NCBI GenBank assembly: GCA_964270895.1
Contig: OZ185435.1
Reading direction: 5' to 3' (one strand)
DNA: 64,000 nt
DNA from: Podarcis filfolensis
Taxonomy: Eukaryota
Position numbers and translations under genes: made by a program. The notes under the pieces were generated by a model. That model did not search any database. It saw nothing but the letters and a program-made list of their open reading frames with translations, and was not told the DNA's origin. Below, piece by piece: positions 1-64,000 of the stretch (its first letter is position 1; every line of letters starts with the position of its first letter).

Positions 1-818
1 CTAGTCTTTTTGATTCTGCAGTTCCTTGATTACCTTAATGAAAGATACTGCAGGAAGCCTGTTCCTCAGTCTAATTTAATGAAGTGGTACATTATTGGAA
101 TGATTGGACATGCACTTTGCCAAATTATATAGGAAAAGCAAATAACCAGAGCTTTCTGCCATGACTGAGATCCTTCCCAATTGCTCTCTGTTGTCTATTC
201 AGCAGCTGAAGAATTTAATTTTCTTTCCACCCCCAACTCCAGGGTAAAGCATTTGGTTTTCCCAGTTCATTGTTTTGATGGAAAATTTGCTTTCATGTAT
301 TCCTTGGATCATCTCCTTCCCTACATCCCAGGCAACTGTTAAGATTGCTCAAATGTGTGCCCTCTCTAGACACTATCCTTTGTTTGAAGTACCTTTCAGC
401 TTCTCAAATGAACTCTTTACATATGCATAACTGGTGTTTTTTCCAGGCTGTTGTAGTGCTTGATGGCGGAAAGCACTTACTTCAATGGCCCTTGATGGCT
501 GGTGACTACTTCCAGCTACAGGGATTTGGGTTATGTTTTGCTCTGTAGGGCCTGAAAAAAAACAATTTTTAAGCTTTGTATTTAGCAAGAGAAAAAGGAT
601 TTTGCCACTGGCTGTTATGGAGTAATTTTGGGCAGATGCTGTTGCTTTGGTGGACTGGTGCTGTTTTGGGAATTAGTATTCCTTGCATGTTTGCCAATTG
701 TCCTGCTGTACTTTTAAATTAGCATTTTGGTTTTTTGTGCCTCCAGTTATTCACTCCTCACAAGGAAACAGACCCCATGAAAGACTGTCCTGGAACATTC
801 TGTCGCTTGGGGGACTGA

Positions 819-960
819 NNNNNNNNNNNNNNNNNNNNNNNNNNNNNNNNNNNNNNNNNNNNNNNNNNNNNNNNNNNNNNNNNNNNNNNNNNNNNNNNNN
901 NNNNNNNNNNNNNNNNNNNNNNNNNNNNNNNNNNNNNNNNNNNNNNNNNNNNNNNNNNNN
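819..960. other. Assembly gap (N run)
   Basis: Run of N characters. Confidence 0.99.
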
Positions 961-974
961 TCATGGATGCATGT

Positions 975-1060
975 GATGGAAGTAGACTGTGGTCCACAAG
1001 AGCTTATGCCATTATAAATGTGTTAGTTTTTAAGCTGCCGCAAGACTCTTATTTTGCTGC
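975..1060 (+). mobile_element. CR1-type LINE/SINE 3' tail fragment
   Basis: gaagtagactgtggtccacaagagcttatgcc...tgttagt...taagctgccgcaagactc resembles the conserved sauropsid CR1 3' end as recalled. Confidence 0.55.
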
Positions 1061-2223
1061 CCTCAGACTAGCATAGCCACCTGTTTGGAATTTGCAAAAA
1101 AGAAAGCCTTTGTAAAAAGGATAGCATTCTCCTTCTCTAAATTGCTTTGGAGTTTGAAAGGGATTAAATAGGTAAATGTGCTGCCCATTTTTAAAACTAC
1201 AGATGTTAAAGCAGGCCATTCATCTAGTGGCCAGTGGCCAGTAAAAATCTCTTTCTGATAGGGTTGGGAAGGTTTTCTGCATTGAAAGAGAGCTAGTCTT
1301 GTTTCCAGCTGAGATCCAGCCAGAAGGTGCCCTAGTGGAGCAACCCCCCCCCCAAAAAAAGCTAATTGCTGTGGTTGAGGGCTATTTTAATTAAAATTGT
1401 AGCTGTGGAGGAAAAGGTTAAACCTTCTCTCTTTGTGTGCTGCAGTCCTAATAAAAACTTGGTGGATGGAGGGGAAGTTCCTGTTTGTGGGCTTCCAATA
1501 TAGGCATCTGATTGGTCACTGGTGGTGCTTTGGCCTGTCACTCTCTCTCCCTCTCCCAGTATTTTGAAACCAGGCACTTTTTGTATTAATGGGTTAGCAA
1601 AGTAAAGAAACCTTTGATCACTGACCCAGTTAGAACAAGTCTTAGTGGATAAACCTAAGAAATCATTATCCCAGATTTTTTTGTATTACATTGAGCATTA
1701 AGACGGATCAACCAGGATGTACCATGAAATTTAATGGAAATTTTCTAAAAGATACATCATTGCAAGTATGAAAACATATGTGGAACCACACAGATAAGTA
1801 CACAGCGGCTCCATGTCTGAGAGAAAACTGCATCAAAATGAGGGTGCTTATTCTGATATTTTCCTGAAGTGCTATGAAGAGAGAACATATATTTTTATCA
1901 CTGCTAATGGTAATGCTAAGAGGTTGTGGAAATAAATCCTAGCAGCAGCAACAAATAACCCCCCTTTTTTTTACCAGATATAATTTCTTGACCTTAAGAT
2001 ATTTTTGTGACTTCTATCAAAGGACTGATAAGGCGATTAAGGATAAAAAGGCACTTCTGTATGAGTGTGGGACTAGAATTGCTTATGCAAAACATCAGAA
2101 AATAAATCAGATACTGAGTCTTCAGAAAGTACTAGGTCAAATTATGGGATATGGCAATTCTGAAACCAATTGACCCTCTTGTGTTCTAGGTGATTGTTGT
2201 GCCAACCCACGGGAAGAAGAACC

Positions 2224-5200
2224 ATGACTTCAGTTCTCTACAGTGTCCGTGAGTATTCTCCTGAGTCTCCAGGGAACCTCTAGATTGCTACTTCCAGGTT
2301 TTGGGTGGCCTTCGGCAAGATGCCATCCACAGATCTTCCCCCAGTGACAGCCCTTGAAGCCATCAGTGGTGCTTGCTCACTTGCTCATCCTCTCCCTGTG
2401 GGAATGTTAAGGAAGGTAGGAGAGAATATATTGTTTTGATATTATCCCTCCTCACTCACGCTAGTGAGTAAACAGCAGAGCAACATTGCTTTTGCAACTT
2501 ATCAGAAGTAAGTTGATGATTCATTAGAATCCTTTAATTAAGCAATCCAGTCTGGATTGTTCCTGGTAAGTTTCCCCTTTACTTCCCTCTTAAAATAATA
2601 ATAACACAACAGAGTCTTCATTAAAAGTAAGAATAAAATTTTACTCACATTCAGTTCACAGTAGTAATCTGAAGGCAGGCTTTATCCTGTGGTTACAGTG
2701 AAAAGACGTCTGAGCTACATCTTAGACTTTCTGCTTGTGGGCTCCATCCTATGTGGGTTGAGCCATGTGCTGGCTAAGAGCCAGCAAGAGTAAGAAGGTA
2801 AGAGTGAGATGGTTGCATGACCAGCCCTTTTATCTGGTCAGCTAGGGTCACTCACGCCCTATCTACCTGGTCACACACAGGGGGGGGGGGAGCTCCAGAG
2901 CAGGTATGACAGGAAGTTCTCCCTGTCTGGAGCCACATCCCTCTGTGTGTCCATTCTAGACAAAAGGAAAATGTTGTACTTGACTGCTCTAGTAATAATA
3001 CATCCCACACAGCCTCCAGGTCCAAGGGAGAAATATAGGGGACCTGGCAGGTTGTGACTACTGCTGCTGGAAGCAAAAAGGAGATCTGAATGTAGAATCA
3101 ATATGTTTGCCCTACAGCAGCATTTCCCAACCTGGTGCCTTCTAGATCTTGTTGGACTCCATCTCCAATGGACAGGGATGATGGGAATTGTAGTCCAACA
3201 ACAACCAAAGGGAACCAGGTTGGGGTAGGCTGCTTAGAAGGATGTTATGGAATGGCTGTTTCATTCAGAGCATAATGTTTCCTCCAGAAGCTGGGTCTTT
3301 CTATCTTGAATTTGGCATCCCATCTCTATAGGGTCAGTTTCTGTTCCTTATCTGTATGCTTAAACACAAACAAATATTCCTTGTGTTCCCCATCCTGGGT
3401 GGGCAGTGGCCCTCACTCACTCTCTGATGTGAAATGCAGTCCCCTCAATCTCCTGCTCAGGCCTTCAGCTGGATGAGAACCTGGAGCAGATGCAACAGGG
3501 GACAATGATGCGCAAGGTGAAGTCCAAGAACTGGAAGAAACCCCGGTACTTCATGCTGCAGGATGACTGCATGACCGTCTGGTACAAATCCAAGATGTCT
3601 GGCAAAGCCAAGTCTGCCTGTGAGTTCCACTCCCTGCTCTGAATGGTGGTTAGCAAGTCTGGTTTCCATGTCACCTTGTCTTTGAGTTTGCACTTTCAGG
3701 CAAGCATATAGTATAATGTGGGGATCCTTTCATAAGGGTTGGAGCATGTCCAGATTGCAGAAGCCCCCACATGAAACTGTTTAATGACAGTCTGGCAACA
3801 CCAGTCATTGGAAGAGATCAGAATGCAAAAATCACACAATTCCAAGCCAAAAGACTACTTAGCTTGATTTTTAAAAAGTGCTGGGCTGCAGCAGTACAGG
3901 AGTACTGCTAGGTATTTAAGAGATTCAGGGAACAGGCCCATAACATAAATGCTAATTTAGATGCAAATTTAGATTGAATTTCAGACTGGGGTGTAAAAAC
4001 TCTGACTCTTGATGTCATGGGGTGCCAACAGGATGTTCTGGGAACAATACAATTGGATCTGACCCTCAGGCCCACCTTCAATCTCTTGGCAAGAACTGCT
4101 CGTCCTGATCCACCAGCCGAAAGAAAAGCTTGTGGGAGTGGTTGGTTGCAGGGATACCAAAGAAGGATGTCAAAAAATGCCAGAGTGATCAGTTCTAGTG
4201 CTTTATTAAAAGAAGGTGTAGACTTACAGCAAATCAGCCTGCCAGGTCTCCCAGCCTTTACAGATGCAGAATGGACACTGCAGCAAGGCGATGGCTTGTC
4301 CGCACCCAAGCAAACATGTAGACATCTTTTATGTACAAAACAACATACATCAGTTTACTCAGAAGCTCCCATCACACCTGGCCAGTGAGGCCATGGGTGG
4401 CAGCTATCCAAGGCTTCTCCCCTCTCAGGGGCTAGAGCCCAGCGTCCCAAGGTTCACATATAAGCATAGCATCGACGCAAGCCACTTAGTATACATCAAA
4501 GCAAGTGGATGTAAACACACTTGAGCTCATTCTTGCAACAACTACCAATTAGTTTAGGGTTATCACAACTACCAAGATGGTGTTTGTATGCTTTCCAGAA
4601 CATTTTACCTTTGGTTCAACATACTGCTTCTTATATACTTATTAAAACTGCAAGTAATGTCTGACATCTAATATGACTTCTCTTTCTTTCGTGTGCGTGC
4701 ACACACAAACACACACACACACACACACACACAAAAGCACACACACTTCTTCTCCATCCAGCTGTTGCCAATACTTACTTGCAAGTCCCTGTCATCATCT
4801 GATATCCAGCAACAGATCATCACAATGTGTACTACAAAGGGAAATGTTTGTGTGCATCTGCATATGTGCATGTTATGTTCTGAATGTCTTGCAAGGAGCA
4901 TTTTAGATGTGCCTATCTAAAAACTAAAAGAGCATTGGGCATGGTGTATTGAGCCTGACTTTCATATATGGTGACACTTGAAGTGGGACTGATCCTGTCA
5001 CAAAGATAAATGAGGTGATGACCTCAGGCAGCAGGTATTGGACATCAAATTGCCAGCTAATTTAATTGAAGTTTTTATGCATGTGGTGCAATTTAGATTT
5101 TCCACCTTGGTCACTAAAATATGTTTGGCTGGAAGAGAATATACTATATTTGGATTAATCTTGAGTGCCGGAAGTTGTGCATCTTCCCTCTGTTTGTTGC

Positions 5201-8018
5201 ATAATCTGTTCTAGTACTGGATGTTTTCATTCTGTCATCCACAGAGATGTTTAATTTTCTCTTGGAGATTCTGTGAACACTCACCCTGCTGCTGGAACTT
5301 CTCCAGGCTAATGGTCCACTGGGTGAAACTATCTTGCCCACAACCTCCTTTGAGATGTCTTCCGCCATCAGTTTATGCTGGATGTACATTATGTCCCAAC
5401 ATTAATTGATCCAATAAAATGCTTTTTCATCTCTTCCCCTGTGATCTGCGGAGGTCAAAACTCTGTGACAGCACAGTAGCTCAGGACAGGATAGGAAGGG
5501 CTTGTAGTTCAGTGACAGAAAAATCTGCCTTTGACACAGAAAATCCTAGGGTCAATCCCCAGCATCTCTAAATTGGACTGGGAAAAGACCCCGTCTGAAA
5601 TCCTGGTGAGCCAATATAGGCAATACAGGCCTAAATGGATCAATGAGTTGACTCAGTATAAGGCAGATTTCTATGCTCTTACGGGGTTGTTCAACTAAGG
5701 TAAAGGTAAAGGACCCCTGGACGGTTAAGCCCATTACCACATCTCATCAGTGCTAGGATTTCCACTTGTGCAACAGGACACACCCCATTGCTCCCCCAAT
5801 GTGGGTCCTGCGCCCCACAAAATAAGTTCCAGAGGGTTGGGGAAAACCCCTAGAATGTATTTAGGGAGCATGCACAGGGGGAGAAGAAGTGGAGAGGGTT
5901 CCACTGCACAAACTGAAATTCTTGTGCTGATGGCATCTTCACGTAGTGCTGCTTTGGATATAACCTCTAGTAAAGAGTTGGGTGAATAGGCAGACAGACA
6001 GATTAAATAAGCTGAATATGTGAATAGATAAATGCTAGGTAATGATGCTGCTGCTGTATCGTGCGGGGCCCAACCTAAGAAGCAAGGGTCTAATTTTGTA
6101 TCTTAAGCTCTAACCTTTCCATGAAGGCTGATGTTTCTTGGCGATTATCCCTCTCTCCCAAGTCTCAGTGAGTGATGTGGAGACTGTTCGTGAGGGACAC
6201 CAGTCAGAGGTCCTGCAAAGTCTAGCGGAGGAGTTCCCAGCCGAATGCTGCTTCACGGTTGTCTTCCATGGGCGCCGTAACAATCTAGACCTAATTGCCA
6301 GCTCAGAGGAGGAAGCTCAGTGCTGGATCCAAGGCCTGCGGCGCCTTGTGGAGATTGTCACTAACATGGACCAGAAGGAGAAGATGGATCAATATCCTTA
6401 TGTTGAATTATTGACTGTCCATTTCCATGCCTGTAAAAGCTAACCTCAAGAGCTCAACTTTGTATTTGTTCTCCTATGCTGGAGATACGACCCACGATTC
6501 ATATCAAATATGAGGTTGATATCAACTGTAGCTTGGTAGCAGAGCACAAGCTTTGCACACAGAAATACTGGGTTCAATTTCTGGTGTCTCCAGGTAGCAC
6601 TAGCAAATACTCCTGCCTTAAATCCTGGACAGCTGCTTTCAGCCCATGTAAATGATCCTGAACTAGAGTGCCAGTGGGTCTGACCCGAGATAAGGTAATT
6701 TCCTGTCTTCAATTGCTGACACTTAGATCTCTTTCTCTCCTGTCCTTCACAGCTTCAGCTGTCTCCACTATCTCTTTTGTGGTGCTTCCCTATCAATTCA
6801 TTACTTCTGCAGTCACACCGTGTCCCTCCTCCTGCAATGAACCTACCTTTCTTCACTACTACCCAGCCATATCTTGCCTGAACTGCCCATTGTTCCAGTC
6901 TGCTTTGGTTCTGGCTCTTCCTCTCTTTATAAACACTACTTGAAGTCATGCAAAACTGCAAATAACAGATTCTGAATAGAATGTATGGGGGGGGGAGGTG
7001 GTGCAAGTTGTAGTATTTTATTGATTTCTGCTGTGAACTACTGTGTGATTTTAAATGGAGAATAATACATAAATGAATTGGCCAATAAATAGGTAACATT
7101 TTGAACGAAGGGCTTAGTCTTATGAAAATTAAACAAGATGCAATTGTTAATAGTTGCCAAATTCTAGGGATTAGGCTGATGAGCAGTCCACACACACGTT
7201 TCTCAAAGCATCTTGGCTGAGCAACACTAGAGTGTTCTTTTGCGCTATGGCTAGTTTTGAAGACTTAGCTTTGCTCGGCCACTATGAGACTGTTTTCCTT
7301 GACCCATGTCTTGGGCTGCACATGGATCTGTGACTGGTTCATGAAAGCTGATAAGGACAAGGATGGACGTATGAATTTCAAGGAGGTGCAGCACTTGCTC
7401 AGGATGATGAACGTGGCTATGAATGAAGACCATGCCTTCCGGCTCTTCCAAGTAAATTTGGGTGCTTTGGTGGGGAAGATACGGTACTGGGTTGCATAGG
7501 GAAATCCCTGAGCTTGCTCTTCAAAAGACTACAGCACCTCATTTCCACCCATGATACACTCTAGTGCACATATATTCACTTCTGTTTTTCTTTGCTTACA
7601 CGCTGTGCCCCCAAACCTGGCTATTCTGTTGTCCAGTGTCATTATATCTCTCCGTCAAAGCATCATCCACCTGGCTGTGGCTCCTTGCCCATCTCTGTGT
7701 GTTGTCTGTTGTCTAGTCAAACTCAGTGATATAGTACAGAAATCACTGCAGGTCACCTGCAGAGACATCTTATGGCATCCTCAAGTATCTCTATCATGTT
7801 GATCCCAGTGGGGGCTGACAATAGACACTGGCAAGAGCAGTGGTGGATCATCCCAGATCCAGAAGCTGCCCCCCATCCTACCCACACTCTTCATTTAATC
7901 CCTGACCCTTTACTACTCCTGCCTCCATCTAGTCATTTTACGGTAGTTTAAAGCTCCTTGGGCAAGGACCACATGGCTATGATGTACTGTGCATCAGCTA
8001 GGGCACATTTAGTGCTGT

Positions 8019-8049
<31 letters not shown>

Positions 8050-11000
8050 GTGTATCTCAAGAATCCTCATGAGTAAACCTCTGATCCTGTATGCTCTGTG
8101 TAGCCAATGTGGTATCCTCCAGATGTTGCAGACTACAAACTCCCATCACCGTCCTTCAACCACTGGCCAAGCTGACAGGTTGGAGTTGTAGTCCAAGCCA
8201 TCTAGACGGCCTCACACTGGCTGGCTCTGCCTCACCCCATTGCTTTTATCGCAATGTTCTCCTTTCTGCACAAAGGACCCCCTTGGTCAGAGACCCTTCC
8301 ATTCCTTGCAGATGGCTGACAAATCAGAGACAGGTACACTGGAGGGGGAGGAGTTTGTGCTCTTCTACAAAGCACTGACTCAGCGGGACGAGGTGCTCGA
8401 GTTGTTCCAGGAGTACTCCGAGGATGGCAAAAAGCTGACACTGTTGGAGTTTGTGGACTTCTTGCAACAGGAGCAGATGGAGGGGGCTGGCATTGATGAG
8501 CTCGCCATGGAGATGATTGACAGATATGAGCCGTCTGAGACAGGTTGGCAGGGTGGGGGTGGAGGAGGGGGGAGAGCTGGCGGGCCCACAACCTGGACAA
8601 GTGCCAGCACAGGTTGGCCCTCGAATAGTGCCAAATCCTCTCTCAGAATAGGAGCTCCCAGGCATTGAGGGGGAGAGGGTATCTGTGTGTCTCTCTTGTC
8701 CCACTAGATCTCCACAAAGCACTTATCACCACCTGTATCAGTTTCATGACACCTATTGCCATAGAAACTGATGCTTTCCCCCAGCACTCCAAAGGCTCCT
8801 CTTTCACGGGCTTTGTCCAGTTCAGTGTCTTTTGTTTTTTTCAGAGGCTAATTCCTCCTCAGTATTGTTCTCCAACTGGCTCTCTCTTCCCACAGCCAAG
8901 GCTCGCCACATTCTGAGCATTGATGGGTTCCTCATGTATCTCTGCTCACCCGATGGCTCCATCTTCAACCCTGAGCACAGGACGGTCTTTCAGGATATGT
9001 CTCAGCCCCTCTGCCATTACTTTATCTCCTCCTCCCACAACACATACCTGATGGAGGACCAGCTGAGAGGACAAAGCAGCGTGGAGGGATATATCAGGTG
9101 ATCGCAATCGAAAGGCAGTTGACTCACTTCCATAACAAAGCCACTCACAAGATACCTTTCACAATTACGACCTCTGTAAGATGTGCTCTTTACACAAAGC
9201 TTGGTGACCAAACCATTTGATATAGAGCAAACTCAAATACATGTTAAGCAAACTCAAATACATGAAAAGCCTACCAGAAATCTGCATCTCAAGGCCTAGC
9301 CCCCAGATCTCCTCAGCTTTTTATAAAACATTGACTGGAATTGCTTCACACACTGGTGAACCTCATGCATAGATCTGTCAATTTCTCCCAATTCCTCTTT
9401 TTAAAGTTCAGTTCCACATCATATTTCCACATCAGTTTGCATTTGTTTGTTTTTTAAGTGTCTTCATGAAAATCTATCAGCATTTTAGTGATGATTTCTT
9501 CCAATATACATTTTGTATACAATTTTGCCTAATCTAACTTTTTGCAAAGCAACTTTCCTTACTATAATGCATCTTGGTGTGCTATTTTCATGAACATATG
9601 CGTTTTTATGCTTACTTTACCTTTTTGTACACATTACATGGTTGGAGAACTGCACTGCAAAATTCAGAGATATGTGAATTTCAAAGAAGCACTATGTTTC
9701 AGTTTGTGTATTGTTTTGAAAAGTGTGAATTATGGGCTCACAAAAAGGTACCCACATTTTCATGTTATCCACAATGTTAGAGTGAAGACGGATGTAATGT
9801 GTACAGAGTGGAGGGGCTGAGCTGGAAATGCTACTTATTATTTCCTCTGAAAAATGGTTCCGCAAGTTTCAAGTAGAATATAGTGCTGAGTGGCTTCTGT
9901 ACCCATTGCTGTAATGTTGCCAAGACCCTTCAATCCCTGGAGCAGTTTTGTAGTTTCAGAAGTCCCCATTTTGAAATAATAAGGTGATTAATAAATGGAT
10001 AAAATGCATGAAAATTAATGCAGCACTTAAAAAAACAAACACTACCCCAGCTGAACCCTGGTGAGAAGGGAAAACTAGTAGGTGACCCAGCATTTGATAT
10101 TCTTTGATTTGCTGGTGTGTGCACCTGTCATTTCAGTGATGAAGTTGGAAGGAAGCTGGGATCTCACCCTTTATCTCAGGGACCCACTCAAACCTCTCCT
10201 TTTATATTACCTCAGTCTTCACCCACTCCAGTTTAATATTCAAGCACTGAGCTTGAATGCCCCCAAAGTGGGGAAATGCCTGGTGCAACCATTGCTGGTT
10301 TCAGGCAATCACAGGCAAAGTATGACCTGAGAGCCTTTTTGCCTCAAAGGATTTGGCATTGTAAAAAGTGATTCCCCCACCCCCATGTTTCAAGCTAGCA
10401 GCAAAGGGTGCTGCTCACAAACCGAGAGGCTAGGAAGGGCTCGTGAATTGCCTTCTTTTCCTCTGCAGGGCTCTGAAGCGGGGCTGCCGGTGCCTAGAGG
10501 TGGACTGTTGGGACGGACCTAATGGGGAGCCCATTGTCTACCACGGCCATACCTTCACCTCTAAGATCCCCTTCCGGGAAGTTGTGACAACCCTCGATAA
10601 ATATGCCTTCCGGGTAGGTTGGACTTTTCTGTCACAAGGGATGGGGTCAGTAGGGTGGAATTGTGAAGGCTGCTGATTGGTTATCCAGCCAAATTCAAGG
10701 TGTTGCTTTTGATTAAATTCCCCCATCCTCCAGACAAAACATCAAAGTTGTGAGAGCCTAATTTTAGTTCCAGTTGTCCCCAAACCCCTCCCTTTTTTAG
10801 ATTTAAACAGGGCACACCATCTTTCCTTCTTGTTGTTTCAAATGTCTGTGGTTCCATAGTTTTGCCACATCCTAGCAGTGGCTTCATTTCCCTCTATCCT
10901 ACTTATCTGGTCTCCAGGAATCCTGAGTTAAAGGTGGCTCGCTATCCCTCAAACCGTTCCATTCCCCTCATTATGTCATCAGACTCCACCTTCAACCTCC

Positions 11001-14000
11001 CACACTTTAGGGCTATTACTGCATCTAACTTCTTATGTCTCCATTCTCCCAGGCTTCTAAATACCCCATTATCCTGTCTCTTGAGAACCACTGCAGCATA
11101 GAGCAGCAGGACATCATGGCCCAGCAGCTGAAGGGGATTCTGGGAGAGCAGCTCCTCACCACCACCATAGATGGACGTGTCCCAGTGCAGTTGCCTTCAC
11201 CAGAGGTGGGGACATGGTGTTGTCAATTGTCTTTCCTTAACCTGGGCTTACAGAGCTTGATTGCAATCCTAGGACTGTTATGTTAACACTCAGGTGACCC
11301 AAATTCTTTTATGTATTAGTCTGAAGTATTAAAATGATGGCCATAGGAACGGGAGGAACCAGAAGTGAGGGGTGAAGGTTAAGGCAGATGAAGGGACTGG
11401 AGGGGGTTCCAAAGTAGCTATTGTGGGAATTAAAGCATTTTTTGTCAGAACCACTAAGGGGAACTTCAAGAAGAGAATTAAAGGCAGAAAGGAGCACTGG
11501 AGGAGCAGAGGTATTGGAGAGAGAAGTATTGGGACACTTTGTTAAAATCATGGTGAAAGATTGAGTAAAATGGCATCAGGGGACCTTTAACTGAGCAGGA
11601 TGTTTGCTGTGAGAATATTTAAGAGGCTGTCATACTTGTGGAAAAAGGCAGAGTTTTACAGGACAGCCTGGCTCAGCTGGTGTTGCTAGAGGCCCTTCCC
11701 CATCGCCTGAACTCAAAGCACCACCATGTCTGCCCTGATATGACCCACCCTGTGTCCTCATGCAGGAACTGAAGGGCAAGATCATCCTGAAAGGGAAGAA
11801 GATTGGACACCTGGAAGATTATTTGAATGGGCATCTGGATGAGCCGCCTGAGCGGGAAGAGGAGGAGGAGGAGGAAGAGGGACCAGAGGCAGAGGAAGAA
11901 GTCCTGCGCAATGAAGACAAGAAGAAAGAGAAGGTACATGGAAACCCTGGTTAGTTGGCTCTTTAGAGGTAGTGGCAGCTATGTTTTGAGGATCCATCCA
12001 TAGCAGTTAAGGTACGTCCAGTCTTTATGAGCATTCATTATAATGTGTTTGTGGGGAGGTTATGCAACAATTTGCCAGCCAAGCGTTGATACATCTTCCC
12101 ATTAATCGTTTGCTCATCCCTCAATTTCAATGCATTTCCCCATCATTTCCCCAACTGCTAAAAGTCCGGGGTTTGTTTGCTTTAAAAAATTGTTGCACTA
12201 GTGTGGTAGAGCAATATGCACTTGAACCTCACCTGCCAGATACCGACAGGTGGGAGGTACCTGCCCTCAAAAGCAGGAGTGACTGATGACAATACACACA
12301 TACAGGTTAGTTTTTGATAGAATGTGAGCTACATTGATTCTACTGGGAAACCCGGAAACCCTGATGTGGAGAGAAAGCAAACTTTCTTACACTGCACTAC
12401 AGCCTCTGAATCATTTGGAGTTGGTGGCTCTTTCTCAGGAGCAAAAGGGGGCTCTTCTCCTATTGCAGGAATATGTGAAGCTGCCTTTGTATGTGAGTCA
12501 AACCACTGGTCCGTTGGGTTCTCTGACTAGCAGCTCTCTCCAAGCTCCCAGGCAGGGTTTTAAATTAGTCTTTTTAAAAATTGGAAACGCCAGGGATGCA
12601 AAGCCCATAGGCTCCCTGCTGAGGTATGACTCCTCCTAACAAAAGACAGGTAAAGTTCCCGGGGCCAAAACTCTGCCTGCCCCTCACCAGTTAAAGGCAA
12701 AAGGAGCCTCCCCCCCACAAAGCCTGATATTTTGATTCTATTTTTAGCAGGTGTGGAACTCAATCTTACTCCCGTGTCTGCAGTACACATGGTCATCATT
12801 TACAAGTTGGTCTCACGTTCTTTGCAGAAGGCCAAACAGTCCCTCTCCCAGGAGCTTTCTGACTGCATTGTCTACTGCAAGAGCGTGCCCTTTCACAGCT
12901 TCCAGCACTCCCGCAGCCACTACAAGTCTTACGAGATGTCCTCCTTTGCTGAATCCAAGGCCCGCAAGCTCATCCGAGAGGCTGGTGAGAAACTGGGGAT
13001 GGAGGCAGCCAGCAGGCAAGACATTAGGAACGTGCATTGACGGGCCCCTGACTCCTCTGACTCCTCCCCAACATACACTAAGATGTTAATGATTTGCCCC
13101 ATATTGCCAAGCAGTCAGAAAGTCAGAGGCAGCCCTCCCTGATTCAGTTTCCTTTGGGTCAGAGAACATACCAGCACAGCATAGTGGAAGCAAACAACCT
13201 CTTGTAAGCAGGCAGCAAAGCCGCTCTAATTCTGCATCAAATTCCCAGAAAGCAGTTTGTGAAGACCTACACACGCATCGGGGTGGGGTGTGCACCCTAA
13301 TTCCAACTAACCAGCTAGAAATTCCACATTCTCTGTCTACATTTTAGGTAAACTGGATGCAAACTGTTTCTCTGACACACACACACACCCCACTTAGTTG
13401 CAGATGGTCACATTCTCCAAACACTAATAACTGGAGAGCGGGTTCCCCAAATACCAGATTTCTAAACTTTTGGTGTGCTAACTACCTCCTGCAGGAAATG
13501 ACTTCATCCGCCATAATGCCTGGCAGCTGACACGCATCTTCCCCAGCGGTCTGCGGACGGACTCCTCCAATTACAACCCCCAGGCGATGTGGAATGTGGG
13601 GTGCCAGCTGGGTATGCCAGCCCCAGAAGGATTGAAGGGGTGGGTGGGTGAGGAAGTCACCCTTGTGTGTTTTTTCAGAGCTGCAGCTCCCAGAGTGGTC
13701 TAACTATCAGACCCTCTTCCCCGGGAACTCTGGGGATTGTGAGGGGAATAAAGTCTCCTAGCATCTCTTGGGACCTTGAACAGACTGCAGGATTGTGTGT
13801 GTGTGGAGGAAGCCAGGACTAAAGTGGTTTGATACTGCTTTAAGTGCAGATGGGGCTTTAGATGGCTTTTAAAAGGGAGATTAGACAAACTGCTGGGGTA
13901 TAAGACTATTGATGGCTATGAGTCATAATGTCTGACTGCTACCTGAGAATCAGCAGCAGCTTTCCTCTGATTAGCAGTCACTGGGGAACGAGAGGGAGAC

Positions 14001-17000
14001 GCAGACACAGACACAGACACAGAGAGACAGAGAGCACACACTTGCACATCTGATTGACCATTGTGGGAAACAGGAGGCTGACTAAACAGGCTTTTGGTTT
14101 GAGCCAGCAGGGCTCTATTTATTCACTTATTCCCACAAATGCTGCCTCCCCTTCATTTGCCTAGTCTCAGAATCCTGCTTTCTGGGAGGGGGACAAGTTG
14201 TCATATGCCAGGGAGTATTTTTGGCAAGATGGCAATCTAGGGAAGGGTTAACTACTCCTACTACACTGATCCTTTCCTGGAAATTCCCTCCTGCATTTGT
14301 GTCTCAGCGAACTTTGCTGAAGTAGCAAGCTGTTCCAACCTTGGATATTGTAAGTAAGTAAGTAAACCTGATCCCAGCATCTGAAGGCACATAAGGTTAC
14401 AACATTGCGGGTCTGGGGGTGACTGTCTGGGAGCCATATGTATGCCACACTGGGTTCTATGATGGCAGAAAGGCAAGATGTAAAATAAATATGCAGTGTG
14501 CTTCAGAGTGTTCAAAGTGGTGCTTTATATAAATAATTGTTGCTATTTGTTCTGCTATTGCCAAGCTTTAGCGGTCAAAACTGGGCTTTACAGCATGGCT
14601 GTTCTTATATGGGGGAAGGGTTTTCCCCCCAACTCTTCTGAATGTTGGTTTCCTCAGCTTTCTTCAAGCTTGCAAATGCAGATTTGAAAGGCAGGAACTG
14701 AGGGAAGATAGAGATCCAGAAATGGGATAAGCAGCAGCCAGTGAAAGTGGGTGTAGGGAGGGAAACACTAAGACAATGATATGTCATATGTTTCCCCCCC
14801 CCCCATTATTAGGGAGATGTGGGTTGATGGCCCTCTCTCCACAATATGCAGTTTGGGCTTTAATTTGTATTTCTAAGATGCCTTGCATGGAAGAAGCTAG
14901 CAAGAGCTAGAAGACTGCTCTCTCGTTTGCCTCCAATTGCTGCTGGTCTGAAAGATTCCTGTCTCCTCCTCCTCCTCCTCCTCCCAGTGGCCTTGAATTT
15001 TCAAACGGCTGGTACAGAGATGGACTTGTGCGATGGGCTCTTCAGTAAAAATGGCCGCTGTGGCTACGTGTTAAAGCCGAGCTTCATGAAAGACCCAGAG
15101 ACAGCCTTCAGTCCTGAGAACCCCCAAAGCAGGGAGAATGGTAGCCCACTTAACATAGCCATTAAGGTACCGTGTGAGTTTGTTGCCCATACCTTAACCT
15201 AACAGGGTTGTTCCAAGTCCTTTGTGTCTTTGGGCTTATATGCCATAGTGACCAACTTCCTTTGTCACTGTTTTGAGCTGCGTGAGTTGCAGGGTGCAGC
15301 TGCTGACACAATGCTGTTTGCACATGTGGACTTGACTGCCCTTCTATGCTCACCATAATCTTCTCTTCCAGATCATTAGTGGGCAGCAACTCCCCAAGAT
15401 GCCCAACAGCAAAGAAGGCTCCATCATCGATCCACTAGTCCGAGTGGAGATTCATGGGATCCCTGCTGATAGTGCCAAGCAGGAGACCAAATATATTGAT
15501 GATAACGGTGAGGCAATTCTCTTGGTCATTGTAAAGAACTGCTGAGATGGGGTTTTACGTGGACCTCATGCATGTGTCAACACGAATGCCCCTCATTCTT
15601 AATTACTTAAGGATGAATGAATGAATATCCTGGTGTTATCTATGCCAAGGGAACTCAGATTCTACATTAAAAAAAACCAAACTCTTCCATAGGAATTAAT
15701 GTCCTTAAAATGCTAGGCATGTCAGGCATGATTTTAAATTGTGATGTTTTTGTTTTTGTTTTTGGTAAGACCTGGGGTGGTGAAGTACAAGGAAGCAGCA
15801 GAGGTGGAAACAGATAACAGGGGAAGGATTTATTAGGGGGACTTGGAACCCCAAGGAAGCAAATAACTCATGTGTAGGGCATATGAGCCACCTTTGGAAG
15901 CCTTGGGTTTCCATGTCTGTGGCCTACCACACTGGGCACAATCCAGCAAATGTTAGTTGTATGACTAAGCCTCTTTGAAAACAGTGGATTGGTATGTGCT
16001 GATGTTCTTATGCTGTTCTTATGTATTGTATTTATTATTTTAGCCAGTTTGAAATGTCTTACCTAAAGAGCAGTCCATAAATACATTAAAATAAAACAAA
16101 TAAAATGAGTTGCAGCCGATTTGTCCTATTGACATAAGTGAAGCTTCACCTCATGACTAACATGTGTCCATTCTCCATTACATTTTCATATTTTCCTCTG
16201 CACCCTGGCAGGCTAGAAATTTTCATAGTCATTTTGAAAAGGAAGTTGAACTTTGCAGAAAGGTAAATTCTCCACCAAGGTCCCACAATAGTATATGCGT
16301 ATCGTCTTCTTTGGCGACCACTATTAGCCGAATAAGATTGTCTTCCATAAACACAGTTTTAACAATGAGTCCATTAAGTGACTCTGGAGACCAATCCTGG
16401 ATCCACACGTCCTTCCACAGTGGGGACATTGGTTTCCCACTTAAAGGCATCTTCTCTCTTTTTTCCTGGGGCATTGAAAACGCTAAAAGCCCAGTTGGAC
16501 CATTGGTAGAAAAGTGATGCAAAGAAGCCAGATGTTTTTGAGGTTAGATGATAAACTGACCAGAGCAGCTGAGGAATCTCAGAAGCAGCAATGCAGAGGG
16601 AAGTTGTGTGAGATTTTATGGAGGTGAAGATGGAGAGAGGCTGGGGGACACATACAGATTATGTGCTGTGACAACACCCTCTTTTCACTTTAATATCCCT
16701 GGATAGGTTTTAACCCACAATGGAATGAGGCCTTTCAGTTCCAGGTTTGGGTACCAGAGCTGGCACTTCTGCGCTTTGTGGTGGAGGATTATGACAAGGC
16801 ATCTCGGAATGACTTTGTGGGACAGTACACTCTACCTCTTACTAGTGTCAAAGCAGGTGAGCATCTCCCTCTTAGCCCTGTGGGGTGTGACTATCTTGTG
16901 CCAGTTTGCTGCCAAGATCAAGAGACGAATGCATCCCTGGCAGGTCAGTCAAGGTTAGCCAGAGACAGTTATTTGTGTATATAAGGAAGGCAGACTAAGT

Positions 17001-18543
17001 TACCCCCTTCAACAGAGACTGTAACAACTCAGTAAATCAGCACATGGATATTATGACCACAGCACAACACAAAAGTACATAGGATGAGATCCAGACTCCG
17101 GGCTCATCCACACCTCCGTTTGCCCTGCCACTTTCCCCTGGAGAAACCTGTGGTTTACTGCTAAATGGAACCAAACAGCAATCAGGTTTTCGTTGAATTG
17201 CCATTTGTCCCAATTCAGCAGTAAAGAGCAGGTTTTCCAGGGGAAAGCAGTGGGGCAAAGGAATAGCTGCTTGGACCCATTTTCCAGGCACAAGACAAGT
17301 GGAAGTGTGGAGGAGCCCTTAATGACTACCAGGGCCCTTCTAACCATGTCTTCTCAGAAGTAAATCCCACTGAGTTCAGTGAGGATTACCCAGGTAAGTG
17401 GAATTAGGAGTGCATTGTAAGTCTGGATTCAATCAATCAGTTTGATTGAGATGCAGTTAAAGCTGCTGCCCTTTTAAACCTATACAGCTGCTCCCTGAAT
17501 TCTTTTTTTTTTTTACTTTTAATCCTAAAGCAGGCCTGACGTTTATCACAACCCACAAATTAACTCTCCCCCATGAGAAGTACAACTCACTTTGCAGGAT
17601 GGCGGGGAGGGGGACAACATCCTCAGAATCAATGGATTTGCTTTCTTAGTATTTGGATTACTTATTACCATACTTGTAGCTGCTCCTAGACCACACTGCA
17701 GAGTTTTGCATTCCCATTCTGTGTACATACATTTATTTTTATTTTTTGTAGGGGGAGGGAGGGAGCTCATGTTGCCTCCATCTAGTGGAGAAGAGAAATA
17801 CTGTGCCCTGTATTGGTGCTAGAATACACACTTCTACAGGCTGTAGCTGGGATCAACCAAATAAATGCATCTGCTGCATCAAATCTACTCAAAGGAATGA
17901 GAGAAACCCAGAATTTGTAACCATTCAGAGGAAATTCAAGAGACAGCCAGGAAAAGCTGACTCTAGAGACAAATGTGCTCTCTGCCCATGGGTGTAGCCA
18001 GGAACCTCAATCAACTAAGTACTTTCAATGCTTTTCAATACTTTTTTGTGGATTGGGGGGCAGTGGCTGCCCCCCCATCCCCCCTTGGCTACGCCCATAT
18101 CCCTGCCTGTATCATTATCTAGAGCTCAGCAGGAGAGCACAGGCTATGCATGCAGATGAGCGCTGGTTTGTGTGTTTTTTTAGGATCCCACCATGGCTCT
18201 GCTGGTTATAGTAGGCAGAGTTGGGCTGGATGGACCAGTAGTTTAACTCAGGGATAGCAAGCATGGGACTCTACAGGTGTTGTTGAAGTACAGCTCCCAC
18301 AATCCCTGGCCATTGGCCATGCTGGCTGGGGCTAATGGCAGCTGGAGCCCAAGAACATGGTTGGTTACCCTTGGCTTAACTCAACACAAGGCAGCTTCAA
18401 ACACTGTGTGTGGCTCTTTTGTTTTTGTCTCCCATGCAGGATACCGCCACATCCACCTTCTTTCCAAGGATGGGACAGGGATCCCACCAGCCTCCCTATT
18501 TGTCCATATCCGAATCAGGGAGTTGTCAACAGAGAGTGACTAA
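2224..18543 (+). CDS. PLCD4: Phospholipase C delta 4 (PH, EF-hand, X/Y catalytic and C2 domains), 15 coding exons, 761 aa
   Basis: Exons 2224-2248, 3461-3619, 6163-6391, 7322-7451, 8312-8543, 8896-9097, 10469-10613, 11053-11205, 11766-11933, 12828-12984, 13495-13611, 14988-15166, 15372-15507, 16707-16856, 18440-18543. They join in frame to 2286 nt. Motifs: SSHNTYL and YHGHT (catalytic His), [25 protein letters not shown], and the C2 ends GFNPQWNE and [12 protein letters not shown]. Synteny with ZNF142 points to delta-4. Confidence 0.95.
3118..3232. mobile_element. hAT-like MITE (inverted-repeat element)
   Basis: Terminal inverted repeats cagcatttcccaacctggt / accaggttggggtaggctg and internal tgggaattgtagtcc. 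Confidence 0.65.
4703..4746. repeat. (CA)n microsatellite
   Basis: Interrupted cacaca run. Confidence 0.9.
5497..5680 (+). mobile_element. tRNA-derived SINE
   Basis: Degenerate A/B-box head (gtagttcagtg...gggtcaatccc) and tail ...gactcagtataaggcag...ctatg. A related copy lies at 6525-6710. Confidence 0.65.
5699..5730 (-). mobile_element. Sauria SINE-like truncated 3' stub
   Basis: ggtaaaggtaaaggacccctggacggttaag, with a second stub at 23638-23663. Confidence 0.55.
6392..7321 (+). other. U12-type (minor spliceosome) AT-AC intron of PLCD4
   Basis: 5' end ATATCCTT at 6392, branch site TTCCTTGAC at 7295-7303, 3' end GCAC at 7321. Splicing restores ...MDQ-WICDWF in frame. Confidence 0.92.
6525..6710 (+). 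mobile_element. tRNA-derived SINE inside the U12 intron
   Basis: Colinear similarity to 5497-5680 (gtagc...agagcacaagctttgcacacagaa...gggttcaatt...tctccaggtag...gacc...ataagg). Confidence 0.6.
8021..8047. repeat. (CAG)9 intronic microsatellite
   Basis: Direct reading. Confidence 0.9.
8092..8230. mobile_element. hAT-like MITE
   Basis: ccagatgttgcagactacaaactcccatc ... ggagttgtagtccaagccatctag palindromic arms. Confidence 0.6.
9400..9830. mobile_element. Dispersed AT-rich non-autonomous repeat; related copies at about 42230-42530 and 46090-46330
   Basis: Shared blocks such as aactgcactgcaaaattcagag / aaactgtatttcaaaatttagagg / ctccaaattttgcaatacagt (reverse) with aaatgcat-rich interiors. Confidence 0.45.
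13855..14120 (+). mobile_element. CR1 LINE 3' end
   Basis: gatggcttttaaaagggagattagacaaa...atggctat...gggaaacaggaggctgactaaacaggc...ccagcagggctct. Confidence 0.6.
17119..17259. repeat. Fold-back (inverted repeat) element in last PLCD4 intron
   Basis: Arms of about 50 nt: tttgccctgccactttcccctggagaaacctg...tttactgct versus agcagtaaagagcaggttttccaggggaaagcagtggggcaaa. Confidence 0.65.
18250..18375. mobile_element. Degenerate hAT-like MITE
   Basis: caggtgttgttgaagtacagctcccac...ggccattggccatgctggctggggct resembles the 41196-41328 copy. Confidence 0.5.
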
Positions 18544-20369
18544 AGCAACTGTGTCTCCAAATGCAGCTCTTCCCTCTCTGCCCCATTTAGGTCGGAGAAT
18601 GTGGGGGGAGGGGGAGGGAAGGGGACAAGAGTTGTCTTAAGAATGGATGCCATACCCCACTCCATCTGCCTGCCTCTCTTGTTCCTACACAGCACTGGAC
18701 TGAAAAGTTACTTTGCACTACTATATATATATATTATTATTATTTTTTCAAAACAAAAACCCAACCCAACAGTTTTGTATCATTTTGCTGCTATTTTTTT
18801 AAAGAAAGAATTTAAACTATTGTGATTTGCACAGTTCCCGGACCCTCCTACTATATCTGTCCACTCGTATGGTTCAGTTTTAAAATCTACCTCCGTTGTG
18901 CAAAAAGGGTAGGATAGGCTACTGCAGCCGCGAATGGGACCTACCCCAAAGCAGACTTAACGATATTCAAAAGGAAGAGTGAATTTCTTTCAATAACGTC
19001 AGCCAACCATCAAGTCTTTCCAAAGGGCTTTGTTTTTCCACCTGTCTTCAAGGGCAACTCTCCTGATCTGGGCCCAGAAGTAGGTCCAGTCTGCTAGCCA
19101 CCTTTAAAGTAGCATCAGAAGGTGGCTGATCAAGCTTTTCTTGGATGCTCCTGACAAGATTTGGCAATAACCAAGAGAAGAGAGAAAGGATTCCGGTGTT
19201 GACTCTTGTGGCAGCATCTCTTTCTAACTGAGCAAAAGAGACAGGAAGAAGCTAAGCTGTTGGACCACCTGCTCTTTTTCCTTGCAGACTGCATGAGAAA
19301 GGGGAAGCCCTGCTCTATTTATTCCCCTTGCCCAATCTGAATGGTACTGAGATACTGCAAGATTTTCCCTTCCTCATCTCCTAGCTGTAGCCCTCCCGTT
19401 ACCACCACCCAGTTAGCAGCTAATAGGGTGCTTGTATAAATGGATGTTGCATCGCTTAGCAAACATTTGACAACATGCATCTGGGAAACTGACATCGCAC
19501 ATGGAAAGCCTTCCACAGAGCCGCTAACAATACTTTCCAACGGAGGCAGTTTGCACAGCTAGGTAGAAGCCATCAAATGATGAACAGTGTGTGCCTATGA
19601 TTATCAGCCCTCAGGGAAAAAGTAGAAAGGACTTATCCCACTGATTCCTTGAAGACTGCCATAAAGATAGAAGGAATGCCAACACCTCCTTTTCTCAGCT
19701 CAATAACCATTGGCTTCCTGTCAAGTATGTGTTGGCCAAGGAGCTCTGACAGTCTAATTCTGCCTTTATATAGAAAGATGTTGGCTAGACTCGAATCATC
19801 CTCTAAATCAACTCCAAGTAGGAAGTGATAAGATTCTTATAGATGAGCTTGTCTTTTTCTGCATCAGCACTAACAATATTCATACAACTGACTCCTCAGT
19901 AAGAATTCTTCCACAGCAGGAATGCCTTGGTATTCTCAAAGCCTCCATAAACATAACGCCTTTTTTCTGATGCAATTAAGATGCTAGCTCCACAAAAATG
20001 TGATGAGAACAATGGTCACCAACACAGAACCAACAGGTGACAGTGCATCAACTAGTTCCTATGGTGCTCAAAAAAAGGTCTCAGCAAACATCTCAAAAAT
20101 CCATAATGTGTAAGAGACTGTTTGAGCTTCTTGTTCAACCCTATTTCATTAGATACCAGGATTGTACATGCTTTTGGTGTCCTCCTCCCCCTAGTGATTG
20201 GGGGGGGGGCTGGGCTATCTGTACCATTTGTTGTCCTCCTTGTCTGTTCTCTTAGTCATGTGGTAGTCATTTTCTGTTATGCCACATTCCTACAGCAGCC
20301 ATTTTGTGACTGGTACCCGCAGCACTTCCTCAAAAAATGTACCCAGTGGCACAATTCTTATTACTGTTA

Positions 20370-21350
20370 TTATTAATTAATTTTGTATCCCGCCCTTCAT
20401 CCAAAAATCCCAGGGCAGTTCACAATAGAAAAATACAAAATGAGAATACAAACTGCATAATAAAATGTAAACAAAAGCAAACCATTAACTCCCCTCCCAC
20501 AAATACATTTAAAAGGCTACAGAATGTTAATCACTTGAATGCCTGGTTGAAGAGAAATGTTTTCACCTGGCACCTAGGTTCCAGGTGGCCTTCCCTGGGG
20601 AGAGCATTTCACAAACAGGGAGCCACCACAGAAAACGCCTGTTCTTATGTTGACACCCTATTGACCTCTTGTGGAGGCACACAAAGAAAGGCCTCAGATT
20701 ATGATCACATTGTTTGGGTAGGTTCATGTGGGGAGGCGCAGTCCTTGAGGTATTGCAGTCTTCAGCCGTTTAGGGCTTTATAGGTCAAAACCAGCACTTA
20801 GAATTGGGCCTGGAAACTAATTGGCAGCCACTGCAGTCAAGCCAGGATTGATGTAATATGCTCAACCTGTTTTGCCCCAGTGAGCAACCTGGCTGCCAAA
20901 TCCTGCATCAGCTAAAGTTTCCGAACCATCTTCAGAGGCAGCCCTACATATAATGCTTTGCAATAAACTAACCTATAGGTTATCAGAGCATAGATGACAG
21001 AAGTTAGGCTATCCCTGCCCAGATAGGGGCATAGGGGTAGGGCCATCAGTCCAAGCTGATGGAAGGCATTCTGGGTTGCTCAGGCCACCTGAGCCTCAAG
21101 CGACAGCAAAGGACCCTGAAGTACCCCCAAGCTATGTATCTGCTCCTTCAGAGGCAGTGTAACCCCATCAAGAACCTCCCATCGATCCAGTCTAGAGAAT
21201 CACCCACTAACAGTGCTTCAGTCTTAGGTGGATTAAGCTTCAGTTTGTTTGCTCTCATCCAGTCCATTACCAAGGCAAAACAACAAGGTTGCTTGCCCCT
21301 ATAGCCAAGGCTCAGCTCCTTACCATTTAGTCTGATCTTGCAGTAGGTAT
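20370..21350 (-). mobile_element. L2-clade LINE 3' fragment (decayed)
   Basis: Minus strand reads FQAQF*VLVLTYKALNG, the L2/CR1-group ORF2 C-terminal motif. It ends in an (ATT)-rich tail. Confidence 0.7.
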
Positions 21351-21639
21351 ACTCCAGTGCTTTTGTGCTCTAGCAATTTCAGTTGTTAAATTATCCAGTC
21401 ACACAAAATAGTGCATGTACAACTTCCACATAGCAGCCACAGGCTTCTGCCTCTGAGAGGCAACCCTTTTGTGTGGAATGATTTTTGCTGGGAAGCAGAA
21501 ATAGCAGATAGAACTACAGAGGCCTGCTGGTTGAAAAATCAAAAGACAGGGTAACTAACCGCAACTCTAAGGTAGCCAAGAGAAGAGGAATTTGATACTA
21601 TAAAAGCTGCCTCCATCTTAAGTCTAAATGGGCTAGAGC

Positions 21640-21925
21640 AGTGAGGCAGCCAATGTGGTGGCTGCTGAACTACAACTCCCATTATCCTTTACCATTAGCC
21701 AGGTTGACCAGGGATGATGGGAGTTGTAGTCCCTCATCATTTGAAGTACACCCTGTATGCACCCCACTGGAGGCCAGTTGGACTTTGCCAGTCCCAGATC
21801 AGGGATAGTCAGCATGATGCCCTCAACGCTGGACTCCAACTCCTAGCATACCTGGCCACTGAACATGCTATCTGCTGATGATGATGGGAGATGTTGTTCA
21901 ACTATATCTGGAAAGTGCCATGTTG
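21640..21925. mobile_element. Two adjacent hAT-like MITEs
   Basis: actacaactcccatt...gatgatgggagttgtagtcc, followed by ggactccaactcctagc...gatgatgggagatgttgttc. Confidence 0.6.
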
Positions 21926-24187
21926 GCTGCCCTTGGGCTAGAGTCTCACAGAACAGAAACCTAATTCATGTGGAAACAGCACTTTGGCTGTGACGGATGT
22001 GACACAGTTACCTGCAAGCTAGCTTGCCTGTTTACAGCATGCCTATGCATCCAGTCAGCTTGTCTTGTTCCCTAGCCACAACCCTCCTACTTGTACATCT
22101 TTGTTTAACTCAGGTATGTTTACAGATGCAATATATGTCTAAAAATATCTATAGCAATGCATGGAATGTCATTTACTTCCCAAATACTGCCTCCTTTGTA
22201 AAGGGCCGAAACCCTACATATGCAAATTGGTTTTATCAAAATAATAAAAAGACAAGTTAAAAATGGTCTGAAATTCCCTGTTGCAAAATGTGCCTAGAAT
22301 GCTGGGAGTTTCAAACACTGCAAAGTGGGGAGCTGAGGAGACATACAATTCTGCCATGGGGTAATTTATGCACATTTTCACGGCTTCGTTTCATTGCACA
22401 ATTTAGATTTTGGCTAATTGAAGGTTGGGAATAAAGATTAAAACACGGGAAAATGAAGAGCTATAGAAAAGAAGCAAAGAAGTCCTATGTTGTCCAGCAT
22501 CCCATTTCCCATGAGAAATGAGAAATCCACAAGCAAAACATGAGCATGTAGGAACAAAAAAGCAATGTTTAAGACTACCACAGCAGTAGAAATCCACCTT
22601 AAATTTGCAATTCTTAAGAAATGGCAGTACCTACTCAATTTTCTGTTAGAAGACATCCATTCCATGACATAATCAAAGCTGCAAAGCCTTTCGTAAATGT
22701 TGTGGGCTACAGAAAAAGAGGAAACACAAACCCCTGGAGTTTACCATAAAGGAAGACTGGGCTTAGCTGAGTTTCCAAAGAAGAGGACATCTTTCATTCA
22801 CAGCAACCATATGCATATACAGGGACAAGAGGGAGCCTCTCTTTTTGTGCATCACACACTCACACTCAAAACACAGCTCTTGGAGTAGCAGCTCAAACTA
22901 GGAGGCAAAGGATGACTCCAGGTCCTGGTGCTAGTTCTGTTGCCCAGAATGAATATTTCTGGTCTCAAGCACTTCATTTATGGGGAAATAAAGAATGGGC
23001 GAGTGTCTGATCTGTGCATATCACAGTGGACACTAGAGTTAGTAAACACACATAAAATTTAAAAAGTGGAAAAGTATGCCATGACCTTATTGCTCAAATT
23101 TTTTTACAACACTCAGTGTTCTGCAGCCTCAGCACCTAACTTGCCTTTCAGCAAAAGCAAAGACACACGTCATGAACAATCTTCATAGGAAACACTGCAG
23201 GGGTGGAAAGTACGTGAACCTGAAAGGCAAGGCTTAGTTTAGTAAAGCTGCCCAGAAAGGCTTGCGGCACAGTACTACAATGTCAAAAATCAATTAAGTG
23301 CAGCTATAAACTCACTTTGTCATAAGGGTTTCCAAGACAGCAACCTGCTAAGTGCTCCTGGCCCGTCATAAAGAGGCTTTATCAAATGCTCTCATCATTT
23401 GCAAGCTGGAACAAACTGATTACTTCCAAGTAAGATTGACATGTGTCCCTGCACTCCCTAGAGGAAAGGAAGAAAATGGCAAGCCTCTCCCACTAAAGCC
23501 ACTGGCAAGAAGTAAGTACAAGACCTTCCATGCTAATTTTGAAATTCCTGCAAGCAGAAAGCAGCTCTTGCAAATTAGCACTGTCCGATTAAAATGAACA
23601 TCATTCCACAGAAACACAAATGTCTGGGGCAAAAAACGGTAAAGGTAAAGGACTCCTGGATGAAGGGTGGTAGCACAAAAATGTACTTTGTGCATCCCAA
23701 AGCTCTGTCCTGAGGTGCTTGGATGCAACTTTCAGCAGGGAAGACCATTTCCCAATAGTGCAGACTTATTAGAAAACATGGGACCTTATGAGTAACTATT
23801 CTCATACCAAGACCCTTCTTCAGAAGCCAGGCTCAATCCTCCCTCCCAACTTCTATAAAGTATTGTTTCTCCCAGCACTCACCCTTCACCTTGACTGCCC
23901 TATTGGGCAAAGCAAAGAATTCAACACCATCAAAATTGCAAAGAAAGCTGGAGATCCCTTTTATACAGTCACATATTTTACATCCCATGTACAGATATGA
24001 CTATAAAACATACACAATGGCGTACGCCTGACCTAGAGAGGCCAGTGTTTGCCCTAGCGGGCTTGAAACAGCTTGGATGGGCACATTGTGTGCTTCCAGG
24101 CTGAGGGCTTCCACCCACTTCCAGTTCATGGAAACCACAGCAAAGTGTCGTCTCAATGTGCAAAGTCCATTTTCCCCCAGCTTTGAC

Positions 24188-27100
24188 TTAGCCATGCGGT
24201 GACACCTGGGCCTCGATCACCTCTGGGTGCTTGGAGGGGGGAATCTCCAGCTGAGCATCATGCAGGTGGACAGGAAGTGTACTAAGGTCCTTGCCCACCC
24301 CTTTGCTGAGATCCCCCTCTGTCCCGCCCTGCTCAGGGTGGTGCCTTTGCAGATGCTTGATCACTTGGAACTTCTGCTTGGCTTTGTAGCTGCAGTAGCG
24401 GCAGAAGAAAGGGTGCTCGTTGGTGTGCGTGAGATAGTGATGCCGCAAGCCGGCTGCCCACCGGAAACCCCGGTAGCAGACGTTGCAGACATACGGCTTT
24501 TCCTCGCTGTGCTTCTTCAGGTGCGTCTTGAGGAGGAAGCGAGTCTTAAAGGCCTTCCCGCACTGCTCACAGATGAAAGAGCGGGCCTCGCGGTGGCGCG
24601 TCTCCTTGTGGATGCGCAGGGCATCGGCACGGTTGGTGCAGTACTCGCACTCATCACACTGATATGGCTTGATCCCTGTGTAGAAAGCACAGAGGAACAC
24701 ACTGGAAGCAGGTGGGAGATGCCAGACCATCAAAACCAAGCCACAGCCCATGTATCTTCCACCTCAACAGTGCTCAACATTGCCGCTCATCCATGTTCTG
24801 CAGGAAGGTGCATGCCCTGGCGAAAGGAGTGTCCCCAAATCTCCACCCAGTACTGCAGCCTCATATGTTGGCCTTGAACTATGGCTATAAAAATACCCCA
24901 AATTCTAATGAAAACTCCTTCAGCAACCCAAATGCTACTAGGCAGAAATGCTCTCAAATGGAAATAAGCGGTTGTATCAGACTCAGAGCAGACCTATTAA
25001 ATCAATGGACATGGCTAACTTAAGCCTGTTGATTTCAATGGGTATACTCTAAGCACGGCCCAAGTTTCATCAGTGTGGCATTCAGTGCATTATTAACCAG
25101 AAGGATTGGAGATGGAACAATGAAAGCAAGAGTGCCATTCAGCCTGCAAGGGTCCAACAATTGCTCCCAGGCACAGGCATGAAACTGGTATGGGCTAAAC
25201 TTGTTAGCATGTAAGGCATGCCTGCAGTGAGATACGTATTTCAAAAATTGATGCGTACAAACACTTCCAAAAGCTACAGTCAGTTCTTTACTCTGATATC
25301 CCCACCCAAAACAGATGCACTGGTGGACCAGCACCATCCCACAAGGGACAATATTCTGTCTAGTTCTTCATAGAACAGACTGCTGCCACATTTCTTCAAG
25401 AATCTACAGATCACCGTGCCTACTCTCATAAGTCCAATTGTGATGAAAGAAATCTCTATCAAATCTGGACCATGCCAACTGTTTGCCTCTGCATACAGCT
25501 TTTGGAAGGCTACAAGAGGTTCTGCTCTTCACATCATGTGAACAAAACACATGGCCCTGCAAGGCTTTATCCCCCCAAGAGGAACAGAGGCTGCCCTTTC
25601 TAGCTCCTGAGTTCCCAGACCTCCATATTCCAGTGAAGCACTTGCCTGTATGCTTTGTCATGTGGTACTTCAGTTGATTCACCCACTTGCACTTGTAGCC
25701 GCATTCCGGGCAAAGGTACTTCCTCTCCTCCTTGTGTATGCGCATGTGATACTGGGCAGAGAGAGGGAGACAAACCAGGGGGGGGGTCACACATGTGGGA
25801 CACCAACCTCACAAGTGGTTTAATCCAGTTACTTGACTGGAACATTATTATGAACCCAGGAAACAAGGAAGACTAAACAGTGAAGCAAATGTATCAACAG
25901 GTACCCTGGGCTCCTTCGGGAGGAAGGGCAGGAGATAAACTGAATAAAGAAAAAAATAATTCACCCAGTGGACCAGTGGTCCTAGCAGGCAACCTGGATG
26001 ATAGTCCTCTTGCATGAGGACAGAGAGGGAATACTACGGAGAGTAAGGCACTGAAAAGTCACAGTAACAAAGGCCAGACTTAACACACTGCATCTGAGGC
26101 ACTCCTTAGTTTTGTTTTTTGTTTTTGTTTTTCATTTCCACCTTTCAAAATGGATGCAGGAGAGGGGCAAGACTGGCTGAAGCATAAGACAGAGTTGTAA
26201 GATTTCAAGAGTGGAGGAAGAGATCAGAATCACAGACTGGAAGCAGCCAGTCTAGCTGGGCTGAAAAAAAACCCCAGATAGCAACGGGTGTTTCATATGG
26301 TCTGTCACTGAAAGGTCATCATATTAGACAATTACTGGATAGGTTTTGCCTCCACTGGTGGCAATTAAATCTTATAACAGGAAGTTAAAACCAGAACAAA
26401 TGAAGCTAAAGTTAAGTCCCTCTGAAAGGGAAAACAGATAGGTACATATTGGGCAGGGAGTGGACAAATCAGGCAAGGCAATCATTATTAACCATCATCC
26501 CGAACATGGATGGCTCTCACCTTGAGGCGTGAAGGATCAGCGCAGGCGTACTGGCACAGGTGGCACTTGTAAGGCTTCTCCCCAGTGTGAATGCGGATGT
26601 GCCAGGTGATCTTCTGCTTGTTCTTGGTGGCGTACTCGCAGTCGGAGCACTTGTAGATGCGGGTGCCACCGTGGCCCTTCACGTGGTGGTCCAGGACCAG
26701 CTGGTGGCAGCAGCTGAAGTCGCAGAAGGAGCACCTGAGCGGCCTCTCGCTGGCCGTGGGGGGCTCATGGACCTCCAAGTAGTGGCTCACCAGCTGCTGC
26801 CGCTCTTTGGCCGCGTAGCTGCAGATGTCGCAGCGGTGGCTGAAGTGCAGCTTCTTGTGCTCCTCCAGCTCCTCGCGGGTGGCCAGCGTGGCCTTGCAGG
26901 TGGCGCACTCCAGGTGCGGGTGCTGCTTCTGGACGTGGCACTTGAGGGTGGCCTCACTGTGGCAAACGAAGGCGCAGCGAGGGCAGGCGTAGGAGACCTT
27001 CTCCTCGTGCTGGCGCAGGGCATGCTGCTTGAGGGCCGTCTCTGAGCTGAAGCGGGCTTGGCAGTGGGCACAGGCAAAGTTCAGCTCCCCCTGGTGGCAG

Positions 27101-30100
27101 CTGTTGACGTGGCGGGTGATGTCGTTCTGGATGTAGCCGCTGTAGTCACAGAGCGGGCAAAAGTGGGTGGGCTTCTTCTCGTGGACCCGCAGGCGGTGGA
27201 TGCGCAGCTTGGAGTTGGTACCGAAAGTCTGGCCGCAGGTGGGGCAGGCAATGCGGCCCACGCCCGTGTGCAAGGACTGGTGCGCATCCAGCCGGTAGCG
27301 CCGGGTGGTGCTGAACTCGCAGTAAGGGCACTTGTGGGGCTTCTCGCCCTCGTGCTTGATGCGCACGTGCTGGCGCAGGCAGCGCACCTGCTTGCAGGTG
27401 AAGTCACACTGGCGGCAGGCCAGCTGCGGCCGGCTGCTGTAGTACTTGCGGTGGAGTTTGCGGTGCAGTCGGAGCGCTGCCGCAGCCTTGGAGGTGAAGG
27501 GGCACAGCGTGCAGCGGAACTCGCCCAGCTTCAGGCAGCCCCGCTTCTTGTGGGTCTTCAGGGCACGTTCCTGATGGCACGTGAAGGGGCAGGAGGGACA
27601 GGAGAAGTGCCGCTTCTTGTGTGTAGCCACAGGGCGGGGACAGCTTGCTCCCGCTGGCTCATTGGCCTTACCCATCTCCTTACAGATGATTTGTCCATTT
27701 GCTTGCTGATCTCCGCCCTCTGAGTCCACCGTGCGCTTGGTCCTTTCTAGCAGCCGGGTGGGATGAGCTTCAACGTGCCCCTCCAACTGGTGGATCTTAA
27801 CGGCCCTCTTGGAACGGAACGGCTTAGAGCACAAAGGGCAGCAGAACTGCTCTGAGCCACGGCAGCCGTCCTCTACGTGGGAGCGGATGGTGGACACCCG
27901 CGAACAGGCAAAAGAACAGGCTTTGCAGTGGAACTTGCTCTGCTCCACATAGTATTTCTCCAAGGGATTGCTAGCTGTGTCAGCGGTAGCTCCTGGCAAC
28001 TGTTCTTCTACCATGGTTTCAGGGACATCCTGAGATGGCTTCTCTTGCAAACTGATGGCCAAGGACTGTGTGTTGGGAAGGACAGCGGCCGTAGACTCAG
28101 CATTCACAGGCCTCAGTTCTGCATCCCAGGAAGCCTTTTGAAGCTTGCTCACCTCCTCGTCCGGGGTTCCTGTCCCATTCTTCTTAGCCTCCGCTATTTC
28201 CAGGCTCTTGCCATTGGGCTGTACCACAGCAGGCTGGTCTAAGCAGGCTGCTTTCCCGCCAGTCTTCTTCACGAGGGCCGGACATTTCTTAAGGAGGTGG
28301 GTATTCAGGCCTCTCTGCTGCTTGAAAATGGCCCCACACTCCTGGCACACCAAGGGGCATTTCCTTCCCTGACAGCCAGCTTTGCAGTGCACCAGCATTG
28401 ACTTCTCCTTCCTGGTGATGTAAGAGCATTTCTCGCACTTGAAGACGCGGCTCTCAGACTGAACCACCAACATCTGCACCCTGCCTTCCAGGACCAGGGT
28501 TTCCGCTTGCTCCTTGTCCTGCCTCCTTAGAGCTTTCAGCACAGATTCTGAATCGGAGCCTTCTTCAGAGGGAGGAAGCATATCTTCCGGGGCAAGGAGA
28601 GTCTCATGGCCTGTAACAGGTTGAAGAGAATCTTGCTTTGACCCCTTTGGCCAAGCTTCCTGTATACTGGGTTCTTTGCACCCCAATCCCTGCTCAAGTT
28701 CAGAGTCCTGCCCATCACCCTTACTGTCCCCCAGATCCTGCTGAGCATCTTTTTTGTTCTCTTCAACAGTCCTTGACCCAGCACCTTTCTCCAGCTCCAT
28801 CTCTCTGTCCTCATGGACCTCTGCCTCCTCCTCAAAGTCAGGGATGTCGTCAAGAGCAGATTCACTGTCCTCCAGGAGGAGGGAGTCCTTGGAACCTAAT
28901 GCTTCATAGGCCGATTCCACCTCCTTACAATTCTGGGCCACCCCACTGTCTGGCATTGCTGCGGGCATCTCCTCAACCAGCTGCTCTGGGTCAGAGCTGC
29001 ACAGGGTCTCCAGATGCAGTGTGCAAGTCGGAAGGGGCTTCCCAATACTGTCCGATTCCCCTGAGCCCTTAGGAAAGGCTTTGGTTGAGAGTTCCTCTGA
29101 AGGGGCTGCATCTGTCTTACTATGGTCTTGCTCTCCCACCACTTCCTCTCTCCCGGTCTCAGCATTGCCTTCACTCCCAAAGAGAGACATGATGAAAGTC
29201 TCCTGGGGGCCATCCTCCTCCTGGACCTCTGAAACAAGGGCCTTGGTTTTGTCATGCCTCCTGGAGAGGGAGGGACTGGGCTCAGCATGGAGGGTCATGG
29301 CCAGGTTGTAACTGAGCAGCACCTCCGTCGAGGTGACCTCCAGCTCCTTGCTGGCATAGTTCTCCTGCCAGCCCTTGTCACCGGGCACATAGCCGTGGAC
29401 CTTGCGCTTGTGGAAGAAAAGGCTGGTATTGCTGAAGGTGCGGTAAGGGCACAGGGCGCAACGGAACTCCCTCTGCTTGGTGTGCTTGCAGTTCTCGTGG
29501 TTGAGCAGGGCTTGCTTGTATTTGGTCTGGTAGCTGCAGTACTGACACTGGAAGACGGGAGACTGGTAGTTCTGGGAGTGTTTCGCTTGCATGTGCTTCT
29601 GCAGCTCATACTTGCGCTTGCAAGCAAAGCCACACACCTCGCAGATCAAGGACTTGCCCTGGTGGCGCAGCTTGTGGCTGCTCAGCTGGTCGGCCCGGTG
29701 GCAGCGGTAGGAACACTGGTTACACTGATACCTGGTTGCACACAAAACAAGAGTGGGTCAAGGCCGGGGAAGGAGAAAGGCCTCAGCTCTGCATACGGAT
29801 TACTTCCTGATACAGGAAACAAGCCAGGGGAAGGGGAAGGGGGTCTCTCAGTACCTCAGATCTCCCGTGTGCTTCCGCATGTGAACATTCAGGTAGTGCT
29901 TCCACTTTGTCACATAGCCACACTCGGTGCACATGTAGTTCTTGTCGTCAGAGTGGGTCAGCATATGCTTGGAAAGGTAGCTCACGTCTCGGCAAGTGAA
30001 GTCGCACAGCTGGCATTTGTGAGGCTTCTCTCCTAAAGTCACAGAGCAAACTGGAAGCTGTAGATTGACAGTCCTGCCTGCAGTGCCCCTTGAGGGCAGC

Positions 30101-33100
30101 AGATTTTCAATTTAAAATGAGGCCCTACTTTGCCCTGCCCCACAAAAAACCCCAAAATAAATGGTAGCACTTCCTTCCCACAGCATATTGCTTTACTGTC
30201 ACTGCATATGGATGCCGCCCAGGTTTTAACCATGTGTGGCACTGCCCTCAAGTAAGCATTAACAAGCAACAAGCATGCCTTCCCACAGTGCAAGTGTAGA
30301 GGTGAGTGGCAATGATCCCATTGGCTAAGCAGCAATCCCTGCCTCTTTCTCACTCCAAAGCAGGGAGGAAAGCTAGGGCTGCTTGGCCGCTGCATCACCA
30401 TGGCACTGCAAGTGCCTTCGCCATGCAGGGCCACAAACTGGAAAGTCCTTCTCCGCGTTTCTGCCCTTTGCTTGCCAGACCTTCCTGATCTGGAGGGGCT
30501 TGCTGGGAGGTTGGGGTGGGCAGGTAAATGCAACAGTGCTCTAAGTGCCTTCACCTAGCTGCATCCAAGGCTGCTAGCTGGGAAAAGGAAAGGCTGGGGG
30601 GAAATTGCAACTAAAATGGGGAATGGGCTGCCAAAAATTGCAAACTCCAACAAAAGTCTAGTCAGGGAATCTAACTTTCTACTGAAGACTGTTGAACTCT
30701 ATAACCAGAACTGAAATTCTGTTATCAGACTAAAGTTCGGAAATCTGGCAAATATGCCTAAATTTTACTAAAGAATCTCAATCCCTTTCCAGTACAGAAT
30801 CTAGGTCTTTCAACAAGAGGTGTGGGGCAGAACCTGGCCCCAGAAGGCCAGGATTTTGTACAGGAAGAACAAGTCTAACCTAAGCTGACATGTTCCAGAG
30901 CTTCCCTAGGAGTCCCCATGCAGGGAAGCAAACTTGCCTGTGTGGAGCAGCATGTGGCGGATGAGGACCCTCTTGTGTGCCGTGGCGAAGTTGCACTCGG
31001 TGCACTTGTGGATCTTCTCACTGGCGTGCATCTTGCCCACATGGTCGTGGAATTCCACAGAGTTGAATGTGGCAAAGGGGCAGAAGCTGCACTGGAGCTG
31101 CTCGCTCCCCGGGTGGCCTTGCTTCTTATGCTTGCGGAAGACGTGCTTGTTGGAGCAGATGAAGTCGCACTGCTGGCAGTGGAAGGCGTAGTGCGTCTTG
31201 CGATGCGCTTCCATGACCTCCGCGGTGGGGAAGAGCAGGGAGCAGGCATAGTACTTGCACTCCACCGCTTTGATGTAGTGCGCCTCCCTGACATGCCGCA
31301 GGAAGTCCTTGCGGTCCTCTGTGCAGTAGCTGCAGTCGGCCTGGAAGCAGCTCAGCTGCTTGGGCTCTGCCTTGTGGGTCTTCAGGTGCTCCTTGAGGGC
31401 ATGGCTGAGCTTGAATGTCTCCTTGCACACAGGACAGGAGTAGACGTCCGAGTAGAAGTTGGAGATGTCCTCGTGCATGCTGGCCATGTGCCTGTTGAGG
31501 GCATTCTTCTCTACAGAGCTGTAGTGGCACAGCGGGCAGCGGTGGGCCTTCTCCCCGTTCTCACGCATCATGTGGATCTTCAGCTTGCTCTTGCTGGTGA
31601 AGAACTTCTGGCAGTTTGGGCACTGCAGCCTGGGGTCAGGGAAGTGGAGGTGAAGGTGTTCCACCAGGTGAGTCCGCTTCTTGAAGCAACGCTTGCACTC
31701 CGGACACATGTGGGTCTTGAACAGGTATTTGGAGTCCTCAACCGCACCTTCTGCAATGAGAGAAGCATGCCTTAAGTGCAGAGGAATGAATAAAAGGGCC
31801 TTTGGTCATGCTCCAGAAGTCTATTTTGCCTGCCTCTCATCTCTAGCAATAACAGTTGCTCCGAACTGCAATCTCTTCTCATGTTCTCTCTACCCTACAA
31901 TAAAAAATTATTGCAATGGCCTATAACAATAGAGGGTTTTTTTTTACAGATATAAAATTTATCTAAAAACCCCACCCTATGCTTAAGAGCTTCTAGTAGG
32001 TCAGGAGATTTAGGGATAATTGGGAATCAGTTAGCACCCACTGGAGAATAGCCATTGCATTCAATGCTCCACCCCATTCCAAAGAAAAGAAAGCATCACA
32101 AATAGATTTCCAAGCAGAAGTGGGAACTAATGTGTGAAGTAGTTTGCCTCTGAACTCAGGAAAGAAAACAACCAGTTCAGGCAGGGAGACCCTCTTCAAA
32201 TATAGGGCATGCTGTAATATGCCTGTGCATTTGCTGTTTGGCAAAGCTTTTCTAAGAAATGCCAGAAACTGTACTGCTCGCAAATGAATGCAAGTCTCTA
32301 CCTTCGATCAGCTGAGCCTTAGTTCTTTTAGAAGATGCTTTCTTCTCAAAGCTCTCCTTCTCCACCACCACCACCTCCTCCTCCTCCTGAAATTCATCCC
32401 CTGTGTCTTCCTTGGGTCCTGAGTCCTCAGGAGGCACATGACTGCTACCAACATGTGCCCCCAGGCCAGGCTCCATTTCAGTCACATCCCAACCACTCTG
32501 AACTTCCAAGCAATTCTCAGCCTTGCTTAGTGGTTCTTCCCTTCCTTGGAAAGAAAATGAAATATAAACCAGGGACTCCATTTTTTAATAGAGAAAAGGC
32601 TTGAGGTGAGCAAATGATAACATGCAAATAAATGCATATTGAGAACCAGGCAAAGGGAAGTGGAACAGGAACTAGAAAAGAGGGTTAAAAGTAAGACACA
32701 TAAAAAGTGGAAATAAGACCTTCATGGTTTGACAGAGAGGAGGATTAAACTTTGGGCGTTTTCAAAGGGAGAGCTGCTCTCGGCTACTGCATTCCCCCAA
32801 CTTTCCCACCGTTTCAAATCTCTTTCCCTGCCATGGTTCACCATTCAGAATCTACCACCATCTTTTCATGCTATAATTTTCCACATCCACAAATAATATC
32901 ATTCCACAAAGCCGGCTGACTAATGGAGCTTCACCCCTTTACCTCTGCCTATGGCACTGTCTCTAAGTGAAGTGGAAGCTGTCACAAGTGAGTTAAGAGA
33001 TCCCTAGGATCCAGTGGGTTTTTTAAGAAGTAGGTGGCTGGCATCACTCCAAAGCATTCCCCCTTCTGCCCACCCTAGTCTCTTCCTCAGCCCCAAGTAC

Positions 33101-35521
33101 CTGATGTTAGAAGCAGATGATGGGCGAGCCGCTTCCCCACTATGGCAGTGAAGCTGTGCTCAGTGCTCTCAGCGACTGCTCCCGTCTCCAGCGCTGCCTC
33201 CACATCCTGCTGTGTGGCCTCCTGCAGATGGCTGTGTCGGTGCTGCCCAAACTGCTTGGTGTTGCCGCTGATGAAGTCACAGCGCCTACAGTGAAACGGG
33301 AAGTGGCTTCTGCGGTGAAGGTCCATGTCCTCTCGACTTCGGAACAAGAGCGAGCAGCCACGGTAGGTGCAGGTGACTGGGCACACCTGGTGGACGTGCC
33401 GCAGGTGCCCCCGGAGTTGCTTGCGATCCTCCGAGCTGAAATGACAGCCTTCTTCAAAGCACACTTGGGGACCTGTAGGTTTTTGGTGGTCCCTGAAATG
33501 CTCCTTCAGCTCAGTGGGCAAGGCAAACTCTACCTGGCAAACAGGGCACAAGAGGGGATCGGTACAGAATTCAGGGTCCTGCCTGCTTGTATCCAGCAAG
33601 CCCTGCGCTTGTGCCTCGTGGACTGCCGACTGCTCTCCAGAGACAGCCAGGCTCTGGCTTGTAAGGCCCAGTGGTAGCTCTTGGAGCTGAGGGATGCTTG
33701 CAAGTTGTCCTCTGGGAAGCTCAATGCACTGATGCTGGGAAAGCAGGCCCGGGTCAGAGAAGCTCTGCCCACACCGTTCACAGAAATAGAGCTCCACAAC
33801 TTTGACCAAGACCTCTGTAAGGAGATATTTAAAAAACAGCTGAGAATAAGGTAGAAAAAAATCCACACACACCTACCTCATGCTTCAGTTCAAATTTCGT
33901 CCAAGGCAAAAATTACTAAAAATTGTGTCAGCTTACAGGCAAGGATTCTCCAAAGCTCTGTCACAGCCATCAGCATAAAGGTGGAGAGTCATCTATAAGA
34001 ACTGTTATCAGAACACAGGATTCAATTCAAATGGGTTGGAGCGGGGGGGGGACGGGACTCTCCATGCTTCAGGTGTCTAGAACTACACCCAAACATTTTC
34101 ACGGGAAAAGATCATCAGTTTTGATTTGAAGGAGGGCAATGGTAGGACCATTGCTTATTTTTCAAACATGTCCCTTACTATCCTGTCTCAGTGTGTACCA
34201 CCTATATGAATCTTGCCTCCTAAATTCCTTTACAAGATCACTGTAAAAGACATCTGAAGGCAGCCCTGTTTAGGGAAGTTTTTAATATTTAATGCTGTAT
34301 TGTTTTTAACACTTGATTGGGAGCCACCCAGCGTGGCTGGGGAAACTCAGCCAGATGGGCGGGGTATAAATAATAAATTATTATTATTATGCCAATCACT
34401 CCCTTGTAATCTTCCAACTCCTCAACACCTAAGCCCCCTTCCCACATGCCACCACCTAAACATCCCTGTAAGTGGTGTCTTCTCCTTTATTAAACATCCT
34501 ACCCTACTTTGCTGTAAATATGGTACCCTGCAAATCCTATGCTCTTGATGTGTCAAAACTGCAGACCTCAAAGAACATAGTAAGGCCTCTGGTCCTTATA
34601 TTCCACAGCATTAGTCCAATACTTATCACCATGACATTGAAGGGTAGCTCCCATAAGCAGCCTTATGCAGGTGCAGCAAACAGATCCACAGTAAGCTTCA
34701 TGTCTATTGCAAGCTCAGCAATATCCCATCAGATACAATGAAAATAAATCCCTGCCTCCTCCTATTAGGCAAATACACCTTGCACCTTTTCCATCTCAGC
34801 TGCTCACAGTACCTCAAGCAAATCTAGCCACAGTCATAGCTTATCTTGGTGACTTGCTGGACAATTGATAATAACAAGGACCCAGGAACCCCGATCAGAA
34901 CACAATCTCCATTCTCTCCACTCCTAGAACAGATAACAGAATATGGCAGATATCCCTTCTCCCAGATAACAGATGTACAAACCTCACCCTCATTATTTCT
35001 TGCATTTATTTGCTGCTGACTACTTAAAATGTCTCAAAGCAACTTACAATTACAGAATACAGCATCAGGTGCAGAAAAGCCAGGCTTTCTTTCACAGGTC
35101 TCTTGGCCTTTTGTACCATACCTAAGATCCTAAGGCTTCTTTCTGCTGCTCCTTTAGAATACAAATGCTACATGACAGAAACCACTCACACTAAAAGTTG
35201 ACAGTGACAAAGTGGTTCACTCTTACATGGTTACGAAGACCTATCAGGGCACAACATACCTGTAGTGCTGCCAGGATTGCTGAGGGACATGCTGCTAGTC
35301 ACGGCTTCTACAAATATTTCAACACCAGCAGTTTCTGTTCCTACCACAGAAGCCTCTGTTAAAAGCAAGCTTTGTCCCACCACTAAGTTCTCACTGGAGA
35401 TGCCATGGTTGTTCTCATTTCCTGCATCTGTTGAGCCGGGTAGCAAGAGCTCCTGGCATAGTGCGTTCATCTTGTCTCCTCCCACAGGTTCCGTTGTAAC
35501 TGCTCCTGTGCTCATTGTCAT
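24188..35521 (-). CDS. ZNF142: Multi-C2H2 zinc finger protein 142, 8 coding exons, about 2004 aa
   Basis: Exons (minus) 35521-35260, 33814-33101, 32544-32302, 31750-30938, 30032-29855, 29731-26521, 25751-25646, 24675-24188. All phases are compatible and sum to 6015 nt. Many C2H2 fingers with HTGEKP-like linkers. The position between PLCD4 and BCS1L matches ZNF142 synteny. Confidence 0.9.
34240..34392 (+). mobile_element. L2-like LINE 3' tail
   Basis: gacatctgaaggcagccctgtttaggga...gggagccacccagcgtggctggggaaactcagccagatgggcggggtataaataataaattattattat. Confidence 0.65.
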
Positions 35522-35819
35522 TCACTCCTCAGTGTAGCCTTGCACCATGACATAAAGTGGGGTACAGCTCCTGTCAAAAACATAGCAAGAAAATGGTACC
35601 ATTGCTTTTCTGAAGAGAAGCAACCAAGGATTAAGTTTTTCAAAATAAATGAGTATGGGGTGGTTTTGTAATGCCCAATATTAACTATTTCTACGATTAA
35701 CAAAACTTCCAGAAAAAATGAAGAGCACTGCCCATTTAGAATTAAAAGTCCTGTCAGCTTCTGCCAAACTTTCGCCCACTGTTGTTCCCCTGTAAATGGT
35801 ATTTAGAAACATGATATCC

Positions 35820-36125
35820 CTGTACCTAGAGGCAAAATATAGCCATCACACCTAGAAGCCACTAATAGCCTTATTGTCTGTGAATTTGTCTAGCTCCCTT
35901 TTTAAAGTAACACGAACTAGTGGCTACCACTATATACTGTGGCAGTGAGTTCCATACCTTAATTACACACTGTATAAAGAAGTCCTTCCTTCTGTATATC
36001 CTGAATCTCCTATCCTTCAGCTCCGTTAGATGACCCCAGGCTCCAGTATTAGGAGGGAAGGAGAAAAGTATGGTTCTGTTTGCCTTCTCTACACCATGCA
36101 TCGTTTTATACACATCTTACCATAT
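35820..36125 (-). mobile_element. CR1 LINE ORF2 C-terminal fragment
   Basis: ORF 35871-36113 reads MYKTMHGVEK...GH...RFRIYRRKDFFIQCVIKVWNSLPQ...FKKG, matching the CR1 ORF2 C-terminus. Confidence 0.8.
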
Positions 36126-36256
36126 CCCCTCTCCTGCATGTTTTTGGATAGCAGCTGGCAAGTGATCCTAACTAGCTGGGGTAAAGCAGCCCTGCAGGAT
36201 TCTAGCCACCTGACTGGGTGGTGAAGCGGGCTTTAAGACAATGAGGCTGAACTTAC

Positions 36257-36344
36257 ACACCCGGTTTCCTCTCCTCCTCCTGGTGGGCTTCTTCTGCAGC
36301 CGTTCAGGCTCCCAGTGCCAGGCGTGGGCCATCTTTACTGCTCT
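36257..36344 (-). other. Probable 5'-UTR exon of ZNF142 carrying a uORF start
   Basis: On minus: acceptor ttcccttgcacttcag, donor GTAAGT, and an internal AAAGATGG in strong Kozak context. Confidence 0.55.
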
Positions 36345-36879
36345 CTGAAGTGCAAGGGAAGAGAAAGAGAGAGAAAAACACGGCTATTTTAAGGGAAAGG
36401 ATGAACGAGGATGCCTGAGGCAGAATGGCCAGTAACCAACTCCAGGGCTCAGCTTAGCCCTGTGGGGGCCCCTTTCTTTTCAGGCCATGACCCGCCCGCC
36501 CCAACCCCATTACAAAGCACACATACAACAGCATTAGAGGGCCAATGAGTCTCTGGGAGCACCTTTTGCCTTCCTTGCACCCCTGTGAGACATAGCTGTC
36601 AACGTTTCCCTTTTTTTAAGGGAAATTCCCTTATTCCGAATAGGATTCCTCGCAAGAAAAGGGAAAAGTTGACAGCTATGCTGTGAGAGTCTTGGTGGGC
36701 CCACCCAAGTCAACTCACCACCGGGCACCTCCTTCCCTTTCCCTCTTTGGCTTGCTTGCCCACCACCTTCCTAGGCCAACGAGGAGCCCCACAGCCCCTC
36801 CCCAATTAAAACAAAACAAAAGCTCTTCCTTTCACTTCTCCCCCCCCCCCCCAGGAAGAGCGAGACTCATCCCCCTCCC

Positions 36880-37700
36880 CCCTTTGTGCCGCCCAGAGCC
36901 CGCTCCCACCCCGCAACTCTATGGTAACTGCTAAATGACGTTCCAGGACCAGAGGCGGCACCATAAAGGAAAGCTTTCCAGAGCGACTTCCAGGGATTGC
37001 CGTAACCGCTTTAAAGGGGTTAATCTTCACCTCGCAATCCAGAACCCAGGCAAGCAGGCAAATGGTTGGGTTGGCGCGACCGCGAAGGAAAAAATATAGA
37101 CACGTAACGCTCCCTCAGGGACCATAGAGTGCCGGAAAACGCGTCCGCTCTGCTGTCACATATAAGCACAGGAAATGCCGACTTCGGTCCAACTTCCGCC
37201 TTCTGAAGCTGGGGGTTATCGTAGAGATAGAAAAAGGTGAGAGTTGCATACTATCCTTATCGTAACTTCTGATTTAGGATCGAATTCTTGTCCCTACTGC
37301 AAGATAGAGGATTCACCCCGAAGATGTCAAAACAACTGTCATTATGCATTTGTAGAGAATCAACATCAAAGGATACTTATGCTAATATACATTTATAAGT
37401 TTATACATTTACAGTATAAGTTTACTGTAACGCTTTTCATATCTCTATATCTAGGGGGACGATGGAGTAGAGAAAAGAATTGTTTCCGGTCAAAAGAACC
37501 ATAGAGAAAAGCAAGGCAAGAGAGGCGCTACCCGGAGGTGAGGTCTTTAATGCGTGGAGAGCGTGTTCCACTCTGCGGGTGTTGTTCCTTTATGCCGGGC
37601 GTGTGGAAGGGGGCACGAAGGAAAGGACCTTCTTGATGCTATGGGGGCGATTAAGTGCTGCAAGAGAAAAGGGCGGCGGGTTCAGACGATTCTCCTTTCG
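36880..37700. promoter_or_regulatory. CpG-rich bidirectional promoter ZNF142/BCS1L
   Basis: Local CpG enrichment. ETS/GABP-like cores ACTTCCG (37192-37198) and CCGGAA (about 37132). Candidate first-exon donors on minus at 37030 (GAG|GTGAAG) and on plus near 37537 (GAG|GTGAGG). Confidence 0.7.
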
Positions 37701-38469
37701 AGACAGGAAACTGAGCCTGAGACCCTGCATCATTTCAGCCGGGAATCAGTTCCATTAGACTCAATGGGACTTAACCCCATAGAGAGGTTTCCTCCTCAGC
37801 ATCGCACCCCTTTTAAAAGTGTGGAGAAAAGTATTATAAATCTTCCTATCTCTAGTCGTGGTAGGCAAATGTTTGCAAACCAGCAACCAACATTTGGGCT
37901 GTGGCTGACTTTCCAAAAAGACACACACACAAGTAATGAAATTGTTCAGAGAGCATCTTTTCAGTTTCTACTTTCCACAAATGCTATTGGAAATAAACAT
38001 CAAGCTCCACAGAGCAGACAAAATGCTAACTCACAAACAGAAGAAATTCAAAGTGATTATGAGCTGCAAAACATGATTGATCTACTATTTGGCGCCCATG
38101 TATTTGGCGGAGTAACTAGTTGCTGAGTTATGTTTCTCAAATACCGGTAACTAGCTTTCTGGGCCACACAACAAGCTACTTTTGAGTGACCTTTCAAAAT
38201 TTGATTGTGGTAGCATGGGGAGGAGGTCTGCCCAAGAAATCAAAAACTTCATTGGGCATGCCTAAGCATTTGAGCTAGAAAGGGGCAGTCCAAATTGAGC
38301 AACTTCCGTATGATAAAGAACTACAATGGTGGGGGTGGGGGGGAACGTTAGTTCAGGGAAAAAAACAGGTAAAGGGGACCATGTTATATAAAATTATGCA
38401 TGATGTGGAGAAAGCAGATAGAATTCCTAGTTAAGAAGACTCCTTCCCCATTCAGTTCAATTCAAAGTA

Positions 38470-40207
38470 CCGTATTTTTCGCTCTATAACACGCACCTGA
38501 CCATAACACGCACGTAGTTTTTAGAGGAAGAAAACAAGAAAAAAATATTCTAAACAAAACAGTGGATGTATGATTTTTGTGGTTCATGCTGTGGCCACAG
38601 ACGTGATCTGACGGTGAGTTTGGGGTAGCCCAATGCAAAAATCCTGAGGATCCATGTGGATCCATGCTTTGTAACCACGTTTTTGCGCCATTGCAGCCCC
38701 ATGAAACAGTGGGTGCGTGTGTGTTTTTTGGTGCAGGCTGTAGCCATGGATATGCTATGTGATCTGATGGTGAACTTGGGGTGACCCAGTGCAAAAATCC
38801 TGAGGATCCATCTGGATCCGTGCTTTGTAACCACACTTTAAGTGGGGAGGGAAGGAAAAGCATTCAAGGGACAAGGAGCACGTGTGGGATGTGTTTAGAA
38901 GGATGCTGCTAATAATGCAGAAGAGGGGTTTAAGGGAAGAAGGAACACGCGTGGGGTGTGTGGAGAAGGATGCTGCTAATGATGCAGAAGAGGGGTTTAA
39001 GGGGAGAAGGAACACGCGTGGGGTGTGTGGAGAAGGATGCGGCTAATAATGCAGGCGAGGGGTCTAAGGGGAGAAGGAACACGAATGGGGTGTGTAGAGA
39101 ACGATGCTGCTAATAATGCAGGAGAGGGGTTTAAGGGGAGAAGGAACACGCATGGGGTGTGTAGAGAAGGATGCTGCTAATGATGCAGGAGAGGGGTTTA
39201 AGGGGAGAAGGAACACGCGTGGGGTGTGTGGAGAAGGATGCGGCTAATAATGCAGGCGAGGGGTCTAAGGGGAGAAGGAACACGAATGGGGTGTGTAGAG
39301 AACGATGCTGCTAATAATGCAGGAGAGGGGTTTAAGGGGAGAAGGAACACGCATGGGGTGTGTAGAGAAGGATGCTGCTAATGATGCAGGAGAGGGGTTT
39401 AAGGGGAGAAGGAACACGCGTGGGGTGGGTGGAGAAGGATGCTGCTAATGATGCAGGAGAGGGGTTTAAGGGGAGAAAGAGCTCGAGTGGGGTGTGTGGA
39501 AAAGGAGCTTTTCGGTGAGCTGAGCGGGGAGGGGGGAGGGAAAGAGCACTGTTGCTTTAAAGGAGCCAACCGGACAGCAGCCACTTACAGCAGTGTAAGC
39601 AGCTCCTTTCCTCTCCCGCTTTGCTCCTTCTCTCCCTCTTTGCTGCTTTACGCAGCTAATGGCGAATCCCCTGCAACCCAAGTCCTGCTCAGCAGATCAG
39701 CTGAGACGCTGGGAGAATCGTAATTTCCCCCTCTCCCTCATCCCGTGCCCTCCTGTCCCCAGCAGCCTTTTTAAAAAGTTTTTTACTGGTTTTCACTGCG
39801 CTCGTGGCTCAGAGCCCTCCTGTGCCCTGCCGTCCCTCTGCAGCCTCATTGCTCCGTTTAGAGAGCACACGGACCTTTGCTAGCTGAGGCTGCAGCAGCT
39901 GTTGCTGGCTACGGGGCGCTTTTTCCAGCTCGCTATGGCTCCCGTCTGTCCCTCCTCGCGTGTAAGCGGCTGCTGCCCGCTTTGCTGCCATGGCTCTCCT
40001 TCCCTCTCTCCTCCTTGGCTCCCCCCCTCCTCCTGGCTGTAAAGCAAGCAAAGCTAGAGCCGTGCAAAGCCCTGCAAGTGGCTCCCGCTTTGCTTGACTG
40101 ACGGCAGCCATGGGTCCGGTCAAGTGCATTCGCTCTGTAACACGCACAGGCATTTTCCCTTACTTTCTAGGAGCAAAAAAGTGCGTGTTTGGGAGCGAAA
40201 ATTATGG
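38470..40207. mobile_element. Non-autonomous Tc1/mariner (Tc2/pogo-like) DNA transposon with internal minisatellite
   Basis: Terminal inverted repeats CCGTATTTTTCGCTCTATAACACGCAC / GTGCGTGTTTGGGAGCGAAAATTATGG flanked by TA at 38468-38469 and 40208-40209. No transposase ORF. Confidence 0.75.
38886..39500. repeat. 67-bp G-rich minisatellite, about 9 copies, with a 201-bp higher-order duplication
   Basis: Units start at 38886, 38953, 39020, 39087, 39154, 39221, 39288, 39355 and 39422. Units 3-5 are identical to units 6-8. Confidence 0.92.
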
Positions 40208-40300
40208 TATAAAGTGTTTATTGTGTTTAAGAGAAGCATAAACACCCTAGCTACATAAACTTTTAAGAGATGCTGGTACATCATGAACTATTCTACTATA

Positions 40301-40541
40301 CAGTCAAATCTTGGTTCCCAAACACCTCCGTTACCATACGCTTTGGCTTCCAAATGCTGAAAACCTGAAAGTAAATGTTCCGGTTTTCGAACGTTTTTTG
40401 GAACCCAAACATCTGACACGGCTTCCACTCGAGTGCAAGAAGCTCTTGCAACCAATCGGAAGCCATACCTCGGTTATCGAACGTTTCGGAAGTTGAACGG
40501 TCTTCCAGAATGGATTATGTTCGACAACCAAGGTTTGACTA
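40301..40541. mobile_element. Tigger/pogo-like MITE
   Basis: TA|CAGTCAAATCTTGGTT ... AACCAAGGTTTGACT terminal inverted repeats. Confidence 0.65.
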
Positions 40542-41195
40542 ATTAGAAGTAAAACTTTACCATACTAGCTCCGTCTCCGCCACTTCCCACACTGTGGAAT
40601 GAAAACATACACCGTCATGTAACATAAAACAATCCCATGACTGCAAGCACGGAGCAAGAATCCTAACGAGCTCAGCTTGCTATAGGGAACCACACAGCAT
40701 GTAACCTTCAGCTTCTCTGCTGGTACCTTGCACCAAGCAAAACCTCTTCTCAGTGAATACCTCATACTCCTGCCAATGCTGCTGCAGCCTTGGCTTTATA
40801 CCCATCTCTGCACATACACACATTAGAGAAAGAGAAGATGAATGAGTGACGCTCCAGGCATTTAGCCTTCGACTATTTTAAGCCACCCAGTGAAGCTGGT
40901 GTGCTAACTTAACAGAATGGGGAATGGGCTGCTGAAGACACGGCCCAAGCACAGAGTGCAATTTCACCAATTTTTCCAGATTACACCAACAAAAGCAAGC
41001 TAGGGAATATCCAGTTTTCTTTACACAAGCCAAAATGGCGGCAGCCTTGCTTTGCAATCTTTCAAACTACTATAGAGAGGGAAGCTGAATTTGTAAGTAT
41101 GTATGCATAATTACTTGTATTCTGGTTTTCCAGTGGGGAGGGATCTGCCATGGTATTTATTTTGCTAAAATAAGGTAGCATGGAAGAGGCTAAAG

Positions 41196-41328
41196 CAGGT
41201 GTGGTGAGACTTTGGCTCTCCAGATGTTGCTGAACTCCAGCTAGCATCAGCCCCAGCAAGCATGGCCAATGGCCAGGGAAGGAGTTGTAGTTCAGCAACA
41301 TCTGGAGGGTCAAAGTTCCCCACACCTG
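41196..41328. mobile_element. hAT MITE with 8-bp target-site duplication
   Basis: Arms caggtgtggtgagactttggctctccagatgttgctgaact / agttcagcaacatctggagggtcaaagttccccacacctg. Flanks GGCTAAAG / GGTTAAAG match at 7 of 8 positions. Confidence 0.8.
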
Positions 41329-41520
41329 GGTTAAAGAGAATTTGTCAGTAGAACTTGTCTTCTGGAAGAAGTAATTAGGTGAGCAATATACTTGCAACCC
41401 ATATCTTCATAATTAATTTGTTGGTTTTTTATCTTCCTCTCCATGTGTTGTTATGGTGTTTAGAAGAAATGCTGCTGGGAATGCCTCTTTAGCACTGGCG
41501 TTATTTCCCCACCCACAACA

Positions 41521-44500
41521 ATGCCCTTTTCTGACTTTGTCTCGGCCCTGAAGGACAATCCATACTTCGGAGCAGGCTTTGGCCTGGTGGGTGTAGGTAC
41601 AGCCTTGGCCCTGGCCCGTAAAGGGGCACAGCTTGGCTTGGTGGCTTTCAGGCGGCATTGTATGATCACCCTAGAGGTGCCAAGCAAGGACAAGAGTTAC
41701 CACTGGCTGCTGAGCTGGATCTCTCACCATGCAAAGCACACCCAGCACCTGAGCGTGGAGACCTCATACCTGCAACATGAGAGTGGCCGTATCAGTACCA
41801 AGTTTGACTTTATCCCCAGCCCTGGGAACCATTTCATTTGGTAAGTGAGGCCATGGAATGTCTTTGGGATGGGCAGAAGTATTGCAAGGCTAATAAGGAA
41901 GTGGTGGTCATGAATATTGCACGCTTGCTTGTCCAGTTGTCTCCCCACCACCAGTTCCTGTTCACATGTTCCCTGCTCTGCTTCCAGGTATAAAAGGAAG
42001 TGGATCCGCATAGAACGGAACCGGGAGAAACAAATGATTGACCTGCATACGGGCACCCCCTGGGAATCTGTCACCTTCACAGCAATCGGTAGCAACCGAG
42101 AAGTTTTCTTCAACATCCTGCAGGAAGGTACAATAGCACTCCTTGGTTGTAGGCTGGCAAGGGTGGGTAATACATTTAATGATGATGTTGGCGCTAGGGA
42201 TGAATAGATCAGTCTATTTCTGGGCCCAGGTTTGTTTTACATGTGTTCTTTAGTAAATCCATTCCATCCTGTTTCTGCATTAATCTGCAATTTAAAAAAA
42301 ATAAATATGCAAAAAATCATGTTTAAATACATACCTAAATATATTTTTATGAAGTAGCTACAATTGTAGCTCATTGTATGGATTTCTAAATGTATTTTAT
42401 TCCAAATTATGCATTTTTCATGGCTTTGGGCATTTTTTTAACTGAAAACTGTATTTCAAAATTTAGAGGAGGCCAAAGTCTGATGGCTAGTTATGTTCCG
42501 TTCTGCACCTGATTCCAGGAGGTAGAAATTATATCACTCTGCATCAGAATTCACAGAACTCCGGTTCTGATGCTTCCTTGCTTCTTTGTTATATTAAGCA
42601 GACAGGCGATTTCTCTCTTCCTCCTTCCCATCTGTATCCAGATGTGCAGTTAGCCGCCTTTCCTCAGCTTTGTTCCTTTCTCTGCAGCCAAAGAATTGGC
42701 TCTGAGGCAGCAAGAAGGAAAGACGGTCATGTACACAGCCATGGGGGCTGAATGGCGGCCATTTGGTTTCCCACGACGTCGGCGTCCGCTCACCTCTGTA
42801 GTGCTCGAGAAAGGAGTGTCCGAGAGAATTGTGCAGGATGTGAAAGAGTTCACTGGTAACCCCAAGTGGTACATTGATCGAGGTGAGTTTACTTTTCAGG
42901 GAGCGACATTCAGATACCCTCACAACCTGAGCTTTTCCTTTATGAGCTAAATTAAGGCAGGTGGGATGCCACTTACGGAGCCAGCATATCCCATTATTTA
43001 GCCCAGATTATCATTCTCAATGCCCTCTGCTATTGCACACAAAGGCATCTCTGCTGCCATCTGCATCCCTGTCATTTCCAACCTGTCTACGCCTTCTTCC
43101 TGCTTTGGACTCCCAACTGTGATGATGCCTCTCTCTTCTTATGAGTGCAGCGGGAAGCCTCTTCTAACCTCATTGCAGTCTCTACAACAGCCCCTGCATA
43201 GTCCCAGTCCTTGAGAATTAGGAACTATCCCTTACTTTCCTACGAGAGAGACTGTGCTAGCTAGTCTCTGCACAGCCAAGTGCTGATAAACCAAATGTTT
43301 ACTAAGTTTCTTGCATTTGCCACAATATTTTCTATCAACTGTTTGCCAAGTTGCTTAAAGTAGTGCTGTTGTTCAGGATGCCCTAAACCTTTAGAATGGC
43401 AAGAAATTGGGTACTGTGTCAGGGCCCTGTACAGTATATTTCTTTCTCAGCAGCTGGAATTGGCCACTATGGGGTGAGCTCAAGGAATCATCGATCAGCT
43501 CATTCTTATTCTCGGGTGTGATGATGGTAGCTCAGATTTCATAAGAAGTTGGAATAGGCTGAGTTTTCTGCCTTTTGACTAGCCTCTTTGTCTGTAGGAA
43601 TCCCCTATCGGAGAGGATACCTGCTGTACGGGCCCCCAGGTTGTGGAAAGAGCAGTTTCATGTGAGTACCATGTCCTCAGCTTTCCTTCCCCCCCAAAAA
43701 AACCCCTTTTCTCAAAGTTGTTGACCATGGATACAATCTCTGAGGGTACATCCCTGGGCACCTTGTGTAGCTCCTGGTCAGGAATCACTCCCTACAGCTT
43801 ACACCTTTGCACAAGGTGTTGTCATAGTTTTCTTCAGTGGAAACATTGCCCTTTGTCTATCACAGCACAGCCCTTGCTGGAGAACTTCAGTACAGCATCT
43901 GTCTCCTGAGCCTGAGTGACCGCAGCCTCTCTGACGATCGTCTTAACCACCTCCTGAGCGTAGCTCCTCAACAGAGCATCATCCTCCTGGAGGACGTGGA
44001 CGCTGCTTTCGTCAGCCGGGATCTTGCTGCCGAAAGTGAGTGACAGGCAGATGGCGCCTCCCCACTCTTTTGTTCCAGGCTGCCCTTTTCTGCTGCCTCT
44101 GACTGAGCTGGGACCAAGCGTTCATCACCCCTGTGTTGTAACTCTGTGGAGGCATCCTGATTAAGTGCTGCACCGCAGCAACTTTCCCAAGCTAATTGTT
44201 CATTCAGAGTGGAGGGAATGAGAGCTGAATAGTAGCTCCTTCCTCCAAGCTGCACTTTGCAATGGGATTCGGGTTGCTGACCTGGTGCTGACAAAGAGGG
44301 GTCAATAACTCAGGACACCAATGTCTTTTGGAAAATGTCTTCCCTTATGAACCTACCCAGATCCTTCGATTTTTTATCCTCCTACTAATGCCCACTCGGA
44401 GGGAGGTCTGGAGTGTGGTGACAAGGAAGAGGGTGTTCCAGTCAGGGCTCCCCACTTGTGGAATGCTCTTCACAGTGGGGTCCTCCTGGGGCCATCATTA

Positions 44501-45872
44501 AAATTCTTTTGGCACCAGGTAAAAACTTAACTCAGGTATTTGACAGATGGTGGTGATTTGCTGGATATGCTTTGTTGCCAAGTCCCCCCCCCCCCTGCTG
44601 CTTTACTGTGTCTGTTCTCTGGATTTTTGTACAGTTTCTTTTTAATTGCAACGTATTGCTCTCTTTTCTTCTTATTGAGTTTTTTTTTTTTTTTTTGCTT
44701 TATGTCTTTAAAATTTTGTGAGTTACCTCGATACTTTTTACGTAGCAAGCTACCAATAGATTGAATAAATATAATGATAAATAATTATCTGCAGGCTTTA
44801 ATGTGACACCTATTCCAAATCAGTTATCCATATACAAAGAGAGACTTGAAACAAGACAGGCGCTTGGGGACAGGTTTACATCTTTTGCATTGTGGAAGAG
44901 ATTCGCCAGCAGAGATCCTAGAGGCACTTCTTTTTGCCAGCCTTCTTTTGACATAGGATCCTGACTGTTTATTCTCCTGCTTTCTATCGACTTGCATTTG
45001 CCACCAGGTGGCATGATTTTCTCTGACCCCTTCATGTATCTATTTGGACAGCAGTGTGTCAGGAACATTTCGCAAACCACTGCACATCAGGCAGGGAGCA
45101 TAAAGCTGGTACTACTGTAACATAAGACCACAACAGTGGGATTGTTGCCCTTCCCCTGGAAGGCTATAAACCTAGACAGAATTTGGGCAGCCCTTGGTCA
45201 CAACTGTACCTATAGTGTCTCCCTCTGAGCTGTCTCTGTGCCGCTGTGTTTCCCTCCAGACCCCAGCGCATACCAAGGCATGGGACGCCTGACTTTCAGT
45301 GGCCTTCTCAACGCATTGGATGGTGTGGCTTCCTCCGAAGCAAGGATCGTATTCATGACCACCAATTATGTGGACAGGTCAGAAGCATTGCACAGAAAAT
45401 GGGGGCAGATAGAGAGGTTGTTAGCTGCAGAAGATAACCTTTTGCTTGGGAATGATCATTTAATGGCACCCAAGGAAGGTAGTGGCTGATAGGCTGGAGT
45501 CTACAGTGGTTTAGGATTCTACATTCCTCTAGCAGCTAAATCAAAACTGTTGTAACAGAAGTAGGAAGGGGAAAGGGGGAGGGGAAGGAGACGATGTAGC
45601 AACAACTGACAGTCCCATAGAGAAATTCCTTCATCACCTTCCCCTCACAACATGAAGTCCCACACTGGTGACGCATTGAAACCACCAGCCGGCTTGTGGT
45701 GAGGACACTAACACCATGATAACCTCGCCCAACCCATTCCACTCAACCCTCTCACATTCGGTGCCAAAGCATGCCACGAGGAGAAGTTAGGTATCCCCTG
45801 AGGCAGGTTTTTGAATCCCTCAGTAGCCGAAACGGAGACAGGAGCAGGACTGTTGTTTTGCCAGGGAAACAG

Positions 45873-45912
<40 letters not shown>

Positions 45913-47513
45913 GAAGGACCAGTATTCCAGCAAATCAGCCTACTTCACCGCTCAGTGGCTGCGAGGAAGCCTGCAAATGGAGTCCCTTTGGTGGTAGGCC
46001 ACTTCGATCCAAAGGGTTCACTTCCCTTGGTGGGACCAAGGATTCCTCAAGTAACGCAGTGCCTAAGATGTCTCCATTGGTGTTTTTGAGGTGAAGACAA
46101 GCTACCTCCCAAACGAATTCACAATTATCCTTCAGCTTCCCCACTCCTCCAAATTTTGCAATACAGTCCTTGGTTCCCAAAATGCATTAAGATTATTTTT
46201 TTTTAGGAGGAAATGCATTTAGAGATGCATACCCTGTGATAAATACTATTTAAATATGCATTTATAATAAAATGCATTTTTAAATACGAATTTTTGTATG
46301 GATTTTTTAAATTAAAAAAATACAGATCTTAAAGTGGAAAAGCAACAGAGCAGACTTAACACCTGTAACACTTTGGACATGGACCCCAAATAAACTGATC
46401 CGTCCATCCCTAGCTCACACAAGGCAACTCCATGAGCTTCCTTGTAACTCAGTCAAGAAGGAGATTGCAGTGAGTAACAGAGGAGGGCAGTTTGTCTTGG
46501 AAGTGCTGTCTTTATGAGGCAAAGTCTGCCTTTCTGGGGACCAGCTGGTAACTATTTTAAGTATAAAAAGGAGGAAGGCAGCAGGAATGAAGACACACTT
46601 CCTGTTCCAGAAGATGATACTATAGGAGAAGACGGAAGAGAATCTTATCTTGGGGCTCTTGTAGTCTCCAAGACCTGTGACACATCCTCTCCCACAAGCA
46701 CAGGACTCTGCCAGCCATGTAAGCCTGGTGCTGAAGGAGTCATGTGCAGGGTAGAAGAGCAAATGCTCAGCAGACAGGGTCAGCCAGTTAAAACTGGCTG
46801 GGTAAGGCTTTGGGTAACGCTGGGGTCATGCTTACTAGGGAGTGGTCTGGGGTATATATACATATGGACTTCTGCCTCCTTTGGTCATGCTGGTTTGCAG
46901 CATTTAACACAGAAGCTGAAGATCTGGTTCTGTCCTTGTTGACTGTTCCTGGTTCCATGCAGGCTCCTCTGAGATTGTAGGAGGGGATGGGTAACTTGGC
47001 AGGTATGGAGAAAAAGTAGCATGATGGGTGAGTGCAGCAAGACGTGGGTGTAGTTAAATTACAAGGCACTGTTACTTTATATTCTTTTAGAGAGTAGCTC
47101 AAAAAAAATAAAGGGGAGAGCAGATTCCCCTAGCCCTGTATCTTCTTGGGGTTGGAGAGAGAACAAGGAGATGATACCCCAAGTGAGAGGAGCATAGAGA
47201 ACCATATTTCCCATCTGAGCATTTGCTGAGCCTCATTTGTCTTCTCCTCTTTCCCTGCAGGCTCGATCCAGCCCTAGTTCGCCCTGGCCGGGTGGACCTG
47301 AAGCAGTACGTGGGGTACTGCTCAGAGTGGCAGCTCGGGCGCATGTTCCAGAGGTTCTACCCAGACCAGCCAGCAGCTGCGGCCGAGGAGTTTGCCAAAC
47401 AGGCCGTGTCTGCCTCTGATCGGATCAGTGCCGCGCAAGTCCAAGGCCACTTAATGCTATACAAGGCGGATCCAGACGCAGCCCTTAAGAACGTGCAAGC
47501 TCTTATATCCTGA
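41521..47513 (+). CDS. BCS1L: Mitochondrial AAA chaperone BCS1 (complex III Rieske protein insertion), 7 coding exons, 419 aa
   Basis: Exons 41521-41840, 41988-42127, 42688-42882, 43598-43661, 43866-44035, 45260-45377, 47261-47513 sum to 1260 nt. N-terminus [26 protein letters not shown], Walker [10 protein letters not shown], Walker B IILLEDVD, and RPGRVD. Confidence 0.97.
44395..44785 (+). mobile_element. L2-like LINE 3' fragment in a BCS1L intron
   Basis: gggagg...gagggtgttcc...cccacttgtggaatgctct...caggtaaaaact...ttttgtgagttacctcg...aataaat layout. Confidence 0.5.
45876..45908. repeat. (CA)n microsatellite
   Basis: Direct reading. Confidence 0.9.
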
Positions 47514-47662
47514 CGTTGAACAAACCCCGAGACCGCTTTGCATATGGCTTCCCCAGGAAAAGGGTTGTTTGCATGCATGGATTTGTTTAGGCGGGATGAG
47601 ATAATCATGAGGATGATGCCATCCACTTGTCCACCTCAGTGAGGCCACCTTTTTGTAAAGAA

Positions 47663-47716
47663 AATAAAGAGCGACCCAACATAACTCCTACAATGCAACT
47701 CTTGAAAATGAATAAA
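47663..47716 (+). terminator. Polyadenylation signals for BCS1L (AATAAA x2)
   Basis: AATAAA at 47663-47668 and 47711-47716, 150-200 nt after the stop codon. Confidence 0.6.
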
Positions 47717-48057
47717 TGTGAAGCTCAGGTGTTGTGGAACTTATGTCCTCCAGATGGCAAATGTTAACACCTGAGGAGAGGCCCAAAAGGTGTCATAACT
47801 AGGCAGAGGGGACAGACACACACAAACACAACACACGCAAGGTGATTTCAGGGTGTATGTCTGCTGTTTATGAACTCCTAGTTTCTCAGTGGCATGATCT
47901 ATAGCAGATTCCACACCAAAGCCCTAATCCTGTTACTGCCAGAATCATTTGGTGCGAGGGAAAGGCAGTGGAGGTTCAATGGTGAGAGCAGCCAACCCTG
48001 TGACATGTTCTCTTCACACAGGTAGACACTTGACTGCACTGTGAAGAAAAGGGCTTG

Positions 48058-48063
48058 TTTAAT
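48058..48063 (-). terminator. Candidate ATTAAA poly(A) signal for the olfactomedin-like gene
   Basis: TTTAAT on plus, about 220 nt beyond the stop codon. Confidence 0.3.
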
Positions 48064-48285
48064 TATACCCTTTAAAGATAGAATCTGTCTGCTGGCCTTA
48101 CAATCAAGACTTTTACCATTTAAAATATGTATTTGCCAATAGGTAAATGTTGTGCGTGCCTGGCCTTGTTTCTCTTTCAGGCTATGGCAAAAGTCTCGTG
48201 AGCTGAAGTGGTTTTTACTGACCATCGCAAAAGTATCTGGCTCTTTCACACTGACCACGCTCCTCTTTTGGAACAGGGGTACGCG

Positions 48286-51200
48286 TCAGAATATCACATC
48301 ATAACTGACCAGGTAGCCATCATTGTACATGTATAGCTTGTGATCATTGGGGTTGTAGCTTATGCTTTGCGGTGTGCCTGTGAGCTTTTCCAGGATGATG
48401 TCCATAGAGCCTTCTGTGGCTGTGTTAGTGTCATATTTGTAAAAGATCTTCTCCTTGTGTTCACTCACCCGCATCAAGGCATACATCACCCCACAGATCA
48501 TGAAGGTACCGGTTGCCTTAGGCTTGTACAGTGAGGTTTGCCATGACTTGACTATTGTCAAAGTATTGGGATCCAGCTGCCCAATCATTATTTTCCCCTT
48601 GTTTTTTTCTGTGGAGTAAATGAGGCACAGTCCATTCTCATCCCCGGAGAAATCAAAGTCCTGCCAATTGATTCCGCTATAAGAGTACCAGTTGTTGAAC
48701 ATGGCGTCTTCGACGGCCTTGCGGTGGACCTTACTGGTTGCCACATCCAGCTTGCACAGGTTCCTGGAGTTGTAGCAGTTGTAATAGAAGCTGCCGTTGT
48801 ACAAAATAGTTCCGCTTCCCTGCCCACAGTTGATGTAGTTCCAGGTGAACCCAACAAACTCAGAAAGGCTTTTCTCTATTTGGTTTTTGTAGAGCAGCAG
48901 GTCGGAATAGGAGTTGTAGATGTGGTAGGTTTCTAACAAACGCTCGTCTGTGTTGAGCGGGGCAACCCAGTATGCGTCAGGATTCTTGTTTCCAACAGCA
49001 AAGTCCTTTCCCCAAGCTCCGAATTTGTAGCTTAAACCTCACCAGTTGAGTTTCACTATAAGTGGCTTGCTAACATTTATCAACACCTTGTTGTCGCAGT
49101 TACCTGCCAGGGAATAGAAAGGGAATTACTTTTGTTTGTGGCTCCTCTTGACAAGTTTTTCTCCGCCTTCAAACTGCTCTGAGGTTTTTTGTGTGTGTTT
49201 TTTAACAATCAAGAGGTGCATAAATTTTACAAGATAAGTAACTAAATCATCTTTGTTTTCTGTGACCATGTTAGGCATTCTGCTTGTTTCAAAAGCTCTG
49301 CCAAGTTTCATCCCACTGCATTTAGAAAACGGGTCAGGCCCCCAACCCAGACTCCTCTGCCCTGCCGTGTTTTCTCTGCATAATGCTTCCCAATTCCTCC
49401 TCTGTACTGTCATTGATCAGCTGTTCATTACATGTTTGCCTTCCAAAATTCTCACTAAAGCAGGTGGTCATCATCCCTTTTGGGATCATTTGCAAACCTG
49501 AGAACTGCTGTGAGCACTAAGCACAAGCACATGCTACATTCTATTAGTAAGTGCAACAGAATGCTTCTTTCAAGTCTAATGTCAAATGGCGGGGGGACCC
49601 TGTGGCACCAGAAGGGTTCTGCAGGCCTCTTTATAATATAAAGAACTATTAAGTGGGAGGTAATCCAGTCATTATTAGGAAATTCCTTTTACCCTGATCT
49701 CTACCGGTACAGGCTGAGAACTGATCTAGTGAAAGAGCTCAAGGCTTAAACCATAAAATTTTCCTGGGTCAGGTGGTGCCTCAAATAGCTCGCTGAGGAT
49801 GTGCCAGTTATGAGAAGAAGCTGGGTTAAGTTTGTAGGGTGTCCAGACTGAAGCAAGCATTCTCAGTGGTGGCTCCCTGTTTGTAGAGCGCTTTCCCCAG
49901 GGAGGCATGCCTTGTTCGCCTCTTCTTCATAAATAGTGGTCAGGTTCTTATAAGCGTTTTCCAGGATAACCATCAGATGTGAAGGAAAAGTAGTGTCGGG
50001 GAGTTTTATGCTGCAGATACATTTATTGTCTTCGTCATCACTTGCTATTGGTCCATCGTGGAAGATGATGTGATCTGCAGCAACCTGGGATGATGGATGC
50101 AGAAAGGCAAATGGGATGCTTCATCGCTTGATTTAGCCCTTTCTCATAACCTGATAGTCAACTAAGGTCAGGATAGTTTCCTGAGAACAGCAACCTGTTC
50201 AGGAAAGAGCTGATTGGTCAGCTTTAAAGATATTGGGATTCTAAGGATGTCATACCATTCACATTTACCTGAGCTGGGAGTAAGGTCCACTGAACTCAGC
50301 AAGGCTCACTTCCCTTCTGAGTATAGGATTGCACTGTAGATTCCATAGAAACTCTGTTGATACTTCCTTACTGGTTTCATTATATTTATTAAACAGAACA
50401 CCGATTGTCCATTACTGATCACTGTTTTGAATGGAGAGAACTCCCTACACATTATGTGTGCATGGGATATTTTTAGAAGAAGCTTGTTCTGTTCCTGGCG
50501 CTAATAGGTACTCGTTGCAGGGGAAACCTGGCTATCTATGGTAGCATAGACAGTATGTACTAGCCTAGGGTCGCTTACAGTTATTGGAACTGTTAGCTAA
50601 CTTCAAAGGACAGAGAAGCTCTTTATTGTGACTTGGCTTGGAGATCTGGCAATGCTGCTTCCTGCAGTGAGTGAAACTTACTGCAAAGGCAACAAAGCAG
50701 AGATAACTTGTGACCATTATGTCTAACCTCTGCTCTTATCTATTAGATGGAAGATATGTGTTGTAAGACACAAGGCACACAACCCTATCAGGATTTAATA
50801 TAAAATATCACTAAGATGGTTCTGCCACTTTTATTAGCAGGGGGTGCCTGGCGCTGCCTGGGAATTTTTAGAAACCTGTTGTTGTTATTTTTAAACGGAG
50901 TGTAATTTGTGAGTTTAGACATGTCCCGCCAAAAATTGGGTGAAGTCATGCCAAAGTCATGTTTTGGTCTGCCATCATGATTCAAGATGGTGTCCAGGAA
51001 GCCTTTGTAGAGTGGGGGGAGCCAGGCATACCTCAGAGGGCTAAGCCAGCTGGGCGACGGGGCAGGGGTTTGCTGGACTGTCATGCCAATAATACCCCAT
51101 TCCTCCCAGTCAACAGGGGACTTCTGCCATGGGTCTCAGACAAGCTCTGCACAGGCTTGGCATCCAGCATCCAAACATTGCCAAAGATTGCTGCCCCCAT

Positions 51201-51308
51201 CTTGGGAACCCTTGTGCAATGTTTCATTTTGATCTCGACAGATGACTGAACCTGTGCCAAAAATGGGCAAAGTAACACCAAAATAATGTCTTGGTTCACT
51301 ATTTTCAT
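48286..51308 (-). pseudogene. Olfactomedin-4-like secreted glycoprotein gene with one in-frame premature stop (pseudogene or null allele)
   Basis: Signal-peptide exon 51308-51252 (MKIVNQDIILVLLCPFLAQ). Exon 50084-49911 (VAADH...KCICSIKLPDTTFP...EEEANK, matching the OLFM4 CQCSVSLPDTTFP motif). Terminal exon 49103-48286 encodes a full olfactomedin domain (GNCDNKVLINVSKP, YWVAPLNTD, GQGSG, WQDFDFSGDENGL, FMICGVMY, YNPNDHKLYMYNDGYL) with TGA at 49041-49039. Confidence 0.85.
49855..49905 (+). mobile_element. Short L2-like fragment abutting the olfactomedin exon-2 donor
   Basis: Its reverse complement cctccctggggaaagcgctctacaaacagggagccaccactgagaatgc matches ccttccctggggagagcatttcacaaacagggagccaccacagaaaacgc at about 20589-20640 in the L2 copy. 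Confidence 0.7.
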
Positions 51309-51396
51309 TCAAAATGGTGCCCATTACCCAAACATCAATGTACACACTCACTCTTCCCACCTTGGAAATACTTGTGTCGAGTTTAGGCAGTGGAAG

Positions 51397-51475
51397 ACAG
51401 GAGTGCCTGGCGTGCTCTGGTCCATGGGGTCACGAAGAGTCAGACACGACTAAAAGACTAAACAACAACAAACAA
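51397..51475 (+). mobile_element. Bov-B (RTE) LINE 3' tail
   Basis: ggagtgcctggcgtgctctggtccatggggtcacgaagagtcagacacgactaaaagactaaacaacaac matches the Bov-B 3' end and its (CAA) tail. Confidence 0.75.
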
Positions 51476-51660
51476 CCACATATATATGTGTGCGCGCGCA
51501 GTAAGCTACGTATGCCGTAAACAGCACTGCCAGATCTCTAACGATTCCCAAGTCTGTTTGATCTGAGTTAATGGTTACAATGAGGTTCTCCGTGCAGGCT
51601 GGGTTAGGACGTACTGTTAGTGCCATTGAGTGTTCTCCTTGAGGCGGGTGGTTCCACTTC

Positions 51661-51668
51661 TATTTATA
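51661..51668 (-). promoter_or_regulatory. Candidate TATA box for the olfactomedin-like gene
   Basis: TATAAATA on minus, about 350 nt upstream of the signal-peptide ATG. Confidence 0.3.
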
Positions 51669-54640
51669 GCAACACCCAGGTGTGAAACAGCACTTGCTCT
51701 TCTTGCCAATGTTACAACAGCAAAACATGGAAAGGGGGAATTGTTCTTTCATACATTGGGGGGGGGTGGAGAGAGAAGATACTTGAGGTATTAGTTTTAA
51801 CCCAGGGTGGGACAGTAACTCTAATATATCACAAATAGGCGAAAGCATGGGAAAGACTAGGAAGGTTCAGGAAGAAACAGATCCTGCACTTCAGAGATTT
51901 TATAAAAGAAATTGCTGGATGTGGACATGATGGAAGAAAATGGGGTGGGTTTATGAAATGAGGGCGAGAGTCCTCAAAGGATCGAGAGCAGTTGGTAAAA
52001 AGGAAGGCAGAACAATTAGGAGACAGCAAAACAATAGAAGGGGAAAGTGTCAAGCAGAGGATGTGATCAACAGCACAGATCCAGAAGCCTTGAGACCTAC
52101 TCAAAGAAGGCACAGCCATTCACCAAGGATGTCAGAATGAAAAAAAAAAGCAGCAGCTGTTTCCTCCATTAGTACGCTGTGTATGCCCTATAATCAAACA
52201 CTTATTAATAGTGATGGATATTTTTTAAGGATCTCAACAGTCCTAGAGAGCAAATGGGGCAAACAGTATTTTGTTCACCTTCAGTCCCACAACATGGTAC
52301 CCTCACTCCTTTGCTCCTCTTGTCCCTTTATTTCCCAGCCTCATCCCTTCCTACTTGTCTAATGTTTGGCTCCTGTTCCAGTTTTGAGCACGTTCATCTC
52401 TCTCTTCTGCCATACCTCTCGCATGGCACCCTCCCATTACACATTTCGAAGGGATTCAGTTGCATATCAGAAAAATAAGTCTATACAATTCAAGTGGAAT
52501 AAGTGCTTTGCTGCAACAAAATCCACTTTTAAAAACCAGACTCTTTGCAATTTGGGAACTGCATGAAAATGTGTGGTATAAAAGATGGAAATATATATAG
52601 ATGGAAATATATATAACCTCCACACATCAGGATGAGTGTTCATCATTGTATAACCTCCCTTCAGATCAAGATGGCTGCTCAATAGGGCAGTCAGACATTG
52701 TATATCTGCACGTTTGGTTCAAGCAAATCAGGAAGACTGCTCAGTTTAACAGGTAATCTGAAATAATCCATCCAAGCTCAAATGAACAGTTTGTGTACTC
52801 TAATAAAGTAGCCTGTCATCCAGCTCTTACCTTCTTTTTTTTTTTTACCTAATGCACACTTACAGGAGCTATATGCACTTTGCTCACCAATTAGCCCTTT
52901 GGGTCAGTTTTTATGACCCAAGTCCCTAAGATGTATAGCTTTTAGGTATTCCTGGACCTGGACCTATGTCGGTATTATAACCCTGTCCAGAAAATCCAAT
53001 CAGGATCTAGATACTGTGTTACCCATGTTTTATATTCTATGTAGGCTACCATTCATTATTGTTCAGAAGTTTCAAGTGGTGCAAAATGAAGCAGCCTTTC
53101 TCCTTAGAAGAATAGTTTACAAAAAAAAGAGGGGAAAAATGTGAATCCAACAGAAAGATGTCCAGATTAGAACCCGATTGTTTTTCATTTATAATCAAAA
53201 GGTTCCTCATTTTAGCTAAACTACATGGGTCATAGGTTATTACCTCCCTGCCTCTTTTTAGATGGTTTCTAATGTTGAATGGTCTCATCACATGCAGCAC
53301 AGCAGCTATGTTCTTTATCCACGAAAGAGAATCATAGATTGGTTTACTCAAATTGCTTTTAATACTCCTGTTTTGCATCACATCACCACAAATTCCACCT
53401 CACCACAGTGCAGGGAGGTAAATCAATCTCACATCAATCCTTTTAATAGGCAGAACTGCTCAAACTGGTATATGTGCATGCATGCAATAAGTAATGACAT
53501 CCTTTAGCCTCTAGCATGAACTGGTTTAAAATCAGTCACACTTCTATTGTAAGGTCATTTTGGCCACTGTGCTCTGTAAAGTTGTCACACACCTACAATG
53601 TTACTGTGGCTAAGCAGAAAAGGAAAATTATGAAGTCTGGCAAAGCTTCACTTGGGGAGGGGTGGGGGGACATTTTGCAGACATATAAGGAATTTAAGCA
53701 GCTTGGGAACTTTCACACAGCCTAGGGTAAAATTTGTTGTGGGGGGAGGAAGGCCATAAATATGTGACAAAATAGAAATACAAGTGGAGGAAAGTCTGTT
53801 CAAAATGTTTGCATAGTGGCCACATGTACTCCATATTACTACAGATTCCTCCTCTGAGCAGAAATACCCATGAAGACAAGGCTGCATTTTGCTGAGGGAG
53901 ATGACAGGGACTGTGTAGCCTAAAAATAGGTAGGTACATTGGTATTACCCTCCCAAATGGAGAGTAGGGCTGTTCTCGAATGGTGTGTGGGTGAATGCAC
54001 ATACACAAAGCCATAAGGTTAGGAGGGGAAAGCCAGTTGAGCATGAGAGACTTCTCACCCCAACAAAACCAAATTTGGCTCGAATCAAAGATGATAAGAC
54101 CCAAAACGTAAGTCACGTGAACTCTGGACAGGATTACAGCTAGTAAACCATTGCAGGATATCACATTTGTGAAAACAGGCAAAGACAAGAGCCTTGGTGT
54201 ACCTGGAGCTGAAGCCTTTGTTGCCAATACTAGCTCCAAATCCAACTACTGGGTGAGTAAGGAGTTGGACTTATTATAATTTAAAGGCCCTTTAGAATAG
54301 GCATGTTTGATGTTTGCAGTTCAAGGTCAATCACTACTGAACATTAGCCAATTACAATGAGGCAGTGGGAGACTCCAACATTCAGTCTGGCCACAGTTGG
54401 GGGGCTTAAAGAACCCTCTGTGGTCAACAGCCACCAAGTCAATGTTGATTCAAGTCCACTCTTTTCACATATGCCAATACCATCAATAAGGCATGTCTAA
54501 AAATAGTGACACTATTAATGGCAAGTCCTCTCCATGGTTCTGGACAGTAAACAAGGAGACCTGTACTCCCTTATGGTCCTTCTATTTTTAGCACCTATTT
54601 TAGAACAGGGTTACTTAATAGTTATTTTTCAAGCTTGGCT

Positions 54641-54742
54641 TTTATTCAGTGATTCAGCCTCAAACAGTCCTCTACACAGCACTGATTCACTGTAAGATCC
54701 TACAGTTTACCCATGGGCAATAGCATTTGGCTACCATTTATT
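54641..54742 (-). terminator. Candidate poly(A) signals for RNF25
   Basis: TTTATT (AATAAA on minus) at 54641-54646 and 54737-54742. Confidence 0.45.
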
Positions 54743-54940
54743 ATTCAGTTATTTACTACAGTCCACAGACAGTAATTCTGATCTCTGAGGACAATATACC
54801 CCTATTCTGCAAGACATAAACCACCCATGGCCGAGAGGAGAATTTCAAGACAGATCTGCTTTTCCGTACAATCAAGGCCAATGGTTGACAGCACAACAAA
54901 ATCACCAGTGTTCATCCCTAGAAAAAGCCCCTCAAGCCTG

Positions 54941-57900
54941 CTAGGAGCCATCCTCAGTCTCTTGGCTCTGCAGCTCTCTCCTTGAGTTCAATGTGGTGCG
55001 TCCTCGGCCTCTTGGCACTTTAATATAAGATCCATGTTCTCTGCCCTTGGTCTTTTCCCACTGCCTACAATCCTGCATCCCACGGCGACCCTGCCACTTG
55101 GCCGACCCCCTGAGCTCATTATGGCTAACCTCCAAGTTTACTTCCTCACTGTCATGGGCTTGACTTTTCTGCTCCTGCGTCCATTTCCCCACAACATTTT
55201 TCTCCTCTCTCAAATACATTCCCTCTTTGGTTGGTGAGATTCCTCTGGTGCGCAGCTCTTTTTTCTCCACCAGTGAAGACACTTGGTCTCTGCTGCAAGA
55301 TTTTGAGAAGTCTTGATTGTACCTCCCATAGCTTCGCTGTCCCCTCTCCTTTCTCCAGTTGGGTCTTCTACTGAAGGTTCTGGATTTTCCCTCAACAGTG
55401 AGAAGACAATGAGTTTCTGCTGGTGTCTCCAGTGACTTGTAGCGCAGCTGCCAGCCAGGGCCTTGTATAGATGGTTTCTCCTCTCGAGTCCTCTCTCTCT
55501 TGCTATGGAAGTGCAAAGGGACAGGCGGTCTCTCTGGTTTTTCAGGTTCATTCCTCACTGGAACAGCAGCCTCTGCAGTTCCTTGGGTATGTTCTGAGCC
55601 TACTGATGGCCTCAGTTCCTTGTCAGTATCCAGAACATTTTCTGAGATGGCTACTTGTTCATGTTCAGTGGTATCTGGGGGCTAAAAATGATAGAAACCA
55701 AAATGAAGGGCAGAAAATGCATAAACCCAGCAGGCTTGATTCTCAGTCTGAGTGGCAAAGATCCCACAGGAATTAATATATCGATGTCGCCCCATCTGTC
55801 TTCCCCAGCCTTTGCTGCTTAAATCTTTACCTATAGTAACTTGCAAACTTGCCAGCAACAAGTGTCATCAGCACTTTAAAAGAATTGCCTAGGATGCAAA
55901 TATCAAAGCTCTCTCTTGTGCTACAAGACAGGATGTCTCAGCAAGTAAAAATTGCTACCTCCATTGTTTCATTCTTTCCCTATGACCATTATCCTCTTAG
56001 TACTCCTGCTGCCTGCACTAACCTTTTGCAGGCTGATGAAGTAGCGATTTCTTTCTGCTTCAGGGTCAATGATGCCTCCTTTCTCCTGCTGCTTCTGATA
56101 GATCAGGCGCAGTTGTTCTCTGTGCTGCAGTGTCTGTGTGTCAGGTTGGTACACCTCCTGAGGAAAGAGAGGCATGTAATTAGATGACTGGCCCAAACAG
56201 AGCCTTCTGGGTCTCTCCAGATCTGATGGGCAAAGAGGCTGCCGGGGGGGCAGGCAGAGAGAAAGACTGGGGGGAAAATGCAGCCTCCCACCTCCTTACA
56301 CAGGCAAGAGCATCTCATTAGTAAAACTCCAGTCACAGCATGCTCCTCCCAGAGGATTCTTAGTTAGAACCTAAGCTGGTATTTCTAAACACAACTAAAT
56401 GTACTACCTATTGTGTAACAGGGAAGCAAAGACACGGGTTGACTATATCTGTTGTTTCACTCTGTTAATACTTTTTGCCTAAATGAAGAAGGGGTGTGAA
56501 ACTAGCCTGCTATACAAACAATAAAATTTCTATGTGGCCCCTGGAAGGTTGAATAGAAAGGAAGACAGCTCCCTGGCTGAAAATAATTTCCTCTCCCTGG
56601 TGTAGAAGTAAAAATTGGGAAGAATGTTAGAACTCATAGCCACCTGCAGACGTACAGAGCACCAGGTATATGATTATTTGGAAATAACACTTAACAGAGC
56701 TCATTTGGAGAAATGGGGTTGCCCAACAGGTCCAATAAGTGAGAGAGATTAGTGAAGCAAGAGGCTGCCTGCCTGGTGCATCTTTTAAAGAGCAGCAAGT
56801 CCATGTGAAAGGTCTGTTTTGAAAGTTTCCTTACCATTGGCTGCTGTGGAGGTGGTGCTGCTTGCAATGTTGCAAGATCATAAACCAGAGGCTCCCTGCA
56901 CACAGGGCACTGCACTTCAAATTCCTGTACACAAGGTAATAACAACAAAATTCGGCCTTGGTTAGACCTAGTCATGGGATATACAGCTACTGTTCTCATA
57001 CTCCGCCAGTGTGTCTTAAGAGAGTAATATTTTCCTGATAAACTGCTACTCATCCTGGGGAGCTCTAGCACTCAACAACAGTGTTACTGGCAGAAGAGTG
57101 CTGTGCAGTTTGACTACAAGGATCACGGGGCAGCCTGGATTCTGAGCTCATCATCCAAGCCTCCTGGGAACTTAGTTAACTTCATTCTATAAACATCCAT
57201 CAGTAAAGCGTTCTCTTTTATAAGATGCTACTGGGCCTTCCTAACGCAATCACAACTTGCATCAAAGCTAGTGCAAAAATTATCTCAGAGTGAAGATTTA
57301 CCACTAGCAACCCTGCCCTCAGAACTGTTCTATTGTTTGGGAGTGGAGGAAGATAACTTTTGTTTCTTGGCAAAGCTTTTTTGTGTATGTTGAAGTCCAT
57401 TCACAATCTTTTCCACCAAGAAACACACCAACACAGGTGTTCAATGAGATATAATGTGAGTTTACTTTTTGGTCACTTGCACTGCAGCTGCGAAGATTGC
57501 TTTTATCTACAGAACCCCAGTTCTTTAGTATTTGAAGCAAAGGAAGATATGTTGACCATCTCCTCTGGTCTTTAACTAGATTCCCAGACTTTACACATCA
57601 CTTAACATTTTGTTCTCTGTAGACAAAATAACTTGCAAATGTGAAAGTATGCACAGCACTGAACCATGGAAAACCATTTCAACATTTATCTGGGAAAATC
57701 CTGTCCACAGCTCTCAACGCCATAACTAATAACCAAAATGAACTGGAAATGTTGATTCAGATTCAGATTCAGAAGCCATTCCTGGAGGAAAAAGTTGGTG
57801 AAGTTCTAGAAGCAGCTGTGGGGTGCATGCAAGGAGCTATTACCTCTTTGGGCAGAGGTGCCAAAGGCTGTACTCTTTCTTTCCTCTCTGCACGGATCTC

Positions 57901-60900
57901 TTCCTCCATATGCTCTGTATAACTGGCAAGGCAACGTGAGTGAAAGTAGTGGTAGCATGGCGTCTTAGTGAAAGCTTCATTTTCCTGCACAGGGGAAGGC
58001 ACAGATTCCTATTAATACAAATCAGCTACACTGTGCATTTTCAGCATACATTGAAATAATAATTCCCATTCAATCCAATTTCAATTCAATTCATATGTAA
58101 TATATGTGGATGCTGGCTCAGATTCAAACAATCACATTAACAGGGGCTTTTTGCACCCCATTCCCACTGTTACTCCCCTTCCCACTGTGGGGAGACATGC
58201 ACACACTTTTGCAGAACAGAATGCAACACAGCACTAAGGAAGGGATCTAGAGACATCCCAACAAATTCCCATTCCCTCTTCCTTCCTTTCTCAGTGAGTC
58301 CCAGCTTCACCTCATTCTTCCACCTCCTTATATTAGTGCTTTTATTCTCTATGGCTTACCACAAATGAAAACAAGATGCCAATCCAGCATGCCCTTACCT
58401 GAAAGCCATACAGGCAAATCACACACTGCCCATGAGGGATGTTGTTGTCTGTAAGGATTTCCTTTCCCTTCTGTGAAGACAGAGAGGGTCAGTTTGTCAT
58501 TTCACACAATAAAGGCGCAACAGCCCAAGCCATAGGTCTGGACAGCCTGCCTCCCCTTTCTGTTCTCTTACCTCTATTAGCTCATATAACATAGCTGTAC
58601 CCAGCTGGGCCTCAGCAGTACATTGTAGTGTCTGGGAAATCCTAAAATGGAGGCAAAAAAGGGGGCAGGGTAAGGAGAAAGGCTAGAATTGATGTCCAGG
58701 GAAGTGAGATGGCAAGAACTGGAGTGGCTAAATCAGCCACTTGCAATAGCAATCTCAACAGCAATACAGGATGGGCTCCAGCCTCTCACCCAGTATCTCA
58801 TCTGACATAGTAGCTACTTCAGTACAAATTAGAAGGAAGTGGTACCAGACTGAAATTGAAAAAGCAGCTTGAAGCCCTTCTAGGGGAAGGGAAAGCATGG
58901 AAGGGAAAGCAGGTTCTAGTAAGCCACGTGTAAAGAGCAACAGAAGCTGGGACTTTGTTTTGGATGAAGATGCTGCATTTCTGATACAGTAATGTACCAA
59001 GATGCATTGCCTCTCATCTCTTAATTTTGTCCACCTATCAATAACTTTTAAGGGAAAGATCTCCTTTAACGTGTATTCCCCCAATGCCAATTTTACACAC
59101 AAACACCATAACTAATTTATATGTACCCAAACATGTTGATTACATGATTAGAACTTCCAGTCTTGTTTGTAACCTCATTCCCGATGCTCCCAATCTTAGT
59201 AACATAGCAACAGCCTTCATAGCACAGCTCTAAATTAAGAGAACAGCTGCATAATACATATTCCACATAAGATCATTGGGCAGGTGGAACACAATATAAA
59301 GAAGCTCCCACCTCCCCACACTTTCCATTAAAAGTGTGACAGACTGAAACAAAGAAAACCTTACTTCTTGCACTGAACTGGAAAGAGTTTGCATAATACA
59401 CTTACTTTTGGATTTGCTCATCTGACAGCCCTCGAGGATTCTGGATGGCTATCTTTGGCACTTCATTTGGATACTAATAAGAAACAAAGCCAAGTCAAAA
59501 TGACTAGTACAGCCATGCTAAAGTGCTACATAGCAAAATATTCACTCAGGACATACAAGGCTTTACCTGAAGAGGCACGGATAGCACCAAGGTTAAGCAG
59601 ACATACTGAGACTCCTGGTCCTCTGCAGTTGCTGGATGAAGGGTGATAGATATTTCCCACGGCACAGACCTAGGGTTGAAGAGAGGCTCAAGTGAGAGTC
59701 TGGTGTCAAATGAAAGGAAGATGGAACAGGAGACATAATGCAGGTGGGTTGTTATTCCTTCCTTTCTCAGGCTGAAAGGAGATTGAAGCAGGCATAATGC
59801 AGACCTTTCATTCTTCCCACCCCATATTCTTACAAAGATAACTATTTCAGAATGGTAGTATCAAATACAAGGAGGGGAAAAAAGAAGTGACTAATATTTT
59901 GGGAAATTAACAAACATGAATCAGGGGTTGCAATTCATTCCGAGTTTGTGCAGGACACTGTAGTCTAATCCAAAAACAGGGTACAGTCTTCTAAACCAGG
60001 AATCAAGTTCCACAATGACATATGCAAGATCACAGGAGTGATCAATACCATAAAACAAAGAACCAGCAAAGGATCTGACAATGTTGCAATTACCTTCCAT
60101 TTCCTTTAGACACATGTAGCTCATCCAAGTAGATGGACTCCAAGACTTCCACTTCTGAAGGCAGAGCCCTGAGTAAGAAAAAAAAATATTAATATGATAC
60201 ATAAGGCTAATTTCCTCAGGTTTCTCCAGTCCATCATGTATGATGTTATGTGTGGGGCAGATAGAAATCAGTTCAATTCAGCTCAGATCAAGCACATCAG
60301 CCTCTTCCTGCTGGAACCGGACTGGCACCTCCCAGTATGTACAGAGCAGGACAGAAACACATAGAGACACACACACAACTCTTGCATGAGCTAATGCATA
60401 GGGAGTTCAATTCTCCCCCAGGGCCAACAATGACAGTACGTTGGAACAGTCCATCTGTCAATCACCTGATATCAATATGTCACCAAATGGTTGACAGGTA
60501 GGTGGTCCCACACACTTCTCAAAATTGGCCCATTGGGGTGGGAGAGATAAAGATCTAGCCCACCAGGGCAAAACTGCTTTAGAGTATCACCATGGCAGGC
60601 AAATCAGTGTTCAAGAAGAACAAATAACACATACATCACATTAGATGCCTACATTAATTTAAGTTTTGGGGGTCATGTAACCCATTTGTAAATGCTGACA
60701 TCTTGTGGCAATCCAACATAATAACCTGAATTTTAAAAATGCCACTAAAACACTTAAGAGGATAGGCACTTGTGAAGGGGCACAAAGTCTAAACTAGCAG
60801 ACCTTTGCTGCTGCCAGTGATAATGAAAACCACAAAAACATTTCTCTCTGGCTACTTCTCAGAATTTTACCTTACACACAATTCCCACAACAGTGGGTAG

Positions 60901-61598
60901 TTTACCATGCTTGAGAAAGGCTGTCACTTTCTTTCTGTTTTGATTCTGTGGCTGAAAAACGACACAGCGCCATACTGCAAAGGGCAGAAACACAGCTGTA
61001 ATACTAACCGAGAGTGAGATTGTTGCATGGAGTATTTTTTCATAATATCCACAAGGAACCAGTGGCATAACAGCAGCTGACTGAGAAGAGATCTCAGTTG
61101 GCATATGCTTCTAGCCAGGTAACTGTGCGGTAAAGAGAAGGCATTTATCTACAGTTTTTAAAAGAGTTTGTAAAAAAAAACCCTGCTAGAAGACCAAAGG
61201 GCGAGGAGGAACAGGATTGGCCCAGGGAGTGGATTTTGCACTTGGCTTGGATATAAGATTCATATCTCTGCTTGTTCGGCTACTGGGCGCTGCCTTTCTC
61301 TCTCAGCCCCCTACCCTCAGAAATAGCGGGGGGTTGTGACGAGACCCAGGAAGATGACGAACCATATCGTACATGTCGAACATTACATAAGAACAAGACG
61401 AACGAAGAAACAAAAAAAAATCCTTCTTGAAGAGATGGCCTGGGCTACAGAAAACAGAGGAGGAAAGGGGGGGATACGCCAGGCATTTGCTCATCTGCCT
61501 TCCGCTGAGAGAGAAAGGAGGACACACAAGGCCGAACCGCTCCCTTACCAATCCGCAGCCAACTCCTCCTGCTCCTCGCTGTCGCCGGTCGCCGCCAT
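54941..61598 (-). CDS. RNF25: E3 ubiquitin ligase RNF25 (RWD and RING-H2 domains), 10 exons, 514 aa
   Basis: Exons (minus) 61598-61549, 60168-60094, 59669-59567, 59473-59406, 58641-58572, 58470-58399, 57984-57844, 56924-56835, 56157-56023, 55681-54941 sum to 1545 nt. Motifs: LPSEVEVLESIYLDEL, CVICLYGF, TPCYHYFH, CPVCREPL, GGIIDPEAERNRYFISLQ, and C-terminal EDGS. Confidence 0.95.
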
Positions 61599-62020
61599 CT
61601 TGACTGGCCCGGAAACTTAACCGCTTTGGAATGCTTGCCGGGTTCTCTTCCGGCGCTGAGGGTTGCTAGGCAACAGCCGGGAGACGCCGTTGCGCGGGGC
61701 CTGCGCTGATAACCAGCCTCCGTCCGCCCCGCCCCGCCCTACTCTCGAGCCGCCGGGTTCCAACGGCCCCACCGGGGCTCAGCGCGGCAAAGGCTTTGTC
61801 AGACGGGGCGGGTGGGACGTGGGTGCTTCTGTCCTTCCTCTGGATTGACCTGGAAGGAGGAGGCTGAGGCGAAGGAGCCGGTGTCGGGCTGCAGCGCACA
61901 GCCCGACCTTGTGTGCATTTCTCTGCCCCATTTCACTTTTGCGGAGCTTACTCCTAAGTAAGTGGGCGTAGGATCGTCGCCTTAGGAGGCTCCTCAAGAC
62001 GCCGTGGCCGGGTGAGGACT
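61400..62020. promoter_or_regulatory. CpG-island bidirectional promoter RNF25/STK36 with X-box, GC boxes, ETS and YY1 motifs
   Basis: GTTGCTAGGCAAC at 61662-61674, CCGCCCCGCCCCGCCC at about 61724-61739, CCGGAA cores, and CAAGATGGCGGC overlapping the RNF25 ATG. Confidence 0.75.
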
Positions 62021-62599
62021 TTATACAGTATAGCAAAAGGGATTCGGAGAGTTGTGCAGGCAAGAAGATGGCTAAAAAGACTGTGTGTGTTGATGGACTC
62101 CTGATGGGCACTTTGGACCAGGGGTGCCTTAACTTTTTTCTTGGGAAGCATTAAAAACATGCCTTGCATTGGCTTCTTTTTCGGTGAAGGTGCTTGCTCA
62201 AATTAATTTTGTTATGAGACTGTCCCTGAAATATTTGGATGGTCATGGATGGCTCTGTTATATCCTAATGTCCTGGAACTTGCATGCTTTATTAGTGGCT
62301 AAGCGGCTGGTTTTACAGCGTTGCAAGGACTTGATATCTCCTCCAATAGCTCCTTAGTTGGAGGGCTTTCCTCTCATGCATCGCATGGAAAAACTGCTTT
62401 TGCCTGGAGATTCAAAAAGCAGAACTATTCTGAGATCTGGGACCCCTCTTTAGAGCTGTTTGCCTGATATGCATGTCATATTGGCTTTGCCAGAGTCTAT
62501 TCCCCTTTCTCCAAACTTTTCTGTCTGCTTCGCTCCCTTTTTTCTTTTTGATTCTTGGTTTTGACCACACGTGCATGATTTGTGTGCTTATTTTGCATT

Positions 62600-62668
62600 T
62601 TTCTGTTGTGAACAGCCTTGGGATCTTCAGATGAAGGGAGGTATACAAATATAATAAATAATAATAAT
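62600..62668 (+). mobile_element. LINE/SINE 3' tail stub
   Basis: gttgtgaacagccttgggatcttcagatgaagggaggtatacaaat followed by (AAT)n. Confidence 0.45.
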
Positions 62669-62682
62669 TTTGCAAAATGCTA

Positions 62683-62923
62683 CAGTGGTACCTCAGGTTA
62701 AGTACTTAATTTGTTCCGGAGTCCGTACTTAACCTGAAACTGTTCTTAACCTGAAGCACCACTTTAGCTAATGGGGCCTTCCGCTGCTGCCGCGCTGCCG
62801 GAGCACGATTTCTGTTCTCATCCAGAGGCAAAGTTCTTAACCTGAGGTAATATTTCTGGGTTAGCAGAGTCTGTAACCTGAAGCGATTGTAACTTGAAGC
62901 TTATGTAACCCGAGGTACCACTG
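62683..62923. mobile_element. Tigger/pogo-like MITE with TA target duplication
   Basis: TA|CAGTGGTACCTCAGGTTA ... TAACCCGAGGTACCACTG|TA, with internal taacctgaa repeats. Confidence 0.85.
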
Positions 62924-63042
62924 TATTGTGAATTGACATGCTTTGCCATTGTGCTTACATTTCTCATTTACTGTTCGTGTTTAGCTTAATCTCTTGTCTC
63001 TGCCCTTTCAGATTAATACCCACCCTTCCCCACATTCCCATC

Positions 63043-63315
63043 ATGGAGAAGTATCATGTCTTGGAGATGATTGGCGAAGGCTCTTTTGGAAGAGTGTACA
63101 AAGGGCGTCGCAAATACAGTGCACAGGTAAGAGCACAAGGGAACAGGGGGATGGACCTCATCAACAGGCAAGAGAGTTAATTTAGGGAGAGTTGTTTCCA
63201 AAGATTGCTATATTAGAAGTCTGCTCCTGAGCCTGCAGTGGTCATTGTTTCACAACGAGTTTTTCAGGGACAGACAGAGGGGAAAGTAGTGTATGACACA
63301 TTTCCAGCCTTTTAA

Positions 63316-63357
<42 letters not shown>

Positions 63358-63508
63358 TTTTTGGCAGGTGGTGGCCTTGAAGTTTATCCCTAAAGTGGGT
63401 CGCTCGCAGAAAGAGCTGAAGAATTTGCAGCGAGAGATTGAGATCATGAGGGGACTTCATCATCCCAACATTGTCCAGATGCTTGACAGTTTTGAAACTG
63501 ATAAAGAG
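63043..63508 (+). CDS. STK36: Serine/threonine kinase 36 (Fused homolog), first two coding exons; gene continues past window end
   Basis: Exons 63043-63126 ([28 protein letters not shown]) and 63368-63508 ([47 protein letters not shown]). Head-to-head with RNF25 as in mammals. Confidence 0.95.
63316..63357. repeat. (AAT)14 microsatellite adjacent to a STK36 splice acceptor
   Basis: Direct reading. Confidence 0.95.
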
Positions 63509-64000
63509 GTAAGGGACTTGCTGGGAGTCCTTTTTAAATGTGGGAGGTGAAGAAGAAAATGGTGTCTTCCTGGCTCTGTGGAAAGTCCCCCAAGAAGCAG
63601 AAAGGCCTGAAAATGGCTACATTTTGTTTGATGAAGTTTAGGTTATAAGGTGTTCTCCAGATGTCTCAATGAGTACCTAGGAGGAGTGAACTAAAATTTA
63701 TCCATTTTGGTAACAGCTATCTAAATTATACATCTTGTCTGTGGAAGTTTGGATTGCCACATCAAGCCTATTGGTTCATGAGGCTGCATCAGGCAATTAA
63801 CCTGCCAAGACCTATCAGCAGAATGACAATATCCAAAGAATGTCCCAACACACTTAGAGTTTGGAGCTCTCCATAGGGACCTTCATCAAATAAGAATGTG
63901 TTGGTAGCTGCTGCACACTCTTCTTTTGATGGTGGTTTCCTGTTGGCTTCAAACAGCACAGAGAGCTTAGTCATATTGTCATTCCCTACCCACAAGTGTC

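Follow-up and report, generated by a model that had tools for sequence, protein, structure and literature searches.

A probable pseudogene of a squamate olfactomedin-like gene between BCS1L and RNF25 in Podarcis filfolensis

Introduction

Bullfrog olfactomedin belongs to subfamily V of the olfactomedin-domain proteins (Anholt 2014, PMC4206993), and the CxC motif serves in intermolecular disulfides (PMC4206993). Closest to the locus described here are the lacertid genes named 'olfactomedin-like' in RefSeq, from Podarcis raffonei (XP_053231030.1), P. muralis (XP_077779540.1) and Zootoca vivipara (XP_034966191.1). These lie at the orthologous locus, with RNF25 (or a paralog, gene B) on one side, BCS1L on the other and collinear DNA around them. 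The same five-exon ortholog, here called gene A, is found with differing names in about 15 further lizards. In all, about 20 lizard species have it annotated as protein-coding, for the most part as 'olfactomedin-like', and its exon structure was mapped in four species. We found no literature on this lizard locus.

Intact gene A is predicted to encode a protein of about 500 amino acids with a signal peptide, an N-terminus bearing the CxC motif, a coiled coil and an olfactomedin (OLF) domain. By analogy with frog olfactomedin and OLFM4, we infer that this product would be a secreted, disulfide-linked glycoprotein of the mucus type. In other lizards gene A is usually accompanied upstream by its tandem paralog, gene B.

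Here we analyse a stretch of 64,000 nucleotides of P. filfolensis (contig OZ185435.1; the window), in which a secreted OLFM4-like gene of three minus-strand exons had been predicted as an interloper between BCS1L and RNF25. The letters of the locus indicate that it is very probably a pseudogene instead, the decayed ortholog of gene A. As read from the assembly, the sequence cannot yield any predicted olfactomedin-domain protein, so that the secreted olfactomedin originally proposed is not encoded in this genome.

Two surviving exons and their lesions

The olfactomedin exon, exon 5 of the ancestral gene, was delimited on the minus strand at 48177..49103 by Pfam matches, amino acid identity and DNA alignment, with its acceptor at 49106-49104 and its ancestral stop codon at 48179-48177. 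It encoded the OLF domain and a C-terminal tail, the originally predicted part runs down to 48286, and it now carries four lesions. The prediction of a complete olfactomedin domain holds as homology but not as a reading frame: the piece 3' of the internal stop (49038-48289) matches Pfam PF02191 at E 2.7e-66 over profile positions 15-246 of 246, whereas the domain as a whole is broken by a TGA. The OLF domains of myocilin and noelin in the PDB match the same piece at E 1e-33 to 1e-31. Amino acid identity over the exon, tail included (approximately 302-306 aa), is 97.7% to P. raffonei (protein P0306), 95% to P. muralis (P0194) and 90% to Zootoca (P0190). The OLF piece shares 95.2% with P. muralis and 91.6% with Zootoca, 61-78% with gene A of other lizard families and only about 50% with gene B. 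Each search used single exons, never a spliced protein, with the stop-containing exon split into pieces.

The first in-frame TGA (49041-49039, minus strand), which accounts for the late start of the open reading frame in the program-made list, stands in place of CGA, the Arg codon of the NW-R-G motif. This codon is CGA in P. muralis, P. raffonei and Zootoca, and homologues mostly have R, K or L at the position. Selenocysteine insertion or read-through at this TGA was ruled out, since all close relatives have CGA (Arg) there. At 48625..48627 the alignment places TGC (Cys) opposite the relatives' TGG, the Trp of the DE-x-G-L-W motif, which is retained in 262 of the 271 retrieved OLF proteins matching the motif (~97%); this change is common to P. 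raffonei. A second TGA (48288-48286), also ancestrally CGA (so in P. muralis and Zootoca, whereas P. raffonei has CCA), removes a conserved tail of 36 residues, the relatives continuing past this site with RRVPLFQKRSV…. Lastly, four T at 48189..48192 against three in relatives (alignment columns 950-965) create a +1 frameshift directly before the ancestral stop codon. Both nonsense mutations are of the CpG type.

Exon 2 (49911..50084, minus strand), recognised by homology, comprises 58 open codons for the mature N-terminus with the CxC (KCICS) and LPDTTFP motifs. It is the second exon of the original prediction, and it is borne out as such: exon 2 of the lacertid relatives matches it at 88-92% identity (Zootoca P0190 87.9%, P. 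muralis P0194 89.7%, and P. raffonei P0306 91.8% over a 61-aa match), and the N-termini of bird and frog OLFM4-type proteins match it too, at E 4e-6. However, the exon has no GT donor at its end (AAG is followed by GCATGC) and closes in phase 0, whereas the OLF exon begins in phase 1, so that the three exons proposed cannot be joined in frame. Read-through past exon 2 meets a stop after 7 codons, and in none of the relatives is the CxC exon joined directly to the OLF exon. Exon 2 has stayed open, and so have 299 of exon 5's first 301 codons, so that inactivation on the window branch appears to be recent.

The missing donor coincides with the junction of a deletion of 3.4-3.9 kb, which was read base by base at 49910..49912 (minus strand) and shows AGG microhomology. 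The deletion took the exon-2 splice donor, exons 3 and 4 and most of introns 2-4. Its counterpart is 12519-15946 in the P. raffonei locus (L008) and 11018-14911 in the P. muralis locus (L006), and relative to the Zootoca locus (L007) the stretch 11573-17143 is absent. The relatives' exons 3 and 4, which are the coiled-coil exons (about 128 aa) and are present in every intact relative, map inside the missing stretch. What follows in the window, 49104..49909 (minus strand), is collinear with L006 14912-15771 and with L008 from 15947 onward, and represents the surviving 3' part of ancestral intron 4 with its polypyrimidine tract and CAG acceptor. Remnants of the coiled-coil exons in 49104-49910 were found neither by sensitive blastn nor by tblastn, the queries of which were proteins of Phrynocephalus, P. 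muralis, Zootoca and P. raffonei together with about 30 others. Weak upstream extensions in one tblastn search were not reproduced with close orthologs as queries. The acceptors of exons 2 and 5 are both intact. Of the features of subfamily V, the window gene has PF02191 and CxC, and lacks the coiled coil and the signal peptide.

The signal-peptide exon and the upstream exons

The first of the three predicted exons (51252..51308, minus strand) had been credited with a signal peptide, and it is this part of the model that falls away, while exon 2 (50084-49911) and the OLF exon (49103-48286) stand. The stretch has no homology with the genuine signal-peptide exon, and its peptide does not resemble the exon-1 peptides conserved in other lizards. 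In Zootoca its counterpart has a TGA at codon 12, after 11 codons; in P. muralis the stretch is missing, and it forms no part of the P. raffonei gene model. It is best read as a chance open reading frame in non-coding DNA.

The ancestral exon 1 was lost with a deletion of 2.3 kb relative to Zootoca, the scar of which lies at 50198..50202 (minus strand) between collinear blocks: window 50810-50202 corresponds to L007 8339-8955 and window 50198-49910 to L007 11284-11572. Exon 1 of Zootoca, which encodes the signal peptide (L007 10001-10039), is matched neither in the window nor in P. muralis L006. P. raffonei is collinear with the window across the scar. Among P. raffonei, P. muralis and Zootoca, only Zootoca has kept the signal-peptide exon, and its loss in Podarcis involved two deletions with different breakpoints.

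The P. raffonei model has other 5' exons, and the window contains their counterparts, identical in DNA to L008. That of the first coding exon lies at 52357..52413 (P0306 residues 1-19, 100%) and would encode a hydrophilic peptide that does not resemble a signal peptide; that of the second lies at 51355..51426 (found by tblastn of P0306 residues 21-44), likewise has no predicted signal peptide, and overlaps what we take to be a SINE tail (both minus strand). A transcribed pseudogene, with RNA arising from these upstream exons and possibly having a regulatory role, would be compatible with the pseudogene reading. The base-for-base identity of both exons and the intact acceptors of exons 2 and 5 speak for it, yet no canonical splice sites were found by eye at the 5' exons and the exon-2 donor is lost, and we regard such transcription as unlikely.

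Selection and the onset of decay

Summed over the Podarcis branches, non-synonymous changes in exon 5 number about 17 and synonymous ones about 5, close to the neutral expectation of roughly 3:1, while the Zootoca-Podarcis path gives 21:14. The substitutions thus look neutral across Podarcis, as would be expected under relaxed constraint. In line with this, exon 5 is ~2% divergent from P. muralis, which is not clearly under the 2.74% of the flanks. The comparison of the window with P. raffonei, taken alone, does not demonstrate neutrality (dN/dS 0.31, from ~ten changes and with stops omitted). Because the window and the independent P. raffonei assembly both lack the signal peptide and both have Cys in place of Trp, decay probably began before the split of these two species. 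The P. raffonei gene is itself annotated as protein-coding, an observation that stands against death of the gene in the common ancestor.

The lesions in the window rest on one assembly, and the gene might still function in the species if they were assembly errors or if the assembly had by chance captured a single null haplotype. In favour of this, each of the three point lesions involves a single base, and P. raffonei, the closest relative, retains exons 3-4 as well as CGA at the site of the first stop. Such an explanation nevertheless seems quite improbable in view of five independent lesions on one haplotype, a clean deletion junction with microhomology and no N-run near the locus. Moreover, the flanking genes and a ZNF142 exon of 1085 codons are intact, exon 1 loss and Trp-to-Cys recur in the independent P. 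raffonei assembly, and the neutral look of the Podarcis substitutions also runs against it.

Under the favoured reading as a decayed ortholog, this Podarcis genome is without gene B, and two deletions have struck gene A, one of them taking the signal-peptide exon and the other the exon-2 donor together with both coiled-coil exons. The OLF exon bears the two CpG-type nonsense mutations, the +1 frameshift and the Trp-to-Cys change.

Position of the locus in lizards

The originally stated position between BCS1L and RNF25 is confirmed by open reading frames on both sides. The last coding exon of BCS1L (47223..47513, plus strand) matches the BCS1L genes of loci L005 and L007, and the BCS1L neighbours in relatives are recognised by Pfam BCS1_N/AAA. 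The last coding exon of RNF25 (54941..55558, minus strand) aligns collinearly with the RWD/zf-RING genes at L006 and L008. The flanking genes end at 47513 and 54941. The window is collinear with both Podarcis loci, the substitution divergence being 1.56% for P. raffonei and 2.74% for P. muralis. The order is RNF25 - A - BCS1L in P. muralis and P. raffonei and B - A - BCS1L in Zootoca and the agamid Phrynocephalus, and in all of these, as in the window, gene A is tail-to-tail with BCS1L. In the skink Tiliqua, gene A is not beside BCS1L and a P450 gene comes next; the gecko and caecilian loci show no neighbours within 10 kb. Gene B, the second OLF gene, was not found in the window and is missing from all three Podarcis genomes. 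In P. muralis the OLF exon contains a SINE.

A recent, lineage-specific insertion of an intact three-exon gene is hardly conceivable, even though exon 2 and the OLF exon are real and have survived well and the proposed exon 1 offers an ATG, a hydrophobic stretch and a phase-0 GT donor, for that exon is not conserved as coding, the OLF frame contains a TGA, exon 2 has neither a GT donor nor a phase equal to that of the OLF exon, exons 3-4 are gone, and the same gene lies beside BCS1L in other lacertids (P. raffonei, P. muralis and Zootoca) and in Phrynocephalus. The presence and annotation of the gene in other lizards answer in part to what the original prediction itself gave as grounds for its refutation. 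A processed retrocopy, which the original prediction had already argued against because of the introns, is ruled out by the retained intron sequence, the splice acceptors and the orthologous position in relatives.

Probable gene loss within one genus

The supposed interloper is an ordinary squamate gene, already annotated, and the window copy is most readily seen as its recently inactivated remnant. Lesions differ among the Podarcis genomes: gene B is gone from three, exon 1 was removed by two deletions, P. muralis has its SINE, and the window has the coiled-coil deletion and two stops. We tentatively propose that Podarcis is losing an ancient pair of olfactomedin genes of the nasal-mucus type through different lesions in each species, although the odds are somewhat against so general a statement. 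Snakes may also be without gene A. If the proposal is true, these lizards would provide a series of natural knockouts in a gene family with a putative olfactory-mucus function. The locus dates a probable gene loss within one genus, marked by several independent lesions. The P. raffonei and P. muralis models annotated as protein-coding encode no predicted signal peptide and may be pseudogenes too.

Comparison with known olfactomedins

Relative to the lacertid 'olfactomedin-like' genes, the window has about 88-98% amino acid identity in exons 2 and 5; these genes retain exons 3-4 and an open OLF frame, in contrast to the deletion, two stops and frameshift in the window. PF02191, the CxC motif and the tree support placement of the window gene in the subfamily of OLFM4, frog olfactomedin and tiarin, as originally predicted from its likeness to OLFM4. 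Its nearest relative in the tree is P. raffonei. Squamate genes A and B group with the amphibian 'olfactomedin-like' genes (SH-aLRT 88 and 76 in two builds), apart from the true OLFM4 clade, which gives moderate support for a sister relationship with the amphibian genes rather than with OLFM4. Forcing the window gene together with OLFM4 costs 18.8 lnL with a borderline p-AU of 0.052, for a group that was chosen after the tree had been seen. The suggestion of an ancient paralog lost in mammals fits this tree, short of a clear rejection of an OLFM4 origin, and amniotes, at least squamates, would have retained a frog-olfactomedin-type paralog seemingly absent from mammals and birds.

OLFM4 proper belongs to the same subfamily and shares the CxC-LPDTTFP motif, with 45-49% identity to the window gene in the OLF domain. 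The lacertids' own OLFM4-type gene (the cluster of P0039) lies on a different, smaller chromosome-scale record and falls within the OLFM4 clade of birds, mammals and amphibians, whereas the window gene falls outside it. Xenopus tiarin, also of this subfamily and about 42% identical to gene A, belongs to an amphibian clade that is not the nearest but stands next outside the group of squamate and 'olfactomedin-like' genes. The bullfrog and other amphibian 'olfactomedin-like' proteins have the signal peptide, CxC motif, coiled coil and OLF domain of the intact lizard orthologs at about 40-45% identity, but the single frog locus examined lies beside another OLF gene and a SPRY/AAA_33 gene, and not beside BCS1L.

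A decayed olfactomedin gene

The minus-strand locus is a genuine olfactomedin locus, and is a pseudogenised copy of a known, annotated five-exon squamate gene, here called gene A, of which only exons 2 and 5 are retained in the window. Database searches were run exon by exon, with the stop-containing exon 5 split into pieces. Exon 5, the olfactomedin exon, runs on the minus strand from an acceptor at 49106-49104, where a polypyrimidine tract and CAG precede its start, to 48286. The 250 codons 3' of its internal stop match the Pfam olfactomedin (OLF) domain (E = 2.7e-66) and, in myocilin and noelin, OLF domains of known structure (E = 1e-33 to 1e-31). Exon 2 (50084-49911, minus strand) encodes the N-terminal CxC/LPDTTFP segment and gives matches at the N-terminal end of OLFM4-type proteins from birds and frogs. 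The original prediction had correctly recognized both exons; the intact, novel gene that it built from them is contradicted by a deletion, by stop codons and by annotated orthologs in lizards.

Mapping of relatives' proteins onto their own loci gives five exons: a short exon 1 encoding a signal peptide, the CxC exon 2, two coiled-coil exons (3 and 4, about 128 aa combined) and the olfactomedin exon 5. Exons 3 and 4 fall within a single block that is absent from the window relative to all three lacertid loci (P. raffonei, L008 12519-15946; P. muralis, L006 11018-14911; Zootoca, L007 11573-17143). The junction is clean, with AGG microhomology, and the window runs straight into deep intron-4 sequence. 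Where relatives read …CAAG|GTAAGG at the end of exon 2, the window reads …CAAG|GCATGCC, so that the GT donor is lost; exon 2 ends in phase 0 and exon 5 starts in phase 1, and the joined frame therefore stops after 7 codons.

Exon 5 is itself damaged. An in-frame TGA at 49041-49039, a CGA>TGA change in DNA alignment with relatives, breaks the frame 21 codons from the exon start and so limits the entry in the ORF list to 217 codons; the OLF domain described as complete is thus real in its homology but interrupted. A second CGA>TGA, at 48288-48286, cuts off a 36-residue tail kept by relatives, and one additional T lies at 48192-48189, just 5' of the ancestral stop. The window shares with P. raffonei a TGG>TGC change in the DE-x-G-L-W motif, whose W is present in 262 of the 271 motif-matching OLF proteins fetched. 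All lesions were read from one assembly, with no N-run near the locus; a 142-N run at 819-960, an assembly gap or masked stretch, is far from it.

Two further features of these codons were observed. The C>T behind the first window TGA also yields a GT in donor-like context, CTG|GTGAGG (49041-49044), a candidate site. In P. raffonei (L008 17560-17700), the codon corresponding to the window TGA at 48288-48286 has changed from CGA to CCA, and another CGA has become TGA six codons ahead of the natural stop, bringing to three the CGA codons of exon 5 altered within the genus Podarcis.

Loss of the signal-peptide exon and proposed order of decay

The peptide encoded by Zootoca exon 1 is similar to those of exon 1 in other lizards, and the exon sits in a 2.3 kb stretch missing from the window and from P. 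raffonei. An overlapping stretch containing exon 1 is also missing from P. muralis (Zootoca L007 8372-11283 against window 50198-50810 and P. muralis L006 9619-10324). Because the deletion breakpoints differ, the comparison suggests that the signal-peptide exon was lost twice independently, once in the lineage of the window and P. raffonei and once in P. muralis. The first exon and signal peptide originally proposed, at 51308-51252, were rejected and are read as a chance ORF: the Zootoca counterpart, >2 kb upstream of the genuine first exon, has a TGA at codon 12, the DNA is missing from P. muralis, and the P. raffonei model opens instead with two hydrophilic upstream exons, to which the window DNA at 52413-52357 and 51426-51355 is identical.

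Across all Podarcis branches combined, about 17 non-synonymous changes, including two stops, are counted in exon 5 against about 5 synonymous ones, a near neutral ratio, compared with 21:14 along the path from Zootoca to the Podarcis stem. Pairwise dN/dS is 0.15 between Zootoca and Phrynocephalus, with dS saturated, and 0.31 between the window and P. raffonei, the window's own branch counts being too small to interpret alone. Exon-5 divergence between the window and P. muralis is about 2%, not clearly under the 2.74% of the flanks. The substitution pattern, the shared exon-1 loss and the W>C change together suggest that gene A was already dispensable in Podarcis; the deletion and stops would then have followed on this species' branch.

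Gene A may likewise be a pseudogene in P. muralis: its olfactomedin exon there holds a 361-bp tRNA-derived SINE (L006 15772-16132), and the annotated protein (513 aa), which skips the SINE, is one codon short through a deletion and has no signal peptide. The SINE is flanked by a 12-bp target-site duplication (TGATAAACGTTA).

Orthologs and gene order in squamates

A word search with the part of exon 5 that follows the internal stop yielded nothing beyond exon-sized relatives and distant paralogs. An exhaustive representative search then brought up the agamid Phrynocephalus, with a 511-aa protein sharing 71% identity. With this protein as query, orthologs mostly annotated 'olfactomedin-like' were recovered from about 20 lizard species, spanning lacertids, an amphisbaenian, anguimorphs, iguanians, skinks, cordylids and geckos. 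No snake protein was among the matches listed, and gene A may have been lost in snakes. The window exon 5 is about 98% identical to that of P. raffonei, 95.2% to P. muralis and 91.6% to Zootoca, and the window DNA is collinear with the P. raffonei and P. muralis loci at 1.56% and 2.74% substitution divergence, respectively, which places the window in a Podarcis wall lizard near P. raffonei. Two protein models, from Varanus (P0006, UniProt, resembling a chimera of a paralog B front and a gene A back) and Phrynosoma (P0187, 798 aa, with two OLF domains), are probably fusions of tandem olfactomedin genes.

Gene A lies between RNF25 and BCS1L in P. muralis and P. raffonei, tail to tail with BCS1L. 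Zootoca and Phrynocephalus carry the tandem paralog B (578 and 550 aa) upstream of gene A, followed by BCS1L; at all three Podarcis loci, paralog B is missing and RNF25 directly precedes gene A (window 51400-54940; L006 5382-10001; L008 7462-10001). Since lacertids and an agamid have an annotated copy at the same position, gene A is not peculiar to this genome and is no interloper. The shared position does not extend to the skink Tiliqua (L011 30976-38392), where a cytochrome P450 gene, not BCS1L, comes after the B-A pair (paralog B, 428 aa). The heme-binding motif of this P450 (FGYGVRGCVGHRIAELEM) recalls CYP27A1, a putative counterpart; CYP27A1 belongs to the same human 2q35 neighbourhood, and the exchange of neighbours points to a local rearrangement inside one chromosomal neighbourhood. 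At the gecko locus, no neighbour of gene A was seen within 10 kb. Upstream of gene A, the window (50680-50754) and the agamid locus (L005 6982-7055) share a 75-bp block at 75% identity, which could be a conserved regulatory element surviving in the pseudogene.

Relationship to olfactomedin families

In a maximum-likelihood tree of 60 sequences (support as SH-aLRT), 20 rows including the window form the gene A clade (99), sister to paralog B (99). The pair is nearest to amphibian 'olfactomedin-like' genes (88), then to an amphibian tiarin-type clade (96) and then to sharks (86); a smaller rebuild supports the grouping of A, B and amphibian genes at 76. The best 120 matches of gene A include many amphibian and shark proteins and none from turtles, crocodilians, birds or mammals. 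The nearest relative in the frog Dendropsophus adjoins another OLF gene and an SPRY/AAA_33 gene. Because of the tree and the match list, the proposal that gene A is an ancient paralog lost in mammals is favoured, although not proven: forcing A and B together with OLFM4 costs 18.8 lnL at a borderline p-AU of 0.052, for a group named after the tree was seen.

True OLFM4, by contrast, forms a separate clade, in which mammal, amphibian and one bird OLFM4 are joined by the OLFM4-type gene of lacertids. Frog olfactomedin is a secreted, disulfide-linked glycoprotein of the olfactory mucus, described in the same work as the CxC motif and subfamily V (Anholt 2014, PMC4206993).
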